Origin: an uncultured virus (IMG/VR IMGVR_UViG_3300025288_000019)
Taxonomy: Duplodnaviria; Heunggongvirae; Uroviricota; Caudoviricetes; Schitoviridae
Direction: 5' to 3' (one strand)
IMG/VR virus record: IMGVR_UViG_3300025288_000019
Length of the DNA: 64,000 nt
Positions within the stretch are counted from its first letter, which is position 1; each line of letters starts with the position of its first letter. Position numbers and translations under genes: made by a program. The notes below the pieces were generated by a model. The model made no database searches. It saw nothing but the letters and a program-made list of their open reading frames with translations, and was not told the DNA's origin. This document shows, in pieces, positions 1 through 64,000 of this stretch.

Positions 1-111
1 TACTGGTCAATATCCGCCATCTCCGCCACTACCGCCTGCTGCCTGAGTGTTTCACTGCAAAGGGAGTAGGAGGCTTTGATGCACATCGCCCCGAGCTGAA
101 TCAATTCCTTC

Positions 112-356
<245 letters not shown>

Positions 357-369
<13 letters not shown>

Positions 370-698
370 TCCGGCACCGCCTTGATTGACTTAGTGGCCT
401 TTGCTGTCGCGGGGATAATCTCTATTGCTTGGGTTAAAATTATTGATGCCACCGGCCCTGGGAATTTGCAGTTTTTAGCATCATTGGTTCCATCAATAGC
501 CAACTGTGATAAACTTGCTGCTCCTGCCCAGTACCAAATCCTCCTTGCTCCCAGTAACTCGACTTCCTGACCATTTCGTGTTTTAAGGTATCCCGCAAAA
601 ACACCTGCAGAATATGTCCTAACAATTACATATTCTTTATCTTTGGTCGTTGGTTTACGCACATATTCTACCCCGTTGATCTCAATTAATTCTCCCAT
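357..698 (-). CDS. Conserved phage protein (DUF6948-like)
   Basis: [13 protein letters not shown]...[17 protein letters not shown] motif; GAGGAG RBS upstream. Confidence 0.75.
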
Positions 699-811
699 GA
701 CTTGCTATCTCCTCTCTTGATTGGTATTGGGTACACGCCCCATTGATCATCATTGCCCCTGTAAGCCTCATACTGGCAGGGGCGCTTTTGTTTGAAGTTT
801 CCTCTCTTCAT
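686..811 (-). CDS. Small hypothetical protein (41 aa, MKRGNFKQK...)
   Basis: Hand-translated; ATGA overlap with the rusA stop; fills the gap in the operon. Confidence 0.4.
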   Translation of the reverse strand: MKRGNFKQKRPCQYEAYRGNDDQWGVYPIPIKRGDSKSWEN

Positions 812-1224
812 ATTTCCGACACCTCAATCTCTGTCGCGGCATCCTCACCCCACACCGCCCAGCGTTTCGTTACGGCGAGGCTCACCACCTGCTTATCATC
901 GGCCCACGCCTCACCGTTTAGGCAATCAAGCGCGAATTTAGCGATGTTATCGACATCCTTTTTGTGTGTACAATGCCTAGCTGCCGCTGATCTCAACACG
1001 GTAGCGTTAGCTCCTGTCCCGTAGTGCGATTTAGGCCGTGAGAATACCGCCTCAATCTCTACCTTTAGCGCCCCTTCCATCTTTCTTTTGATCTGCTGTC
1101 TGGCTGTCAATAGCCAACGTCCGGCCTCTGTCTCCTGCGGGTTATAGGTATGGACAAACTTTCCCCGTCTGGCAAATCGTGGACGCTGCTGGGCTATTGG
1201 TTCACCGGGAATTGAGATTCTCAT
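808..1224 (-). CDS. rusA: RusA-family Holliday junction resolvase (copy 1)
   Basis: IPGEPIAQQRPR N-terminus; KKDVDNIAKFALDCLNGEAWADDKQV catalytic Asp motif. Confidence 0.9.
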   Translation of the reverse strand: MRISIPGEPIAQQRPRFARRGKFVHTYNPQETEAGRWLLTARQQIKRKMEGALKVEIEAVFSRPKSHYGTGANATVLRSAAARHCTHKKDVDNIAKFALDCLNGEAWADDKQVVSLAVTKRWAVWGEDAATEIEVSEI

Positions 1225-1385
1225 TTGCCCCTCTCATAGAAATGGCTACACTCAATCTTTCCGTCCTTGTCCGAATAGACGAAATAGGCGTAGCCCTGCG
1301 CGTATATGTCGTCTGGTGCTATCTTGCGGTAGCACTTGTCAGCTAACGGACACGATGTTGTTCCACATTTGGTAATATCAGTCAT
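1221..1385 (-). CDS. Small Cys-rich phage protein (54 aa, MTDITKCGTTSCPLADKCYR...)
   Basis: Hand-translated; ATGA overlaps at both ends; GGAGGA upstream. Confidence 0.65.
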   Translation of the reverse strand: MTDITKCGTTSCPLADKCYRKIAPDDIYAQGYAYFVYSDKDGKIECSHFYERGK

Positions 1386-1501
1386 TCCGCGTCCTCCTCG
1401 GCGGGCATCAGGTTCGCCAGGCAGAAGGCGTTGACGCTCCTCTGCACCGAATATTTACGGCATCGAACTACTTCACCGTTGATTTCAATCAATTCTTCCA
1501 T
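1382..1501 (-). CDS. 39-aa chimeric/relic ORF (MEELIEINGEVV...)
   Basis: GGAGGA RBS; N-terminus nearly identical to the 357-698 gene start (MGELIEING). Confidence 0.45.
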   Translation of the reverse strand: MEELIEINGEVVRCRKYSVQRSVNAFCLANLMPAEEDAE

Positions 1502-1586
1502 CTTAGTATTTCCTCCTATGTTTAAGATCAGCAGATATTGCCGATCAAAATTACAATTTTCCGTATGTGCTACATAAGTTACTTTT

Positions 1587-2075
1587 TTACCATCCAGCTG
1601 CTTTTATCAAATTATTCAGTATAACTACTGAGTTGCTCGCTTTTTGATACTCTTCAAATTTAATACCAGGTAAATCTAGTATATTTTGCATTTTTCCTAT
1701 AAATTTAAATATTGGGTTAAACTTTCTACGCCGGGTAGAGTTATACTTTATATATGTATCAAATAAATCATTAGCAATAGCATCTGCTATCGCTAAAAAG
1801 CACAGTAAAGACAGCTTACCTGTTTCTTTATACCATTGGCTCTGTTGAATAAATTCTTCCCATAATCCTACAATTTCAATACTCTTCTTGTATATTTTAG
1901 GATTTGTATCTGCCACATCTAAAGGCCACGCTTCTAATGTGCATACTGTATAATTATAAGCAGTTTGTGCTATTTTATAAACAGGAGACTTTGCTTTGCA
2001 TCTATCTTTAATCTGGCTAAAGCATCCTGCTACTACACAAAGTAATGTTATTGTTTTTCTATTAGCTTTACTCAA
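1587..2075 (-). CDS. Hypothetical protein
   Basis: 162-aa ORF in the operon. Confidence 0.65.
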   Translation of the reverse strand: MSKANRKTITLLCVVAGCFSQIKDRCKAKSPVYKIAQTAYNYTVCTLEAWPLDVADTNPKIYKKSIEIVGLWEEFIQQSQWYKETGKLSLLCFLAIADAIANDLFDTYIKYNSTRRRKFNPIFKFIGKMQNILDLPGIKFEEYQKASNSVVILNNLIKAAGW

Positions 2076-2511
2076 TGTATGCCTTCTCCTTAAATGGTTC
2101 GTTTACTTTTGTTAGTATAGCTTTCTTAATACCATGTTCTTTAGCCTTACTATTAGATGATGTCCAAATATCCACTCTATGCTTCCACCTAGAGTGCATG
2201 GTGTCTTCAACTTTAAACACTCCATATCCTTCCAAATAAACTGTTTTTCCTTTAAATCTTTCTTTTAAATCATGTGAAATTGCGAGCACACCTTTACGAG
2301 CTTTAGTACCTGATGATGTTATGCCTCTATTTGTATACATAGTGACTTCTACGAGGACTTTAGCAAGTGGCACGAGTGGTACAACCTGTTTAACAATTTG
2401 AGGCTGTACAGGCATTTTTGATGGTTTTATGTTATGAAGAATTTGTGGATTTATAAGAAATAGCGTTATCATAGTGCTGATAGCAACTATTCTACTCATT
2501 ATAACCTCCAA
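2068..2511 (-). CDS. 3D-domain (MltA-like) putative peptidoglycan hydrolase with N-terminal hydrophobic anchor
   Basis: VTMY..ITSSG..GVLAIS.D..VYLEGYGVFKVEDT..RVDIW, the 3D-domain pattern; hydrophobic IVAISTMITLFLI; true start probably the downstream Met (MSRIV). Confidence 0.75.
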   Translation of the reverse strand: MEVIMSRIVAISTMITLFLINPQILHNIKPSKMPVQPQIVKQVVPLVPLAKVLVEVTMYTNRGITSSGTKARKGVLAISHDLKERFKGKTVYLEGYGVFKVEDTMHSRWKHRVDIWTSSNSKAKEHGIKKAILTKVNEPFKEKAYIE

Positions 2512-2520
2512 TATCTAATA

Positions 2521-2727
2521 TTATGAATATAAATGTTCAAAAGACAGGTGTATAATCTGATCTAATTCTTCTTCTGTGATACTAATATGTTTACACTGGT
2601 TTCTAAGAGCATTTTTAAACTCTTCTTGCGTATATTTTTCTTTTTTCCTTACTTTTTCTGCGAATACTGTTCTAGCAGCTCCTAGTACACACGCTTTTAA
2701 CTCATCATTCAAAGTTATCTGTGTCAT
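2521..2727 (-). CDS. Hypothetical protein
   Basis: ORF with AAGGAG RBS. Confidence 0.6.
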   Translation of the reverse strand: MTQITLNDELKACVLGAARTVFAEKVRKKEKYTQEEFKNALRNQCKHISITEEELDQIIHLSFEHLYS

Positions 2728-2881
2728 TATCGTCTCCTTCCATAATAGAATAAATCTTCCCAGCGTAATGAATATCTAGCTCTACTGGTTCCTCGCGTAA
2801 CTTATCTAGCGCAATACTAAATGCTTCTTTAGCAGTTCCTGTTATAATAGTTGTACTCCATGTAACAGTAAATTTACGCAT
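2705..2881 (-). CDS. Hypothetical protein (58 aa, MRKFTVTWSTT...)
   Basis: Hand-translated; AAGGAG RBS. Confidence 0.55.
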   Translation of the reverse strand: MRKFTVTWSTTIITGTAKEAFSIALDKLREEPVELDIHYAGKIYSIMEGDDNDTDNFE

Positions 2882-2929
2882 ATACAGTAATCTCCTTAAT
2901 TTTATTATTTTTGTCGCAGCCTGATAAAA

Positions 2930-3835
2930 TCAGGCATCACGTTTGAATAGCGTTTCACAGACAACTGTCTTCGAAAATCTACACACAGCGACTGCCATTG
3001 GTGACACAATTTTGTAGGTAACTCCCTTCGAATAAACACAAACAGTGGAATTATCCAACATTTCCTGTACTGTAGATATGTCCCACATCTTTTGCACAGT
3101 AGACGCATCTAACAGTTCTTGTACAATAGAGTTGTCTCTCATCTCTTGTACAATAGAGTTGTCTCTCATCTCTTGCACGGTAGAATCGCCCCACATTTTC
3201 CGTACTGTGGAGTAATCCCACATTTTCCGTACTGTGGAGTAATTCCACATTTCGTGTACTGTGGAGTAACCCCGCATCTGATGTACTGTGGAATTGTCTA
3301 ACATCTTGTGTACTGTAGAATCGCCCAGCATATCTTGCACAATAGAGGTATCTAACATCTTCCGTACAATAGAGTTGTCTCTCATTTTTTGCACAATAGA
3401 GTTACTCCGCATTTCCTGTACAATAGAGTTGTTCCACATCTCTTGCACAGTGGAGTTAATCAATTTTTTGATAGTGGAATTTCTGACGAACAGACCTTTT
3501 TTACCAGAAACCTCGTCAAGTTCAACCCCATCAATCAGGCATTCGGAGAGACATTCCTTCAACGCTGAAAAAGCTGCAACTTTATGAGCCGGAGAAAACC
3601 ATTCTGGTACTGTTTTTTCATCAACACTAAAATTCCATTTTTTTAAATCTTTCTCGAATGCACCATCTAATGCTGAAGGTGGGATAATCTCTACCCTGGC
3701 GAACTTCAATGCCGATTGGTCGTGGGTATTATCATTTATCTTGTACTTTTCTAAAATTTCATGGTGGGCATTTAATCCAGCTTCCCATATGACTTTTTTA
3801 TTTTTCATCACAATGCAACTAAAAAATTCACACAT
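2930..3835 (-). CDS. Phage protein with conserved MCEFFS N-domain and 9-aa tandem repeats (predicted beta-solenoid)
   Basis: AAGGAG RBS before the ATG at 3835; 15 copies of xS(T/I)VxxMxx. Confidence 0.75.
   Translation of the reverse strand: MCEFFSCIVMKNKKVIWEAGLNAHHEILEKYKINDNTHDQSALKFARVEIIPPSALDGAFEKDLKKWNFSVDEKTVPEWFSPAHKVAAFSALKECLSECLIDGVELDEVSGKKGLFVRNSTIKKLINSTVQEMWNNSIVQEMRSNSIVQKMRDNSIVRKMLDTSIVQDMLGDSTVHKMLDNSTVHQMRGYSTVHEMWNYSTVRKMWDYSTVRKMWGDSTVQEMRDNSIVQEMRDNSIVQELLDASTVQKMWDISTVQEMLDNSTVCVYSKGVTYKIVSPMAVAVCRFSKTVVCETLFKRDA
3041..3457 (-). repeat. 15 x 27-bp degenerate coding tandem repeat
   Basis: Units NSTVQEMWN, NSIVQEMRS ... ISTVQEMLD plus a partial NSTV. Confidence 0.9.
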
Positions 3836-3985
3836 TTCTACTCCTTTTGGTTTATTGTTGTATGGGTTAGTCTCAGGTGTGGCAAAATTTGAGACCAGGT
3901 CTTGCAATCATGCAAAAAGGCTGCGCAGCTTAAGATACCTAACCTCTAGTTCAACACTTTTCGACCTTCATAGGCATGTACCGAT

Positions 3986-4465
3986 TCAACTTTCATTTTT
4001 GCTCGCATCTGACTCATTGTGATTCTCCTTTTGTTTTGAGTTTTCCAACTTGGTATAAATCTTATCTTGCACGTTTATCTTGAGCCACCCAATCAGGTAA
4101 CACATGATTTCTTCTGTCTCCCTACATTGGGGTATCCCGCATACCTCCATAATCGTGCAAGCCGCGTGGGCCAACTCATGAGCAACCACACTTGCCCTCT
4201 TCAAATCTTTAACCCAGACAAAAACATCACCACCACTATCTCTCACGCAACCATCAGCGGTATGGGTAAGCGACACTTGAGTTCTTTTCTTGCGGAGTCG
4301 GTAAATTGCTTCTTCAGCGTCTTCTGCCGGGCATCCACCAACAAAGAAAACCGACCTGCCAAAAATAGGGACATGCACTAAATGGGTAATCAATATCTTT
4401 CCTCGGTAAAATAGCCCAACAAACGCATCAACGCAGACGGCGGGACGCTCTGATAACGTCTTCAT
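3986..4465 (-). CDS. Small zincin-like (HExxH) phage protein
   Basis: VVAHELAHAA...EEIMCYL motif; start uncertain. Confidence 0.65.
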   Translation of the reverse strand: MKTLSERPAVCVDAFVGLFYRGKILITHLVHVPIFGRSVFFVGGCPAEDAEEAIYRLRKKRTQVSLTHTADGCVRDSGGDVFVWVKDLKRASVVAHELAHAACTIMEVCGIPQCRETEEIMCYLIGWLKINVQDKIYTKLENSKQKENHNESDASKNES

Positions 4466-4477
4466 GATAATGAATGA

Positions 4478-4660
4478 TTAGGCTGCTTTTTCACATTCAG
4501 CTTCATAAAGGTCTAACCGGCGCTCAACCTCTTTGTAGAGGTCATGTTTGTCCTTCTCATTCAGCACCGGCATGGGGGCAAATAATATCATGTTTCTTTT
4601 CAGCTCCTCGACAACCTCTAGCGCTTTTCTCATTAATACAGGACTTGCTTTTTCAATCAT
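4478..4660 (-). CDS. Hypothetical protein
   Basis: ORF with AAGGAG RBS. Confidence 0.6.
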   Translation of the reverse strand: MIEKASPVLMRKALEVVEELKRNMILFAPMPVLNEKDKHDLYKEVERRLDLYEAECEKAA

Positions 4661-4695
4661 AAGTCACTCCTTATAGTTTATTTTTCATGTTGTTC

Positions 4696-4962
4696 TCAAC
4701 AAGTTGAAATTTTTTCAGCAGTACAACCATAATCAAAGTTTGGGTGATGTATTACAGGTACACTACTATCAGTGACTTCAACACGTGTAACATCAAACCA
4801 GCAAGAGTCCTTAAATTCTCCTTTTTCATCCAAATCAGGGTGAACAAGTATTTGTGCACAGGCGTACAAATTAAACCTGACACTTGTTACAACCCCAGTC
4901 ATTCCAGTTATTTTGTCTTTGCAGGGCATACCCAATAATTCTAAATGTTTGCGTACTTGCAT
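4696..4962 (-). CDS. Conserved hypothetical phage protein (KDKITGMTGVVT...WFD)
   Basis: Recognisable small phage-protein motif; GAGG RBS. Confidence 0.65.
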   Translation of the reverse strand: MQVRKHLELLGMPCKDKITGMTGVVTSVRFNLYACAQILVHPDLDEKGEFKDSCWFDVTRVEVTDSSVPVIHHPNFDYGCTAEKISTC

Positions 4963-5000
4963 AAATTATCCTCTATTTCTCATGGTTTAAAAACTTCACT

Positions 5001-5813
5001 TTACTTTCCAGCCACACTCGGTTTGAGTTCACCAAATATACCGGGGTATAAGATTCTAAACTCTTCTAATACGGGGTTCATTAGTGCTTTCACCATAGGA
5101 TCAGCACCACCTTGACATCGCATATAAAATAAATGTTTCCAGTGAACCAATGATCCATACATAATCAATTCTGTTTTAGTATCATTAGGAAGAACACTTC
5201 GGGCTTGTTGTGGTTGTAGTTTTTTAAGATTGAGCAAGTCGCCATACAATATTTCACTTGCATGCATACCAGTTTTCCAGCAGTCCTGTGAATCCTCTGT
5301 GTTAGCCCATAATGGTTTAATAAATTCAATTCCTCCAGGCTTATCATAGCGTACATATCTTTGTGACTCCTGGAGTACACTAAACACTCTATGACGCACT
5401 AACTGATGTGAAATTGCTCTATTAGTAATCAGCTTTACTGCTTGATACCGGAACCTGGCATAGTCAGCAGTATTAAATTGTGGAAATTCTACTTTTGGCA
5501 TTTTTAGTATTGTATCAAAATCACACCCAACTTCTAACCATGCCCTAACTGAGCCAGAGGCATAACGACAATTATTATAAGATATTTGTGTGATATATGG
5601 AGAAGTATACTTATGGTTAAGATTAAGTGTAGTAACTCTACCCATTTCTAATGCGCTCATGTGCCCATTTTTTAAGCAATGCTGTACTCTTTTAATGTTG
5701 GCTTCAGTATTATCTCCATCTGACTGATAACAAATTGCTGCCCTAGAACCAATCTGCTGTATTAGATCATCTTGTTCAGGAAGTAATTGATGTGATTGTT
5801 CAATAATTTTCAC
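5001..5813 (-). CDS. thyX: FAD-dependent thymidylate synthase
   Basis: GHMSALE and RAISHQLVRHRVFSVLQESQRY (RHRx7S) motifs; PQQARSVLP. Confidence 0.93.
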   Translation of the reverse strand: MKIIEQSHQLLPEQDDLIQQIGSRAAICYQSDGDNTEANIKRVQHCLKNGHMSALEMGRVTTLNLNHKYTSPYITQISYNNCRYASGSVRAWLEVGCDFDTILKMPKVEFPQFNTADYARFRYQAVKLITNRAISHQLVRHRVFSVLQESQRYVRYDKPGGIEFIKPLWANTEDSQDCWKTGMHASEILYGDLLNLKKLQPQQARSVLPNDTKTELIMYGSLVHWKHLFYMRCQGGADPMVKALMNPVLEEFRILYPGIFGELKPSVAGK

Positions 5814-6076
5814 AATGATCTCCCTTTTGTAAGTACGCTGTAATTATAATCTGTATACACTGTTTCCATCTTATTAAGCATTGCAACTACATTTGTAATG
5901 TGGAGATTACTTCTGAATTGCGTGTAAATATCTAGCATTTCCCCACCAAATCTAATACGATCAGCTATATCATCTTTTACAGAATCAACTAATCCTTCAT
6001 TAAAAGTAGCATACACCGTTTCTGGCAAAATAATATCTGCATTAAGTAGCAGATTACCTTTACGTTTTACATTCAT
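5810..6076 (-). CDS. Hypothetical protein
   Basis: ORF overlapping the thyX start; AGGAG RBS. Confidence 0.6.
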   Translation of the reverse strand: MNVKRKGNLLLNADIILPETVYATFNEGLVDSVKDDIADRIRFGGEMLDIYTQFRSNLHITNVVAMLNKMETVYTDYNYSVLTKGRSL

Positions 6077-6086
6077 TGTGTATCTC

Positions 6087-6308
6087 CTAAGTAAGAATTT
6101 TATACCCTTCCTTATCTGTTATAAAATAACAAGGATTCCTATCTTGAGATTCTTCATGTTCGTTAAGAATTTTAACTGTGTATTCTGCATTTTCTAGTTT
6201 AACCCAGCTTTCAACTACATAATTGATACCATTCTCTTCATAACAAACAAAATAGTTAGCAGTTGACTTACTAAGTGAACTCTTAGAAACTCTTGTAAAA
6301 TTTAACAT
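6087..6308 (-). CDS. Hypothetical protein
   Basis: ORF in the operon. Confidence 0.6.
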   Translation of the reverse strand: MLNFTRVSKSSLSKSTANYFVCYEENGINYVVESWVKLENAEYTVKILNEHEESQDRNPCYFITDKEGYKILT

Positions 6309-6332
6309 AGTATCACCATATGTTTAAAATAG

Positions 6333-6371
6333 AAACCCTGTTAATAATAATAGTATTTATTAACAGGGTTT
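6333..6371. terminator. Intrinsic terminator-like hairpin
   Basis: 15-bp inverted repeat aaaccctgttaataa/ttattaacagggttt. Confidence 0.7.
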
Positions 6372-6375
6372 TTAG

Positions 6376-6540
6376 TTATTTACGACTATCTTTAATACAA
6401 ATATAAATAATACAAAATAAAACAGTTACTATTATTAGTGTGGGTAATATAGTAATTATTAAAGGACTTAATATAACTAAACTAGCAATTAAAATCAGCA
6501 CAATAACGGTAAGGAGAATATCTCCTACTGTGCGAAACAT
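6376..6540 (-). CDS. Small two-TM membrane protein (54 aa), holin-like
   Basis: Hand-translated MFRTVGDILLTVIVLILIASLVILSPLIITILPTLIIVTVLFCIIYICIKDSRK; two hydrophobic stretches and a basic C-terminus. Confidence 0.6.
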   Translation of the reverse strand: MFRTVGDILLTVIVLILIASLVILSPLIITILPTLIIVTVLFCIIYICIKDSRK

Positions 6541-6542
6541 AA

Positions 6543-6785
6543 CTAGTTACCGAATAAATTAGGAGTTTCCTGTGCAACTTGGGATTCACCCACAGCAGCA
6601 TTTGCTAATACAGCTACTTCTACCTGACTTGGTGCTACAATATCTACTATTGCGGAATACCCATTATATTTTCGCCCAGCTTTAAAAGTAACAGTAACAT
6701 TTTTATCTGTAGTATCAATGCCTGTTGTATTGATGTATTGAATAACTGCTTGTGTAATATCAGAATGAGTTAATGTGATTCGCAT
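6543..6785 (-). CDS. N4-like conserved hypothetical protein downstream of ssb
   Basis: Start re-called at MRITLTHSDITQAV with AAGGAG RBS; ends in LFG. Confidence 0.65.
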   Translation of the reverse strand: MRITLTHSDITQAVIQYINTTGIDTTDKNVTVTFKAGRKYNGYSAIVDIVAPSQVEVAVLANAAVGESQVAQETPNLFGN

Positions 6786-6795
6786 AGCTTTCTCC

Positions 6796-7521
6796 TTAAG
6801 CAAACAGATTTTGTGCTGATGTTTTAGTTTTTGCATTATTAACAGGTTTTGCGTTTGCCACTACAGCAGAACTTTTATCTTTGGTTACACCCTTCCATTT
6901 TTCAACCCATTTTTGCTTAAAAACAGGTTCTGTAGCTGCTGCTTTAATCTCTGTGATTGTAAGGCCATCTTGCTGACGAAATAACTTGTTAATCTCGTTT
7001 TCAGTGCGTGTTTCGCTGGATGCTACATAAGTTCCAGTATTTGCATCCAGTTCATTTTTATTTACAATTTGCTTTAGAACACCCGCAGTTACACTTTTAC
7101 CCAACAATTCAATAAGCATATCAACTTTTGTTGGGATTTCTTTTTTAACTGAGTAATCGTATAAATTTATTACCTTTGGTTCTGTATTCATTTTACTAAT
7201 TTCTTCTCCTACAGTCAGCAAGCACAAACTATTTGCCATAGTAAATCCAGGTAAATATTGTTTGTCTCCTTGCTTGTTTTCATAATAATTTTTGCAGCCT
7301 TTAGCTTCACCTGAGGTCATCCAAAATTGTTGTCTAAGCTGCTTACCATCAACAGTCTTGAAATGAACATTTAAAGCCATCGCTTTATTCGCTGAATATG
7401 TGACAAACGCCACTTCAATAGTTAGGTCATACACATCTGACTCTAATACTGAGTATCCACCAAGAGTGTCTGAGTCTGCAATAATATCTTCAGTTGTTAC
7501 TAAACTTTTAAGTAATGACAT
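6796..7521 (-). CDS. ssb: N4-like single-stranded DNA-binding protein (gp45-like)
   Basis: DTLGGYSVLESDVY, QYLPGF, ENEINKLF and C-terminal LFA; synteny after the gp44-like gene. Confidence 0.85.
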   Translation of the reverse strand: MSLLKSLVTTEDIIADSDTLGGYSVLESDVYDLTIEVAFVTYSANKAMALNVHFKTVDGKQLRQQFWMTSGEAKGCKNYYENKQGDKQYLPGFTMANSLCLLTVGEEISKMNTEPKVINLYDYSVKKEIPTKVDMLIELLGKSVTAGVLKQIVNKNELDANTGTYVASSETRTENEINKLFRQQDGLTITEIKAAATEPVFKQKWVEKWKGVTKDKSSAVVANAKPVNNAKTKTSAQNLFA

Positions 7522-7580
7522 AAGTTAAATCTCCTATTTATTAAGTATGAAAATACTAACTATTACAATAATAGCTAGTG

Positions 7581-8309
7581 TTAGTTATAATACTCATGCA
7601 ATTTATTAAGTAAAAATTGTGCGTTATTGTCTATGTATGTTTCGTTAATACTCCACATTCCCATAGACGATCTAATACGTTCATTCACAGTTTCTTTAGT
7701 TACTCGTGTTTGATAAACATACTTATAGCCAAGCATTTCTTCTTCTGGGTTAACTGTTAATAAACTGTTTTGATATGGGTCAAGCTTAGTTAAAGGTAAC
7801 TTTTTAGCACTTACTATAGTACTAAAGTACGCTTCTACACCATTATTTTTTAATGCTCCTTTAATTGGTATTTTCTTTTCCATAACCATTTCTAATTCGT
7901 TTAGCGTTGCTAAAGTATGAGCAGTAAATATTACATTTTTAGAAGATGGTGCGACACGTTGTTGCATTAAATTTTTAAAAAACTGTGCGTAATCACTCCA
8001 TGCTTTCATTGTATTAGTTGATCCAATCACGTATAAACTTTCATACATATCCATAAGAAACGTTAAACTATCAATAATAATTGTATGTATTTCAGAATGT
8101 TCTTCAGCTTGAGTAAAAGCAGTCTCTACAACATAAGGGTCAGTAACAATAACTTCTTTAAATTTAGACTGAAATGGCAATTTCTTACCTGCTTCACAGT
8201 TTAGATAAACTACTCCTTCTGGGTTATCTAAAAAACTAAGTGACGCAGATTTACCCGTAGAGCTTTCACCGCATATAAGTATTAAGTGGTCATTTCCATT
8301 TTGAGCCAT
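7581..8309 (-). CDS. Sak4-like AAA_24 ATPase / ssDNA annealing protein (N4 gp44-like)
   Basis: Walker A GESSTGKS, NCEAGK, IIIDSLT, IFTAH. Confidence 0.85.
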   Translation of the reverse strand: MAQNGNDHLILICGESSTGKSASLSFLDNPEGVVYLNCEAGKKLPFQSKFKEVIVTDPYVVETAFTQAEEHSEIHTIIIDSLTFLMDMYESLYVIGSTNTMKAWSDYAQFFKNLMQQRVAPSSKNVIFTAHTLATLNELEMVMEKKIPIKGALKNNGVEAYFSTIVSAKKLPLTKLDPYQNSLLTVNPEEEMLGYKYVYQTRVTKETVNERIRSSMGMWSINETYIDNNAQFLLNKLHEYYN

Positions 8310-8317
8310 ATTACTCC

Positions 8318-10486
8318 TTATTGTTTAGAATTACGTTTTAATACTGCTCTGCCAACAGATACAAATATAGTGTCTTCTAGTTCTTTAATGGTTAGCTTAT
8401 CCTCTAATTTATTATTTAGGTCACACACCCTATCTCTTACATAATCAACTGGGTGCCCCATATCAACTAATATAAGAGCATATCTAATTAGCTGATTATT
8501 TCTACTGCCAATATCACTATTCTGTATAAACCATTTTTCTATATTGGTCATAGATTGCATACTAACACTAACCTTTTTTCGTTCGTCATTCTTAACAGTT
8601 TTAGGAATAAAAGGTAGTGCATCAAGCAGCTTACTCGTATTGTTATACTCATATGAACCAAGTGAACAAGTTAACCACTTACGTGATCGTTGACCTGTTT
8701 GAGTATCTACTTCAAATGGAAGCCATTCATAAATATTACTCATAAACTCTTTAAAATCTGCGGCATCTAACGCTAAATGATAATTGATGGGCATTATTAT
8801 TCTAAACCTATTATTTGTTACTGTATGCCGTTTAGTCGTGTGTATAAGATATGTGTACTCTTTCAGTAATAGCCTAACTTGGCTAAGTGTTACTCCGCTA
8901 TCGACATCAAGTACAATCATGTCAAAGCCTGGAATAATGTTCTCTTCAGCTCTATGGCCATTTGTCGTATGATGAGTAATCCAGTTAAGATTATTAGACC
9001 AGATTAGCTTATGTAGAAGTTCCCATTTAGGTGCTGGATTGCTAATATTAGCGTACCCATCAGAGATATTAGCACTATAAGCCAAAACTAAATTGTTCAA
9101 ATCAACTGGTTTAAGCGTCTCACCTGTAAGAAATTCAATACCACTACTAAAGGATTTTTTAATAATTATTTGATTTTTATACCCCCATGCAATAGCTAGC
9201 TGCATTAAGTCTGCTTTTTGAACTGCAGAACCTTTATAAAATGGTAAATCTTCTGTTAAATCTACATGAGTTACTTCACGGTTAATGCTAGCAATATACT
9301 TAGCTAATTTAACATAGTTGCGTTCTCGATTAAGTATGCTTATAAATGCTTCTCCAGATGTCTCTACAAGTTTAATGGCATGATATAGATTATCTTCAGT
9401 AATCTCTGAATGCTCGTCAATAAAGGCATATGTACCAGCTATCTTAAGGGCTTTAAAATATCTATGAGCAAGTTCAGCTTTACGAATTTCTTCATGCTCT
9501 CCCAGTAACGCAACAAGTTTATCACATGATAATTTGTATTCAATTAAAAGTAGGCTAACATCTTTTGACACTGTAATAATTTTATTATAATTTAGTTCAT
9601 GTGCTAATCGTCCTAATTTTATAGAAAGATCGGCCAAATAATTATCTACAGCTGTATCAGTTAATAAATTATACACTTGAATAGGAGTTAAATTGTTTTC
9701 TTTACAACTTATTTTGGTATACCCGAATAAACAGCGTCTAGCATATCCTGTTTCAAGAAATGAATAGAACTCTTCTTCAGTTTTACCACCATTAAGCAAT
9801 TTGCTAGGTGTACCAAATAGCAATAGATTAGTAGGTGTCCCTCCTTCAATTTCTTCAGATCGTACATTGTCCTTAGTATTCTTTGTAAGCTTCTGTTTAA
9901 TCTTCCCAACATCAAACAACTCTAAAAACGTTGATAATACATCTGAATTACTTAATAAATTTGAGCCAATCTCATCAATTTCAAGATTCATTGAGCCAAT
10001 CCCAGCCATAAGTAACTTATGACGCATTTGCTTTACTGCAGCAGTAGTTCCTGAATCAAATGAGAAAGCTAAAACGCCTAGCTCTTTAAATTCTTTTGTA
10101 ACTGCTGTGAGCACTTCGTCATCATCATCACCAGTGATAGCTGCGCGTTTAGACGCTAATTGAGCTAGATTTCGTTCTGAAACTATTGGGTAAGTTTCTT
10201 CAAAAAATACTGATCTAAAATTGTTAATAATTTGATCTTCGATAATATTAGTAGAGTGACCTTTACCCTGTCCTGAACTAGCAAGATTAACTGCATATAA
10301 ATTTACAGGAATTTTACCCCTATCTTGAGTTAATATACTAACTCGCATCATTGCTGTAATTTTTGCTAAATAGTAATTTATCAATATTCTAAAGAACATT
10401 GGATTAGTATTCTGTGTTTTGCGACATAAAATATCAACAATTTGTTCTGCTATTGGATGATATGTATATTGGTCAAGTGGCCTCAT
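8318..10486 (-). CDS. N4 gp43-like DNA primase (NTPase plus primase domains)
   Basis: SSGQGKGHS, IDEIGSNL, VLDVD, HTTKRH, RFRIIMP, GSRNNQL; synteny. Confidence 0.85.
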   Translation of the reverse strand: MRPLDQYTYHPIAEQIVDILCRKTQNTNPMFFRILINYYLAKITAMMRVSILTQDRGKIPVNLYAVNLASSGQGKGHSTNIIEDQIINNFRSVFFEETYPIVSERNLAQLASKRAAITGDDDDEVLTAVTKEFKELGVLAFSFDSGTTAAVKQMRHKLLMAGIGSMNLEIDEIGSNLLSNSDVLSTFLELFDVGKIKQKLTKNTKDNVRSEEIEGGTPTNLLLFGTPSKLLNGGKTEEEFYSFLETGYARRCLFGYTKISCKENNLTPIQVYNLLTDTAVDNYLADLSIKLGRLAHELNYNKIITVSKDVSLLLIEYKLSCDKLVALLGEHEEIRKAELAHRYFKALKIAGTYAFIDEHSEITEDNLYHAIKLVETSGEAFISILNRERNYVKLAKYIASINREVTHVDLTEDLPFYKGSAVQKADLMQLAIAWGYKNQIIIKKSFSSGIEFLTGETLKPVDLNNLVLAYSANISDGYANISNPAPKWELLHKLIWSNNLNWITHHTTNGHRAEENIIPGFDMIVLDVDSGVTLSQVRLLLKEYTYLIHTTKRHTVTNNRFRIIMPINYHLALDAADFKEFMSNIYEWLPFEVDTQTGQRSRKWLTCSLGSYEYNNTSKLLDALPFIPKTVKNDERKKVSVSMQSMTNIEKWFIQNSDIGSRNNQLIRYALILVDMGHPVDYVRDRVCDLNNKLEDKLTIKELEDTIFVSVGRAVLKRNSKQ

Positions 10487-10495
10487 AAATATTCC

Positions 10496-11476
10496 TTATA
10501 TAATTAGTGATCCATTGGCAAGATACTCATTTTTTTGAGAGCACAATTTAAATGCTGCGCAATAAACACATGCTTTAACTTGCCCTTTTATTTCTTTAAC
10601 CAAACCATTACTGCCATCTTGTACCAACTGGCATAGCACATCATTATAGCAGTCAAAGTTTTTTGTGCTGCGCTTTGTCTTAGCTGGATTTTTATAGTAT
10701 TTAAATACTGACTGTGATCTCCATAAATCTTCGTCAGTACAGTAAGGTAATGCTTCTTCAGGTGCATCCCATAATTTAGTAAGCTCATTTAGTTTACTTT
10801 TAACCCAGCTATCTATGTAAACTTCAGAATGCAATGCTAGTACAACTTCTACTATTCTATTTGCAGGGTAACCCTTACTAGCTTCACTTATCGATTTGCT
10901 TTTATTCCAATCAGTAAAAATATACTGAATAGCCATGTGGTCATCTGTGACTAATTCAGGATTTAACCAACGATACATACTACCTTGTAAGATAAATTTT
11001 TTATTATTGGATTTATTTAAATATGTGTAAACACTTGTGCTCTTAAAATCTTCTAATCTGCCATTAGCGATAAAATCATATTTACCTGAAACAATAAAAT
11101 TACCCACACGTTTAGTAACTCGTTGTTCCATATAAATAGGTATAGTTCCTGGTTCAGCTGTTGCTGGGTTAATACGAATACTATCAATAACTTTTTGCGG
11201 ATAGCCTAATAAAGCTAATCCTTCTCTATAGTTATTAAGCCATGCTGCGTTAATAGCAGTGTGCAGAGCTGTACCCATACTACTAGGGATCATTGCTGAT
11301 ATATCTGTAGTTGCTTGTTCATTAATGGTAACTCTATTAGCCAGTACAATCTGTCTTGCTGGCTTTAACAAGCTTGTGACACTAATAGTATTACTGTCAC
11401 CGCTATAGTCATATGAATCTTCAGCAAGCCATACAGCTAATGACATTGGTACTGCTGTTTTATTTGTGTATTTCAT
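10496..11476 (-). CDS. N4 gp42-like PD-(D/E)XK exonuclease
   Basis: Start re-called at MKYTNKT (GAGGAG RBS); MGTALH, SGKYDF, LEDFKST, C-terminal ACVYC..C. Confidence 0.85.
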   Translation of the reverse strand: MKYTNKTAVPMSLAVWLAEDSYDYSGDSNTISVTSLLKPARQIVLANRVTINEQATTDISAMIPSSMGTALHTAINAAWLNNYREGLALLGYPQKVIDSIRINPATAEPGTIPIYMEQRVTKRVGNFIVSGKYDFIANGRLEDFKSTSVYTYLNKSNNKKFILQGSMYRWLNPELVTDDHMAIQYIFTDWNKSKSISEASKGYPANRIVEVVLALHSEVYIDSWVKSKLNELTKLWDAPEEALPYCTDEDLWRSQSVFKYYKNPAKTKRSTKNFDCYNDVLCQLVQDGSNGLVKEIKGQVKACVYCAAFKLCSQKNEYLANGSLII

Positions 11477-11497
11477 TAGACTCCTCAAATAAGTTAT

Positions 11498-11574
11498 TGG
11501 TAGGCGTGGAGGGATTCGAACCCACACTTGAAGGATTTTAAGTCCTTTTCCTCTGCCAGTTGGGATACACACCC
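11498..11574 (-). tRNA. tRNA-Leu(UAA), 77 nt, CCA encoded
   Basis: GGGTGTG/CACGCCT acceptor stem, anticodon arm AAGGA-CT TAA AA-TCCTT, TTCGAAT T-loop, ACCA end. Confidence 0.9.
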
Positions 11575-11690
11575 AATAACAAAGATCACTCCAAATGCCG
11601 AAGGCATATTTACTTAAATAAATTGTATTAAGACTAAATGTGTACTTGGAAATTATAGAGAGAGATGGGTATAACTGGTACAGCCATATA

Positions 11691-12038
11691 TTATATAGCT
11701 GGAGGTACACTGGGAATAGAATGTTTTTTTGCTTCTACAATCAGTCCTTCTAATAGCAGAGAGTAATTTATTGTATCTGATAATTTATCATCAATAAGTT
11801 GTTGATTAGGGAAAACTCCATTAGCACAGTCTAAAACCATATCTTTAACAGACACAAGATGTTTAACCCACATACCCCATAATGCTTCAAATTCAGAATT
11901 ATTACTCATAGCAGCGGCAGTGTAGAAATTGTGCAATCTATCACCATTACGAGAATATTCCATACCTTTTGTATTAAGTAAGCTAAGGCAATGTTCAACT
12001 CTTTGTGTAGATAATTCTTCAAATTCTTTTGCGTTCAT
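11691..12038 (-). CDS. All-alpha nucleotide-modification/NTP-PPase-associated protein (DUF1599-like)
   Basis: KGMEYS..DRLHNF...KHL...DTINYSLLL pattern. Confidence 0.55.
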   Translation of the reverse strand: MNAKEFEELSTQRVEHCLSLLNTKGMEYSRNGDRLHNFYTAAAMSNNSEFEALWGMWVKHLVSVKDMVLDCANGVFPNQQLIDDKLSDTINYSLLLEGLIVEAKKHSIPSVPPAI

Positions 12039-12047
12039 ATAATCTCC

Positions 12048-12665
12048 TTATTCTGCTGCATTACGATGAACACTTAATCTGATATTAGCGGCTGTTAGAG
12101 CTAACGAATTGACTTTTGTTGCTGCTACTGCACAAGTATTAAGACACATCTTAGGGATAAAGCCACTAGACGGTATAGAGCCAGTAAACCACATACGGTA
12201 GTTCCATATTTTACCACAAGTAGGGCATTTACACTTCCAATCTTTTATATCAGGTTGCCTTATGTTATTAAAAGTTGATTTTATCTTAACAGTCGAGGTA
12301 GCTAATGCTGTTTGTGGCTTACACTGGCGTTTAGGCGGTATATATTTAACGTCAATACCTTTACATTTAATATGATTTCGTATTACTGCTACACTACAGT
12401 TTGCTTCAGCAGCCATTTGACAGTATGTTTTACCATTAGCTAATATCTTAGTAGTAGCCCCATATCCTCTAGGCTTACTTTGGCGTTCAATAAATATTAG
12501 TTGAATATTATACCTATAAATGTAAAGCCAATTTATAAGTGTTTTCCGTGGTCTATTCCATTCTTTTGCTAATTCATTAAGGGTTACTTTTCTATTTTGT
12601 TCAGGCCAATCATAATATTTAATAGGTTGCAGATGTCCTCTCTTTTTTTTCTTAACCTGGTTCAC
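12048..12665 (-). CDS. Hypothetical basic protein with HTH-like segments and a C-terminal Zn ribbon
   Basis: TLNELAKEW, TYCQMAAEANCS, CKCPTC...C...C; GTG start with GGAGG RBS. Confidence 0.6.
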   Translation of the reverse strand: MNQVKKKKRGHLQPIKYYDWPEQNRKVTLNELAKEWNRPRKTLINWLYIYRYNIQLIFIERQSKPRGYGATTKILANGKTYCQMAAEANCSVAVIRNHIKCKGIDVKYIPPKRQCKPQTALATSTVKIKSTFNNIRQPDIKDWKCKCPTCGKIWNYRMWFTGSIPSSGFIPKMCLNTCAVAATKVNSLALTAANIRLSVHRNAAE

Positions 12666-12723
12666 TTATTCCTCCCATATTGTTTAGTTGTTCTTATTGC
12701 ATAAACCCGTGTCTGACTTTATT

Positions 12724-13164
12724 CTAGCCATTTGTGTACTCTCCTATAACATGAATTAATGTTTTAGGTGTATTAGAGTAGACTTTACGTTCACGAGATT
12801 CATAAACTAATGAGTCATCTTCCCAAATAACCTGGTTAAAACAATCGTACACGTACTTAGTATAATTGTCGATGTCAGGTTTTGTCATAGGGTATAAAGG
12901 CATGTTTAATTTTAAACAATCACTTTTTTTACCTATGCCATAGTGGCTTTTAGGTCTTGCAATATGAAAAATAATTTCAATTTTCACTAAGCCATTAAAG
13001 CAAGTAAAATTTTTTGGTAATTGTTGTATTACACACTGCTTAAATTCGTCATTTTGCTTATGCTGAGGGTTATACATATGTATAAACTTACCCCTACGAG
13101 CAAGCTTATGTCTAGCTTTAGAAATTGGCTGTCCTGGTATACACAGATTGAGTTCTTTAATCAT
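12724..13164 (-). CDS. rusA: RusA-family Holliday junction resolvase (copy 2)
   Basis: Start re-called at MIKELNLCIPGQPISKARH; KPDIDNYTKYVYDCFNQVIWEDDSLV. Confidence 0.88.
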   Translation of the reverse strand: MIKELNLCIPGQPISKARHKLARRGKFIHMYNPQHKQNDEFKQCVIQQLPKNFTCFNGLVKIEIIFHIARPKSHYGIGKKSDCLKLNMPLYPMTKPDIDNYTKYVYDCFNQVIWEDDSLVYESRERKVYSNTPKTLIHVIGEYTNG

Positions 13165-13780
13165 GCTGTTTAATTTTGGCTTTATTAGCAATTTCTTTAA
13201 TGCTACTCTCATCAGCAGTGTTAGGAACTGCATGCGAATATGCCCAATTAGGCCAATATAACTCAAGCTTAGACGACATTTTTACAGTGTCATGCTTTAA
13301 CTCAGGTAAGTCACTCCATCGCATACACTCAATTAAATTATCATTTACCCATTTAACTATATGAACATCATCTTTAACTACATAGTATTGTGCATCATGG
13401 ATATGTGCAGATGGATGAATATCATAACGGTAAGGTGAAGCTAAACAGCGTTTTTGAAACTCAATAGCAGCTCTTTCATTGAGCATACAATAGCTTTGAC
13501 CTAACGCGTTACCTGCTGATCTACGTTCAGCCATAGCAATAAATGGGGTATAGTTTGTGTTGCAGATAGTTTGCTTTAGAATAGGAGTACGCAATCTTAA
13601 ACCAAAGGCACAAGTAACATACCCAGTAATACTGGCTTGATCCAGTTTAGCATTAACCCAATCATCAGATACTTTATATAATGAGTGGTAGTTTGTTTCA
13701 ATTTTTAAAGCAGTATCTTTAGAAAATCCACAGTTTTTTATAAGTGTAGCGAATGTCCCCCCATAAGTTAAGGCAAAAGT
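13157..13780 (-). CDS. Family A DNA polymerase, C-terminal segment (second half of motif B to motif C); no own start codon
   Basis: Open frame from ACT at 13780: TFALTYGG...AFGLRLRTP...AERRSAGNALGQS...HIHDAQY. Confidence 0.85.
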   Translation of the reverse strand, partial: TFALTYGGTFATLIKNCGFSKDTALKIETNYHSLYKVSDDWVNAKLDQASITGYVTCAFGLRLRTPILKQTICNTNYTPFIAMAERRSAGNALGQSYCMLNERAAIEFQKRCLASPYRYDIHPSAHIHDAQYYVVKDDVHIVKWVNDNLIECMRWSDLPELKHDTVKMSSKLELYWPNWAYSHAVPNTADESSIKEIANKAKIKQHD

Positions 13781-13908
13781 TAAGTTGGGGCCTTACTTTG
13801 TTGACGTAAGGCCCCATGCTCCTTTTTAAGCTGATTTATTGTATGTACAGAATAGTCTATCTTAGATATTTCTTGTATTTTAGTATCATTTGTTAGAATA
13901 ATATCCAT
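13780..13908 (-). CDS. DNA polymerase middle segment (42 aa, ends LRQQSKAPT-stop)
   Basis: Hand-translated MDIILTNDTKIQEISKIDYSVHTINQLKKEHGALRQQSKAPT*; AAGGAGG upstream; carries the first half of motif B. Confidence 0.8.
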   Translation of the reverse strand: MDIILTNDTKIQEISKIDYSVHTINQLKKEHGALRQQSKAPT

Positions 13909-13916
13909 TTTATTTA

Positions 13917-15932
13917 TTAGCCCTCCTTGCAACAAGCAGCGTAATACTCTTCTACGGAAATTCTCTTATTAGTGGCATCTATAACAAAATCCCCACTTTT
14001 ACAATACAATTCTTGCCCGTTTATGTTTAACTTAAAACATCTATCTGTATCTTCAGGTAAGCTAACATTTGGTAACTGTTCTCGAAAGTAATAAAATGTA
14101 CGCAGGCAATGACCATCGTAACCATGCTCATAAACAGCCATTTTATTAGGATCACGGGTAAGCAAAGCATTTACTTTATCCTCTAGAGAATCAAAATCTG
14201 ACCCACAAAATATATATCCAAATGGGGATATAAATGCTTGTTTAACTAACTTAGCATAAATTGAATTTGAAGGAATATTAGTAAGATTTGGTTCAGACGA
14301 AGATAAACGGCCTGACTGAGTACCCCCTAAATTAAAATTACCATATAATCTCCAGCTACCGTCAGGTAACTGTTGAGCTTGTTCAAACGCAGGTATAAAG
14401 CTGGTTAATATTTTGTCTGCTTGGGATAATCCAATAAATGCTTCAAGTAATAATGTGTGTTCTTCACATTTTGTAAAGTTAAGTAGTTTAGCAAGTGTTT
14501 TAACTCCTGTTGATGGAAAACCTCCTTTAGTAAAATCTATTGGTTCATAGCCTAAATAATCATAAATTAGTCTTTGCAGTTGTTTATCACTATGAGGGTT
14601 AAACTTAATTTGAGCAAAATCTTCTATTACTCTAACCTTTGTTTTTAATTTAAGATTATCTGCAGTAACTTTTTCTTGTAGTATTTGATAATGACAATCA
14701 TTTACTATGGGGGAATTAGCAATATATGCTTTATGTGCTTTAACAATATCTTTTAGTGTAGCTTTAACATTTTGTACTTGTGTTGGGTCAATAGGCATAC
14801 CAGATAATTCCATTTGTAGAATTACTTTTAACCCAGGTTTAAACAGTACCTCATAGGTATTAAGTTGGTCATCAGCTATCATTTTAGGTGTGTATTTATC
14901 AGCTACATACCATGTGCAGCATGCGTCTGTTAAGTTGTATTCAAGCAGTTTAGGCAAAGGTACTTTTTCAGTGTCAGTAATGTCTTCTAAAGCGTAATTA
15001 CCGGCAAATTCACGTGATAATACCTTAAGTTTTAAAACATTCTCCACAGTGTTATTTGTGGCTAAATAAGTAATAATTTTAGTGTCTTCACAATTACTGT
15101 GCAAAATTTCTATACCTTTTTGCATACCTATATAGTCAGCTAAATGCTGCATCCATAATTGATAAACCAATACCTTAATATCAAATGTTGCATTATGATA
15201 AATAATTTTACCTTTATAACGAGTAAAAAATGCTCGCAATACTAGCCTAATTTGCTCACTATCTTTATGCCTATCTATAGCAAAGGCTAGTCCTTCACAC
15301 TGATTCCACGCAAAAGCTATAGTGCTAATTCCACAGTTGTAGAATTTCAATCCTCGTGTCTCTATGTCACAAGTAATTGATTTGTACTGGTGAAGTCGAG
15401 CTAAAGCTAAAGTTATATCTTCGATAGTCTGAGGGTACTGAGGATTTTTTAAAGTTAACTTACCTGGGCTAGCATATGTACCTGCCAAGAAGTTAATAAC
15501 TGTCTGGTTAGCTAAGTCTAACTTAAGCTGTAAAGCAGGATTATAAAGAATGGCTTGGTAATTAGGAGCTAGAATAACGTTAATATGTTCGTAACCTTTG
15601 ATAGCACATTTTAAAACATGCCCGTAATAAAGGTCTGCCTTAGTTTTGCCTGCTAAAGTCTTAAAATAAGCCGAATCAGCTACTAATACCGTGTGAATAT
15701 CCATACCTGTGATAACGGGTAAAAGCTCTGCTAAATAGCCTTTTTGGTGTGCTACTGAGCAGTTACCAGATGATGGGTAGTCTAAGCTAAACGCAGCATA
15801 ATTGTTAGGATTACCCATCACATAGTTATTTTGGATTTGCTTATTTTTAAAACTAGCTGTTTTTATAAGTATTGCCACACGAGCTATTGCAGCTTGCTCT
15901 TGTAAACCAAAATAACAAGATAACATACGCAT
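13917..15932 (-). CDS. Family A DNA polymerase, N-terminal part (N4 gp39-like; 3'-5' exonuclease and motif A)
   Basis: CDIET, YHNATFD, YNLTDA exonuclease motifs; TQSGRLSSSEPNL; GSDFDSLED motif A; YDGHCLR. Confidence 0.93.
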   Translation of the reverse strand: MRMLSCYFGLQEQAAIARVAILIKTASFKNKQIQNNYVMGNPNNYAAFSLDYPSSGNCSVAHQKGYLAELLPVITGMDIHTVLVADSAYFKTLAGKTKADLYYGHVLKCAIKGYEHINVILAPNYQAILYNPALQLKLDLANQTVINFLAGTYASPGKLTLKNPQYPQTIEDITLALARLHQYKSITCDIETRGLKFYNCGISTIAFAWNQCEGLAFAIDRHKDSEQIRLVLRAFFTRYKGKIIYHNATFDIKVLVYQLWMQHLADYIGMQKGIEILHSNCEDTKIITYLATNNTVENVLKLKVLSREFAGNYALEDITDTEKVPLPKLLEYNLTDACCTWYVADKYTPKMIADDQLNTYEVLFKPGLKVILQMELSGMPIDPTQVQNVKATLKDIVKAHKAYIANSPIVNDCHYQILQEKVTADNLKLKTKVRVIEDFAQIKFNPHSDKQLQRLIYDYLGYEPIDFTKGGFPSTGVKTLAKLLNFTKCEEHTLLLEAFIGLSQADKILTSFIPAFEQAQQLPDGSWRLYGNFNLGGTQSGRLSSSEPNLTNIPSNSIYAKLVKQAFISPFGYIFCGSDFDSLEDKVNALLTRDPNKMAVYEHGYDGHCLRTFYYFREQLPNVSLPEDTDRCFKLNINGQELYCKSGDFVIDATNKRISVEEYYAACCKEG

Positions 15933-16468
15933 TACTCCTTTTGTGATACTAATAATAAATCGGTGAGTAATTTTACGTTAAGCTTATGAATTACTTTTTT
16001 ATATTTTTCTTTAAAAGCAGCAATTTCTTCTTCTGTCATTTCATTACCAATATTAAATATACTCGTATTAGAAATATTAGTTGGCAACTGTAATGTGCTA
16101 GGCAGTAATTTAGATAAATCGTTAATATGCCTAGCATTAAGCAAAACAATCGATATGTAGTTACTAAGCTGGTTTACACTAGCTATATGTTCAAAATTAT
16201 TTTCATGGCATAAATTATACATTTGCTGTTTTAACGAAATATGCAATATACGATTTGCCCCACCTTTAATTTTATCACCTCCTGAATACCACTTACCTTC
16301 AAATATAAAAGTATTTGTATTTGCTTTCAATAATGCTTGATTTTTAAAGCATAATTTATGTATTTCTAGCCGATTGCTATTTACATAATTTTTATCCAAA
16401 TAAAGCATTAACCAATCATGGAGCATGTAAATATAGGCTGATCTGGTTTGTCTTGCTTTTACATTCAT
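15932..16468 (-). CDS. Hypothetical protein between helicase and polymerase (N4 gp38 position)
   Basis: Synteny; start re-called at MNVKARQ. Confidence 0.6.
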   Translation of the reverse strand: MNVKARQTRSAYIYMLHDWLMLYLDKNYVNSNRLEIHKLCFKNQALLKANTNTFIFEGKWYSGGDKIKGGANRILHISLKQQMYNLCHENNFEHIASVNQLSNYISIVLLNARHINDLSKLLPSTLQLPTNISNTSIFNIGNEMTEEEIAAFKEKYKKVIHKLNVKLLTDLLLVSQKE

Positions 16469-16472
16469 AATA

Positions 16473-17732
16473 CTATCCTGCGTATTTTTGAGGTAAATTA
16501 CCATATAGAACTACTTTATGGCTAGCTCTACTAATCGCTACATAAAGCATTCTAGCTACATCTGTTGAGATGTTACACTTGCTTATATCGCTTAAATCAA
16601 TAAATACAGTGTGATATGTACTTCCTTGGCTTTTATGAACTGTACTTGCGTATACTGGTCTAAGATCAAGCCAGTTATCTTTTATATCAAAATATTTTGT
16701 CCAATTTTTCTCTTTAGCTGCTATTTTCTGCGCTGTATAAGCGTCAATTTGATTATTGGGTAAAAATCTTGTTATTCTGTTATTAATCGTTACATTTTTA
16801 CCAGTAACATTATAAAGTAGCATATCTTGGCTTATACCAGTTATTTTTACGCAAGAATCAGCACTTACAAAATAATTTTTATCTAAAATTGAATTATTCG
16901 TGTGTACAAGTTCGCCTTGATTAAATTCAGGAGTATAATTCAGTATACTACGTATAAATTGGTTATACGCTAATACTTTATTGTTAGTCCATGCGAGTAT
17001 TTTCGCAGTATTAACAGAATAACCTGTATCTGTATACGCTTGTATTACAAGTTCTTTAAACTCGCTACCATTTACGTGTAATATAGATTTATTATCTGGT
17101 TTAATTAAATTAAATATTCCAGTTTTAACTGTTTCTCTAAACATAGCCCCAGTTTGCATAATAAGTCCACTATTACGTATAATTTCATTTAAATAAACTT
17201 TAGCACAATTAAGAGTCTCCATAATAGATTTTTTTTGTTTAACTGGAGCTAATTGATATTGATCTCCAATAAGTAATATTTTGCAATCAATAGTAGTATC
17301 ATCAATTATTTTAAATAACTCATCACTAATAAAGCTGGCTTCATCTATAATAATTAGTGTGTTATAAATTAAGCAGTAGTCTTTTCTTGGCTTAAGTTTT
17401 GTTGAGCCAGTGCTATAATCATTTACTACAACTAATTTTAATAATGAGTGAATTGTACTAACAGGTTGTTGCATAAAATTACTTAGCACAGCAGCAGCTT
17501 TATTAGTTGTAGCAGTATACGCAAAGTCAAATTCATTCTCAGCTTTATTTTTTTTAAGCAGCAAAGAATACATTTTATATCTATTCTTAACAAGTCTAAC
17601 AAGATGCTTAACTAAGGTAGATTTACCTGATCCTGCTGCACCTTGAATAACCATGTATTTATCTGAAGACTCCAAGAATTTAGAGAATACATCTACTGCC
17701 TGTTCCTGATCTTCAGTTAATTTAGCTGTCAC
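16473..17732 (-). CDS. SF1 (Dda/RecD-like) DNA helicase, N4 gp37-like
   Basis: GAAGSGKST, IIDEAS, IGDQYQL, TVHKSQGST, YVAISRA. Confidence 0.92.
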   Translation of the reverse strand: MTAKLTEDQEQAVDVFSKFLESSDKYMVIQGAAGSGKSTLVKHLVRLVKNRYKMYSLLLKKNKAENEFDFAYTATTNKAAAVLSNFMQQPVSTIHSLLKLVVVNDYSTGSTKLKPRKDYCLIYNTLIIIDEASFISDELFKIIDDTTIDCKILLIGDQYQLAPVKQKKSIMETLNCAKVYLNEIIRNSGLIMQTGAMFRETVKTGIFNLIKPDNKSILHVNGSEFKELVIQAYTDTGYSVNTAKILAWTNNKVLAYNQFIRSILNYTPEFNQGELVHTNNSILDKNYFVSADSCVKITGISQDMLLYNVTGKNVTINNRITRFLPNNQIDAYTAQKIAAKEKNWTKYFDIKDNWLDLRPVYASTVHKSQGSTYHTVFIDLSDISKCNISTDVARMLYVAISRASHKVVLYGNLPQKYAG

Positions 17733-18024
17733 TTTGTTTCTCCGTAGTTACATTAAGCAAACTTGCCATTTTAGCCTCTACGTATTGTTTCCGGGTTACA
17801 ACGTATGACTCTATGTTTAATGCACCTATTTTATCAAATTTTAAGTTACCTTGACCAATGTCATAGAGAGAGCAATCAAGTTTTTCTGCTTTTGCTAATG
17901 CGGCCATAAGTGCAACACCATCAGCATGAGGCAGTAAAATTACCATATTATATCCAAGATTAAGAACACAATAGTTACGTACATCATCAATACGAGGATC
18001 AATATTTTCTTTAGTAGATTTCAT
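17722..18024 (-). CDS. Hypothetical protein
   Basis: ORF overlapping both neighbours. Confidence 0.6.
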   Translation of the reverse strand: MKSTKENIDPRIDDVRNYCVLNLGYNMVILLPHADGVALMAALAKAEKLDCSLYDIGQGNLKFDKIGALNIESYVVTRKQYVEAKMASLLNVTTEKQSDS

Positions 18025-19123
18025 AAGTTATGACCTCACCATAAGGAGCTTTAAAGTTAGAATTATTATGTACTAGCCATACAATAGGTGTCCCCGGGTT
18101 ATCTACCATTAAGAATTCACCGTCAGTAAAAATTAAAGTTACTGTTGGTTTATTTGTGTGTACCCAGTTCATTAGTTCTTTAATATTAGTACCGCCTCTA
18201 CCTGTAAAAGTAAGCAAATTTAGTAAATCAGGATCATTAGTGATCTCTTTAATTTCAACTATTTTAATGTTAAAGCTAATTAAAGTTATTTTTTCCGGGT
18301 GAAGGACAGTTTGAATATTTGCTATTTCTGCGATAAAATGGCTAAACTCAGCATCTGTTACTGAACCGCTTACATCAACAGCTATGGCTAGATCACAAAT
18401 ACTCTCACTATATACAGAGGGTAAATAGTAATCAGGCAGAAATCTACGATTTGGCTTTTGCCATGAGAAGTCATCCTTACTAAAATTAGACATATAATTA
18501 GCTAAAATTACATCCCATTTTAGCTTAGGGTTAATAAATTTATCTAATTGGATTAAAATCTCACCTGGAATAGCTCCAGCTTCTTTAGCGTTTGTTCTAG
18601 CTTGTGTAACACCTCGTAATACAGCGTCTGTAATTTTTGCTTCTATTTCCTTTGTCTCAATATCTGAACCAGGATAAATAATATCTTCGCCAATACCTGG
18701 GATACTCATTGCATCTTGAGTATCTTGCTTAAGAATTTCATATACTTGCTCTGTGCTCATGTCTTCAAACTGTCTATCTACTAACCCATCTTCTGGTAAT
18801 TCATATCCGTTTTGGCATAGAGTTAAGTTAATTACATAGTCACCAGCACAGTTCCATAAGCGAGCATCTCGGGTATTTCTACGAGTCATATGGTTTAAAG
18901 CTACGTGCAATAGTTCATGTGCGAGTAACCCTATTCTTGCTCTTGGTGATAAACTTACAAACCAGTCAGGATTTATAAACAGGGACACACCATCAACTGC
19001 TGCTGTTGCAATTTGTTTATCCCAGACTTGAGATAAAGAAAATAATATCGTAGTGTAAAACAATGTATTAGGCAACATCATCAACCCAATTTTTGCTTTA
19101 TCCAGCGCTTGTGCATGGCTCAT
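18011..19123 (-). CDS. Metallopeptidase-like plus VWA domain protein (DUF2201-like, N4 gp25-like)
   Basis: AHELLHV, WNCAGDYVIN, DVSGS MIDAS, GRGGT, FTDG. Confidence 0.88.
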   Translation of the reverse strand: MSHAQALDKAKIGLMMLPNTLFYTTILFSLSQVWDKQIATAAVDGVSLFINPDWFVSLSPRARIGLLAHELLHVALNHMTRRNTRDARLWNCAGDYVINLTLCQNGYELPEDGLVDRQFEDMSTEQVYEILKQDTQDAMSIPGIGEDIIYPGSDIETKEIEAKITDAVLRGVTQARTNAKEAGAIPGEILIQLDKFINPKLKWDVILANYMSNFSKDDFSWQKPNRRFLPDYYLPSVYSESICDLAIAVDVSGSVTDAEFSHFIAEIANIQTVLHPEKITLISFNIKIVEIKEITNDPDLLNLLTFTGRGGTNIKELMNWVHTNKPTVTLIFTDGEFLMVDNPGTPIVWLVHNNSNFKAPYGEVITYEIY

Positions 19124-19134
19124 GTGGATTTCCT

Positions 19135-19395
19135 CTATTGTTTATTATCAAACTGTTTCCACCAATAATATGAATGGATATGTTTATGCTTTTCTAATTG
19201 TTCTTTTGGCAAGATATGCTTTTTAATGCTAAATCCATTATTCTTAAGATACGCTTTAAGTGTACTGATAAAGTCGCTAGATTGACTTGAATAGTTATCT
19301 ATCCATTGCCAAAATTCAGTAGTGTTCATTGGTTCCATTGGTTTAACATGGCTAAAATTAGTAAATTCAACTCTTTTCTTTAATGCTACCATCAT
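19135..19395 (-). CDS. Hypothetical protein
   Basis: ORF with AAGGAG RBS. Confidence 0.55.
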   Translation of the reverse strand: MMVALKKRVEFTNFSHVKPMEPMNTTEFWQWIDNYSSQSSDFISTLKAYLKNNGFSIKKHILPKEQLEKHKHIHSYYWWKQFDNKQ

Positions 19396-19404
19396 GGCAC
19401 TCCT

Positions 19405-20418
19405 TTAAAATAGTAAATCACCTTTAATATCAATCCATTGTTTAAATGGTTGTTCTTTAATTAACGCTGCATCTCTAAACAGCATATTTTGGCAGGTAAT
19501 TGTTGCAAATTCGATTGGTAGCCGATTGATGAATTTAAACAGTTGATCCAGATTACTCACCTTAGCATGCGCTGATACCATGTAAGATATGGCATAAAGC
19601 AGACATGGCTCAGTGTCTATTTTAGTAGTTTTTGGATTTTGTATAATCTGGTCAATAGTAGGTAATTTTTCATAAGTATTAGTATACGCAATAAATTCTC
19701 TAGCAATACCTTCACTAATAGCACCAGCCAATAGAGGTAACTTGCTACCCAATACGCCTGGGCTGTCTTTAATTAACTTTGACACAAATTGCCATGTTCT
19801 AGGGCATGCAAATGTTTTATCATTATGATTTGCGTCAAATTTTAACAAATTATCTGGTCTGCTATTTAAATATCCAGTAACACGATAATCAATATTATTT
19901 CTAGTTGCCCATTCAAGCCACTGTTCTATGTCAGTTGTTAACTCAAAATGAACCAGCCTGGATTGCATAGCAGTGCTAAGTCTGTTAACAATAGCATTAT
20001 TCCCTGCCATATTTCCTGCACATACAATAGCTGTATTAGGGTGTAGCTTATGTTGCCCTACCATTCTATCTAAAATAATTTTGTAACTTGCTGCTTGAGT
20101 TGCCAGACTAGCTGAATTAAACTCATCAAGAAATAGCAGAAACCCACACTTATCTTTAGGAATTACTGTATCTTCTAATGGAAATACATTCATAGGCACA
20201 TATGTAGCAGTACCATTTTTAATACTGGGGAAGCCATTAAGATCTACTGGATCACACTGGCTTAATCGTACATCAATCATGTGCAATCCAAACGCATCTG
20301 CAATTTGCCGTACAATGTCTGATTTACCAATACCAGGAGAACCATGCAGCATACACACTAACTTTGCTTTAATACAATCAACGATAAAACTAGCTGCTTC
20401 TTTTGGTTTAATTTGCAT
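19405..20418 (-). CDS. MoxR-like AAA+ ATPase (N4 gp24-like)
   Basis: GSPGIGKS, LFLDEFN, CAGN, FACPRTW. Confidence 0.9.
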   Translation of the reverse strand: MQIKPKEAASFIVDCIKAKLVCMLHGSPGIGKSDIVRQIADAFGLHMIDVRLSQCDPVDLNGFPSIKNGTATYVPMNVFPLEDTVIPKDKCGFLLFLDEFNSASLATQAASYKIILDRMVGQHKLHPNTAIVCAGNMAGNNAIVNRLSTAMQSRLVHFELTTDIEQWLEWATRNNIDYRVTGYLNSRPDNLLKFDANHNDKTFACPRTWQFVSKLIKDSPGVLGSKLPLLAGAISEGIAREFIAYTNTYEKLPTIDQIIQNPKTTKIDTEPCLLYAISYMVSAHAKVSNLDQLFKFINRLPIEFATITCQNMLFRDAALIKEQPFKQWIDIKGDLLF

Positions 20419-20672
20419 AACTGGTGTCCTTTATTATTAAAGTTAATGGCTTAAACTTTATCTGTTAAAGTAAATAAAGTTCTCTTTAATGTCTCAAAGT
20501 TTACATATATGAGTCTTTTTTAATTAAAATCCTCTTTTTGACTATATACTAAATTAGCCAAAATTAGCCCTTAGAGTATCGGTGTTATATAGTAAAAAAT
20601 GGCTATTTTTGATTTTTTAGTATATCGGTTTCAACTTTTTGTATTTTTATCTTTATGTTTACATTGTGGTAC

Positions 20673-20720
20673 AAAAAAACAAAAACCACCCCAACAACCG
20701 AAGGTTGCTAAAGTGGCTTT
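20673..20720 (-). terminator. Intrinsic terminator after RNAP2
   Basis: Minus-strand hairpin with cUUCGg loop followed by a long U tract. Confidence 0.8.
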
Positions 20721-20737
20721 GTCTTGTTTTTTACTAA

Positions 20738-21937
20738 TTAGCTTAGTGGATATTCAGAACTTCTAATTAGTTCTCCCAGATCATCTGAGTATTTTACAAA
20801 CTTAGTATATGTTTGATAGATAGATGTTAGAATACTTGTTAAAAGTTCTGATTCTGCCAACTCAGCCATAATTTCAATATATGTTTTCCGCACATAATTC
20901 ATGTAATTTGGATGGCATTTAAACTCATCATGAATAGTTAGCACTTCGAATGAAGGTCTATTTAGTGTATCTTCGATAAGTGTCTTCAAGTCTTCTAAAT
21001 AAATATTAGAAAAGCTATTTAAAGTATCCTCATCAATATACTCGATACCTATAAGAGACATTATTTGAGTATTCTCATACAACTGGCTTAATCTGTGTGC
21101 GCTATATTCAGCAGATTTCCTCGACTGTAACAGCTCCAACACACGTTCAAGATTACTCCTATTGTAGTTACACCTTCTACAAAGCTCTCTAACGATAAAT
21201 CCATCTACTGAGTGTGTTATATTGGCAGCTAGGCTAATGCCTCTCTTAGAGCCTATATTTGCGTTAAATCGATATGCAAATGCTGCTTTGCCCAACTCTG
21301 CTACTTCAATCTTACTTTCACACATCTGCATTACAGGAATATAGGCAGTATGCCCATCTGGCAGTATCCATTTATGAAATAAAGCATCTGCTCGCCACGC
21401 ATCTGTAAATATAGAGATTAAACTACACGCTCCGGGAGCAACAACCTCCCTTGCTGCGTAAAACGCTGCCAACTCTTCTGTGTGCTCTCCAAATATTTCA
21501 ATGGGTTTAGCCCTACTTCCATAGAAACAAGGCATTAGAGTTGATTTTACGGTGTCTCTGGGTATGCTTACATCTGCAGTGAGATAACTGTTCATTACAT
21601 CTGTGCATTTTGAGTATAAATCTACTCGTCTATCCCCAATCAATCCAGTGCTCTCAGCAGTAATCTTACAGCCACTTAGAACAGCAAGGATTTGTGGGCC
21701 ACTAGAACATGCATCCATACCTACTAAATATCCGATTGGTATATCTTTTTGGGCATCTCTATAAGCAGCTACTGCTGCTACATATCTGTATGGGTCTGCT
21801 GCTTGTTCAGCATATAATTCAAGAATAGGGCTATTCTCATTAACCCATTCTATTCTATCTTCAAATTGCTCTTTATCTTTTCCAAAATGATTAGCAATGT
21901 CTATCTTAATATAGTCTAATGGGCTGTATTCTCTCAT
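20738..21937 (-). CDS. RNA polymerase II subunit 2 (N4 gp16-like, T7-type catalytic half)
   Basis: GMDACSSG motif A, RDTVKSTLMPCFYG motif B, ANITHSVDG, TIHDEF motif C. Confidence 0.92.
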   Translation of the reverse strand: MREYSPLDYIKIDIANHFGKDKEQFEDRIEWVNENSPILELYAEQAADPYRYVAAVAAYRDAQKDIPIGYLVGMDACSSGPQILAVLSGCKITAESTGLIGDRRVDLYSKCTDVMNSYLTADVSIPRDTVKSTLMPCFYGSRAKPIEIFGEHTEELAAFYAAREVVAPGACSLISIFTDAWRADALFHKWILPDGHTAYIPVMQMCESKIEVAELGKAAFAYRFNANIGSKRGISLAANITHSVDGFIVRELCRRCNYNRSNLERVLELLQSRKSAEYSAHRLSQLYENTQIMSLIGIEYIDEDTLNSFSNIYLEDLKTLIEDTLNRPSFEVLTIHDEFKCHPNYMNYVRKTYIEIMAELAESELLTSILTSIYQTYTKFVKYSDDLGELIRSSEYPLS

Positions 21938-21952
21938 AAATTACTCCTTATA

Positions 21953-22762
21953 TTAACACTTATTAAGTTTCTCCTTATTAGCCAGTTGAATGATAGCTTT
22001 CTTAAAACTGGCTCCTTGATAGTTAATGTAATACCCACCGCAATAAGTTCTGCCTCTTGCGTCATACTTATGGTTTAGATAGAATTTATTGCCATTCCTA
22101 ATAACTTTGTCATACATTTGATAGCTATCTGTGTAGAATTTATGCCATTGCTGCTCTTTATCTGGTGTGTCCATTATAAAGGTTGGGCATTCTTTATGCC
22201 TTCTAAGAAATTCACTATCTAATGACAGCATAATATTATTCATCCTGTTTAAGTGGTCTAAACAGATAGTAGAAGTGTGATAATTTTCACTAGCACCTAA
22301 GAAACACCCTGTATTACTCTTTACTGTAATTGGTGTGTCTTCAGGACTATGTAAATCTACAACTGGTATAGAAGTAGTTATACTGTACTCTGTATAAACC
22401 AGAATACTCTTACCATACCCTCTGCGTTCTATTTTAATTAAACCAGAATAACTTATTACAGCTATTACTTCTGCTGCAATTCTAGCTGCGTCTAATTTAT
22501 TTACATTAGGTATCCTGCTAGCTACCATCCCAGTAATAGCTTGATATGACAGAGTTGCATTTAATAAGGTGATAGTAAATACTATTGTGACTAAATCACA
22601 TAGCTCGTCATAATCAGGATTCCATTGAGCTATACGGTTGTTCTTACTTTCCCAATATGAACCGTTTACATATTCTTGTAAATCATGCCTGGCTATGTCT
22701 ATCTCGGCTAACCAGTTATGTTGAATATAATTGGTTAGCCATAACTCCTCAGGGGTTAACAT
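21953..22762 (-). CDS. RNA polymerase II subunit 1 (N4 gp15-like)
   Basis: CLDHLN and KYDARGRTY..GY.INYQG (DxxGR motif). Confidence 0.9.
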   Translation of the reverse strand: MLTPEELWLTNYIQHNWLAEIDIARHDLQEYVNGSYWESKNNRIAQWNPDYDELCDLVTIVFTITLLNATLSYQAITGMVASRIPNVNKLDAARIAAEVIAVISYSGLIKIERRGYGKSILVYTEYSITTSIPVVDLHSPEDTPITVKSNTGCFLGASENYHTSTICLDHLNRMNNIMLSLDSEFLRRHKECPTFIMDTPDKEQQWHKFYTDSYQMYDKVIRNGNKFYLNHKYDARGRTYCGGYYINYQGASFKKAIIQLANKEKLNKC

Positions 22763-22940
22763 AGTGTATCTCCTTATTGGTGAATAGTTTAATAAAGTAT
22801 TTAACTAAACTGTTACGTTGCTTAATAGTGTTGTTCCAATAACACTTACTAAGCATCAGTATGGTAATAGCATGTTTCTTAGTCATGACTATCCTCCCAC
22901 TAAAGTAATGAGCCTACAATGTATGCAGGCTCTTGTATGA

Positions 22941-23036
22941 TTACATATGTTCTATGATTCCTACTATTGTATAAGCTGTTATTATTACAACAGTTACTAG
23001 TAGCAGCTTAAACTGTTCTTTAGTGCATATTTTCAT
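22941..23036 (-). CDS. Small early single-TM peptide (31 aa)
   Basis: Hand-translated MKICTKEQFKLLLVTVVIITAYTIVGIIEHM; GAGGGG upstream. Confidence 0.4.
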   Translation of the reverse strand: MKICTKEQFKLLLVTVVIITAYTIVGIIEHM

Positions 23037-23040
23037 ATGG

Positions 23041-23130
23041 TTACCCCTCATAAGATATAATCCAACCATTTAATTCTTGGTCTAATTGTTTAATAATGTC
23101 AGCTATTACTACATCATCATTTTCTTGCAT
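23041..23130 (-). CDS. Small acidic early peptide (29 aa)
   Basis: Hand-translated MQENDDVVIADIIKQLDQELNGWIISYEG; AAGGAG RBS. Confidence 0.45.
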   Translation of the reverse strand: MQENDDVVIADIIKQLDQELNGWIISYEG

Positions 23131-23155
23131 GGCTATCTCCTTTGGTAATGAAAAG

Positions 23156-23185
23156 ATAGGTTACCCCAATTAAGAGGTAACCTAT
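23156..23185 (-). terminator. Terminator after the gp2-like gene
   Basis: ataggttacc/ggtaacctat stem, cUUAAUUg loop, then CUUUUC. Confidence 0.7.
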
Positions 23186-23188
23186 TTG

Positions 23189-23488
23189 TTAATAAGCGAA
23201 ATCAGCCAAATCAAGCTCATCTGTATTGACTCTCGCTGCTGCTAACGTTACTCTCACTTCCATCATAAGAGTAACAGAGCCACCATTCTGTGTAGCAAAC
23301 TTCACTAACTTGTCCTCTGCAGCATTAGGATATTTGGCATCTGGATTGAAAATGACAAATCCTCTTTCTGATTTAAGAGGTGACTTCTCCCCTGCCCTGT
23401 TAAGAGCAACCCAATTTACATATGCCCTAACTTTGGACTCTTTGACAGGTGTATTCTCATTCTTTGTAAAACCAGGTCTTGTTGCCAT
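23189..23488 (-). CDS. ssDNA-binding RNAP II coactivator, N4 gp2/Drc-like
   Basis: Second early gene upstream of RNAP1; flexible N-tail, RAYVNW strand and acidic C-tail resemble gp2/Drc; AGGAGG RBS. Confidence 0.6.
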   Translation of the reverse strand: MATRPGFTKNENTPVKESKVRAYVNWVALNRAGEKSPLKSERGFVIFNPDAKYPNAAEDKLVKFATQNGGSVTLMMEVRVTLAAARVNTDELDLADFAY

Positions 23489-23534
23489 AGAACTACCTCC
23501 TAGGATATGGTTATAGTGCTACCCAATGCAGCAC

Positions 23535-23556
23535 TTCACTGTTACGCGATAGCGTA
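23535..23556 (-). promoter_or_regulatory. Candidate vRNAP hairpin promoter 2 (template = plus strand)
   Basis: TTCACTGT-TACGC-GATA-GCGTA, about 50 nt upstream of the gp2-like gene. Confidence 0.65.
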
Positions 23557-23677
23557 CGAACCATGAATAATTAAAAAGTGGAAAGAAGTGGACGGAAGAA
23601 GAACTACCTTTCGAAGACAGACTATCTAACAAGTTGTGTCGTAGCAGATATGTGTTGTGGTAGTTGGTGAAAATTAG

Positions 23678-23707
23678 ATGACCTGTATCAATTAAGATAC
23701 AGGTCAT
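23678..23707 (-). terminator. Terminator after the gp1-like gene
   Basis: 12-bp perfect stem atgacctgtatc/gatacaggtcat with the same cUUAAUUg loop. Confidence 0.7.
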
Positions 23708-23720
23708 ATATCGGTTTTGA

Positions 23721-23954
23721 CTACTGATTGAGCATCGCAGAGAATTCTTTTTCTAATTCTAACTGTTGGATTTTATTGATAAAATTGGCACGTACCAAAC
23801 CAGTCTCACTGATTTGTTTTCCAATACTTGCCACGTCATGACCGACACCGGCAATGACATTTGTGGTATTAGCTGTGGTGATTACAGCCTGTAGGCAAGC
23901 GTTACAAGCCTGTCTGATTTGAGCCAGAACTGATTGAGATTGAGTCGTGTCCAT
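23721..23954 (-). CDS. First early gene, N4 gp1-like
   Basis: Start re-called at MDTTQSQ with AGGAG RBS; position and helical Thr/Ala-rich composition. Confidence 0.55.
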   Translation of the reverse strand: MDTTQSQSVLAQIRQACNACLQAVITTANTTNVIAGVGHDVASIGKQISETGLVRANFINKIQQLELEKEFSAMLNQ

Positions 23955-23997
23955 GTGCGTGTCTCCTAGGTAGACATTATAAATAGCAGGATTGCCA

Positions 23998-24019
23998 TTC
24001 ACCGTTAAGCGATAGCTTG
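23998..24019 (-). promoter_or_regulatory. Candidate vRNAP hairpin promoter 1 (template = plus strand)
   Basis: TTCACCGTT-AAGC-GATA-GCTT, about 45 nt upstream of the gp1-like gene. Confidence 0.65.
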
Positions 24020-24114
24020 TGTTGTTGTAGTTTCTTGCTTGTAAAAACGTGAGGCTGTTTTTGTAAGAGGTAGGGGGGATACTCAAGATTTGTAATGGCG
24101 ACTATATAGTACTG

Positions 24115-24159
24115 AATTTACACGTAAAATAAAAATAAAATTTACACGTAAAATAAAAA
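24115..24159. repeat. 21-bp direct repeat x2 (aatttacacgtaaaataaaaa) in an A-tract region
   Basis: Copies at 24115-24135 and 24139-24159, with a degenerate third copy at 24161. Confidence 0.8.
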
Positions 24160-24327
24160 AAATTTAGCGTATAAAAATAAAAAATAAAAATAAGTACCTT
24201 CCTCCAATCCTCTATCTGAAATTACTCTCCTTTGTTCCTTATATAGATATCTAGCAATTTTAGTATAATAATATTAAATACTTAGCTCATTATAAATCCC
24301 CTTTTTTTGGGGATTATAAAAAAGATA

Positions 24328-24356
24328 TTGCCCATTTTTTGGGGAGTTTGTATACT
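24328..24356 (+). promoter_or_regulatory. Sigma70-like promoter TTGCCC-17-TATACT
   Basis: Canonical spacing, 25 nt upstream of the ATG at 24381. Confidence 0.5.
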
Positions 24357-24380
24357 GGATTTAACAAGGAGATATAACAG

Positions 24381-24800
24381 ATGAACGATGAGGGGTTAAA
24401 ACTTTTAGCAGAGGTGAGGAACGGTGATAGAGTTACCATAACTAAAACTAAAAATCAATATAAAACTCCATCGTTTCAAAAAATAGGAGGAGAAATGTCA
24501 TATTCAACAAAAATAAAAGGATTTTGTAATTTATACAGCCTATTACAAGATTTATCTAAGCAATCAACATGGTTCTGGTGGGGATTGCTTAAAGTAAGAG
24601 ACTTAGACACTAATATTTGTGTATTCGAAGCTAAAGACCACCTTGAAGCAAAAAAGATAACTATTGCATATAAAGAGTTAAATTTACTTGGTTTAATTAA
24701 AAGAGTTTCAAAGCAGCATTACATGATTAACCCTAAAGCATTCATTCCTAATGCAGAAGTTTACGATAAGGTACAAGCTAAGTGGAATTCACTGTCATAA
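24381..24800 (+). CDS. RepL-like winged-helix DNA-binding protein
   Basis: AYKELNLLGLIKRV...HYMINP C-terminal wHTH signature; AAGGAG RBS; alternative start at 24495. Confidence 0.6.
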   Translation: MNDEGLKLLAEVRNGDRVTITKTKNQYKTPSFQKIGGEMSYSTKIKGFCNLYSLLQDLSKQSTWFWWGLLKVRDLDTNICVFEAKDHLEAKKITIAYKELNLLGLIKRVSKQHYMINPKAFIPNAEVYDKVQAKWNSLS

Positions 24801-24812
24801 AGGAGTAACACT

Positions 24813-24995
24813 GTGGAATGTGAAGAAAAAAGATACTTTAAAACTAAACAACAAGCAAAAGTATTTAAAATATTTATCAGTAGTAAATTAAATAAAAAAT
24901 ATAGAATTTATAAGTGCCCGAAGTGTAACTATTGGCATCTAACCTCACAACTACGTAGAAACCACTTAAAGGAGGAATTACAATGTATTACTTAA
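24813..24995 (+). CDS. Small Zn-ribbon phage protein
   Basis: KRYF...A...YKCPKCNYWHLTS motif; AAGGAG RBS. Confidence 0.65.
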   Translation: MECEEKRYFKTKQQAKVFKIFISSKLNKKYRIYKCPKCNYWHLTSQLRRNHLKEELQCIT

Positions 24996-25176
24996 TCATT
25001 TACTCACAAGATAAAATTATTGCTAACACAGTCACAGATATGACTCCGGGTGATTGGTTTATTTCTATGGTTCAAAGATTTCCAGGGCATAATTTCTAAA
25101 AAAACTTAGAGTATAGGTTTTGATATTTAATCAAATGATTAAATTATACCACACTGTGGTACTTAATAGAGATAAA

Positions 25177-25260
25177 AGAATATAATTTCAACTTCCACGA
25201 GAGCAAGCACGAAGCGAAGCGTAGTGCGCCAGTTCTTGGTGGAAGTTGAAATTATATTCT
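25177..25260. repeat. 22-bp perfect inverted repeat enclosing a GCGAAGC mini-hairpin
   Basis: agaatataatttcaacttccac (25177-25198) / gtggaagttgaaattatattct (25239-25260). Confidence 0.9.
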
Positions 25261-25276
25261 ACTTAGTATGAATAAG

Positions 25277-25285
25277 TGTTATAAT
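25277..25285 (+). promoter_or_regulatory. Extended -10 sigma70 element (TGtTATAAT), candidate late promoter
   Basis: Consensus TGn-TATAAT upstream of the packaging/structural operon. Confidence 0.45.
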
Positions 25286-25364
25286 ATGCTTACTTACACA
25301 CTAATAAGCAAAGCTATAGTGGCTTATGCTATTAAGTGTAACTTTTACATTAGATGGAGGTATT

Positions 25365-25622
25365 ATGTGTAATAAACTTAAAACTGTTGAGTTATCAACA
25401 CCAACTATAGACAAACTATTTATAGAATTAAGTAATATTACAAAAGCTAAGACTAAAAGGGAGCAAGAATTAGAATTTAAATATAATGAACTGTTAATGA
25501 CAGTTTCACAAAAGTTTAACGGAGAAAGTCGTCATCAAACTGCACTAAGGTATTTAAAACTAGCTGAACAGTGTAGTCAACAAGTAGTACAGCAAAACAA
25601 AGAGGTATCTACACATGGATGA
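25365..25622 (+). CDS. Hypothetical protein
   Basis: Start re-called at MCNKLK (GGAGG RBS); GESRHQTALRY motif. Confidence 0.6.
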   Translation: MCNKLKTVELSTPTIDKLFIELSNITKAKTKREQELEFKYNELLMTVSQKFNGESRHQTALRYLKLAEQCSQQVVQQNKEVSTHG

Positions 25623-26304
25623 ACCACTGACGATGGAGGTATTCCAACAAGCTCTTCCTGCAGTTATGCGTAAGAATGTTAACCAGAATCTGCTGGATCA
25701 AATTAACAATACCTTAGGGCATCCTGAAATACTTGCTGCGTTTAAAGATAATCTGTTGGATTATGCTACTGTGCTCAACACAGGAAAGTATAAAATGTCC
25801 AACTATATCAGTGCAGTTAAATATGTAAGTTTTAAACTAATGGGGTCAACTAATATTGAAGCCTACACAAAAACATTCCCTGATAAGTATGCTCAGTTCT
25901 TGGCTGATGGTGTTAATAGTAAAGATATTGCAAGTTACTGCACTGCATACCACAAAAGTAAATTAGTAATGGCAATTATGGAGCAAACCATAATTCCATC
26001 ACACATATTAAATGCACCGATGTACCAACAAGCATTGAATGTTTTAAGCGATTTAATGCTTAACGCTAACAGTGAGAAAGTAAGATGTGAATCTGCTAAC
26101 AATATCTTAGCCGCGTTGAAGCGACCAGAAACTCAAAAAATAGAATTAGACATTGGAATAAATAGAGGTGAGATCATTGAAGACTATGAAAAAGCTATGC
26201 GCTTAATGGTAGAAAAGCAGCAAGAGCTGATTAGTGCTGGAGGTGACTTAAAAATGATTACTAATGCCACTATAAAATCAACTGAAGAACAGGCTATCCA
26301 GTGA
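25615..26304 (+). CDS. N4 gp69-like protein (candidate terminase small subunit)
   Basis: YISAVKYVSFKLMG, SEKVRCESAN; immediately upstream of terL. Confidence 0.8.
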   Translation: MDEPLTMEVFQQALPAVMRKNVNQNLLDQINNTLGHPEILAAFKDNLLDYATVLNTGKYKMSNYISAVKYVSFKLMGSTNIEAYTKTFPDKYAQFLADGVNSKDIASYCTAYHKSKLVMAIMEQTIIPSHILNAPMYQQALNVLSDLMLNANSEKVRCESANNILAALKRPETQKIELDIGINRGEIIEDYEKAMRLMVEKQQELISAGGDLKMITNATIKSTEEQAIQ

Positions 26305-28865
26305 AAACTAAGTACGAGAAGAAAACTGTGGAAGAGTGGCTTAACACCGTAGACTATACCTTTGCTGGTTACATGCCTACTGCTGAAGCTCTGCTATTCG
26401 TAAACTTTATTAAAGAAGTAAATGGAGGTGCAGAAGAGAATGAAACTCCACTAGTACACTTGGTAATGATGGATAATGTGTTTAACCTTAACAAACGATG
26501 TGCTATCCTTTGCCATCGTGGTGTGGGTAAAACAACTTTATTCGGAGAATACCTGGTTCTTTTTATTGCAGCATTTGGTTATTTGCCTGGTTTTGGCAAA
26601 ACTAACCTTATTTTATATGTCACAGACAGTATTGAAAATGGAGTTAAAAACCTTAGGCGTAATGTAGAATTTCGCTATAATGAAAGTGAATTCTTACAAA
26701 AAATGATTCCCAATCAAAGAATTAGCATGGGAACTGATGGTAGTGGTTTTGTTAACACAGCTAAATATGATGAACAAAGCGGCAATGGTAGAAAATTTAC
26801 AGATATTCGTTTAGAATTTAAAAATAATAAAGGGCACAATCTCGTTGTTAAAGGGTATGGAGCAAAAGCACTTAGTTTAGACACTTTAACGCTAATGGCA
26901 GATGGTACACAAAAACTAATTACTGAAGTACAGATAGGTGACTGTGTGGTTAATCCAGGCAACTCTGCTAGTAAAGACTCCCCTAACTATGTTACAGTAA
27001 TTGGTAAAAGTGAAATATTTAACCGTCCAATGTATAAAATTTCACTAGAAGATGGACGTTATGTAAAAGTATGTGAAGACCATCTAAATAGTGTAATTTT
27101 AAGGCTAAACCAAAATAGTAAAGTCAGCTATGCTAAGGCAGTCTTAACCACAAAAAACTTACTAAAACTACAGCGTATTAAAAATAGGGAATGGAAAGAT
27201 AAATGTACCAATACTTCACATGGAAATCTTTTCTTTATAGAAAACACTAACGTAGTGCATTTTCCAGATCAAGTGTATACAACTGACCCTTACACGTTAG
27301 GATTATTATTAGGTGTTGGTTTAGCAGGTAAAACCAATAAAAGCTTAACCTTAACAAACCATACTGGTAACAGATTCACTCCTAAAAATTACTTAATAGG
27401 GTCAGCAGCACAAAGAGTGCAGTTACTACGGGGTTTAATGGATTCTTCTGGTTCAATATGGAAAAATAGAAAAATATATTTCTGCAGCAATTCAGAAAAA
27501 CTAGTTGATGATGTGTCATTTTTAGTGCGTAGTCTTGGAGGTACCGCAAAAAAGAGAAAATTAAAGAAAACATATAAAATTGAAATATGGATTTCTATAA
27601 ATCCGTTTAGACTAGCGGAAAAAGCCTGTAGATTCACTTCTGCTGGGTTTAAACCATTAGTGGCAATCACTAGCATCGAAAGAATCCCTGACGAGCCTAG
27701 CCAGTGTATAGCTGTTTCTGGAGATTTACAGGAATTTATAGTAAATGATTTTATTAGAACACATAATACAGGGGTACGTGGTGCAAAAGAACTTGGGCAA
27801 CGCCCAACAGTGGCTATTCTTGATGACTTGATTAGTGATACTGATGCTGAATCCCAAACAATTATCAAGACAATAGAAAATACTGTCTATAAAGCTGTGT
27901 CAAAAGCACTCAGTCCTACTAAGCAAAAAATGATTTGGCTGGGCACTCCATTTAATGCTCGTGACCCATTGTATAAAGCAGTCGAATCAGGAGCTTGGGG
28001 GGTAAGTGTATTTCCTATTTGTGAACATTTTCCTGTTGATAAGAATAATTTTAAAGGCAGTTGGGAAGATAGATTTACATATGAATATGTTTTAGATGAG
28101 TACAATGAAGCGCAAGCTCTAGGGTTACCTGCTAACTTTAACCAGGAGTTAATGTTGAGAATTATGTCAGATGAAGATAGGCTAGTCTTCGACAATGAGA
28201 TAGGCTGGTATAGCTACGAGTCACTCTTAAAGAGAAAGGGTGCTTTCAATTTTTATATTACTACTGACTTTGCAACAAGCGACAAAGAAGCTAGTGACTA
28301 TTCTGTAATTGCTGTATGGGCTTTAAATCATCTAGGGCAATGGTTTTGGGTTGACGGGGTATGTGCAAAGCAGAATATGGGTAAGAATATGGATGAACTA
28401 TTTAGACTGGCTCAAAAATGGAAACCGCAGGCTGTAGGAATTGAAGTTAGCGGTCAGCAAGGCGGGTTTATTCCATGGATTCAGAGTCAAATGATGGATA
28501 AAAATATATTCTTTACTCTAGCCAGTGACAGCAATCATGGGCAACCTGGGATTAGACCCAATACGAACAAGATGGTTAGGTTTAATGTCATGGTTCCACA
28601 TTTTAAAGCACATAATATCTTTTTCCCTACTGAAAAAAGACAAACATCTATCATACAAGAATACGAAAATGAACTAGCACTAGCAAGTCCAGCAGGTTTT
28701 AAGAGTAAACATGACGACTGCATAGATACAATATCTATGTTGGGCTGTTTAGTAGTGTGGCGACCAAGTGAAGAAGTACCTATTGTAACAAAGAAAGATT
28801 CAAATATTTGGGAAATAGAAGACGACGAACAAAATACTGGACGTATACAATCTTATATTGTATAA
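26301..28865 (+). CDS. terL: Terminase large subunit (N4 gp68-like) with intein
   Basis: CHRGVGKTT Walker A, AILDD Walker B, TTDFATS nuclease, HDDCID. Confidence 0.95.
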   Translation: MKTKYEKKTVEEWLNTVDYTFAGYMPTAEALLFVNFIKEVNGGAEENETPLVHLVMMDNVFNLNKRCAILCHRGVGKTTLFGEYLVLFIAAFGYLPGFGKTNLILYVTDSIENGVKNLRRNVEFRYNESEFLQKMIPNQRISMGTDGSGFVNTAKYDEQSGNGRKFTDIRLEFKNNKGHNLVVKGYGAKALSLDTLTLMADGTQKLITEVQIGDCVVNPGNSASKDSPNYVTVIGKSEIFNRPMYKISLEDGRYVKVCEDHLNSVILRLNQNSKVSYAKAVLTTKNLLKLQRIKNREWKDKCTNTSHGNLFFIENTNVVHFPDQVYTTDPYTLGLLLGVGLAGKTNKSLTLTNHTGNRFTPKNYLIGSAAQRVQLLRGLMDSSGSIWKNRKIYFCSNSEKLVDDVSFLVRSLGGTAKKRKLKKTYKIEIWISINPFRLAEKACRFTSAGFKPLVAITSIERIPDEPSQCIAVSGDLQEFIVNDFIRTHNTGVRGAKELGQRPTVAILDDLISDTDAESQTIIKTIENTVYKAVSKALSPTKQKMIWLGTPFNARDPLYKAVESGAWGVSVFPICEHFPVDKNNFKGSWEDRFTYEYVLDEYNEAQALGLPANFNQELMLRIMSDEDRLVFDNEIGWYSYESLLKRKGAFNFYITTDFATSDKEASDYSVIAVWALNHLGQWFWVDGVCAKQNMGKNMDELFRLAQKWKPQAVGIEVSGQQGGFIPWIQSQMMDKNIFFTLASDSNHGQPGIRPNTNKMVRFNVMVPHFKAHNIFFPTEKRQTSIIQEYENELALASPAGFKSKHDDCIDTISMLGCLVVWRPSEEVPIVTKKDSNIWEIEDDEQNTGRIQSYIV
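26868..27767 (+). mobile_element. 300-aa intein (Ala1, class 3-type) with degenerate LAGLIDADG domain
   Basis: Interrupts GYGAK/TGVRG; starts ALSLDT; block B VCEDH; block F SQCIAV; ends RTHN followed by Thr. Confidence 0.9.
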
Positions 28866-28897
28866 AAGTTTAGAATACACTCTAAAGAGGCTTTATT

Positions 28898-29617
28898 ATG
28901 CTAACATTACAAGATTTATTCGATATGCTTGCTTATGGTGAGTTAAGCAGACTTGCTGTAGGTAACTCTACACTAGGAACAATAGTTGAAGCTGATCACC
29001 CTAAGATAGTATCACATATAAATCTTGGTTTAACTGAACTACACAAACGGTTTAACTTAAAACAACGTGATTTAAAGCTGCATCAAGTTACAGGAGTTAA
29101 CACATATTACTTGCGTTCTACATATGCTGCTGTTACAGAATATGTAGATGACACTACTTACATTGAACACACTGTAGAAGAGCCATTTACAGATGATTTG
29201 TTAAAAGTTCTTAGTATTAAGACACCAGATGGCACAGAATTACCTATAAATGACTCTACTAAAAATAATTGGGTTAGTATTCCTCTATTTGACACTTTAA
29301 TTTTCTCTAATATTAGTGTACCCGAGATAGTAACAGTGCACTATCAAGCTGACCATCCTAAAATTGTTGTTGAAAACAGCTTTAACGCAAAAAATATAGA
29401 CTTATTTATTCCAAATTACATACTTGATCCTCTTCTTTTATTTATAGCAGGTAGAATTGTTAGAGGAATGAATACCTCTCCTGCTGAAGGTAGCACACAG
29501 CCTGTTAATACATTTATGTACCAGTATGAACTAGCATGTAAAAAGTTAGAAACTCTTGGTATCATGACAGATGACAACACAACTAGATTGATTTTTGACA
29601 CAAGAGGATTTGTATAA
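28898..29617 (+). CDS. N4 gp67-like head-tail adaptor
   Basis: LAYGELS, HINLGLTELHKRF, YQADHP, C-terminal RGFV; synteny. Confidence 0.8.
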   Translation: MLTLQDLFDMLAYGELSRLAVGNSTLGTIVEADHPKIVSHINLGLTELHKRFNLKQRDLKLHQVTGVNTYYLRSTYAAVTEYVDDTTYIEHTVEEPFTDDLLKVLSIKTPDGTELPINDSTKNNWVSIPLFDTLIFSNISVPEIVTVHYQADHPKIVVENSFNAKNIDLFIPNYILDPLLLFIAGRIVRGMNTSPAEGSTQPVNTFMYQYELACKKLETLGIMTDDNTTRLIFDTRGFV

Positions 29618-30027
29618 TGCAACCTGGTAAATATGACATAAAAATCTATCGTGGTAGTACATTTGGTATTTCCTTAACTGCCTCAGATGATAATGGCCCA
29701 ATAGCTTTTTTACAAACATACACATCTGCACGTATGCAAATACGTCCTAGCTGGGATATAAGTAAACCAGGGCATACTGTAAGAACTCCGCTGTTAGAAC
29801 TGACTACGGCTAATGGTAGGCTTCGTTTTGAACAAGTTGGGTTAGAAGCTCCCTATGTGGAATCGCTAACTATTGAGCTATCCGCAGCAGAAACAGCAGC
29901 ATTAAAATGGAATAGTGGAGTGTACGAATTAGAACTTGTTATTGATAGTGGCACTCCAGAGGCTGTGCCTATTGTTGATAAATTTTTATACGGTACTGTA
30001 AATGTAACAGGAGAAGTTACTGTATGA
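29617..30027 (+). CDS. BppU-like tail appendage adaptor
   Basis: IYRGSTF...SARMQIR...GVYELEL...GTVNVTGEVT pattern. Confidence 0.6.
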   Translation: MQPGKYDIKIYRGSTFGISLTASDDNGPIAFLQTYTSARMQIRPSWDISKPGHTVRTPLLELTTANGRLRFEQVGLEAPYVESLTIELSAAETAALKWNSGVYELELVIDSGTPEAVPIVDKFLYGTVNVTGEVTV

Positions 30028-33000
30028 GTAGTTTACCTGTCAAAGTTACAGTTGTTGAGCGTCCTATTTATATTAACGCAAAGGACAATACTCCTACTCA
30101 GATTAACATTGCTGAACAGGGTACAACTGTCAAAGTTTTGAACTCAAACCCTGTCGTAACAGTCAAAGGTGGGGGAAACCCAACTATTAACGTTGCTTTA
30201 ACAGGAGGACGTGGGCCAGTATGGCTACCTGGGCAAACTGCTGATGTTAAAGAAATTGTACACTTAATGCGTGGTTTAGTAACTGAGTTAGAAATCGAAG
30301 AAACATTTTTAAACAGGATCAATTTAACTCACGATACTTTGCAGGCTTACGTGAATCTGTTTGATTCTTTATTTGGTTCAGATGGGTCAGATTATCATAA
30401 TGTTAAGACTTACCTGTCACAAACAGGTGCTTCTATTGACCAGATTGCTCTTGATGTCAGTGTTCACGATCATAATATAACAGCTTTAATGAGCGAAATA
30501 TCACAGCAGGCAACTAAAATTAACCTAGCTGTTACATCCTTAAAAGACTTAAATGATCCTGGTGGATTTATTGACTATGCTAGTAGCCATATTGCTATAG
30601 CTGCTGAACAGATTGCCATGCAATCTCAGCAAATTACTGATATGGCAGGGATGATCGATAGTAAATACGGCGAATTTATTGTTAGTGCAGATAGTATCTA
30701 CGCACATGTAAACAATATTGAAGGTCAAGCTAATACTGGTTTTAACGATATTAAAAATTTAACAATAGAGCATGACGCACATATTACACTGTTAGCTGAT
30801 TCTATAGAGTTAGGCCTGATGACTGTTAACACTCAAACTAATGAGTTATATACTGCCACGCAGACACTAACAGCAGCTAACGATTTATTAGCTTTACACG
30901 TTGAATCCCTTGATAGCACAGCTAGTGAAATGACAGCTATCCGTTCTATGATGGCTAATTATTTTGGTATTACTGTTACAGAAGACAACCAGGGGAATAA
31001 GATGATCTCCGGGTTTAAAATGTTAGTACACCAAAATTGGATTTTAGAAGCACACAATTACGCTATTGGTGACACATGCTGGTATATAGACAGCGCATAT
31101 AAGTGTATTTTAGCACATGAATCTAACAACCAGAATAATCCTGTAGCAGGAATTGGTGTGTATTGGCAGTTAATACCCGAAGAAGACAAGTCTGTGTTTA
31201 GTATTGATGCAAATAACTTTGTAGTGTCTTCTGTGTCTGGTACAAATGTTACACCTAAAAAAATATTTCTTGTTGATGCAGATTCTGGAGAAATAACACT
31301 TAATGCAAGTATGATTGTCGGAGGTGATTTACGATCTGCTAACTTTAGTGATGCCTTAAAAACTGGCTATGAATTAAGCCATAACACGGGTACGGCTAAA
31401 TTTTATAATATACAGATGCAATTAACTTCTACTTCTGATCTTACTGGTGTACCTATTGAAAATTTTCATCCTACTTTTGTAGCTTTTTCTGAGAATGCCG
31501 CTGCTGCTGCTGCAAACGCTGATTATGCTATGAGCAGAATTAACGATATTACCAGTGACACTGTAATTGACCCCAGTGAAAAGTCTGCGTTATTGCAAGA
31601 GTATAATATTTTAATCGCAGAACAAGCACAATTAGTAGATAGAGCAAATCAGTATAGTATTATAACGGAAAGAAATGCTTATAACACAGCTATAACAGCA
31701 TTAACAAGTTATTGTTTGCCATATATTAGTGATCCTTCTACTGCTGCTCAATTACCAGATAGCACTACTTTTAATAGTAAGTTTACTGATGTATATGCTG
31801 CTAAAAATAATTTATTAACAAAAATACTTGAAAAATCAGGCATACTGATTACAGCGACAGCAGTTGATGTTGCAGATGCTCTTGGTAGAATTGATGATAT
31901 TACTGATGATAGTATAATTGATCCTAGTGAAAAACCTGCTCTATTACAAGAATATGATATTTTAGTTGCTGAACAAGCAAATTTAGTAACTAAAGCAACT
32001 CAATATGGCATTATTACTGAAAAAAATAACTATAGTGCAGCTATGAGCGCACTTATAAGTTATTGCCCTCAGTATATGGCTAATCCTACTATTTCTACAC
32101 AATTACCAGATAGCACTACTTTTAAGACTAAATTTTCTAATGCATACAAAACAAAAAGTATTCTACTAGCCAGGATGATTGAGTCAGCAGGGTTATCTGC
32201 TGTTTGGAGTAGTGTGTCAAATATTCCTACTGATAAAATATACGCCAATGACGCAGCGACAACACTAGGATTTAACCCATCGTTTGAAAAATGGACAGGC
32301 GCACTGCCTGATGGTTGGTCAAACTGGAGCGGGGCTTCTCCCACAAAGGAGACCACTATAGTTAGATACGGTTCAAATTCAGTTAAAATGGTATGCCCAG
32401 GGGGGGCTACTCAAGCTGTTGGGCTGCACAAAGCAGTTATGTGGAACACCGCTCCTTTGCCTCTTGGGAGTTTTGTAGCAGGGACTATAGATTTTTATAT
32501 AGCTTCTGCCATAGGAGTAGGAAAACCTGCTATATACGTAGTACTATATTACAACTCTAGTGAAGCTGAAGGTTTCATTTTTACTCCTGACACCAGTATA
32601 CTTAACGCTTGGCAAAAAATTCCTTTTTCTTGCAGGTTAAAAGGTGCTGCCAGAAGAATTTGTGGGGTACGGATTTATATACTTGGGACATGGAGTGCCA
32701 CTAATTATTACCAAGGAACTTGTTATGTGGATGGCTTAACTTTCCACATATTTGACGCAGCGATAGATAATGCTACATTAGGATATAATGGTAGTACAAC
32801 AACTATTGATGGGGGGAAGATACACGCAGATTCCAGTATTAGTATCGGGCAAACAGCCAATGTTGCCGGAAATAGATATTGCCTTATCAATGGGGGCGAC
32901 ATAACTTTTTATGATTATTACAATTCTCAGTTTAATGCTTATAAATCGCTGAGTAAAATAGTCACGGGGACATGCGCTCACAACGCAACAACGAATATTG

Positions 33001-33686
33001 GGTATTGGAGAGTCCCCCCAAAAGTTATGGTCTCCCCCAATTCTATCACCACTTATAAGCCTAGTGGAGTCAACCAAGAACAATCCCTGCAACTGTCAGC
33101 AAGTGTAACTCATACAGGAGGAAATATATACCAGTTTACTCCTGTATGCCGTTTAGTTTTTGGTACAGGAGGTTACACACAAACAGCACCAGCATTTAAC
33201 ACAGTCACTGTACGTGACGATTTAGTTGACGCAGGTGGTAGTTATGGCTGGTGGGAAGGTACAAGCACAGCAACTTCAAGGCCAACTACAAGATCTGTAA
33301 CTGTGAATTTTGATTGGAGTACACAGTTCGCTGTGCAACCGGGATCAGCATCTTATGAGTATGACGGTATAGTGTACTTTAAGTTAAAGTATTACACAAA
33401 TGGTTGGTATGACGGGCCTACTGTCTCATTAGCGGTGACTCCGGTGTCAAGGGATATGCTATACACAGGAAGCTCTACTGTTTCCTGCTCTGCTTCAACA
33501 GACATACTTTACATCAAGATGTGTATGTATAAAACATATGGCACTGCGTGGCGCTTTTCTACAAGTAATGTGTTTTCCCAACGCTACACTGATAATGTCA
33601 TGACTTGCACCTCTGCCACTTTAACCGTAGGTTCCTCAGTGGCAGAAGCGGTGGGAACGTTAAATTACGTAGCCATAGGAGGCTGA
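30024..33686 (+). CDS. Large tail fibre/appendage protein with coiled coil and CBM-like modules
   Basis: Heptad-rich N-half, YAIGDTCWY...YWQL CBM5/12-like motif, NPSFEKW..PDGW CBM-like motif, 117-aa internal duplication. Confidence 0.75.
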   Translation: MSSLPVKVTVVERPIYINAKDNTPTQINIAEQGTTVKVLNSNPVVTVKGGGNPTINVALTGGRGPVWLPGQTADVKEIVHLMRGLVTELEIEETFLNRINLTHDTLQAYVNLFDSLFGSDGSDYHNVKTYLSQTGASIDQIALDVSVHDHNITALMSEISQQATKINLAVTSLKDLNDPGGFIDYASSHIAIAAEQIAMQSQQITDMAGMIDSKYGEFIVSADSIYAHVNNIEGQANTGFNDIKNLTIEHDAHITLLADSIELGLMTVNTQTNELYTATQTLTAANDLLALHVESLDSTASEMTAIRSMMANYFGITVTEDNQGNKMISGFKMLVHQNWILEAHNYAIGDTCWYIDSAYKCILAHESNNQNNPVAGIGVYWQLIPEEDKSVFSIDANNFVVSSVSGTNVTPKKIFLVDADSGEITLNASMIVGGDLRSANFSDALKTGYELSHNTGTAKFYNIQMQLTSTSDLTGVPIENFHPTFVAFSENAAAAAANADYAMSRINDITSDTVIDPSEKSALLQEYNILIAEQAQLVDRANQYSIITERNAYNTAITALTSYCLPYISDPSTAAQLPDSTTFNSKFTDVYAAKNNLLTKILEKSGILITATAVDVADALGRIDDITDDSIIDPSEKPALLQEYDILVAEQANLVTKATQYGIITEKNNYSAAMSALISYCPQYMANPTISTQLPDSTTFKTKFSNAYKTKSILLARMIESAGLSAVWSSVSNIPTDKIYANDAATTLGFNPSFEKWTGALPDGWSNWSGASPTKETTIVRYGSNSVKMVCPGGATQAVGLHKAVMWNTAPLPLGSFVAGTIDFYIASAIGVGKPAIYVVLYYNSSEAEGFIFTPDTSILNAWQKIPFSCRLKGAARRICGVRIYILGTWSATNYYQGTCYVDGLTFHIFDAAIDNATLGYNGSTTTIDGGKIHADSSISIGQTANVAGNRYCLINGGDITFYDYYNSQFNAYKSLSKIVTGTCAHNATTNIGYWRVPPKVMVSPNSITTYKPSGVNQEQSLQLSASVTHTGGNIYQFTPVCRLVFGTGGYTQTAPAFNTVTVRDDLVDAGGSYGWWEGTSTATSRPTTRSVTVNFDWSTQFAVQPGSASYEYDGIVYFKLKYYTNGWYDGPTVSLAVTPVSRDMLYTGSSTVSCSASTDILYIKMCMYKTYGTAWRFSTSNVFSQRYTDNVMTCTSATLTVGSSVAEAVGTLNYVAIGG

Positions 33687-33690
33687 TGAC

Positions 33691-34074
33691 ATGCCAAGGG
33701 AAGACTATTCTCCTCTTTTATGGGGGCGCTTACACGAAGATTTTCCAGATGAATTTCCTGCCCTCACAGCCGAGGAACAACAGGTTATCGATGAACACGA
33801 GATACGCCAACGTTACTCCCTCTTGATGGCACAAGTCGCACAGCCATACACACAAACAGAAAGGGAAACATGGTTCACCCAACTCAAAGAAGCAGACGAG
33901 TATATCGCAGATAACACAGTGAGCACACCTATGTTGTCAGCAATGGCTACAGCCCGTAATATTACAGTAGCTACTCTAGCTGCTAAAATTAAAGAAAATG
34001 ATGCCTTATTTAGACAAGCTATTGGCACTTTATTAGGCCAGCAGCAAGCAGAACTTGACGCATTAGCAGTATAA
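33691..34074 (+). CDS. Tail fibre assembly chaperone
   Basis: YTQTERETWFTQLKEA...TPMLSAMATARNI...LLGQQQ motif, directly after the fibre. Confidence 0.75.
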   Translation: MPREDYSPLLWGRLHEDFPDEFPALTAEEQQVIDEHEIRQRYSLLMAQVAQPYTQTERETWFTQLKEADEYIADNTVSTPMLSAMATARNITVATLAAKIKENDALFRQAIGTLLGQQQAELDALAV

Positions 34075-34115
34075 AATATTTGATAGTAAAAATTTAACTA
34101 TTCACAGGTATAGCA

Positions 34116-36284
34116 ATGGCAGATACCCCCCAAGTAGAGACACAAGCACTTACCGATTGGGTTAACGAACCCACAATTTTAGATTTAAAACAGAATATTA
34201 CAGATGCTAAGTCTGCCACTGATGAGTACACTGCTAATGTTAGTAGGTGGCTGGATGCTCGTAATATTACTGGGTCAGCCAAGATAGCAAAAATTACTGG
34301 TAGCTCTAATGTGCAACCAAGGTTAATTCGTAAACAAAATGAATGGCGATATTCATCTTTATCTGAGCCATTTTTAAGCACCTCAGATTTGTTTAATGTA
34401 AGGCCTGTAACAGCAGGAGATAGGAATAGGGCAAAACAAAATGAATTAGTTCTTAATAATCAAATTAACACTAAATTAGATAAAATTAAATTTATTGACG
34501 CTTATATTAGAGACGCTGTTGATACGGGTAGTGTAATAGTTAAAGTAGGTTGGGAAACAGAAGAAAGTGAAATTGAAGTAGAAGTACCTACATACGAGTT
34601 TGTACCAGATGAGACAGGACAAGCACCACAGCACTACACAACACTAATCCAAATGCAACAGCAAGACCCTGAAGCGTATGCTGACCGTAGCACTCCAGGG
34701 CTAGACCAAGCGTTACAGTTATTTTTAGAGACTGGTGAAGCATTGCTGCCTAAGCAAATAGGAACAGAAATCCAGACTAAAAAAATTGAATCAAAAAACC
34801 AGCCATGCTGGGAAATTATTGATTCTAATAATCTAATAGTTGATCCTTCTTGTAATGGTGACTTTAAAAAGGCAAGTTTTATCGCTGAAGCGTTTAAAAC
34901 ATCACTGGCAAATTTACAAAAAGATGGCAAATATACTAACTTAACAAAAATAGACATTGAAGCAGCCTCACCTGTAGCAAGTGCTGATTATGTTGATCCA
35001 GGAGACTCTAGTTTTAACTTTGCAGATAAATCGCGTAAGCAATTTGTAGTATACGAGTATTGGGGTTTATGGGACATTAAAAATAATGGGGTATTGGTAC
35101 CCATTGTTGCAGCATGGGTAGGTGATACACTTATTAGACTGGAAGAAAATAGGTTTCCTGATAAGAAGCATCCATTTGTTATCGCTGTGTATATGCCAGT
35201 GCGCAAGTCAGTATTTGGTGAACCAGACGCTGAATTACTTGAAGATAACCAAAAAATTATTGGAGCTGTAACAAGAGGAATGGTTGACCTACTGGGTAAG
35301 TCAGCCAATAGTCAAACAGGATTTAGAAGAGATTTTTTAGATGCAGCTAATAAACGTAAGTTTAATCGTGGTGAAGACTACGAATTTAACGCTGGTGTTG
35401 ATCCAAGAATGGGTGTGTTTACTCATGTTTACCCAGAGATACCCGCTTCTGCTATGACTATGCTGACTTTACAGAATAATGAAGCTGAAAGTTTAACGGG
35501 CATTAAAGCGTTTAGCCGAGGTATCTCTGGTGCTGCACTAGGTAACACAGCTACTGCTGTAAGAAGTGCCCTAGATGCTACAAGTAAGCGTGAGTTAGGT
35601 ATTTTGCGCAGGTTAGCAAGTGGCATTATTGAAATTGGCCGTAAATTTATTAGTATGAACGCAGTATTTCTTTCAGAAGAGGAAGTAATACGCATTACAG
35701 ATGAAGAGTTTATTCAAGTAAGAAGAGATGATTTAGCAGGCAATTTTGATCTTCAACTTAGTATTAGCACTGCTGAAGAAGATAATCAAAAAGCGGAAGA
35801 ACTTGCTTATATGTTACAAACTATTGGGAATAATATGGATCAAGGGATGACTAATATGATCCTTTCTGATATTGCAAGACTAAGAAAAATGCCTGATCTC
35901 GCTAAAAAAATTGAGCAATACCAACCTGAACCTAATCCTATGTTAGAGATGAAAATGCAACTTGAGATTGAACTGCTAAAAGCTCAAATTGCTAAAGAGC
36001 AATCTCTTACTATGCACCACTCAGCAACGGCTGAATTAGAAGGTGCTAGAGGAGTTAAAGAGACCACACAGGCACAGCTTAACTTAGTTAAATCTGGCAC
36101 TGAGAAGGCAAAGGCTAGACACCTAGGCAGCCAAGCTGACGTGCAAGATTTAAACTATCTTGAGCAAGAATCAGGAGTACATCAAGAACGAGACTTGCAA
36201 AAAATTGACAGACACCATGAGCATAATGTTAAAGAAAAAGCAGTTGATGCTTATCTTGCAAAGCCACAAGTAATAGGGGAATGA
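34116..36284 (+). CDS. Portal protein (N4 gp59-like)
   Basis: LTDWVNEPT, QPRLIRKQNEWRYSSLSEPFL, GEPDAELLEDNQ, EAESLTG. Confidence 0.93.
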   Translation: MADTPQVETQALTDWVNEPTILDLKQNITDAKSATDEYTANVSRWLDARNITGSAKIAKITGSSNVQPRLIRKQNEWRYSSLSEPFLSTSDLFNVRPVTAGDRNRAKQNELVLNNQINTKLDKIKFIDAYIRDAVDTGSVIVKVGWETEESEIEVEVPTYEFVPDETGQAPQHYTTLIQMQQQDPEAYADRSTPGLDQALQLFLETGEALLPKQIGTEIQTKKIESKNQPCWEIIDSNNLIVDPSCNGDFKKASFIAEAFKTSLANLQKDGKYTNLTKIDIEAASPVASADYVDPGDSSFNFADKSRKQFVVYEYWGLWDIKNNGVLVPIVAAWVGDTLIRLEENRFPDKKHPFVIAVYMPVRKSVFGEPDAELLEDNQKIIGAVTRGMVDLLGKSANSQTGFRRDFLDAANKRKFNRGEDYEFNAGVDPRMGVFTHVYPEIPASAMTMLTLQNNEAESLTGIKAFSRGISGAALGNTATAVRSALDATSKRELGILRRLASGIIEIGRKFISMNAVFLSEEEVIRITDEEFIQVRRDDLAGNFDLQLSISTAEEDNQKAEELAYMLQTIGNNMDQGMTNMILSDIARLRKMPDLAKKIEQYQPEPNPMLEMKMQLEIELLKAQIAKEQSLTMHHSATAELEGARGVKETTQAQLNLVKSGTEKAKARHLGSQADVQDLNYLEQESGVHQERDLQKIDRHHEHNVKEKAVDAYLAKPQVIGE

Positions 36285-36349
36285 CCAATAATGGTCAATA
36301 ATTATCTCTTCTGGTTTATACTAGAAGAGGACACACGAAAAGGTGATTT

Positions 36350-36688
36350 ATGAGTCAGAATGAGGAATCCCAAGCATTAGAAATGTCTATTGAGCAGGCT
36401 AGAGAAAAGATTGATCTTGGTTTAGCACTTGATAGACTAAAAAGTAACCCTGATTTTAAAAAGGTATTTTTAGACAAATATTTAAGTTCTTACGCTTTAC
36501 GCTTGGTTAATCTAAAAGCTGCACACCAGATGCAAGATGAGAAAAATCAAACTTACATTGTTAATCAGCTTAATGCTATTGGGCATTTAACTCAGTACAT
36601 GCACTTCATCGTTCAAGAAGCCTATCATTCAGCTAAAGCACTAGCTGACAGCGAGCAGGAACTTGAGTCTTTGCGTAGTGAGGTGTAA
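36350..36688 (+). CDS. N4 gp58-like protein
   Basis: LDRLKSNPDFKKV motif; synteny. Confidence 0.8.
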   Translation: MSQNEESQALEMSIEQAREKIDLGLALDRLKSNPDFKKVFLDKYLSSYALRLVNLKAAHQMQDEKNQTYIVNQLNAIGHLTQYMHFIVQEAYHSAKALADSEQELESLRSEV

Positions 36689-36690
36689 CT

Positions 36691-37893
36691 ATGGCAGACA
36701 ATCTTGAAGATAACGAGCTAGACACAACTAATGTTGAAGAAGATAATACTGAAGAAGATAATACTGAAGAAGACAGTAATGTTTTAGATATGTCTGATGA
36801 AGACTTCCTTAACTTATCCAACAATTCTACTGCTAATTCCAACACTGCCACAACAGAAGCAGAAGTTGAAAAACAAGAAGAAAGTGATGAAGTTAGTAAC
36901 ACACCAACAGATAGTGAAGAAATAAATAAAACTGTTACAGAACCTCAAGATGAAGAAAAAAATACAACTTTACCCGATACAGCTAGTGCACAACTCACGT
37001 TAGATGACGCTAACCAGACTAAACCAGAAGACCAAGCAGATAAACAAACAAACACAGTTGTTATTGATTATAAAGTTGAATATGAAAAATTAATGGCACC
37101 ATTTAAAGCAAATGGTGTGCAAATGCAGGTTAAAAACACAGATGATGTTTTAACCTTGATGCAAATGGGAGCTAATTATCATAAGAAGATGGCAGGACTG
37201 AAGCCAGCTTTAAAGATAATGAAGCTACTTGAACAAAATGACTTAATGGATTCTAGTAAGATTAGCTATCTAATTGACTTGCATAAAAAGAATCCGGATG
37301 CTATAACAAAATTGATTAAAGATAGTGGGTTAGACCCATTATCTGTTGATATTGATTCAGAAAGTAAGTATAAACCCCCTAATAGAACAGTTTCTGACAC
37401 AGAGTTAGAGCTAGATGCAGTTCTTGAAGAAATAAAAGATACTCCAACTTATGCTAAGACTCTTAATGTTATAACTGAAAAATGGGATGGAAAAAGTCGT
37501 AATACAATTGCAAACAACCCTCATATTATTAGCGTAATCAATGGGCACGTTGCAAATGGTATTTATGACAAAGTAATGAATGCTGTTGAGTACGAGCGAA
37601 GTTTTGGTAGACTAATAGGTATTTCAGATTTTGATGCTTACAAGATGGTTGGTGATGCACTACAATCACAAGGGCAACTCAATATTGAACAACCTGTAGC
37701 AACTACAAAGCAAATGCAAACTCCAGCAAAAGTAGCAAATAAAATCACAGAAGAACAGCGTAGTGCTGCAAAAAAAGCTGTCAGTCCTACGCAGAGTGTA
37801 AAAACATCTGGCACACTGACAGACTTTAACCCTCTAGCTATGTCTGATGAAGAATTTATGAAGTTAGAGAAGTCTAAATTTATTAAGCGATAA
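36691..37893 (+). CDS. N4 gp57-like protein (scaffold-like; often annotated tape measure)
   Basis: Acidic N-terminus with EEDNT repeats; PFKANG, LMQMGANY; MSDEDF and MSDEEF at the two ends. Confidence 0.8.
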   Translation: MADNLEDNELDTTNVEEDNTEEDNTEEDSNVLDMSDEDFLNLSNNSTANSNTATTEAEVEKQEESDEVSNTPTDSEEINKTVTEPQDEEKNTTLPDTASAQLTLDDANQTKPEDQADKQTNTVVIDYKVEYEKLMAPFKANGVQMQVKNTDDVLTLMQMGANYHKKMAGLKPALKIMKLLEQNDLMDSSKISYLIDLHKKNPDAITKLIKDSGLDPLSVDIDSESKYKPPNRTVSDTELELDAVLEEIKDTPTYAKTLNVITEKWDGKSRNTIANNPHIISVINGHVANGIYDKVMNAVEYERSFGRLIGISDFDAYKMVGDALQSQGQLNIEQPVATTKQMQTPAKVANKITEEQRSAAKKAVSPTQSVKTSGTLTDFNPLAMSDEEFMKLEKSKFIKR

Positions 37894-37918
37894 TTTTATC
37901 GTTATAGGAGATACGACA

Positions 37919-39490
37919 ATGGCTTTTGAAAACGCTCAAGTTTACGGTACTGGAAGTAATTCTAGTATCGGGGCAACCCAGATGAACACAAAGTATTATG
38001 AGAAAAAAGCTCTTATAGAGTTAGCTAAAGAAACCTATTTTGGCCAATTGGCAGATACGATTTCTATGCCAAAACACATGGGTAAAACTATTAAACGGTA
38101 TCATTATCTTCCTCTTTTAGATGATGCAAATATCAATGATCAAGGTATTGACGCTAATGGGGTAGGTTCTGATGATACTAGTTATGAGTGCTCCGTAGCT
38201 GTAACTATGTCTGACGGGTCTATCCCGCGAATTCCACCTTATTATGGGCGTTCAGTAGATAATAAAGTATACTTTACTGGTATTGGCACTAACGGAGCGG
38301 CTGCTGAAACTAACTGTATTGCAAAGTTGATTTCTTGGTGCACAGCTGATGTAGAAGGTGGTGGTAGAGCTACCGCTTGTATCGATGCTGCTGCTTTTGC
38401 TGTACTAATGACAGCCGGTGGCGCATTGTTTGACGCTGGGTTTAGATTTACTGACAAAGCAGGTAATACTTTAACTGTATTAACTGGATTAGACGCTCTT
38501 GCTGTACCTCACAGTGGAAATTTGTATGGTTCTAGTAAAGATATTGGAACTATCTCTGGCAAGTTGCCTGTACTATCTGAGACAGGTGGTAGAATAAATC
38601 GTGTAGGCTTTAAGCGTTTTGAAATTAACGGTACGATAGCTAAGTTTGGTTTCTTTGACGAGTATACACAAGAATCTCTTGATTTTGATTCTGATGACCA
38701 GTTAGAAGAGCATATCAATCGAGAAATGCTGCGTGGTGCTAATGAAATCACTGAAGATGCTTTGCAGATTGACCTGATTAATGCAGCAGGTGTCGTGCGT
38801 TATGGTTCAAACACTGTTACATCTACTGCAGGAGTAACTTCTGCACCTACGGGTACTGCTACCACTGTAGCACAAATGTCTGGTGTTGCAGCTTCTTGCA
38901 CGGAAGTTAGTTATACTGACATTATGAAACTCAGCATTGACCTGGACAATAACAGATGCCCTAAGAGTACCAAGGTTATTACTGGCAGCCGCATGGTTGA
39001 CACGAAAGTTGTTAATGCGGGCAGGGTTATGTTTATTGGGTCTGAGTTACAGCCTACCTTAGAAAGACTCAATGATTACCACGGGAATCAGGCGTTTATT
39101 CCTGTAGCTCATTATGCTGATGCAGGCACTGTAGTAAATGGAGAAATTGGTACTATTGGTAACTTCAGGATTGTTGTTGTTCCTGAAATGCTGCATAAAG
39201 CTGGTGTCGGTATTGCTGAAGATGTTAATGCTGGTTATCGTGTAACTGATGGTAAGTATGATGCTTACCCAATGTTAGTTGTAGGTAGTGAGGCATTTAC
39301 GACGATTGGTTTTCAGACTGATGGTAAATCGTCTAAGTTTAAGATTTTCCATAAAAAGCCTGGCGAATCAGCTGCAGATAGAAATGATCCTTATGGTGAA
39401 ACTGGATTTATGTCTATTAAATGGTACTATGGCTTTATGCCTCTTCGAAGCGAAAGAATTGCGGTACTTTGGTCAGTAGCTCGCTGGTAA
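37919..39490 (+). CDS. Major capsid protein (N4 gp56-like) with a large insertion
   Basis: MPKHMGK, NDQGID, GNLYGSSKDIG, DPYGETGFMSIKWYYG. Confidence 0.95.
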   Translation: MAFENAQVYGTGSNSSIGATQMNTKYYEKKALIELAKETYFGQLADTISMPKHMGKTIKRYHYLPLLDDANINDQGIDANGVGSDDTSYECSVAVTMSDGSIPRIPPYYGRSVDNKVYFTGIGTNGAAAETNCIAKLISWCTADVEGGGRATACIDAAAFAVLMTAGGALFDAGFRFTDKAGNTLTVLTGLDALAVPHSGNLYGSSKDIGTISGKLPVLSETGGRINRVGFKRFEINGTIAKFGFFDEYTQESLDFDSDDQLEEHINREMLRGANEITEDALQIDLINAAGVVRYGSNTVTSTAGVTSAPTGTATTVAQMSGVAASCTEVSYTDIMKLSIDLDNNRCPKSTKVITGSRMVDTKVVNAGRVMFIGSELQPTLERLNDYHGNQAFIPVAHYADAGTVVNGEIGTIGNFRIVVVPEMLHKAGVGIAEDVNAGYRVTDGKYDAYPMLVVGSEAFTTIGFQTDGKSSKFKIFHKKPGESAADRNDPYGETGFMSIKWYYGFMPLRSERIAVLWSVARW

Positions 39491-39510
39491 AAGCTACAGA
39501 TAAACTCAAC

Positions 39511-39540
39511 AGCACCTCTCCTGTAAAAAGGAGAGGTGCT
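39511..39540 (+). terminator. Terminator-like hairpin after the MCP
   Basis: 12-bp stem agcacctctcct/aggagaggtgct. Confidence 0.75.
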
Positions 39541-39569
39541 TACCTTTACAGTAACCTGACACAAATAAG

Positions 39570-40184
39570 GTGACCCACATGAACGAAGATATGGATAAAA
39601 CCAGCGTTAACCCAGAAGATGCTATCCCGGATGAACTTACTCTGTTAAAAGAAAGAGCTGACATAATGGGTATTAAATATCACCCATCTATTGGGGTAGA
39701 CTCATTAAAAGCTAAAATAAATACTGCTTTAGCAGATCCACCTGTAAAAGATATTCCAGTATCTAAAACGGAATCTGCCAAAATAGCACCACCTGTGCTA
39801 TCACAGGAAGCTTTAACCCAACAGTACCACACAAAATTACGCAAAGAAGCACACAAACTCATACGTGTACGCATTACTTGTATGAATCCTAATAAGAAAG
39901 ACTTTCCTGGTGAAATTTTTAGTGTTAGTAATGCTATTATCGGTACAGTAAAGAAATTTATTCCTTATAACGCTGAAGCTGGTTACCATATCCCATATGT
40001 ATTATATGAAAATTTAAAAGAAAGGCAATTCCAGCATTTTTCGACAGTTGAGCTCCCTGGTGGCAAAGTAAAAATAGAGACTAAGCTGGTTAAAGAATTC
40101 GCTATTGAAATCCTTGAGCCACTCACTAAAGAAGAATTGGCCGAGCTTGCAACACGTCAGGCTCTGAATCATAGTGTTGATTAA
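39570..40184 (+). CDS. N4 gp55-like protein
   Basis: LKERADIMGIKYHPSIG, RVRITCMNPNK, EILEPLT.EEL. Confidence 0.8.
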   Translation: MTHMNEDMDKTSVNPEDAIPDELTLLKERADIMGIKYHPSIGVDSLKAKINTALADPPVKDIPVSKTESAKIAPPVLSQEALTQQYHTKLRKEAHKLIRVRITCMNPNKKDFPGEIFSVSNAIIGTVKKFIPYNAEAGYHIPYVLYENLKERQFQHFSTVELPGGKVKIETKLVKEFAIEILEPLTKEELAELATRQALNHSVD

Positions 40185-40194
40185 GGTATAAACA

Positions 40195-41232
40195 ATGTCA
40201 CTACCTAATTTAGATATTATTGCTTTAAACCCAGGATTAGATGGTAACGATCCACAAATTGAACTGCTAACTACAACTAGCATTGATGGTACAGGAGTTT
40301 TTGACCAGTTAATGCGTACAGTCAAACTGCATCTCTCTGAAGAATACAATGCAGGTAGAATTACTGGTAAAGAGTATTCAACAGTATATATTGGTGCATT
40401 AACTGCTGTGCTACAACAAGCAGTAGCATATATTGAGCAATTCCAAAATACTGCTAAAATTAACGCAGAAGTAGGTTTAATCCACCAGCAGATTGTTACA
40501 GAACTAGCAAATACATCTGATTACATACTGTCTGGTTTAGGTTTTGGTAACGCTGGTGCAGTTGGTGGTTTAGTTGGCAGCAAAAAAGCTATTGATTTAT
40601 TACAAGCAAATTTGGTTGAAGCACAAGTAGAAAAATCTAATAAAGAAGTCGTACTTATAGGGCAACAAATTATTACTGAATTAGCACAGACTAGTTCAAC
40701 TGAAGCTATCCCTAGTGGATATGGGTTAAACTCAGGTACTACTATAGACGGATTGGCTAAAGCGCAAAGATTAAAACTTGACGCAGAAACCGATTTAACT
40801 AAGCAAAAAGTTGTGACTGAAGTTGCTCAGGTATCCGATACACTGCCTAGTCTAAGCTATGCTAAGCACGCTACGCTAAGTGTAGCTGGTATAGCTGTAG
40901 AAGCTAAGAATAAAACTAATGCTGAAGCCAAACTGTTAAAACAAAAAATTGTTACAGAACTAGCACAGACATATGACCATATACCTAGTGGATACAGTAT
41001 AGACACTGGGCAGACAACTGTTAATGGAGTTATTGAGAAACAAAAACTATTATTTGCACAGCAAACTGATGGATTTAAGCGAGATGCCGAGCAAAAATTA
41101 GCAAAGTTAATGGTTGATTCCTGGTCAGTGCAGAAGACAGTAGATAGTAATACATTAGTAACGGGTACTAATTTAGACGCTGGTTCTATTGGTGCTGTAA
41201 TTGCTAAAGCAAAACTAGGCATTGGGGTGTAG
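40195..41232 (+). CDS. N4 gp54-like virion structural protein with internal repeats
   Basis: GTGVFDQLM..HL.EEY..GRITG, Q.DGFKRDAEQK. Confidence 0.8.
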   Translation: MSLPNLDIIALNPGLDGNDPQIELLTTTSIDGTGVFDQLMRTVKLHLSEEYNAGRITGKEYSTVYIGALTAVLQQAVAYIEQFQNTAKINAEVGLIHQQIVTELANTSDYILSGLGFGNAGAVGGLVGSKKAIDLLQANLVEAQVEKSNKEVVLIGQQIITELAQTSSTEAIPSGYGLNSGTTIDGLAKAQRLKLDAETDLTKQKVVTEVAQVSDTLPSLSYAKHATLSVAGIAVEAKNKTNAEAKLLKQKIVTELAQTYDHIPSGYSIDTGQTTVNGVIEKQKLLFAQQTDGFKRDAEQKLAKLMVDSWSVQKTVDSNTLVTGTNLDAGSIGAVIAKAKLGIGV

Positions 41233-41249
41233 ATAATAATATCTGGTTT

Positions 41250-41281
41250 AGTAAAAGGAGCTTCGGCTCCTTTTACTTTTT
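41250..41281 (+). terminator. Intrinsic terminator
   Basis: agtaaaaggagc-TTCG-gctccttttact followed by a T tract. Confidence 0.85.
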
Positions 41282-41292
41282 GAGGATTCTTA

Positions 41293-43560
41293 ATGGGAAT
41301 ATTTGGGAGTAAAACTAAAATCAATGTATTCTCTACTACCCTGCCATTAGCAGGGGGTAGTAAAGACTCTCTACATGATACTCTTCTGTATTCAATCGTA
41401 CAGGATATACCTTTTACGGACGCAATTAAGTACGAAACGCTAAATGGGATGGCCTCTAAAGTAGCGTCTATGTATAACTATGCTAGAGATTATTATACTC
41501 TTGGCTTACCCCAAGGTAGGCATGGCTCTCAATCTTTAATACCTGAAGCAGCCGTTAAGGCTAGAATAGAAGAAGACCAAGCTCCACCATATGGGGTATA
41601 TGTTGAATTTTGTTTAATGTCAATTTTAACAGCAGATTTAGCTGTACTACCTATTTTACGCAGAGAACGAAATTATAACCCAACAACAAATAGGATAACT
41701 GCATTTCCTCCTGATTTTAGAAAACCCTACACTGGTGTTGTTGCAGTAGACCAAATTGTATTTTCTACTGATATGGCAACATTTGACATAACGTACAAAA
41801 TATTCTCTTTAGCAACCCAACCTGAAGTATACCCTTCTACAACTGGGTGGTTTCCACCTTTTACTTACACAGAAACTTTTAATACAATTCCTAATTTAGT
41901 AATTGGGCGTACCTATGTAATTGCTAAATACTATGATTTAGACGTAAATTTAGTACCAATCAATCATGAAAAGTATTGGTATTATGATATTTCTACTAAT
42001 AAATATCCTGGTTTAACAGCACTAGCCACTAGCAATGAACATGACGCGTTCTTACCTGTTGTGCCTATTCGCTATAATAATGTTTCGCTTACTGAAGGTG
42101 CTGCTAAAAACACAGAATTATATGCTACAAGTAAAAAACTACTTAAAAAAGTCAGCATTGACATTGACCAACTAGGGTCAAAATTGAATGCTAATCCAGA
42201 CATATCTGAAATAGACCATGCCTATGTTATATTTGGTGTAAATTTACGCGATGCAGATGAAGCTGGTATTCACTATTTAGTTGAATTTTTTGATTATTTA
42301 TATGGTATATCAACATACACCCGGTTAGATTTTATTAAAACTTTAAGTGAACGGTCTGATTTAGCAGAAAATTCATTTAAATTTTTAGATGTACCTAACG
42401 CTGTAAGCGACCAGTCAGAATCATTTTCGTATAGTTCAGACTTAACTGTAAATGCAGTTAATGCGGTTGATTCTATAAGTATGCTAGAGCATGGTTTAGA
42501 CACACAAGTTAATTACACGTATATATCATCAACATTTAAAGCAGGTAGTATTGGTAAAGTAGGCACAGCAACAAAAGAATTATCTAGTATTCCTCATAAC
42601 ACAGCTACATTCTCATTTTCAAGAGTGACCGGTACTGAGTATTCAAAAGTAACCTTACGTTTACAAGTTACTACCACTCATTACAAAGAAGTTATAATAA
42701 CAGGACTAGTCCATATAAATAATATTTATAAAGGCCATAGTGTTTACACTTATATTTCAGATATAATAAATGATCCTGATGAAAACAATTTTATTATTCC
42801 TATTCATTACGCAGTAGCATTACAACTTCCTCCGCTAGTTAGGAATAAGCTATTCGCTGATTCTTTTATGCTAACTGTTAATAGCTATAAAAAAACTAAA
42901 GTTAAATGGTATCAAACAGGATGGGCTAGAGCACTTATTATGGTAGCTGGTATTGCTATTACAGTGTGGTCTTTAGGTACTATGGGGCCATGGGTAGCAG
43001 AAGCCATAACTGCACTTGAAGCTGGTTTAATCGCGTTTGTAATGTATATATTGCCAGCAGTATTATTAAGTGCTGCTTTATATTATGGTTCCCAGTTACT
43101 AATTAAACAAATAGGTGGTGAACTAGCCACTATTCTTGCTATTGTTATAGTAGTAGTTACATTTATATATAATCCAACTGGAGCTGTAACTATAGTTGGA
43201 ACGCAGATGCCAACAGCTCAGTTATGCTTGTCTGCCTCTGGTGCATTACTTTCAGCAGTTAATACTGATTTACAAAGGCAACTTTATGACGTGTCAAAAG
43301 AAACTGAGCTGCTCACTCGTGACATGCAGACAAAACAAGATGATCTTGATAGAGCACTTGAACTTTTGGATACTCGGTCAGATTTTAATCCTTTAACTTT
43401 TACTAATGTTATCAATTATAAGAGTGTACTAAATGAAACACCTACTACATTTTATAACCGCACAATTCACACTGGTAATATTGGTACTATTGTGTTAGAC
43501 ATTACTCATAACTATTACGATATTAGCTTAAAATTACCGAGTACCAAATCGTATATCTAG
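41293..43560 (+). CDS. N4 gp53-like virion protein with C-terminal TM helices
   Basis: MGIFGSK start, KVKWYQTG, hydrophobic C-half, ETP..FY.RT. Confidence 0.8.
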   Translation: MGIFGSKTKINVFSTTLPLAGGSKDSLHDTLLYSIVQDIPFTDAIKYETLNGMASKVASMYNYARDYYTLGLPQGRHGSQSLIPEAAVKARIEEDQAPPYGVYVEFCLMSILTADLAVLPILRRERNYNPTTNRITAFPPDFRKPYTGVVAVDQIVFSTDMATFDITYKIFSLATQPEVYPSTTGWFPPFTYTETFNTIPNLVIGRTYVIAKYYDLDVNLVPINHEKYWYYDISTNKYPGLTALATSNEHDAFLPVVPIRYNNVSLTEGAAKNTELYATSKKLLKKVSIDIDQLGSKLNANPDISEIDHAYVIFGVNLRDADEAGIHYLVEFFDYLYGISTYTRLDFIKTLSERSDLAENSFKFLDVPNAVSDQSESFSYSSDLTVNAVNAVDSISMLEHGLDTQVNYTYISSTFKAGSIGKVGTATKELSSIPHNTATFSFSRVTGTEYSKVTLRLQVTTTHYKEVIITGLVHINNIYKGHSVYTYISDIINDPDENNFIIPIHYAVALQLPPLVRNKLFADSFMLTVNSYKKTKVKWYQTGWARALIMVAGIAITVWSLGTMGPWVAEAITALEAGLIAFVMYILPAVLLSAALYYGSQLLIKQIGGELATILAIVIVVVTFIYNPTGAVTIVGTQMPTAQLCLSASGALLSAVNTDLQRQLYDVSKETELLTRDMQTKQDDLDRALELLDTRSDFNPLTFTNVINYKSVLNETPTTFYNRTIHTGNIGTIVLDITHNYYDISLKLPSTKSYI

Positions 43561-43571
43561 GAGGTTTAATC

Positions 43572-44129
43572 ATGAGTGACACATTATCGAACTGGCAAAA
43601 AATTCGATTACCATATCCAACTTATAAATATGGGAGTAATGCAAACAAAATTAGTCCAGCATACCTACCTACAAGTGGGTGGGATTCATCCAGAATGAAT
43701 ACTAACTCGAATATTGTAGATGCTACTGACCCATCATGGGGAGGAAATTCGAATTTGGGTGTAAATATCCAAGGGAACCTGGAAAATTTGGGTCAAGCTA
43801 ACTTTAGCAACATATTAGGTAATAACAGTGCGTTATCTTGGAACGGTGCATTTGGGGGAACAGACCCAATAAGCAAGCTGCACAATTCAGGATGGGTAAG
43901 CCCACTATTGCGGCTAGGTAAGGGTGGCTTAGACGCTTGGCTTGGCATACAGAAGCTGGGCTTGGCAAAAGATGACTTAAAATTTCAAAAAGATGCCTTT
44001 AGCAAACAGTTTGACACACAAAAAACACTTACTAACACTGAAATGGAAGATAGACAAAGAGCAAGAGTATCATTTAGCCCTGCTGCTGAGTCTGTAGACA
44101 GCTACATGGCACGAAACCGTGTTAAATAA
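43572..44129 (+). CDS. N4 gp52-like ejection protein
   Basis: FQKDAFSKQF..Q..LTNTEMEDRQRAR...SVDSYM. Confidence 0.8.
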   Translation: MSDTLSNWQKIRLPYPTYKYGSNANKISPAYLPTSGWDSSRMNTNSNIVDATDPSWGGNSNLGVNIQGNLENLGQANFSNILGNNSALSWNGAFGGTDPISKLHNSGWVSPLLRLGKGGLDAWLGIQKLGLAKDDLKFQKDAFSKQFDTQKTLTNTEMEDRQRARVSFSPAAESVDSYMARNRVK

Positions 44130-44141
44130 GGAGAATAGACT

Positions 44142-46544
44142 ATGGCTCCGATAACTTGGCAAAATATTCACGCACCAAATTTAAGTAATACTCTGTTACT
44201 GGGTCTTACATCTGCTGGGCAAGATTTTAATAATGCTTTTAATACCTGGCAAGGTGGTATTAGTAACTATCAAGCACTTGACGGGCGTAATTGGGAACAA
44301 ACTGCTAAAAATAATACTGCAGATTACACAGCTCAAATACAGCAATTTCAAAATTATAGTGATTTAGCTAACGCAGCGGGCAGATTTAGCCCTGCTACAC
44401 TACAAGCTACCCATGGTGTCCAACAAGATAGTGATGCTATTCAGAAGGCTTTTAACACACAAAAAGATGTGCTCAGTGGTAAAGCCATGAATGCTGGTTT
44501 TACAGATAGTGAAACAGCTTTTCAAAAAGATTTTGATCCAGCGAATGCTTTAATGGCATTCCAGAATAGCATGAGATCAGCAAAGGTTCCTGAAACTGAA
44601 ATACAGAAAAAAAGTGCAGAGTACCTAAATCAAACTGCTGAACAACATAAGTTACTCACAGATCAGATTATTGATAAGCACACACAGGAATTGCTACCAG
44701 AGGTAACAGCAGATAACTATAAGCAGGTAATACAAGATGGCATTGCTAAGTATGGCTCTCATCTGTTTAACCCGGCTAAGATTGAAGCACTAGGTAAAGA
44801 AAAAGAAACTACTCGAATTAACGATGTAACTGCTGCTAGTATTACTTTAGCTATGCAGAAACAAGATATTACCCCAGCAATTAGCAGTATTATAGGTAAT
44901 GAAAAGTTGCCTATTTCTACTCGGATAGCAGCAATGGAAAACTTACAAAAAGTTTTTAAAGATTCCATGTCTGTTACTCAAAAACAACTATTAGAAGCGG
45001 AACTTGCTAAAGCAACCGCTATGGGGCAATTTGAGAGAGATTCAAGAGAGACTGTAGATAATATTACAGCTAATAAAGTAAAATTGGAAAGAACAAACCC
45101 ACTTCTACTAGATATTAGAGATAAAGCAAAAGCTGACCCTACTGGAGATGTAACATATAATGGTATTGTATCCCAATTTGCAACAGAAGGCTGGTTTAAA
45201 AATTTACTCCCATCTGGAATGACTGTTGGTGATGAAGCTCAAAAAGCACTAGTAGACTTACGAACAGAATTTAGAAATGATCCTGAATTACCTGTAGGAG
45301 CCGGTGAACAAATTTTAGCTGCTACGTTACAAAGTGGGGTAGGGCAAGGTGAACCTTGGTATAGTAGTACACGCGCTATTGATATTGATAAATTTCGCTC
45401 TGCTGCAAAGCAAAATATGCAAGATTTTAAAACTCATGATGCGTTAAACACTGCTACTACTACTTTAGAAACAAAATTTAACAGAACTAAGCAAGATTTT
45501 GAAAATTCCATAAAAGAGGGTGTAATAAAGCATCAACTGAATGCTTTAAGTAATAATTTATCTGGTGTACCAACTAATGCTAGTGACACTATCAATGGTG
45601 AAGTACCATCAAACTATATTAAAGAAAAGACTACAACTGCTAGACAGGGTGCAGCAGAATTAAATAACCCTATGATGGCAGTTTATGTAGGACAGAAAGG
45701 GGCATCCCCCAGTAAAACGGTTAATGAAGATGGGCTTTCTTTTGCTCAATGGGCAACACTTGCAGAGGGAGAGCAAGCGGCAGTTTCACAATGGGAAAAA
45801 TATGCAAAGCGAGGGCTGACCCTAGAGCAAGCGTGGCTAACCGCTACTCCTGATACAAAAGCTAATCCTAACGTTAAACAGCATATACTTGATGGGGCTA
45901 AAGAGTTAGGGCTAGACCCTAAAAAACCTATACCAGCTGATAGACTTGAAGATGTAGCTATTGCACATGCTGCAAGAGAATCTACCATGTATAAAGGTAA
46001 AACTCCCTTTGAAGCGCGTAATACAACGCAAGCACAAACAGCAGAAGCTAAACTAAAGGATACAGTAAAAACAACCCAATCATTAGAACAAGCTAACCCC
46101 CAGTTAGTTATAGAAACACCAGCAAAAACAGAAACACCAGCAGATAAAGAAAAAGCTATAAGGTTAGCCTTAAATGGTACTGGCAGAGGTGGCACATTTT
46201 TAGATAATGTGGATAAATTTATGCAGCCTTTAAAAGACAGTGCAAATGAAGGTAGCGTAAAAGTGCAGACAAAGTTACAAAAAATAAGTGATGATGTATT
46301 AAATAAAAATAAAAATTTACCTGCTGATTCACAAATATTAAAGTATGCACTAAACGAAAACATAAATAGGATTAACGCAAATACTAAGTTGTCTAGCGCA
46401 GATAAATCACTACAAACTGCAGTGTTAAAACAAAAACGCAGAGAACTAGAAGAAACAACTGACCCAGATAAACTAGATGAAATTAAACTTACTATTAAAG
46501 CTATACTAGCTGATATTGCAAAAAGAAATACTAACGAAAGTTAA
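44142..46544 (+). CDS. N4 gp51-like internal virion/ejection protein
   Basis: MAPITWQNI start; position before vRNAP; Ala/Gln/Thr-rich. Confidence 0.75.
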   Translation: MAPITWQNIHAPNLSNTLLLGLTSAGQDFNNAFNTWQGGISNYQALDGRNWEQTAKNNTADYTAQIQQFQNYSDLANAAGRFSPATLQATHGVQQDSDAIQKAFNTQKDVLSGKAMNAGFTDSETAFQKDFDPANALMAFQNSMRSAKVPETEIQKKSAEYLNQTAEQHKLLTDQIIDKHTQELLPEVTADNYKQVIQDGIAKYGSHLFNPAKIEALGKEKETTRINDVTAASITLAMQKQDITPAISSIIGNEKLPISTRIAAMENLQKVFKDSMSVTQKQLLEAELAKATAMGQFERDSRETVDNITANKVKLERTNPLLLDIRDKAKADPTGDVTYNGIVSQFATEGWFKNLLPSGMTVGDEAQKALVDLRTEFRNDPELPVGAGEQILAATLQSGVGQGEPWYSSTRAIDIDKFRSAAKQNMQDFKTHDALNTATTTLETKFNRTKQDFENSIKEGVIKHQLNALSNNLSGVPTNASDTINGEVPSNYIKEKTTTARQGAAELNNPMMAVYVGQKGASPSKTVNEDGLSFAQWATLAEGEQAAVSQWEKYAKRGLTLEQAWLTATPDTKANPNVKQHILDGAKELGLDPKKPIPADRLEDVAIAHAARESTMYKGKTPFEARNTTQAQTAEAKLKDTVKTTQSLEQANPQLVIETPAKTETPADKEKAIRLALNGTGRGGTFLDNVDKFMQPLKDSANEGSVKVQTKLQKISDDVLNKNKNLPADSQILKYALNENINRINANTKLSSADKSLQTAVLKQKRRELEETTDPDKLDEIKLTIKAILADIAKRNTNES

Positions 46545-46553
46545 AGGGACACT

Positions 46554-49500
46554 ATGCCAACTTTTAGCGATTTGCTCGCTGAACTAGTAGTAACTCCTCA
46601 GTCAACTGCACCTGTAAATCCAGCAGAACCTTGGTTAAATATTAGCCGTAACGCTTCCTATTCTTTCAGTTCACCAGAAGAAAAAGCTGCTATTAAGGCA
46701 AAATTTTTAGCTAATACTCCTAATGGGCAAGCAATGATTAACCAAGTTGAAGGGCCAAATAGGTCATCCTTGGAAAATTTAAAGATTATTGCTACTGAAA
46801 GTTTACGCAATGCCTTAGACGCAGCACGCTTATCAGACGATGTTGCAACAGGCATTATTGATAATAACACATCTGGTATTTTAGCTGAAAATGCAAAGCG
46901 TGCTTCAGAACAGTATATTCCTGAATCATTAAAAAGTGCTTATGAAACAATGAGCACTATGAAAGATAAATGGAATAATGCTCAAGGATTCAGTGAATCT
47001 CTACAAGCTGGTTTATCTATTGCAGGAGAAGCTACAGAAAAAATATTTACTAATCCAGAAGGCATAGCTCAAACATTTGCACAATCGGCTGGTAATATGT
47101 TGCCCTCAACCACAGGGCAAGCTATTGGAGGCATTGCCGGGTCATTCTTACCTGTTCCAGGAGGTAAGATGTTAGGTGCAGGGCTTGGTGCATTAGTAGG
47201 TGGTTTATCCACTGAAGCTGGAGCAAGGCTAATTGAAGAAGCTCAGCTAGAGCTACAAAGATTAGGCTTACCTCCTACTGCAGATAATTTTACAAAAATA
47301 TTTAGTAACGAAACGTTTAAAGAATCAGCAATGGCAAAAGCTAAGTTAAAAGCTATTGGTACTGCTGGTGTAGATACTGCTTTAGGAGTTGGAATTGGTA
47401 AAATGGGAATTTCTGCTGCCAAAACAGCAGAAAAGCAAGCAACTCTTATGGCACGTAGTGGAGTTAAAGCTGCTAAATATGGCTCAGAATTGCTTTCTGA
47501 GCCATTTTCAGAAATGACAGGGCAACTAGCCGCAGGAGATAAGATAAACGCAGGTGAGCTTGTTGGTGAGTTCTGGGGAGGTGTTGGTGGGTCAGCTATT
47601 ACAGCTCCTTTAGATGTAGCGACTTATGGAGCTAAAGAAATACAGCATGTAGCAAATACTGCTCCTGCTGATTCAGACTCCATAATGGAGACTCGAACTG
47701 CACATGACTATGAAGATAAAATAGACGCTCTTACTCAGGCAAAAGATGTATCTGAATATAGCAACCCAGCATCTGCTATGTATAACCCTGTACTTGCAGC
47801 AGATGCTTTAGCAAATATTGCTACTCAAACAAATATTTCCGATGATGACAAAGCAGCCATTAAAGAACAAGCAATAGGATTGTATAATCAGGTTAGCACT
47901 AGTGTAACAGAAAACCAGAAACAAATGGCTACCTATAGCCAAGCATTCAAAGATAAAACTATCTCTGAAGAAGACATAAGTAAAGCTAAAGTATTAAACG
48001 CTACACTCAAGGCACAATACGCGCAATTAGACGCTATTGATAAGCAGCATAATTTAATTAGCAGCGTGCCTGATACAGCTACTATAGAAAATACACTAAA
48101 TGACCCTGCAAAACATACTGATGAGGAGATAACTGGAGTTGTAACTCAAATTCTTGGTTCACAGAATTATGTTGAGCATACTAATACAATTCTAACTCCT
48201 ACTGTAGTAGATAATATTTTAAATAATGCTACTGTTAGTGATAACGTTAAAGAGTTAGTTAAATCAACTGTAGCTTACTCTAAAACTATGGCTGAAGTCA
48301 GCAGTGATATTATTCAAGGGGGTGCAGGATACAAAGGATTACTAGCTTATCAGCAGAATATTTCCAAAGCTATAAGTAAAAATCAGCCAACCGCAGCTAC
48401 AGAAGAATTAGCCGCATTGGCTAAATTTGCTAATGATAAGCAAATGAGAGCCTCTACTTTTAGGAATTATTTAATTGGCTTAACTGTTGCTGGTAAGCCA
48501 ATTAGCCAAATAGACAAGGATAATATGGCTATTCTTAACTCTCGCAAAGAGAGACTTGATAAAAGTGCTTTTTACGCAAATCCTAAGAATACTAATAAGT
48601 TATTTAAGTTTACCCCTTATTCTATCGGTAAAAATAAAGCATCAATCGCTCTAGTTGAGCAAGCAGAATTAGAAGCTGGGTTGTTAGCTAAATCTGTAAA
48701 TTTAATGGATAAAGCAATTAGCACTATTGCTAAATCTAAAAATGCAGAGGCTACAGTTAATCCTACTGTTGAAACTACTAAGCAAACTGTTAGTGACACT
48801 GCCTCAGCAGTTGCAAGTGAAGTACAAGAAAGCTCAAATATTACATTAACAGCTACACCAGAGGTAAAACCATTTAAACCTTTAGCATATGTAACAAAAG
48901 ACAACAAAATTCACATTAAATCTGATTTAACTGAGCAAGAATTTTGGGATTACATAGATGGTAAGGCAGACTCTGTTACATCTGAGCAAAAGAAAGTTGT
49001 GCTCAATCAGTTAAAAACTAAACATGGTATTACAAGAGAATTTTTAACCAAACAATTATCTGATCTAGGTAAAATTAAGACTTTCTTACAAAAACATGAG
49101 CAAAGTCACATTAACCATAAAGATAAAAATACCTACTTTAAAAATGGTAAAGACTATTTAACTCAAGATAAAATTGATATTGAAATTCGTGCGACATTAG
49201 AGGCTTTAGGCATCGGTAACGTGCCTCCTGCCAGCACCGAGGGAGGAACGACCGAAGGTGCTGTAAAGGAGGCAAAGTCACCGGTATCTAGTAATACTGA
49301 ACAACTTAATAATACAGAAGTATCATTAGATGCCCCAGAGTATCTAACTAATACCGGAGAATACGATAATATCCAAGATTCTGATTATACTAATTACATA
49401 GATTATGAGAATTCTTTAACTAATACCCCATTTGAAATTAGTAACACTCTTAGCCAAGACGACAGTATTACTCTCTCTACTGAAAATACTCTTGCAGATC

Positions 49501-52500
49501 TAATTCCCACTGAGCAAAGCAAGCAAGAACAGGCAGCTAGTAAACTTACTGATAGAAAAGGCAATATATTTACAATTATAAATAATATTAAAGAATTCTT
49601 TTCTATTAAGAAAAATAAATCACTATTTCAAAAAACTACTAATGTAGTGCAATTACTTAACATGCACTTACGTAACAACACATTAGATAGTTTAACTACA
49701 GTTTTTAATAAAAATAATCCTGTAACTGTACCTGCACAAAAAGCAGTAGATTCAATGATTAGTTTTTACCAATCATTTGACGCAGCTAATCGTGCTATTT
49801 TCAAAGAATTCAAACTAACACAATTTGTTTTTCGTAAAAAAGATCCTATACAGTTCTTTTCAAAAAACGGAGTATTAGATGAACATATTAAACAAGCTAT
49901 TGCTTTGCACTTATGGCATTGGTTAGCTACTAAAGGAGCTGACACACTATTTAATGATGAAAAAGGTGTATGCAAATTATTAGGGTTACCAGAAGAAACT
50001 GTACTACCTCCATCTGCTGAAGCACTTGCAGAGGTAGGGGTATCTTCTAATATCCTTGTTGACACTATTGGACATGAAGTGCTTAAAACCCTTGGATTTG
50101 CTGTTAATAAACATGCGCTAACCAGTGAGCAGGAAAGGCTGTCTATGTCAGTTGGTTTAATGGCTATTGCTACACTTGAAAAGATGGGCATTCTTACTAG
50201 GCATAATGTACCTGTTGGTTTAATTAACGCTATAAAACAAGATATTAGCGATCTAAATGAAAAAGGTATTATCACCAGCCATGAAGTTATTCCAGGGCAC
50301 ACAGCAGCTTATTTTAGGTTAACTCCTGCACTAGATACTAAGACTAATATTGAAACTATTCCCCAGTTTATTTTAGATATTCAGCATGCTCATAACCAGG
50401 CTAAAAATACCTTTGCATTTATTACTAGAGGAGAACCAGATAAAACTAACTATAGTTTTGTAAAACCCGCATTTAAAGAAAATTACAAAGCTCCTATTAA
50501 AAATAGTAAACAACTTGCTAGTAAAGTACAAACTGCTAATTTAATTAAAAATGACAGCCGCTCTTGGGTTGCTAACAGTTCAATGTTTAATATATTTATG
50601 CTAATGAGTCCTAAGCATAAACAGCTATTACAATATGCTGACCCTACACAAAGTCATATAACTAAAAAACGCTCTGCTGAAAGTGTTAATCGCAGCCATG
50701 ACAAGGCTATTAGTGACTCTTTAGCGTTATTAGAAGAAGCTAAAAATAATGGAAGTTATAGTACACCATTTTATATTTTGTCTGAGCTTGCAAAACAGAC
50801 ACGTATGCATCAAGTAAGCAGTGTTAATCCCCAAGGTAACAAAATTCAAAGATGGCTATTTTCTATGACTGATTGGGCAACAGAATTCAGCCCTATTACT
50901 AATAAGAAACAAGATGACAATTTCCATTTAGCAGTTGGTTTAAGTCTTGGATTAGAAGTAGCAAAAATAGGTAGTGCAGAAGATGTAATAAAAGCCACTA
51001 AAGAAGAAGTTACTAAACCAGCAGTTAGAAACGCTATTACTGCTTTAAAGAACATATTCAGTAAAGAAACGCTAGATACTATTAACCCCAAGCTAACCTT
51101 ATCCTTACAAGAAAAATACAATAAAGAAATAGACACTATTCTTAATGGGGTAAACGCGTATACTGGTGTATTACATACACTTAAAGGTTTAGTTGAATAT
51201 GCCAGATACGAACTAGCTATTCAAAATAAAACTAAGTTAACTTCAGATATTGCATTTGAAATAGATGGGCGTACTAATGGCGGAACTATTGGTAGATACC
51301 AATTACTTTCTAACCAGGATAAAGAAATTAACGGATTAGCTCATGTTGCAGCATTGCAAAGTGCAGGTATACAATTTAGTGATGCTGAAGATGATTCTTA
51401 TGTTTATTCTTCATCTGCAAAAGCAGAAAATATACATCATCATGACTCCTATCAAACTTTAGGCATGAAATGGACTAAATTTTTAACCAAAATAGAAAAT
51501 AGCCTAATTGCTGGTACGCATCATGATTCAATAGTTATGTATGACAAAATACAAGCTATGCGTAAATTACTAGGTGACTTTAAAGTTGAAGGAGGCATTG
51601 TAAACAAGGCAATGCGCCAACTCTCTAAAAAACCTAATATGCTAACTATGTACGGCATTGGTAATGAAAAGCTTATTAGTAATTTAATTCTTAAAACATT
51701 TATCAGCCATGACACAGAAAGTAACAATGCTATTTATAGCAGATTAGAGCTAGCTGTAGCTGCTAATAACGCAACAGATTATAATACTCTCATAGCTTTA
51801 ACTAAAACACTTGGTTTAACCGAGTTTAGCAATAAACTATCTAGTTATATTACTAAAGACGGCAAAATTAACTCCAAAGCTCTCAGTGTAACACTTACAC
51901 CTAAAGAAGTAGCTTCACTGTATAAAGACATCAATATGACGTTAGGAGTAGCTTTAAAGCAAGCTATTAAAGAAATATTCGGTGAATTTAAAGATACTAA
52001 AGATTCTATCAATCATGCTGCTGGACTAATGACTGCCTATTACAATGTTATCTTAAAACAGCGTGTAAAACAGGTACTTAAAGAAACTAAGTCTACTGAG
52101 CTAACTGTTGAAGCATATAATAATATTATCCAAGAGTTAAACCCATTATTTCCTGCAGTGCAAAGTCCATTTGCTACTTCTAATATTGAATTAGCAGCAT
52201 GGGATAATTTACGTGACTATTCAGATAATGAAAAAACTAAAGTTACTCAGGTATACACTAAAGGTACACTAGCAAACTTAGCTGCTTATATAAAAAAATT
52301 ACCTACACTAAAAAATCCAGGGGCAAGCCCGTGTGTCTTAACTATACAAATGCTTGACGGCACAGTTGCTAACCGTAATTTAGGTGAAGACTACGCATTA
52401 CTAAATGTGCATGACGCTGCAATTATGGGGTTTAACGACATACAATCTGTTGCAACGATACAAAATAAGAACTTTATTGAAACTATGGATCAGTATTCAA

Positions 52501-55500
52501 TAATGGGAAGTATAAAGCAATCTTTAGAAGAAAAATTAGCTTTGTCTAAGGAATATTTCGCTAAAATGGGTTTATCTACTAATAAATCAAATGATTTATT
52601 AGATGCAGAATTTAAAGCAATGGCATTTAAGCCAAACTTTAAGGATGACCCAAACAAATTACTATTTATTAACGCTGCAAGTATCCGTAAAAAAATTATA
52701 GAAAATGTATCTTTATTAGCTGAAGAAACTATAGATAATAAAACTGAAATAGTGAACGGGTCACTAAATGTAAATCAGTTTTATTTTCCTGGTTATGGGT
52801 ATAAAAAAGAAAATACTGCACCTTTATCTCACGTATTAGGAGTTGCCACCAAAGATATTAACTCAACCATTGTAGAAGCTGTAAAAAATGAAGCTAACTC
52901 AATAGACACACTAGCTAAACTACTGTTAATAAATAAAACTAAAGTAGTAGATAAAGTTTCTGCAGCAAAGCCAGGGCAGCTATTAAATGAGGTTGGCTCA
53001 AAAATATCAATCTATTGGAATATCCCAGGTAATACCTTACCAAGCGTCGCTACTATAACTCATATAAGCAGTGACAATCGAGTTATTACAGTTAAAAATG
53101 ATAGTAGTGACAAAGTATACCAGTTTACTTTCAACAGCAATAACTATGCTAATCCTATCTATCTTAATAGTAAGCACACTTCTGCTAAAGTAACTGGGTT
53201 ATTCGTAAAAGACGCAAACGCACTAGGTAGTAGTGTTAATAGCAATATCTCAGTTGACCCTAACGATTACTCTATTCAACAAGAGATTAACCAGCAAAAT
53301 GTAGTTGACACGTATAACCAACTAAAAAATTTAAGTAATGTGCCTATGGATGCTCAGCATGATATGTATATCCAGTCTATGCTCACTGATGTAGCCAGCA
53401 CCGTAATGCCTTCTGTTGATTTATTCATAAAAACAGATGAAACAGTAGACACACAAGGTGTATTTGCTCCTGGTTCAGCTACTATTAAAAATAAGATATT
53501 TTTATCTCACCAGACGATCACATCTGGAACACGAAATATGGGGTTAAAGATGTCTATGGGGGAAGCATTTGCACATGAAGTAATTCACCCAATTATCTAT
53601 ACTGGTTTACGCCTTGACGCTGTACTACGGTCACAAGTACGCGAGTTATATAACTATGTTAAAGCAGAACTGCATACTAATCCTAATGCTTTTGTTTATT
53701 TTTTAAACGATCCTACTATCAATTTAGCAGACTCAGCTTATACTTTTGAAATTGCTGAAGCAAAAGAACGGTATAACTATGTTTTTGGAGATAAAATTCG
53801 AGTTAACTCACAAGTAAAACAAAACCAAGTTACAGGTAAGTGGGCTGTTAGAAATGACTCTACAGAACTAGATGAGTTTATGGCGTTTGCTTTATCAAAT
53901 GCTAATTTTAACCGTTTTGTAACGGGGCTTAAACTAGATAGTTCTAGTCACCCTGTATTTAGTAGAAATACTTGGAAGGGAGTTATTGGAAAAAATATTC
54001 AAGAAACTTTACTAAATATTTATAGTAAAATCACGGAGTTAATCCAGTCTAACTATAAACACGCAACAACTGATAACGTAGCACATGAATTGCGCAGGTT
54101 AGCTAAAGAATTAGCTAGAGTTGACTCTGAGAATAAATCTACAATTTACTCATTTATTAAGAAAAAAGAATTTTTAGAAACTAAACTAGCTACTGCTATT
54201 AACAGCAAGCTTAAAAATACTATTGCTAGTTGGAATATATCTAAAGGTGCCAAATTTTTAGCAGATATGTATAAAAATGAGTATCGCAAAGATACACATT
54301 TAGGGCTTTATTTACGTGAAGTAGCGTATAAATGGCATAACTCAGACTATGGGGTAGCTGCGTCTATATTAACTTCATTGCGTGGCCCTAACAGATTATT
54401 GGCTAATTTACACACAGCGTTAAATAACAGAAAATATCTTCTTGATGGTGCCCGTAACTTAGAAATTGAAAAGTTTTCAAATGCTGTTGCTGATTATTTC
54501 GGTAGAAAACTAACTAAACCAGAAGATATAGCTTGTACGCACGTACTGCTAAAAGCTGACTTAGCTGCATTGGCATCTGCATTATCTGTTAATGAAATTG
54601 CTGATATTGTGCAAAGTAAGACTAAGTTAGATCGAGCAATTTCTGCTATAGTAGGTGAAATTAAAAATAACCCAGCATTATCAAAACATTTAAACTACTA
54701 TATTAAAAATGCTGAATCACTAAGTCATTTAATCGTACATGGGAAAGCACTAAATAAAACCACACTCTCCTACATTAGACCTATCGCTACAATGCGTAAT
54801 ACGAAGTTTAAGGGTACTCTAACTGAAGTACAGATAAACCAAGCAGAATCAATTTTAGACCGCTTAACGTCGCTGTATACTTTGCAAAGAACTGCTGAAA
54901 TACACAAAACTACTGTAGCAGCTTTGTTTACTGAAAACACCGAGGGTATGGCCAAACTTCTTGAAACACACAAGCAGTTAAAAGAAGAAGCATTACTTAG
55001 GCTATTCAATGGTAATAAAAATAAATTTCAAAAAGGGTATATTCACCAGATATTTAATACTGGGATCAGACATGAGACAGGATTAGCTGAAGAAGAAGCA
55101 GCTTTTAAGTTTAGAGGATTTGACAAAAGTAGCCTGCCTATTGCTAAAGACCCTGCACACTTAAACGAACCAGACCAATATTTATACGTTAATCGTAATG
55201 GTAGAGCTAACTCATTGGTATCTGCACTTATATCTTATACGGGCAATACTGCTAAAGGTAGCAAAGCATTTACTAACCCAATAAAAATGAGCGAGCTGGT
55301 TCATCAACGTAAAGCTGCATTTGACGATTACAGCTCAAATAAAGCTTTAGGGCCTAATGATAACTACTTGATACCTTCAGTTAATGATGACGGAGATGTT
55401 GTATCATATCGCTACCAAATGGCTCAGACAACCAAAGATAATGTGCTAGAACAAACACATGACATGACTGCTGTTATTGGAGCTATGGCAGGTGAAATTA

Positions 55501-56816
55501 TTGATAAAATTCAAACTAATATTCATAATGAAAAAGCTATTCAAGCTGTGAAAGATATTTATAATACTGATTACAAACTAAACCCTGGCATGTACGTATT
55601 GATAAGTGATAATGCCCCTGAGCAGCGTTATCGAGATATTTATGCTATGATCCCTGATCAAGCTAGAAAGGATATGAAGCGTATTTGGGGTGCTAAACAT
55701 ATGTATGTTAGAAAAGACTGTGTGGATTTATTATTTGGGTATTACCAATACAGTATGACAAATGCCTTTGATAAAACAGCCCAAGACAGAACATTTTTTG
55801 AAAAAGCACTAGTTAATACATTTTACTTTATCTTTAAAGACAAGGCAGTTGCACAAGTTAAAAATTTTGAAGATATGCTTATATGGTTAACTAAAACTGC
55901 TAAAAATACAGTTATAGTTAAAGGTATCGAAGTTACACTTGGAAACGCTATTAGCAACCAGGTATACTTAAAAATGCGAGGTGTCCCAAATTCATTTATA
56001 TTCACTCATTCTAAAGCAGCTATTATAGATGGTGAAAAATACCAACGAGATAAGCGTGAATTAGATAATTTAGTATTAAAGCTTAAAGTTGTAACTGGCT
56101 CGGTAGTAACTGGGCAAATACCTACTGCTACAAATCAAGTAACAATAACCAACTTAAAAAGCAGAATAAGAGAATTAGAGACTGATATTACAAATAATCC
56201 TACTACAGTATTTATTGAATCTGGGGGTATGCCAGGATTAGTTGATGATTTAAATATTGACAGCAAAAAGACTCTATATCCTGGCTTAATTGATACAGCA
56301 ATCAATAAACAGGTTAAAAAATTACCTTCTACTCTACAAACTGTAGGCAATGTGTTATTGATGACTGAGGATACTCAAGGATACAAACTTGCTAACAATA
56401 TGGTTAAAATGACAGATTTTGTGGCAAGGTATATTTTATACAAGTGGTATACTGATCCTGCTAGAGGATCAGAACAAAAAAGTAAAAAAGAAGCTGTTAC
56501 AACAGTAATGGATGAATTTATTAACTTTAACATACCTAATAATAGAAAAATTGACTATTTAAACCAGATCGGCTTATTATGGTATACGAAGTATGCTATT
56601 GGTATCTTACCTGTAGTGGCTAAAGCAATTAAAGACAAACCTTTTGAAGCGTTGAGTACGTTTGCACTGGCAAACACATTTGGTATACCAAGCGTAGTAA
56701 AATCTGTTCCTACTAATTTAAGAGGATTGACTAAAGTAATAGGTAATCCTTTTACTGAATTTGGGCAAAGTTTTGATGAAGGATTCGTTACTTCGTTAAT
56801 TAGTGGTGCTTTGTAA
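46554..56816 (+). CDS. Virion-encapsidated RNA polymerase (N4 gp50-like)
   Basis: 3420 aa; TRMHQ..NPQGNK, EIDGRTNG (motif A), RQLSKKPNMLTMYG (motif B), NVHDA (motif C), DFVARY C-terminal motif. Confidence 0.95.
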   Translation: MPTFSDLLAELVVTPQSTAPVNPAEPWLNISRNASYSFSSPEEKAAIKAKFLANTPNGQAMINQVEGPNRSSLENLKIIATESLRNALDAARLSDDVATGIIDNNTSGILAENAKRASEQYIPESLKSAYETMSTMKDKWNNAQGFSESLQAGLSIAGEATEKIFTNPEGIAQTFAQSAGNMLPSTTGQAIGGIAGSFLPVPGGKMLGAGLGALVGGLSTEAGARLIEEAQLELQRLGLPPTADNFTKIFSNETFKESAMAKAKLKAIGTAGVDTALGVGIGKMGISAAKTAEKQATLMARSGVKAAKYGSELLSEPFSEMTGQLAAGDKINAGELVGEFWGGVGGSAITAPLDVATYGAKEIQHVANTAPADSDSIMETRTAHDYEDKIDALTQAKDVSEYSNPASAMYNPVLAADALANIATQTNISDDDKAAIKEQAIGLYNQVSTSVTENQKQMATYSQAFKDKTISEEDISKAKVLNATLKAQYAQLDAIDKQHNLISSVPDTATIENTLNDPAKHTDEEITGVVTQILGSQNYVEHTNTILTPTVVDNILNNATVSDNVKELVKSTVAYSKTMAEVSSDIIQGGAGYKGLLAYQQNISKAISKNQPTAATEELAALAKFANDKQMRASTFRNYLIGLTVAGKPISQIDKDNMAILNSRKERLDKSAFYANPKNTNKLFKFTPYSIGKNKASIALVEQAELEAGLLAKSVNLMDKAISTIAKSKNAEATVNPTVETTKQTVSDTASAVASEVQESSNITLTATPEVKPFKPLAYVTKDNKIHIKSDLTEQEFWDYIDGKADSVTSEQKKVVLNQLKTKHGITREFLTKQLSDLGKIKTFLQKHEQSHINHKDKNTYFKNGKDYLTQDKIDIEIRATLEALGIGNVPPASTEGGTTEGAVKEAKSPVSSNTEQLNNTEVSLDAPEYLTNTGEYDNIQDSDYTNYIDYENSLTNTPFEISNTLSQDDSITLSTENTLADLIPTEQSKQEQAASKLTDRKGNIFTIINNIKEFFSIKKNKSLFQKTTNVVQLLNMHLRNNTLDSLTTVFNKNNPVTVPAQKAVDSMISFYQSFDAANRAIFKEFKLTQFVFRKKDPIQFFSKNGVLDEHIKQAIALHLWHWLATKGADTLFNDEKGVCKLLGLPEETVLPPSAEALAEVGVSSNILVDTIGHEVLKTLGFAVNKHALTSEQERLSMSVGLMAIATLEKMGILTRHNVPVGLINAIKQDISDLNEKGIITSHEVIPGHTAAYFRLTPALDTKTNIETIPQFILDIQHAHNQAKNTFAFITRGEPDKTNYSFVKPAFKENYKAPIKNSKQLASKVQTANLIKNDSRSWVANSSMFNIFMLMSPKHKQLLQYADPTQSHITKKRSAESVNRSHDKAISDSLALLEEAKNNGSYSTPFYILSELAKQTRMHQVSSVNPQGNKIQRWLFSMTDWATEFSPITNKKQDDNFHLAVGLSLGLEVAKIGSAEDVIKATKEEVTKPAVRNAITALKNIFSKETLDTINPKLTLSLQEKYNKEIDTILNGVNAYTGVLHTLKGLVEYARYELAIQNKTKLTSDIAFEIDGRTNGGTIGRYQLLSNQDKEINGLAHVAALQSAGIQFSDAEDDSYVYSSSAKAENIHHHDSYQTLGMKWTKFLTKIENSLIAGTHHDSIVMYDKIQAMRKLLGDFKVEGGIVNKAMRQLSKKPNMLTMYGIGNEKLISNLILKTFISHDTESNNAIYSRLELAVAANNATDYNTLIALTKTLGLTEFSNKLSSYITKDGKINSKALSVTLTPKEVASLYKDINMTLGVALKQAIKEIFGEFKDTKDSINHAAGLMTAYYNVILKQRVKQVLKETKSTELTVEAYNNIIQELNPLFPAVQSPFATSNIELAAWDNLRDYSDNEKTKVTQVYTKGTLANLAAYIKKLPTLKNPGASPCVLTIQMLDGTVANRNLGEDYALLNVHDAAIMGFNDIQSVATIQNKNFIETMDQYSIMGSIKQSLEEKLALSKEYFAKMGLSTNKSNDLLDAEFKAMAFKPNFKDDPNKLLFINAASIRKKIIENVSLLAEETIDNKTEIVNGSLNVNQFYFPGYGYKKENTAPLSHVLGVATKDINSTIVEAVKNEANSIDTLAKLLLINKTKVVDKVSAAKPGQLLNEVGSKISIYWNIPGNTLPSVATITHISSDNRVITVKNDSSDKVYQFTFNSNNYANPIYLNSKHTSAKVTGLFVKDANALGSSVNSNISVDPNDYSIQQEINQQNVVDTYNQLKNLSNVPMDAQHDMYIQSMLTDVASTVMPSVDLFIKTDETVDTQGVFAPGSATIKNKIFLSHQTITSGTRNMGLKMSMGEAFAHEVIHPIIYTGLRLDAVLRSQVRELYNYVKAELHTNPNAFVYFLNDPTINLADSAYTFEIAEAKERYNYVFGDKIRVNSQVKQNQVTGKWAVRNDSTELDEFMAFALSNANFNRFVTGLKLDSSSHPVFSRNTWKGVIGKNIQETLLNIYSKITELIQSNYKHATTDNVAHELRRLAKELARVDSENKSTIYSFIKKKEFLETKLATAINSKLKNTIASWNISKGAKFLADMYKNEYRKDTHLGLYLREVAYKWHNSDYGVAASILTSLRGPNRLLANLHTALNNRKYLLDGARNLEIEKFSNAVADYFGRKLTKPEDIACTHVLLKADLAALASALSVNEIADIVQSKTKLDRAISAIVGEIKNNPALSKHLNYYIKNAESLSHLIVHGKALNKTTLSYIRPIATMRNTKFKGTLTEVQINQAESILDRLTSLYTLQRTAEIHKTTVAALFTENTEGMAKLLETHKQLKEEALLRLFNGNKNKFQKGYIHQIFNTGIRHETGLAEEEAAFKFRGFDKSSLPIAKDPAHLNEPDQYLYVNRNGRANSLVSALISYTGNTAKGSKAFTNPIKMSELVHQRKAAFDDYSSNKALGPNDNYLIPSVNDDGDVVSYRYQMAQTTKDNVLEQTHDMTAVIGAMAGEIIDKIQTNIHNEKAIQAVKDIYNTDYKLNPGMYVLISDNAPEQRYRDIYAMIPDQARKDMKRIWGAKHMYVRKDCVDLLFGYYQYSMTNAFDKTAQDRTFFEKALVNTFYFIFKDKAVAQVKNFEDMLIWLTKTAKNTVIVKGIEVTLGNAISNQVYLKMRGVPNSFIFTHSKAAIIDGEKYQRDKRELDNLVLKLKVVTGSVVTGQIPTATNQVTITNLKSRIRELETDITNNPTTVFIESGGMPGLVDDLNIDSKKTLYPGLIDTAINKQVKKLPSTLQTVGNVLLMTEDTQGYKLANNMVKMTDFVARYILYKWYTDPARGSEQKSKKEAVTTVMDEFINFNIPNNRKIDYLNQIGLLWYTKYAIGILPVVAKAIKDKPFEALSTFALANTFGIPSVVKSVPTNLRGLTKVIGNPFTEFGQSFDEGFVTSLISGAL

Positions 56817-56874
56817 TTTACATTTTCATATAAAATTAGTATGACTAACTAAACCAATTCAAGGAGTATAAACT

Positions 56875-57234
56875 ATGAGGCCAGCCACAGTTAATTTAAA
56901 ACCTCACACTAGAGGCGACACATGGGAAGGCATTCCTATTAGTTCAGTTACGATTAACGGTGTACCTCCCATTGCACCTATTGTATCTGCAAGGTTACAA
57001 TTTAGATATGCAGACACATTAGAGTTAGCTTACGAGTTAAATTCAGTTCCAGCAGTAGATAAAGGTACAATTACTATTATTGACCCTAACATCTGGAATA
57101 TCAGTATTGATGCTCAAATTCTTAACATGCCCGCAGGAGACTATGTGTGGGATTTTGAAACAACTGACTCAGACGCAGTTGTGCGCACCTTATACACGGG
57201 TAAATTTCAGCATGTGCAAGATATAACACTGTAA
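56875..57234 (+). CDS. BppU-like adaptor, paralogue-like to 29617-30027
   Basis: RGDTW...SARLQFR...AGDYVWDFE...GKF.HVQDIT. Confidence 0.6.
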   Translation: MRPATVNLKPHTRGDTWEGIPISSVTINGVPPIAPIVSARLQFRYADTLELAYELNSVPAVDKGTITIIDPNIWNISIDAQILNMPAGDYVWDFETTDSDAVVRTLYTGKFQHVQDITL

Positions 57235-57235
57235 A

Positions 57236-57649
57236 ATGAGTGACGAACGCGTTATAGCCAATATTACCTTACCTACTGTTAATATTGTTACAAATATTAC
57301 TGAGATTGCTAATCATGTTAGTTCCGATGTTGTAGTAGGCCCAACTGTTCAGATGGATATTTCTATATCAGAAGTATCCATGCGTAGTGATTTTGTGACG
57401 GCATCTCACACAGTTAAAGCTAATTTTACTAATGGTGTCCCAGGTAAAAAAGGAGACCAAGGTGTGCCTGGAGGTACTAATCCAGCCTATTTTAGGCAGC
57501 ATGTATCTTTAGAAGCTGCAATGGCTTATTTTGCTCAATACCCAGAACAATACACAGAAAATATTATATTTATTGTAAACCCTGATCTAATTTATACTCA
57601 GCTAAGTGAAGATCAAGTTATGACCGACGACACACGACTTGGAGAGTAG
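57236..57649 (+). CDS. Tail-associated protein with a short collagen-like motif
   Basis: Val/Ile-rich N-terminus, GVPGKKGDQGVPG. Confidence 0.55.
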   Translation: MSDERVIANITLPTVNIVTNITEIANHVSSDVVVGPTVQMDISISEVSMRSDFVTASHTVKANFTNGVPGKKGDQGVPGGTNPAYFRQHVSLEAAMAYFAQYPEQYTENIIFIVNPDLIYTQLSEDQVMTDDTRLGE

Positions 57650-57652
57650 CAT

Positions 57653-58381
57653 ATGAAAAAAGTTATTTTTATTATTGCTCTGTTTAACCTGGCACACCCA
57701 GCTAATGCTGCACAAACAAACGTAACAGCGAATACCCTATGGGGAATTAATAGAAGTCAAATTAACAGTAATTTTACCGAGCTGTATTTTCTGTCTCCTG
57801 AGTGTATAGCTAACCAGCATAGAGTTCGAGGTAACTCTGCCTGGGTTTGCGTTGATTTAAACTATGAACCAGCTAAAGCAATTAGTGACCACTATGTAAC
57901 TTCTGCTGATTTAACCACGTTAGCTAATACATCTGGTGTTAATACAGGAGACCAGGCTATTGATTGGAACGCAACAGAAGGGTTGGCCTATATAGCGAAT
58001 AAGCCTGCTCTTCTTACTTTAGGTACTATTGCTGGTACTGCATTGGACGCTTCAGATGTTAGGCTTCATTACCCTGGTTCAGATAACCAAACTAATATAT
58101 CTGGATCAGCCGGTAGTCTAAATAGCGCTTATATTGATTGGAACGCAACAACTGGTGGTGCTGTCGTGCAGAATAAACCTACGCTAGGCACAGCTTCCAC
58201 ACAAGATGTAGAGTATTTTGCTACAGCAGCGCAAGGAGCAAAGGCGGATGCTTCCTATCCAGTAGGTGTTCCTACTACTCCTACTACTGCTTGCACAGCA
58301 AACTCTTGGTCATATGACTTAAGTTATTTATACATATGTGTAGCTACAGATACATGGTTAAGAACACCTTTAGCTTGGTAA
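57653..58381 (+). CDS. Tail-fibre-like protein with N-terminal signal peptide
   Basis: MKKVIFIIALFNLAHPANA-A; two IDWNAT.G.A...NKP repeats; YLYICVATDTWLR tip. Confidence 0.6.
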   Translation: MKKVIFIIALFNLAHPANAAQTNVTANTLWGINRSQINSNFTELYFLSPECIANQHRVRGNSAWVCVDLNYEPAKAISDHYVTSADLTTLANTSGVNTGDQAIDWNATEGLAYIANKPALLTLGTIAGTALDASDVRLHYPGSDNQTNISGSAGSLNSAYIDWNATTGGAVVQNKPTLGTASTQDVEYFATAAQGAKADASYPVGVPTTPTTACTANSWSYDLSYLYICVATDTWLRTPLAW

Positions 58382-58388
58382 TAGATAA

Positions 58389-59555
58389 ATGGCTAATACG
58401 TTTTACCAGTTAAAAAATGGTGTTTTAATTGATATAACAACTAGTTTCCAAGGACACCAAGGAGAACCTGGGCCTCCGGGTGGTGCTGTAGACATGACCG
58501 GGGCAGAAACAAATTTCTTATATATGTTTAATGGTAATGAGGCAGTATGGGCAGCAGAAGGTACAGATTTTAGATTTTTAATTGATTCATTTACTACTAA
58601 TCAAGCATCCACTCAGCTAATGGGAGAGCCAGGGTCAGCTTGGTTAAACGCAGGAGAATTCACTGCAACTGCTAGTTATAATAGAAATGTTATTCCTAAT
58701 GACGCAGTAATTGAAGCGTTACCTTCAATAGGATGGGCTGGTGGTGAACTGCTAGGGAATTCTCCTTATACAAATTGGGTGTCCACTCAAATAGCTAATT
58801 ATCCTATTAGTTTAAGTAATGTTATATTTACTCTTAAATGTAATAATAATGCTGTTACACAAGCAATAACTATTAGCTTTTGTAATACAACTGTTTACGG
58901 TATAACAGCTACAAATGGTACATTTGAGAATGGCGCTAATGAGAATAGATTTTACACTTTTACAGCTAATGCAGGAATTGACCAATACGTAGTATTTAAA
59001 TTTCCTACTCGTTTAGGAAATGTAGGACAAGTTTTAATTGGAGGTGTAACAGCATCGTTTAACCCGGGTAACCGTGCTACTGTTACTCCTGCTATATCAA
59101 CACCAACTAACTACACAAATTCAAACGGTTTTACCGAGCTGTTCACAACAATAACCTCAGCAAATCCAAACACAGGTAGCATTTCTAATCAAGTTCAAAT
59201 ATTATCCAGTACAACTCCAAAAAACTACACTTACTGCGGTACGCTAAACCACACAACAAATATTACTCAGAATGATATTAAGGACAACTATGACACTCGT
59301 TTAATTTTAACTTCACAGAGTGCCACTTTAACTTGTAGAGACAATAGTATTACTCAATATCCTTATATAGCGTATCCTACAAGATTTCCTGCTTTATCTA
59401 GTATTCAAATAGGTGGGTTTGAGTATATAGATGATTTTACTGTTGCAGATTATGGCTTGCTATTAACTAATGATCTTGGTTTTCAAGAAGCATACAGAGT
59501 GTATATGTGTAACACACCCGGATTTGAAAACCCAACTACAATGCAGGTGATGTAA
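58389..59555 (+). CDS. Putative tail/appendage protein
   Basis: Collagen-like GHQGEPGPPG; beta-rich, two YP/FP-TR repeats. Confidence 0.55.
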   Translation: MANTFYQLKNGVLIDITTSFQGHQGEPGPPGGAVDMTGAETNFLYMFNGNEAVWAAEGTDFRFLIDSFTTNQASTQLMGEPGSAWLNAGEFTATASYNRNVIPNDAVIEALPSIGWAGGELLGNSPYTNWVSTQIANYPISLSNVIFTLKCNNNAVTQAITISFCNTTVYGITATNGTFENGANENRFYTFTANAGIDQYVVFKFPTRLGNVGQVLIGGVTASFNPGNRATVTPAISTPTNYTNSNGFTELFTTITSANPNTGSISNQVQILSSTTPKNYTYCGTLNHTTNITQNDIKDNYDTRLILTSQSATLTCRDNSITQYPYIAYPTRFPALSSIQIGGFEYIDDFTVADYGLLLTNDLGFQEAYRVYMCNTPGFENPTTMQVM

Positions 59556-60040
59556 TGCCTAAGTTATACACACCTTTAACCAAAGGAGCAGCGTTTAATT
59601 TTTTTATTAACTCTATTCAAGATATTGGATTAGGAGAAACTGAAGAACATAATTCTATATCTGGTGATGGTTACTTATGCTGGGATACAATAGCAAATAA
59701 GATTAAATGGGTTAATCATGATAACTTACCAAGTAATGGCAATAACTTTAGAATTGTTGTAAGTTATAATCCTCCTGCTGATCCAACTGAAGGGTTATTG
59801 TGGTATGACACATTTAACCACAGCTTAAAAGTATACGTTAATGCTAATTGGGAATATGATTTACCAGCAAATGTAAATAACGCTTTAAACCAGATAACAG
59901 TAAGTGCAGAAGGTTTACCTTTATGGAATAACGCTTCATGGCCTGGAAGTGGTGTATCTGGCAGTGGAAATATTGACGGTGGCAGTCCTGATTCAATCTA
60001 CTTACCTTCACAACATCTTGATGGTGGAGAAATAACCTAA
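59555..60040 (+). CDS. Putative tail/appendage protein
   Basis: PPADPTEGLLWYDT..LKVY motif; IDGG/LDGG C-terminus. Confidence 0.6.
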   Translation: MPKLYTPLTKGAAFNFFINSIQDIGLGETEEHNSISGDGYLCWDTIANKIKWVNHDNLPSNGNNFRIVVSYNPPADPTEGLLWYDTFNHSLKVYVNANWEYDLPANVNNALNQITVSAEGLPLWNNASWPGSGVSGSGNIDGGSPDSIYLPSQHLDGGEIT

Positions 60041-62490
60041 TGGCTGATATTATACAACATAAGCGAGGTAACGCTACTTCATGGGTAAACAACCGTACAT
60101 TTGTATTAGCAGATGGTGAATTAGGTATAGAACGGCTAACCAAAGGTGGCAGAATTAAAGTAGGTGATGGAGTTTCTGAGTGGAACGAATTAGACTATGT
60201 ATCTGTAGGAGCAGATGGCCCAAAAGGAGATAAAGGTGACTTTTTAAATGCTGTTGATTTAATAGGATCATCAACATATAACATTACTCTATCTTCAGAT
60301 GCACATTTAGTTTCATTTTTAGCATCGCTACATAAAGAATGGGTTCCTGGTATGTTTATAACTGTAGCATACCAAAGTAACCCTAAAAAATTTATGATTG
60401 GGCAATGCCAAAGTTATGACCCGAATACTGGTGACATTACACTATTCGTAGACCAGTCTACATTTGGTTTGACTGACCCAGAAACACCTGAAACATATAG
60501 TGACTGGGTATTATCATGGGCGGCTAGTGCAGCAACTACAGTAAAACATGCACAATCTCATTTACCTGGCTCTAGCTATGATCCTCTGCCCCTAGCAGAC
60601 AGTTTATCCCCTGGCTTTATTACACCTGAAGCATTTACAATTATTGATAATTTAAAAATTACCGGAGCATACATAGGTAACGTACAACCTCCTAATATGT
60701 TAGTTGGTGCTGTCTGGTTTAATAGTGGTGATGTCGTTATAACTGCTCCTTCTATTAGTGCGATTTACAATCAATATGTAGGTGTAAACGAAATACATAA
60801 CATAATGGTATCCATTGGTTACGGGTTAGGTGAAGAAATACCTGAATTACTCGTTACATCGTCAGGTGATAATAATCCTATACCTTTATCTTGCTTTAGC
60901 GTAACTTCATTAGGTGGCGGTTACAGACAAATCACGTTTAACCCATTACTTACCAGTAATCCAACTACTTATGTCACAGCAGGGTTATACTCTATAGCTA
61001 TTAGAGCTATAGATAACAGTAATGGTGTATTTACTGATTCTCATTTTATTCTAGGTGTATCAGCTACTCTTTATACCGTTACAACTTCCGTTAGTGGAGG
61101 CAATGGTACCGTATACCCTGATAGCACAGCAGGTACAGTATATGTTGCAGAGAATGGTTCAATAGAAATTGAGCCAAGGCCTACTATAATAGACGGGCAA
61201 CAGCCTTACGCTGTGTCTACAATGTATGTTAATGGAGTGCTAACTCCATTACTCACGAGTAAATATGTGCTATCTAATGTGCAAAATAATCAATCTGTTG
61301 AATTTACGTATGCTTTAGGGCAGTATATTACTATTCTACAAAATGATACAAATGGTACTACTACACCTAATGGTGTTCTTACTGTTGCAACTAATGGTAT
61401 AACAACAATACTAATTACAGGTAATACTGGCTGGGAATTTGGCTCAGTAATTGTTGATAGCATTTCTTATGGTGCAAATTCTGGTACTCATACTATCAAT
61501 AATAACGACACAGTAGATGTTTATGCTGATAGCATTAGAATAAACGCAATTACAACTTCACATACTGTTATTCCTAGCTTTACAGCTGTATTGTATAGTA
61601 TTTCTTGGTCTGGCTTATACGCTAGTCTTGGTACTATTAACAATTCTATTGCTAATTCTATTACTGGGTTACAGTATGGAATGTCTCAATCGTTTAATTT
61701 AACTCCTGCTACAGATTATGAAATAAATACGGTATTAGTTGATAATGCAGAGGTGTGGACAAATACTGGCAGTATTATTGAATCGTATACTATTTATCCT
61801 ATTCTTAAAAATTATGTAGTAAGTGCTACTTTTAGAATACAAGTACCGCCACAAGTAACTGGAGTAGCCTGTGTGGTAACAAATGCTACTACTAACACAA
61901 TCACATGGAGCACAGCAAGTAGAGCTACGTCATATACAGTGTACTGGAGTACAACAGAACCTACTGATGCTGAGGAGTTAATTAGTACCGGCACTGCTAT
62001 GAGTCCCACGAGTAGCCTTACAATACCGCATAGCGTAGCTGACACTTCTGTTCCTTATTACTACACAGTGCTTGCTTCAAATAGCACGGGTAGAGCGACT
62101 TTAGGAAGTGTCGTAGTGGATAATCAGAATGCTTTACCTTCTAGCTCGTTAGAAGCCATTTTACCTACACGACCAATAATGCGAACCGGGTATAGTTTAC
62201 CTATACCTGCAGCAGTTAACGTCTTAGTAACTATTGAATTAGTGGCGTCTATGAACGTAGAAGCAGACGCTGCTTCTATGGCTGAAAGTTTTAAGCTGTA
62301 TAGCAATGCAGCTAGAACTATAGTAGTGCCTGGGGCAGTGTCACAAGATTCTCCTTTAATTTGGCGGTTAATCCCAACAGCTAACTTAACTGCGAGCACG
62401 AAATACTACCCCCGAGTGTCTATAGCAGCAAAATCATTAGAGGGAATACCAGTTAGAAACGAGATTGTTTGGGAATTTACCACGGCGTAA
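60040..62490 (+). CDS. Tail fibre with Mtd-N-like N-terminus and Ig/Fn3-like modules
   Basis: IQHKRG...W...LADGELG.E...KVGDG..WNELDY; Fn3-like TITWS...SYTVYW...YYYTVLASN; Ig-like C-terminus. Confidence 0.75.
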   Translation: MADIIQHKRGNATSWVNNRTFVLADGELGIERLTKGGRIKVGDGVSEWNELDYVSVGADGPKGDKGDFLNAVDLIGSSTYNITLSSDAHLVSFLASLHKEWVPGMFITVAYQSNPKKFMIGQCQSYDPNTGDITLFVDQSTFGLTDPETPETYSDWVLSWAASAATTVKHAQSHLPGSSYDPLPLADSLSPGFITPEAFTIIDNLKITGAYIGNVQPPNMLVGAVWFNSGDVVITAPSISAIYNQYVGVNEIHNIMVSIGYGLGEEIPELLVTSSGDNNPIPLSCFSVTSLGGGYRQITFNPLLTSNPTTYVTAGLYSIAIRAIDNSNGVFTDSHFILGVSATLYTVTTSVSGGNGTVYPDSTAGTVYVAENGSIEIEPRPTIIDGQQPYAVSTMYVNGVLTPLLTSKYVLSNVQNNQSVEFTYALGQYITILQNDTNGTTTPNGVLTVATNGITTILITGNTGWEFGSVIVDSISYGANSGTHTINNNDTVDVYADSIRINAITTSHTVIPSFTAVLYSISWSGLYASLGTINNSIANSITGLQYGMSQSFNLTPATDYEINTVLVDNAEVWTNTGSIIESYTIYPILKNYVVSATFRIQVPPQVTGVACVVTNATTNTITWSTASRATSYTVYWSTTEPTDAEELISTGTAMSPTSSLTIPHSVADTSVPYYYTVLASNSTGRATLGSVVVDNQNALPSSSLEAILPTRPIMRTGYSLPIPAAVNVLVTIELVASMNVEADAASMAESFKLYSNAARTIVVPGAVSQDSPLIWRLIPTANLTASTKYYPRVSIAAKSLEGIPVRNEIVWEFTTA

Positions 62491-62502
62491 GAGGAGAAAA
62501 TA

Positions 62503-63063
62503 ATGCTTGTATTACGGTTTTCAGGTGTGCTAACGGGTATTGATACTCCAGATACCTTGGTATCTATGCAAATATGTTGGATGCTATCTGGTGTGGACTC
62601 AACGGAAAGCGATGCTATAGCAAATGGCCGGTCACTAACATGGTATGCCACTACTAATTCTACTGAAATTACTGATTTTCTGTCTACTGGAGTCTACACA
62701 CTAATGTCGCCTTTAATTGGAACTATTACTCCAGCGATACGAGTCACTGAGCGTAGAAATGGAGGCGCAGAAATAACAGGAAATTGGACTCACGCATCTT
62801 CCGTAGTTGTACCAGATGAATCCTTACCTACTGCTATTACAGTTACTCTAAGCAATAAAACAGTGTCATTTACTGGGGGTTCTGGTGTTACGTTATTTTA
62901 TACGTCAGACGGCACAACACCGACAACAAACTCCCCACACATGCAGTTGCACACTACCTCTTTTGTGCATAATGATATGACAAGTAACTATAAATATGTT
63001 TTAGCATCCGTCACTTCCGCTGGGGCGTTTACAGCACCTACTTCAGTTTATACTCCGGCGTAG
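62503..63063 (+). CDS. Structural/appendage protein with Fn3-associated motif
   Basis: LFYTSDGTTPTTNS motif. Confidence 0.55.
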   Translation: MLVLRFSGVLTGIDTPDTLVSMQICWMLSGVDSTESDAIANGRSLTWYATTNSTEITDFLSTGVYTLMSPLIGTITPAIRVTERRNGGAEITGNWTHASSVVVPDESLPTAITVTLSNKTVSFTGGSGVTLFYTSDGTTPTTNSPHMQLHTTSFVHNDMTSNYKYVLASVTSAGAFTAPTSVYTPA

Positions 63064-63067
63064 ATTT

Positions 63068-64000
63068 ATGGCTAGCAAAAATTTCTTAGATTATATCCCT
63101 GATTTAGCATTACGTAACAGTGTGCAAGCTAAGACTTGCACAGTCAACTTGGCTGAATATTTTTTAATTTGTACTGCTGACATTCAGAATGGCGATGTTT
63201 TAACTATTCCCCCTGGGGATTACTACACAACACGTGGCATTGAGTTAGAAAGTCTTAGTGATATTGAAGTAACTGCGTATGGGGCAACTATTATCTGTCA
63301 CCCAGATGTGCCCAGTGCGACTAAATTTAATTACATGGACACAGTAGAGCACGCAGTTACTAATACTTTTGGTTTAAGAATAGTCTCATGCTCTAATGTT
63401 TCTATTCAAGGATTAGCTTTAAATGGAAATGCCTATTTGATTCCACATGATGCTTGGCCTATGACCGGGTATATCCTTAATAGTCAGGACACTGTGCTGT
63501 ACGATTGCTCTAGGCATAACTGTAAGGGTATGTTGAAAATTTCAGGAGCCTGTGTACGTTGTGGCACTGTTAACTGGAATGAATATAATAATCATTGGGG
63601 GCACTCAGGAGCAAAACATATAGGTTTTAGAGAATTTACTGGTACAGGGGCAAATGATTTACTCGCTGAGTCTGACCTTATATCTTTAGAGAACAACCCT
63701 AATTATCTAAATAGGCACATACTAATTGAAATAACATACTCAGGTACAAGTGTTGATGACCCAGCAAGGTATCGCTGGTCTGATAATTCTACCGCAACAC
63801 CTATTATATGGTACGGCACAGACCCAAATATAGGTGATAGTTTTCCTTGTACAAGTATACGTACTTCGATTCCTGGGTCACAACCAATACAGGATATTAC
63901 AATACCCGGGCCTTTTGTGTCATGGGAGACTGTGTATAACAAACCCATAGGGGACAAGTGGTGGTTTACTTTTATTTACTCATGCCAATCTCGTTTTGCT
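63068..64000 (+). CDS. Tailspike-like right-handed beta-helix protein (runs off the window end)
   Basis: N-terminal part hand-translated: MASKNFLDY...LTIPPGDYY...AYGATI...CSNVSIQGLALNGN; no stop seen before the window end. Confidence 0.65.
   Translation, partial: MASKNFLDYIPDLALRNSVQAKTCTVNLAEYFLICTADIQNGDVLTIPPGDYYTTRGIELESLSDIEVTAYGATIICHPDVPSATKFNYMDTVEHAVTNTFGLRIVSCSNVSIQGLALNGNAYLIPHDAWPMTGYILNSQDTVLYDCSRHNCKGMLKISGACVRCGTVNWNEYNNHWGHSGAKHIGFREFTGTGANDLLAESDLISLENNPNYLNRHILIEITYSGTSVDDPARYRWSDNSTATPIIWYGTDPNIGDSFPCTSIRTSIPGSQPIQDITIPGPFVSWETVYNKPIGDKWWFTFIYSCQSRFA

What the first reader, a model, noticed from the sequence alone, without database searches (positions are those of the whole stretch)
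13777..13816. Candidate programmed ribosomal bypass inside DNA polymerase motif B
Seen (mRNA sense): CAU GGG GCC UUA CGU CAA CAA AGU AAG GCC CCA ACU UA ACU UUU GCC UUA ACU UAU GGG. The motif LRQxSKAPTFALTYxG is broken by a 5-nt duplication (AACTT x2, 13777-13786). This puts a UAA right after Thr-ACU and an identical ACU 5 nt downstream, in the frame encoding the remaining ~207 aa including motif C. That frame has no ATG before the motif B residues. Directly 5' is an 11-bp perfect stem with a 9-nt loop (13786-13796/13806-13816), unusually GC-rich for this genome and embedded in coding sequence. Established: T4 gene 60 bypassing uses matched take-off and landing codons, an adjacent stop and stem-loops. 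Inference: an ACU-to-ACU hop would restore motif B exactly, whereas a -1 frameshift would add residues to the O-helix. This would be a recoding switch gating replicase synthesis. Alternatives: an excision footprint (target-site duplication), a reversible slippage switch, or an assembly error at a hairpin.
Basis: partly seen in the sequence, partly recalled or inferred. Interest (0 to 1): 0.85.

Follow-up and report, generated by a model that had tools for sequence, protein, structure and literature searches.

The report
Ribosome hop in phage DNA polymerase
An uncultured N4-like groundwater phage carries five extra bases with a stop codon inside the most conserved motif of its DNA polymerase gene, and nine diverged relatives keep the same design, so ribosomes most likely hop over the gap, a way of reading a gene proven so far only for phage T4.

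Summary
On the minus strand, motif B of a family A DNA polymerase is broken by 5 bases: ACT-TAA, then an identical ACT 5 nt on. An 11-bp GC-rich stem abuts it on the 5' side. Five separate assemblies show the insert, including a strain 0.8% diverged.

That is the footprint of a homing-endonuclease cassette.

Nine other diverged lineages carry the same module at two places in motif B: a Thr codon, a stop, then 2 nt. Three features recur:
- The landing triplet keeps the wobble class of the take-off codon in 10 of 10 lineages.
- An unusually stable stem abuts the take-off codon. For the window and its three closest-design relatives, 0 of 141 intact relatives match it.
- GGAG/GAGG lies 5' of the stem in 8 of 10 lineages.

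Most lineages have an HNH gene just upstream. Two relatives have 45-47-nt gaps with a 10-bp stem and tetraloop, like T4 gene 60.

Best reading: a programmed +5 translational hop installed by a homing cassette, confidence about 0.7. No protein or RNA evidence exists. Earlier AI notes of this scan describe similar inserts in other phage polymerase genes.

The parts
13917..15932 (-). N-terminal polymerase ORF of 671 codons: 3'-5' exonuclease plus the first half of the polymerase domain including motif A. It ends in TAA TAA.
   Evidence: ORF list. Pfam DNA_pol_A_exo1 and DNA_pol_A, profile positions 15-190.
13920..14063 (-). C-terminal extension of the N-fragment, about 48 residues after the position where intact relatives run on (...PDI/PNV). 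It has no counterpart in unsplit polymerases.
   Evidence: Comparison with intact N4 (L042) and with the tails of other split alleles. The same NING...EE[FY]Y pattern occurs at another split site in phage Pylas and L014.
13921..13928 (-). Shine-Dalgarno AAGGAGGG for the restart ATG at 13908-13906. No endonuclease gene lies between the two ORFs.
   Evidence: Sequence.
13783..13908 (-). 42-codon leader of the C-fragment: a new N-terminal extension of about 22 residues, then polymerase residues up to ...LRQQSKAPT.
   Evidence: Leaders of 36-47 codons occur in the other split alleles with inserts.
13819..13824 (-). Shine-Dalgarno-like AAGGAG, 2 nt 5' of the stem. GGAG starts 37 nt before the take-off codon.
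   Evidence: GGAG/GAGG lies at -40..-34 in 8 of 10 lineages with a 5-nt insert, against 10-14 of 139 intact relatives in the -46..-27 window.
13786..13816 (-). Stem-loop of 11 bp with a 9-nt loop. Its 3' arm ends directly before the take-off codon.
   Evidence: The 36 nt before the take-off codon fold at -20.9 kcal/mol, and 0 of 141 intact relatives reach this. The stem co-varies in L299, L302 and L305.
13783..13785 (-). Take-off codon ACT (Thr of PTF).
13778..13782 (-). The five uncoded bases TAACT. TAA (13782-13780) sits in the A site at take-off. ACT (13780-13778) is the landing triplet.
   Evidence: The spacing of relatives is restored only if these 5 nt are skipped.
13157..13777 (-). Rest of the polymerase: 206 codons from Phe of motif B through motif C to the stop.
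   Evidence: There are 0 differences from strain L002 over the 621 nt of 13160-13780.

Best explanation
The gene is the family A DNA polymerase of an N4-like phage. It once received a homing-endonuclease cassette, which left three marks:
- a split of the gene, with added tails on both halves;
- a 42-codon leader on the second half;
- a 5-nt insert in motif B, which probably destroys the endonuclease's target site.

The endonuclease gene itself has since been lost from this phage.

Proposed way of making a working enzyme (inferred):
1. Ribosomes translate the leader and reach Thr ACU with UAA in the A site, in the weak stop-plus-C context.
2. Peptidyl-tRNA(Thr) leaves ACU.
3. The mRNA slides 5 nt.
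4. The same tRNA re-pairs with the identical ACU.
5. Decoding resumes at UUU, giving the canonical ...KAPTFALTY... helix.

The 11-bp stem abutting the take-off codon, with the GGAG just 5' of it, is proposed to drive or set this forward slide as it re-forms behind the ribosome.

Shown: the sequence anatomy, its persistence, its recurrence, and its co-variation in relatives.
Inferred: the hop itself, its efficiency, the role of the stem and GGAG, and the protective role against the endonuclease.
For: (1) The insert is real and persistent. Five assemblies carry it, one of them 0.8% diverged. The downstream 621 nt show 0 of the 32 differences, where about 4.8 would be expected if they were spread evenly.

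(2) The same design recurs in diverged relatives. At the same place (PT|F), three lineages whose downstream protein is only 51-59% identical carry it: L299 ACC-TAG-CT, L302 ACT-TAA-TT and L305 ACT-TAA-CC. At LT|Y, six further lineages carry Thr-stop-NN. All three stop codons occur.

(3) The landing triplet ends in a purine in 3 of 3 lineages whose take-off codon is ACG. It ends in a pyrimidine in 7 of 7 lineages with ACU or ACC (Fisher p = 0.008). This is expected if one tRNA pairs at both sites.

(4) The 36 nt before the take-off codon fold at -20.9, -21.7, -15.5 and -19.2 kcal/mol in the four PT|F lineages. None of 141 non-redundant intact relatives reaches these values. Six of eight LT|Y alleles are matched by at most 7 of 141 intact relatives. 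The stem is kept through synonymous changes, and 3 of 15 predicted pairs show compensatory changes.

(5) GGAG/GAGG lies at -40..-34 in 8 of 10 lineages, against 7-10% of intact relatives.

(6) At LT|Y no -1 slip can re-pair or keep the motif. Only a 5-nt skip does (sequences).

(7) L174, the closest relative found, has CUU-UGA-CUU in frame with a 10-bp abutting stem.

(8) L060 and L137 have 47- and 45-nt gaps. Each starts Thr-CUC-UGA followed by a 10-bp stem with a tetraloop. The stems differ by compensatory changes.

(9) An HNH_3 endonuclease gene lies directly upstream in L363, L364, L367, L372, L060, L137 and others, and as cut-off partial matches in L299 and L302.

(10) The cultured phage nACB1 carries a related HNH gene (50% identity) in an intron-like insert at the Leu codon of the same motif. 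So this DNA is a homing site.

(11) The layout mirrors the T4 MobA/gene 60 element: split gene, added tails, bypass about 46 codons into the second ORF, and endonuclease loss with the bypass retained (Manning and Atkins preprint, section 11, read).
Against: - There is no RNA or protein evidence.
- No cultured phage with such an insert was found.
- Landing triplets are not always cognate. L302 has AUU and L299 has GCU, which pair with a GGU anticodon only through G-U wobbles.
- Strain L002 has an A-G mismatch in the stem (Ala to Asp), so a perfect stem is not required.
- Two LT|Y alleles (L364, L366) have ordinary upstream folding and no GGAG.
- At take-off the 3' arm of the stem lies inside the ribosome. 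How the stem acts is therefore conjecture.
- A 5-nt tandem duplication produces matched codons automatically, so identity in the window alone is not evidence of selection.
- All four PT|F lineages also have a CCCC run on which tRNA(Pro) could slip -1.
- The lineages are not fully independent, because cassettes may share one origin.
Confidence: 0.7

Rival explanations
1. The site is a programmed -1 frameshift. Peptidyl-tRNA(Pro) on CCA slips back onto CCC in the CCCC run. Decoding continues AAC UUA ACU UUU, which gives a polymerase with two extra residues (Asn-Leu) between Pro and Thr of the O-helix.
For: The -1 frame is open from 13792. All four PT|F lineages keep GCCCCA or AGCCCC. The product would have the same length as a read-through product of the in-frame Pro-stop-X inserts of other relatives.
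Against: - There is no X XXY YYZ heptamer and no 3' stimulatory structure.
- With tRNA(Pro) in the P site, the A-site codon is ACU and not the stop, so the conserved stop would have no role.
- A stem on the 5' side favours forward movement, not backward.
- None of the 213 relatives with the intact 36-nt spacing has a sense two-residue insert here.
- The LT|Y alleles share the design but cannot use a -1 slip.
- The wobble-class match of the landing triplet is unexplained.
Confidence: 0.12
2. The insert is an undecoded scar: a repair footprint or slippage duplication. The polymerase gene is dead, and the phage replicates with another polymerase or a helper.
For: A tandem 5-nt duplication is a common mutation. 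No expression data exist. All holders are metagenomes of one habitat type and year.
Against: - The insert persists across a 0.8% diverged strain and several runs.
- Both flanking ORFs are intact, and the downstream part has 0 changes.
- Nine other lineages, 38-62% identical in protein, keep a stop-bearing insert of the same design with changing stop codons. A decaying pseudogene would not.
- Selected stems and GGAG accompany the inserts.
- No second DNA polymerase was found among the 30 further ORFs scanned.
Confidence: 0.08
3. The enzyme is made in three pieces. Translation ends at TAA and releases the 42-residue peptide. The last 206 residues are started separately (termination-reinitiation aided by the GGAG and the stem), and the pieces assemble.
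For: The gene is already split once and works in two pieces in relatives such as Pylas and Pollock. A Shine-Dalgarno-like motif with a hairpin lies upstream.
Against: - The downstream frame has no ATG, GTG or TTG before 13594. The same holds near the site in L245, L299 and L305.
- The cut would fall inside the O-helix, between the Lys and the Phe/Tyr that act together. This rests on established polymerase I structure.
Confidence: 0.04
4. The site is a reversible DNA-level switch. The two-copy AACTT repeat contracts in a fraction of genomes, and those genomes supply the polymerase.
For: Tandem repeats do contract. Contigs of runs X6 and X7 stop near the site, although at depth 2-4.
Against: - Every contig that bridges the site has the insert.
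- L299, L302 and L305 have inserts that are not tandem repeats yet keep the design.
- Contigs cannot show rare variants, so this is not excluded.
Confidence: 0.03

Closest known systems
Phage T4 gene 60 translational bypass within the MobA homing-endonuclease element (Manning and Atkins, bioRxiv 10.1101/2022.08.31.505936, abstract and section 11 read; review PMC5009743, passages read)
   Same: An essential replication gene is split by an HNH-type element, with added tails on both halves. An uncoded insert lies about 42-47 codons into the second ORF. A stop follows the take-off codon. The landing triplet is readable by the same tRNA. There is a 5' stem-loop. The endonuclease can be lost while the insert stays. 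Relatives L060 and L137 even have about 46-nt gaps with a stem and tetraloop after the stop.
   Different: The host gene differs (polymerase A motif B, not topoisomerase) and so does the phage group (N4-like podoviruses, not myoviruses). In the window the gap is 5 nt, so there is no room for a take-off stem-loop or a Shine-Dalgarno in the gap. Instead a strong stem and GGAG lie on the 5' side. Homology of the endonucleases to MobA was not tested. The preprint states that MobA elements occur only in the topoisomerase gene.
Streptomyces phage Hau3 terminase, candidate bypass of 10-nt inserts (Antonov et al. 2023, PMC10732093, passages read)
   Same: A short uncoded insert lies in an essential phage gene. 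The proposed stimulators are a stem-loop on the 5' side with a flanking Shine-Dalgarno.
   Different: There a rare UUA sense codon is in the A site, not a stop. The gap is 10 nt. No homing cassette is described in the passages read. A regulatory role tied to host tRNA is proposed.
Synthetic 'stop-hops' and +5/+6 hops in E. coli (Weiss et al. 1987, seen only as a reference title in PMC10732093 and as discussed in PMC5009743)
   Same: A peptidyl-tRNA re-pairs at a matched codon a few bases downstream across a stop.
   Different: Those were low-level events in artificial constructs. The review states that no natural in-frame stop-hop is known. Here the site is natural, conserved, and carries dedicated flanking structure.
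Fractured genes, and genes split by free-standing homing endonucleases (Dassa et al. 2009, PMC2677866, passages read)
   Same: A replication gene is cut in two with an endonuclease gene between the halves.
   Different: Fractured genes are rejoined by split inteins. Here the added tails total about 70 residues, too short for an intein, and a second interruption needs recoding.
Endonuclease-bearing intron-like insert in motif B of cultured Acinetobacter phage nACB1 (OQ032511)
   Same: The same motif B DNA is interrupted, by an HNH gene 50% identical to that of L060.
   Different: The insert is about 850 nt with a P1-like pairing at the exon end, presumably removed by RNA splicing. Rfam gave no match at the gathering score.

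Membership tests
Gene 60-type programmed translational bypass | The take-off and landing codons can be read by one tRNA. | tested here: met
   ACT at 13785-13783 and ACT at 13780-13778. The wobble class matches in 10 of 10 lineages with a 5-nt insert.
Gene 60-type programmed translational bypass | A stop or slow codon lies directly 3' of the take-off codon. | tested here: met
   TAA at 13782-13780. TAA, TAG or TGA occupies this place in all relatives with 5-nt inserts.
Gene 60-type programmed translational bypass | A take-off stem-loop lies within the gap, 3' of the take-off codon. | tested here: not met
   The window's gap is only 5 nt. The feature is present in relatives L060 and L137, as a 10-bp stem plus tetraloop.
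Gene 60-type programmed translational bypass | A Shine-Dalgarno-like element lies in the gap, about 6 nt before the landing codon. | tested here: not met
   There is no room in the gap. AAGGAG instead lies 5' of the stem at 13824-13819.
Gene 60-type programmed translational bypass | A stem-loop lies 5' of the take-off codon. | tested here: met
   An 11-bp stem ends at position -1. The 36 nt before the take-off codon fold at -20.9 kcal/mol, reached by 0 of 141 intact relatives.
Gene 60-type programmed translational bypass | A nascent-peptide signal acts in the exit tunnel. | not testable with these tools
   The leader is 42 codons, long enough to fill the tunnel. No conserved signal was sought.
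Gene 60-type programmed translational bypass | A single polypeptide spanning the gap has been demonstrated. | not testable with these tools
   No RNA holder was listed, and no protein data exist.
MobA-like homing cassette (split host gene, added tails, endonuclease, insert) | The host gene is split, with C- and N-terminal extensions on the two halves. | tested here: met
   Stop, Shine-Dalgarno and ATG lie at 13928-13906. There is a tail of about 48 residues and a head of about 22 residues, both absent from intact relatives.
MobA-like homing cassette (split host gene, added tails, endonuclease, insert) | An endonuclease gene lies between the halves. | tested here: not met
   Absent in the window, where only a few bases separate the ORFs. 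No HNH was found among 30 other ORFs. It is present in relatives. Its loss has precedent in MobA elements.
MobA-like homing cassette (split host gene, added tails, endonuclease, insert) | Sequence homology to MobA, or residence in the topoisomerase gene. | not tested
   The host gene is a polymerase, so this is not a MobA element as defined in the preprint. The endonucleases of relatives are NUMOD4 plus HNH_3.
DNA polymerase family A, motif B (O-helix) | R-x3-K-x3-F-x3-Y-G spacing within a DNA_pol_A domain. | tested here: met
   Pfam DNA_pol_A matches on both sides of the break. The spacing is restored only by skipping 5 nt. N4 aligns without gaps to the Taq polymerase O-helix region.
Canonical -1 programmed frameshift site | A slippery X XXY YYZ heptamer with a 3' stimulatory structure. 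| tested here: not met
   There is no heptamer in 13792-13780. Only a weak 3-bp helix is predicted downstream.

The most novel reading that the evidence does not exclude
N4-like phages carry a family of homing-endonuclease cassettes that install a minimal, portable bypass module: GGAG, a stem of 10-12 bp, a Thr codon, a stop, and 2 nt. This module makes ribosomes slide exactly 5 nt with no structure in the gap. It would be the short end of a natural series (5, 6, 45 and 47 nt) in one gene motif. It would show that programmed hopping is a general way for selfish nucleases to mark conserved protein motifs without harming them.
Probability: 0.5. Interest if true: 0.9.

Novelty: new variant of a known kind. 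Interest (0 to 1): 0.8.

Why it matters
Programmed translational bypass has been shown at the bench only for T4 gene 60. The field has long asked whether it is a one-off.

A conserved natural 5-nt hop in an essential polymerase would give a second, much simpler system. It comes with a graded series of natural variants: two sites, three stop codons, cognate and wobble landings, strong and weak stems, and gaps of 5 to 47 nt. With these, the roles of 5' structure, Shine-Dalgarno-like pairing and tRNA re-pairing could be tested directly.

It would also extend the idea that homing endonucleases protect their own copy by inserting uncoded bases into the target.

It matters for annotation too. Such genes are now called as frameshifted or truncated polymerases.

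Tried and rejected
- **Own assembly.** The window's own assembly is not held. The nearest record, G001, is identical over the gene, so it adds no independent information.
- **RNA.** No RNA holder was listed among 18 runs.
- **Uncovered stretch.** Contigs of X6 and X7 leave 13764-13881 and 13762-14076 uncovered at depth 2-4. Nothing is inferred from this.
- **Rfam.** At gathering scores on the window and 8 loci, only the tRNA matched. There was no group I intron call for nACB1.
- **Cultured phages.** None with an insert was found. A 46-residue leader query gave nothing. DNA queries around the inserts of L171, L372, L365 and L048 matched only phages lacking the extra 5-6 nt.
- **Closer relatives.** None closer than 62% turned up for the window in metagenome contigs, and none for L174 in viral contigs (7 loci, at most 54%).
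- **Long-gap pattern.** It gave 36 hits, of which only the 3 already-known contigs are polymerases.
- **Window-type pattern in genome contigs.** It gave 53 hits, and none has R..SK upstream, so all are chance.
- **FAL-stop-L-TY pattern.** 0 hits in viral contigs.
- **Terminator scan.** None at the stem.
- **Split intein.** Considered for the two added tails and dropped. About 48 plus 22 residues is too short, and no nucleophile follows the second tail. This is inference.
- **Outer helix.** RNAalifold predicts a helix between AAAGG and CUUUU after the stop, with one compensatory change. It cannot exist while a ribosome sits on the site, so it was left uninterpreted.
- **Not run.** No structure or complex prediction was made, because none would discriminate between the explanations.
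- **Literature.** Searches for N4-like or Schitoviridae bypassing or split polymerase found no description of this. Searches were search listings; one search gave passages of PMC3670811, which only notes HNH-split DNAP in Vibrio phages JA1 and VchO139-I.
Full report
**What is there.** The window is most of an N4-like phage genome.
- It has a 3420-codon ORF of the size of the virion RNA polymerase typical of N4-like phages and an SU10-type portal.
- The polymerase region gives DNA matches of 65-68% to Schitoviridae.
- GC is about 34% around the gene.

On the minus strand the family A DNA polymerase is in three frames:
- a 671-codon ORF (15932-13917) ending TAA TAA;
- after AAGGAGGG and an ATG at 13908, a 42-codon ORF ending ...LRQQSKAPT-TAA at 13780;
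- a 207-codon frame starting at the ACT that overlaps that TAA (13780) and running to 13157.

The downstream frame also lacks a start codon before 13594.

The stem is unusual. Its fold has z = -3.41, and 2 of 200 shuffles fold as well. It is one of 7 perfect hairpins with a stem of 11 bp or more in 64 kb.

**It is not an artefact.**
- The insert is in two identical IMG/VR contigs.
- It is in L002, which differs at 32 of 4182 positions and has no gaps.
- Contigs of runs X5 and X8, which are not flagged as possible sources, bridge it without any difference.
- The stretch is held by 18 groundwater or aquifer runs, 7 of them with at least half of its words.
- Of the 32 differences in L002, none lies in the 621 nt after the insert. 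One lies in the leader, changing Ala to Asp and breaking one stem pair.

**What relatives show.** I collected polymerase loci of relatives from viral and metagenome contigs. I measured the distance from the R..SK anchor to the Y.G anchor of motif B.
- Of 237 loci with both anchors, 213 have the canonical 36 nt and 24 do not.
- Pattern scans added more.

The exceptions fall into classes.

(a) *Thr-stop-NN (+5) at the window's own position.* L299, L302 and L305 are only 51-59% identical to the window and to each other in the downstream protein.

(b) *Thr-stop-NN (+5) one turn further on, between Thr and Tyr of LTY.* This occurs in six lineages:
- L245/L363
- L364/L366
- L365/L378
- L367 with L374 and L375
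- L372
- L373

(c) *An in-frame CUU-UGA-CUU.* This is in L174, the closest relative found (62%).

(d) *Gaps of 47 and 45 nt.* These are in L059/L060 and L137. Each begins Thr-CUC-UGA followed by a 10-bp stem capped by a tetraloop, and the stems differ by compensatory changes.

(e) *In-frame Pro-stop-X inserts.* Four lineages carry them.

(f) *A single extra base at UUU-C.* This is in L056, L241 and L243.

The nearest relatives of L060, at 95-97% protein identity, are unsplit and intact. The whole arrangement was therefore gained as a unit.

**Signs of selection on a hop.**
- Across the ten +5 lineages all three stop codons occur.
- The landing triplet is the last base of the stop plus the two extra bases. 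It ends in a purine in the 3 lineages whose take-off codon is ACG. It ends in a pyrimidine in the 7 lineages with ACU or ACC (Fisher p = 0.008). This is the wobble rule for one tRNA reading both sites.
- The base after the stop is C in 9 of 10 lineages and U in L302. I recall stop-plus-C as a weak termination context; no call tested this.
- The 36 nt before the take-off codon fold at -20.9 (window), -21.7, -15.5 and -19.2 kcal/mol in the four lineages of class (a).
- In 141 non-redundant intact relatives, the same position has mean -4.3 and minimum -13.5 kcal/mol. None reaches the class (a) values.
- In class (b) the values are -16.1, -14.4, -13.3, -13.1, -11.3, -10.9, -7.6 and -6.6 kcal/mol. 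The intact mean there is -5.2, and 0, 1, 2, 2, 4, 7, 31 and 45 of 141 intact relatives respectively fold as well.
- In every strong case the 3' arm ends at or next to the take-off codon.
- In class (a) the inner stem differs between lineages through synonymous Ala, Leu, Ser, Lys and Arg codons. RNAalifold finds 3 of 15 pairs with compensatory changes. In class (b) it finds 1 of 9.
- GGAG or GAGG lies 34-40 nt before the take-off codon, just 5' of the stem, in 8 of 10 lineages. Only 10-14 of 139 intact relatives have one in a 20-nt window there.
- Not all alleles conform. L364 and L366 lack both stem and GGAG. L305 has only AAGGAA. L299 and L302 land on triplets that pair only through G-U wobbles. 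Strain L002 has a mismatch in the stem.

**Link to homing endonucleases.**
- An HNH_3 gene, usually with NUMOD4, lies directly before the leader in L048, L060, L137, L099, L125 and L166, and in L363, L364, L367 and L372.
- L373 scores below the cut-off.
- L299 and L302 are cut off by the locus end.
- L174 has the homologous C-terminal end.
- The window and L305 have no gene between the two halves.
- L365 and L378 have at least 199 open codons upstream, so they have no nearby split.
- Split alleles without an endonuclease and without an insert also exist: L019, which has a Tad2-like gene there, and L033.
- In the cultured phage nACB1, an HNH gene 50% identical to that of L060 sits in an insert of about 850 nt at the Leu codon of FALTY. 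The exon end pairs with the first bases of the insert, like a group I P1 helix, and joining at U|UA restores TFALTY. Motif B DNA is therefore a homing site for this endonuclease family.
- All the small inserts lie within about 20 nt of it.
- The tail added to the N-fragment resembles the tail at a different split site in phage Pylas and L014. So the tails seem to travel with the cassette.

**Mechanism proposed.** The layout is that of the T4 MobA/gene 60 element as described by Manning and Atkins (section 11):
- a split gene with added tails;
- an uncoded insert about 46 codons into the second ORF, which protects the element from its own nuclease;
- loss of the nuclease with the insert retained.

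For the window I propose a +5 hop of peptidyl-tRNA(Thr) from ACU to ACU with UAA in the A site. The abutting stem and the GGAG would favour forward sliding. With the stem closed, the GGAG would lie about 7 nt from the landing triplet and only 2 nt from the take-off codon. That last geometric point, like the role of the stem, is inference. At take-off the 3' arm of the stem is inside the ribosome.

A stem-loop on the 5' side with a flanking Shine-Dalgarno has also been proposed for the 10-nt inserts of phage Hau3 (passages of PMC10732093).

**Rivals.**
- *A -1 slip of tRNA(Pro) on the CCCC run.* This is possible in class (a). It adds Asn-Leu to the O-helix, gives the stop no role, and cannot work in class (b).
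- *A dead gene.* This does not fit the persistence, the changing stop codons or the selected flanking structure.
- *A three-piece enzyme.* It lacks a start codon and would cut the O-helix.
- *A DNA-level switch.* This cannot be excluded with contigs alone. But L299, L302 and L305 are not tandem repeats.

**Comparison and novelty.** In my searches I found no description of bypassing in N4-like phages or in any polymerase A gene.
- The 2016 review states that natural in-frame stop-hops are unknown and that used bypassing is rare.
- The 2022 preprint calls the T4-type cassette unique to topoisomerase genes.
- Earlier AI notes of this scan describe the same kind of endonuclease-linked short stop-inserts in dnaE, polymerase B and another polymerase A of other phages. 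I did not test those, and they are not independent evidence.

I rate this a new variant of a known kind. It works like gene 60 bypassing, but it is not a member of the MobA element family. It lacks the defining signals inside the gap.

**Limits.**
- All evidence is comparative.
- The lineages may share cassette ancestry, so the counts overstate independence.
- Fold energies are predictions.
- No cultured carrier was found.
- Supplements of the preprint were not seen and may list related cases.

Noticed in passing
L046/L048/L117/L118, L099/L171, L125/L170, L163/L166 (motif B): Four lineages have an in-frame 6-nt insert reading Pro-stop-X before Thr-Phe: CCT TAG CTT, CCG TGA ACA and CCG TAA CTA. 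Each lies beside an HNH gene. They have no strong 5' stem (-1.4 to -5.1 kcal/mol) and no cognate landing triplet. How they are decoded (hop without re-pairing, or read-through with two extra residues) is unexplained.
   Followed up: partly
L056/L143/L241 and L243 (motif B): There is a single extra base at TTT-C-GCA, where a +1 slip of tRNA(Phe) from UUU to UUC would restore the motif. It is seen in two assemblies that differ at 2 of 1571 bases, beside an HNH gene at another split site.
   Followed up: partly
L019:2138-2875: In one split polymerase the place of the endonuclease gene is taken by a gene with a Tad2-like (Thoeris anti-defence) domain (E 7e-23). Motif B is intact there.
   Followed up: no
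L254 (Acinetobacter phage nACB1, OQ032511) about 2358-3198: The polymerase of this cultured phage is interrupted inside motif B by an intron-like insert of about 850 nt that holds an HNH gene. GenBank annotates two separate polymerase CDS, and Rfam gives no group I match at the gathering score.
   Followed up: partly
window 13920-14063 and L173/L014 N-fragment tails: The tail added to the N-terminal polymerase fragment shares a pattern (..NING.. then ..EE[FY]Y..) with the tails at a different split site in phage Pylas and L014. This suggests that the cassette brings its own tails, perhaps to hold the halves together.
   Followed up: partly
L365 and L378: These carry the same Thr-stop-NN insert at LT|Y but have at least 199 open codons upstream. 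A short leader is therefore not required. The two differ in the stop codon (TGA against TAA) at 97% protein identity.
   Followed up: partly
window 26301-28865 (+): This 854-codon ORF has a LAGLIDADG_3 match at residues 373-425. It may be an intein in a structural or packaging gene; Vibrio N4-like phages are reported to have one in the large terminase (PMC3670811, passage).
   Followed up: no
window 11498-11574 (-): The only tRNA in the window, tRNA-Leu with anticodon TAA, lies inside the mechanical ORF 10496-11710. The N-terminal part of that ORF is therefore spurious.
   Followed up: no
window 808-1224 and 12724-13266 (-): There are two RusA-family resolvase genes. The second, as listed from its TTG start, overlaps the polymerase 3' end.
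   Followed up: no
A1 columns 3-7 with 49-53 (window about 13825-13821 with 13779-13775): RNAalifold predicts an outer helix between AAAGG, which overlaps the Shine-Dalgarno-like motif, and the CUUUU just after the stop. L302 has one compensatory change there. Its meaning is unclear.
   Followed up: no
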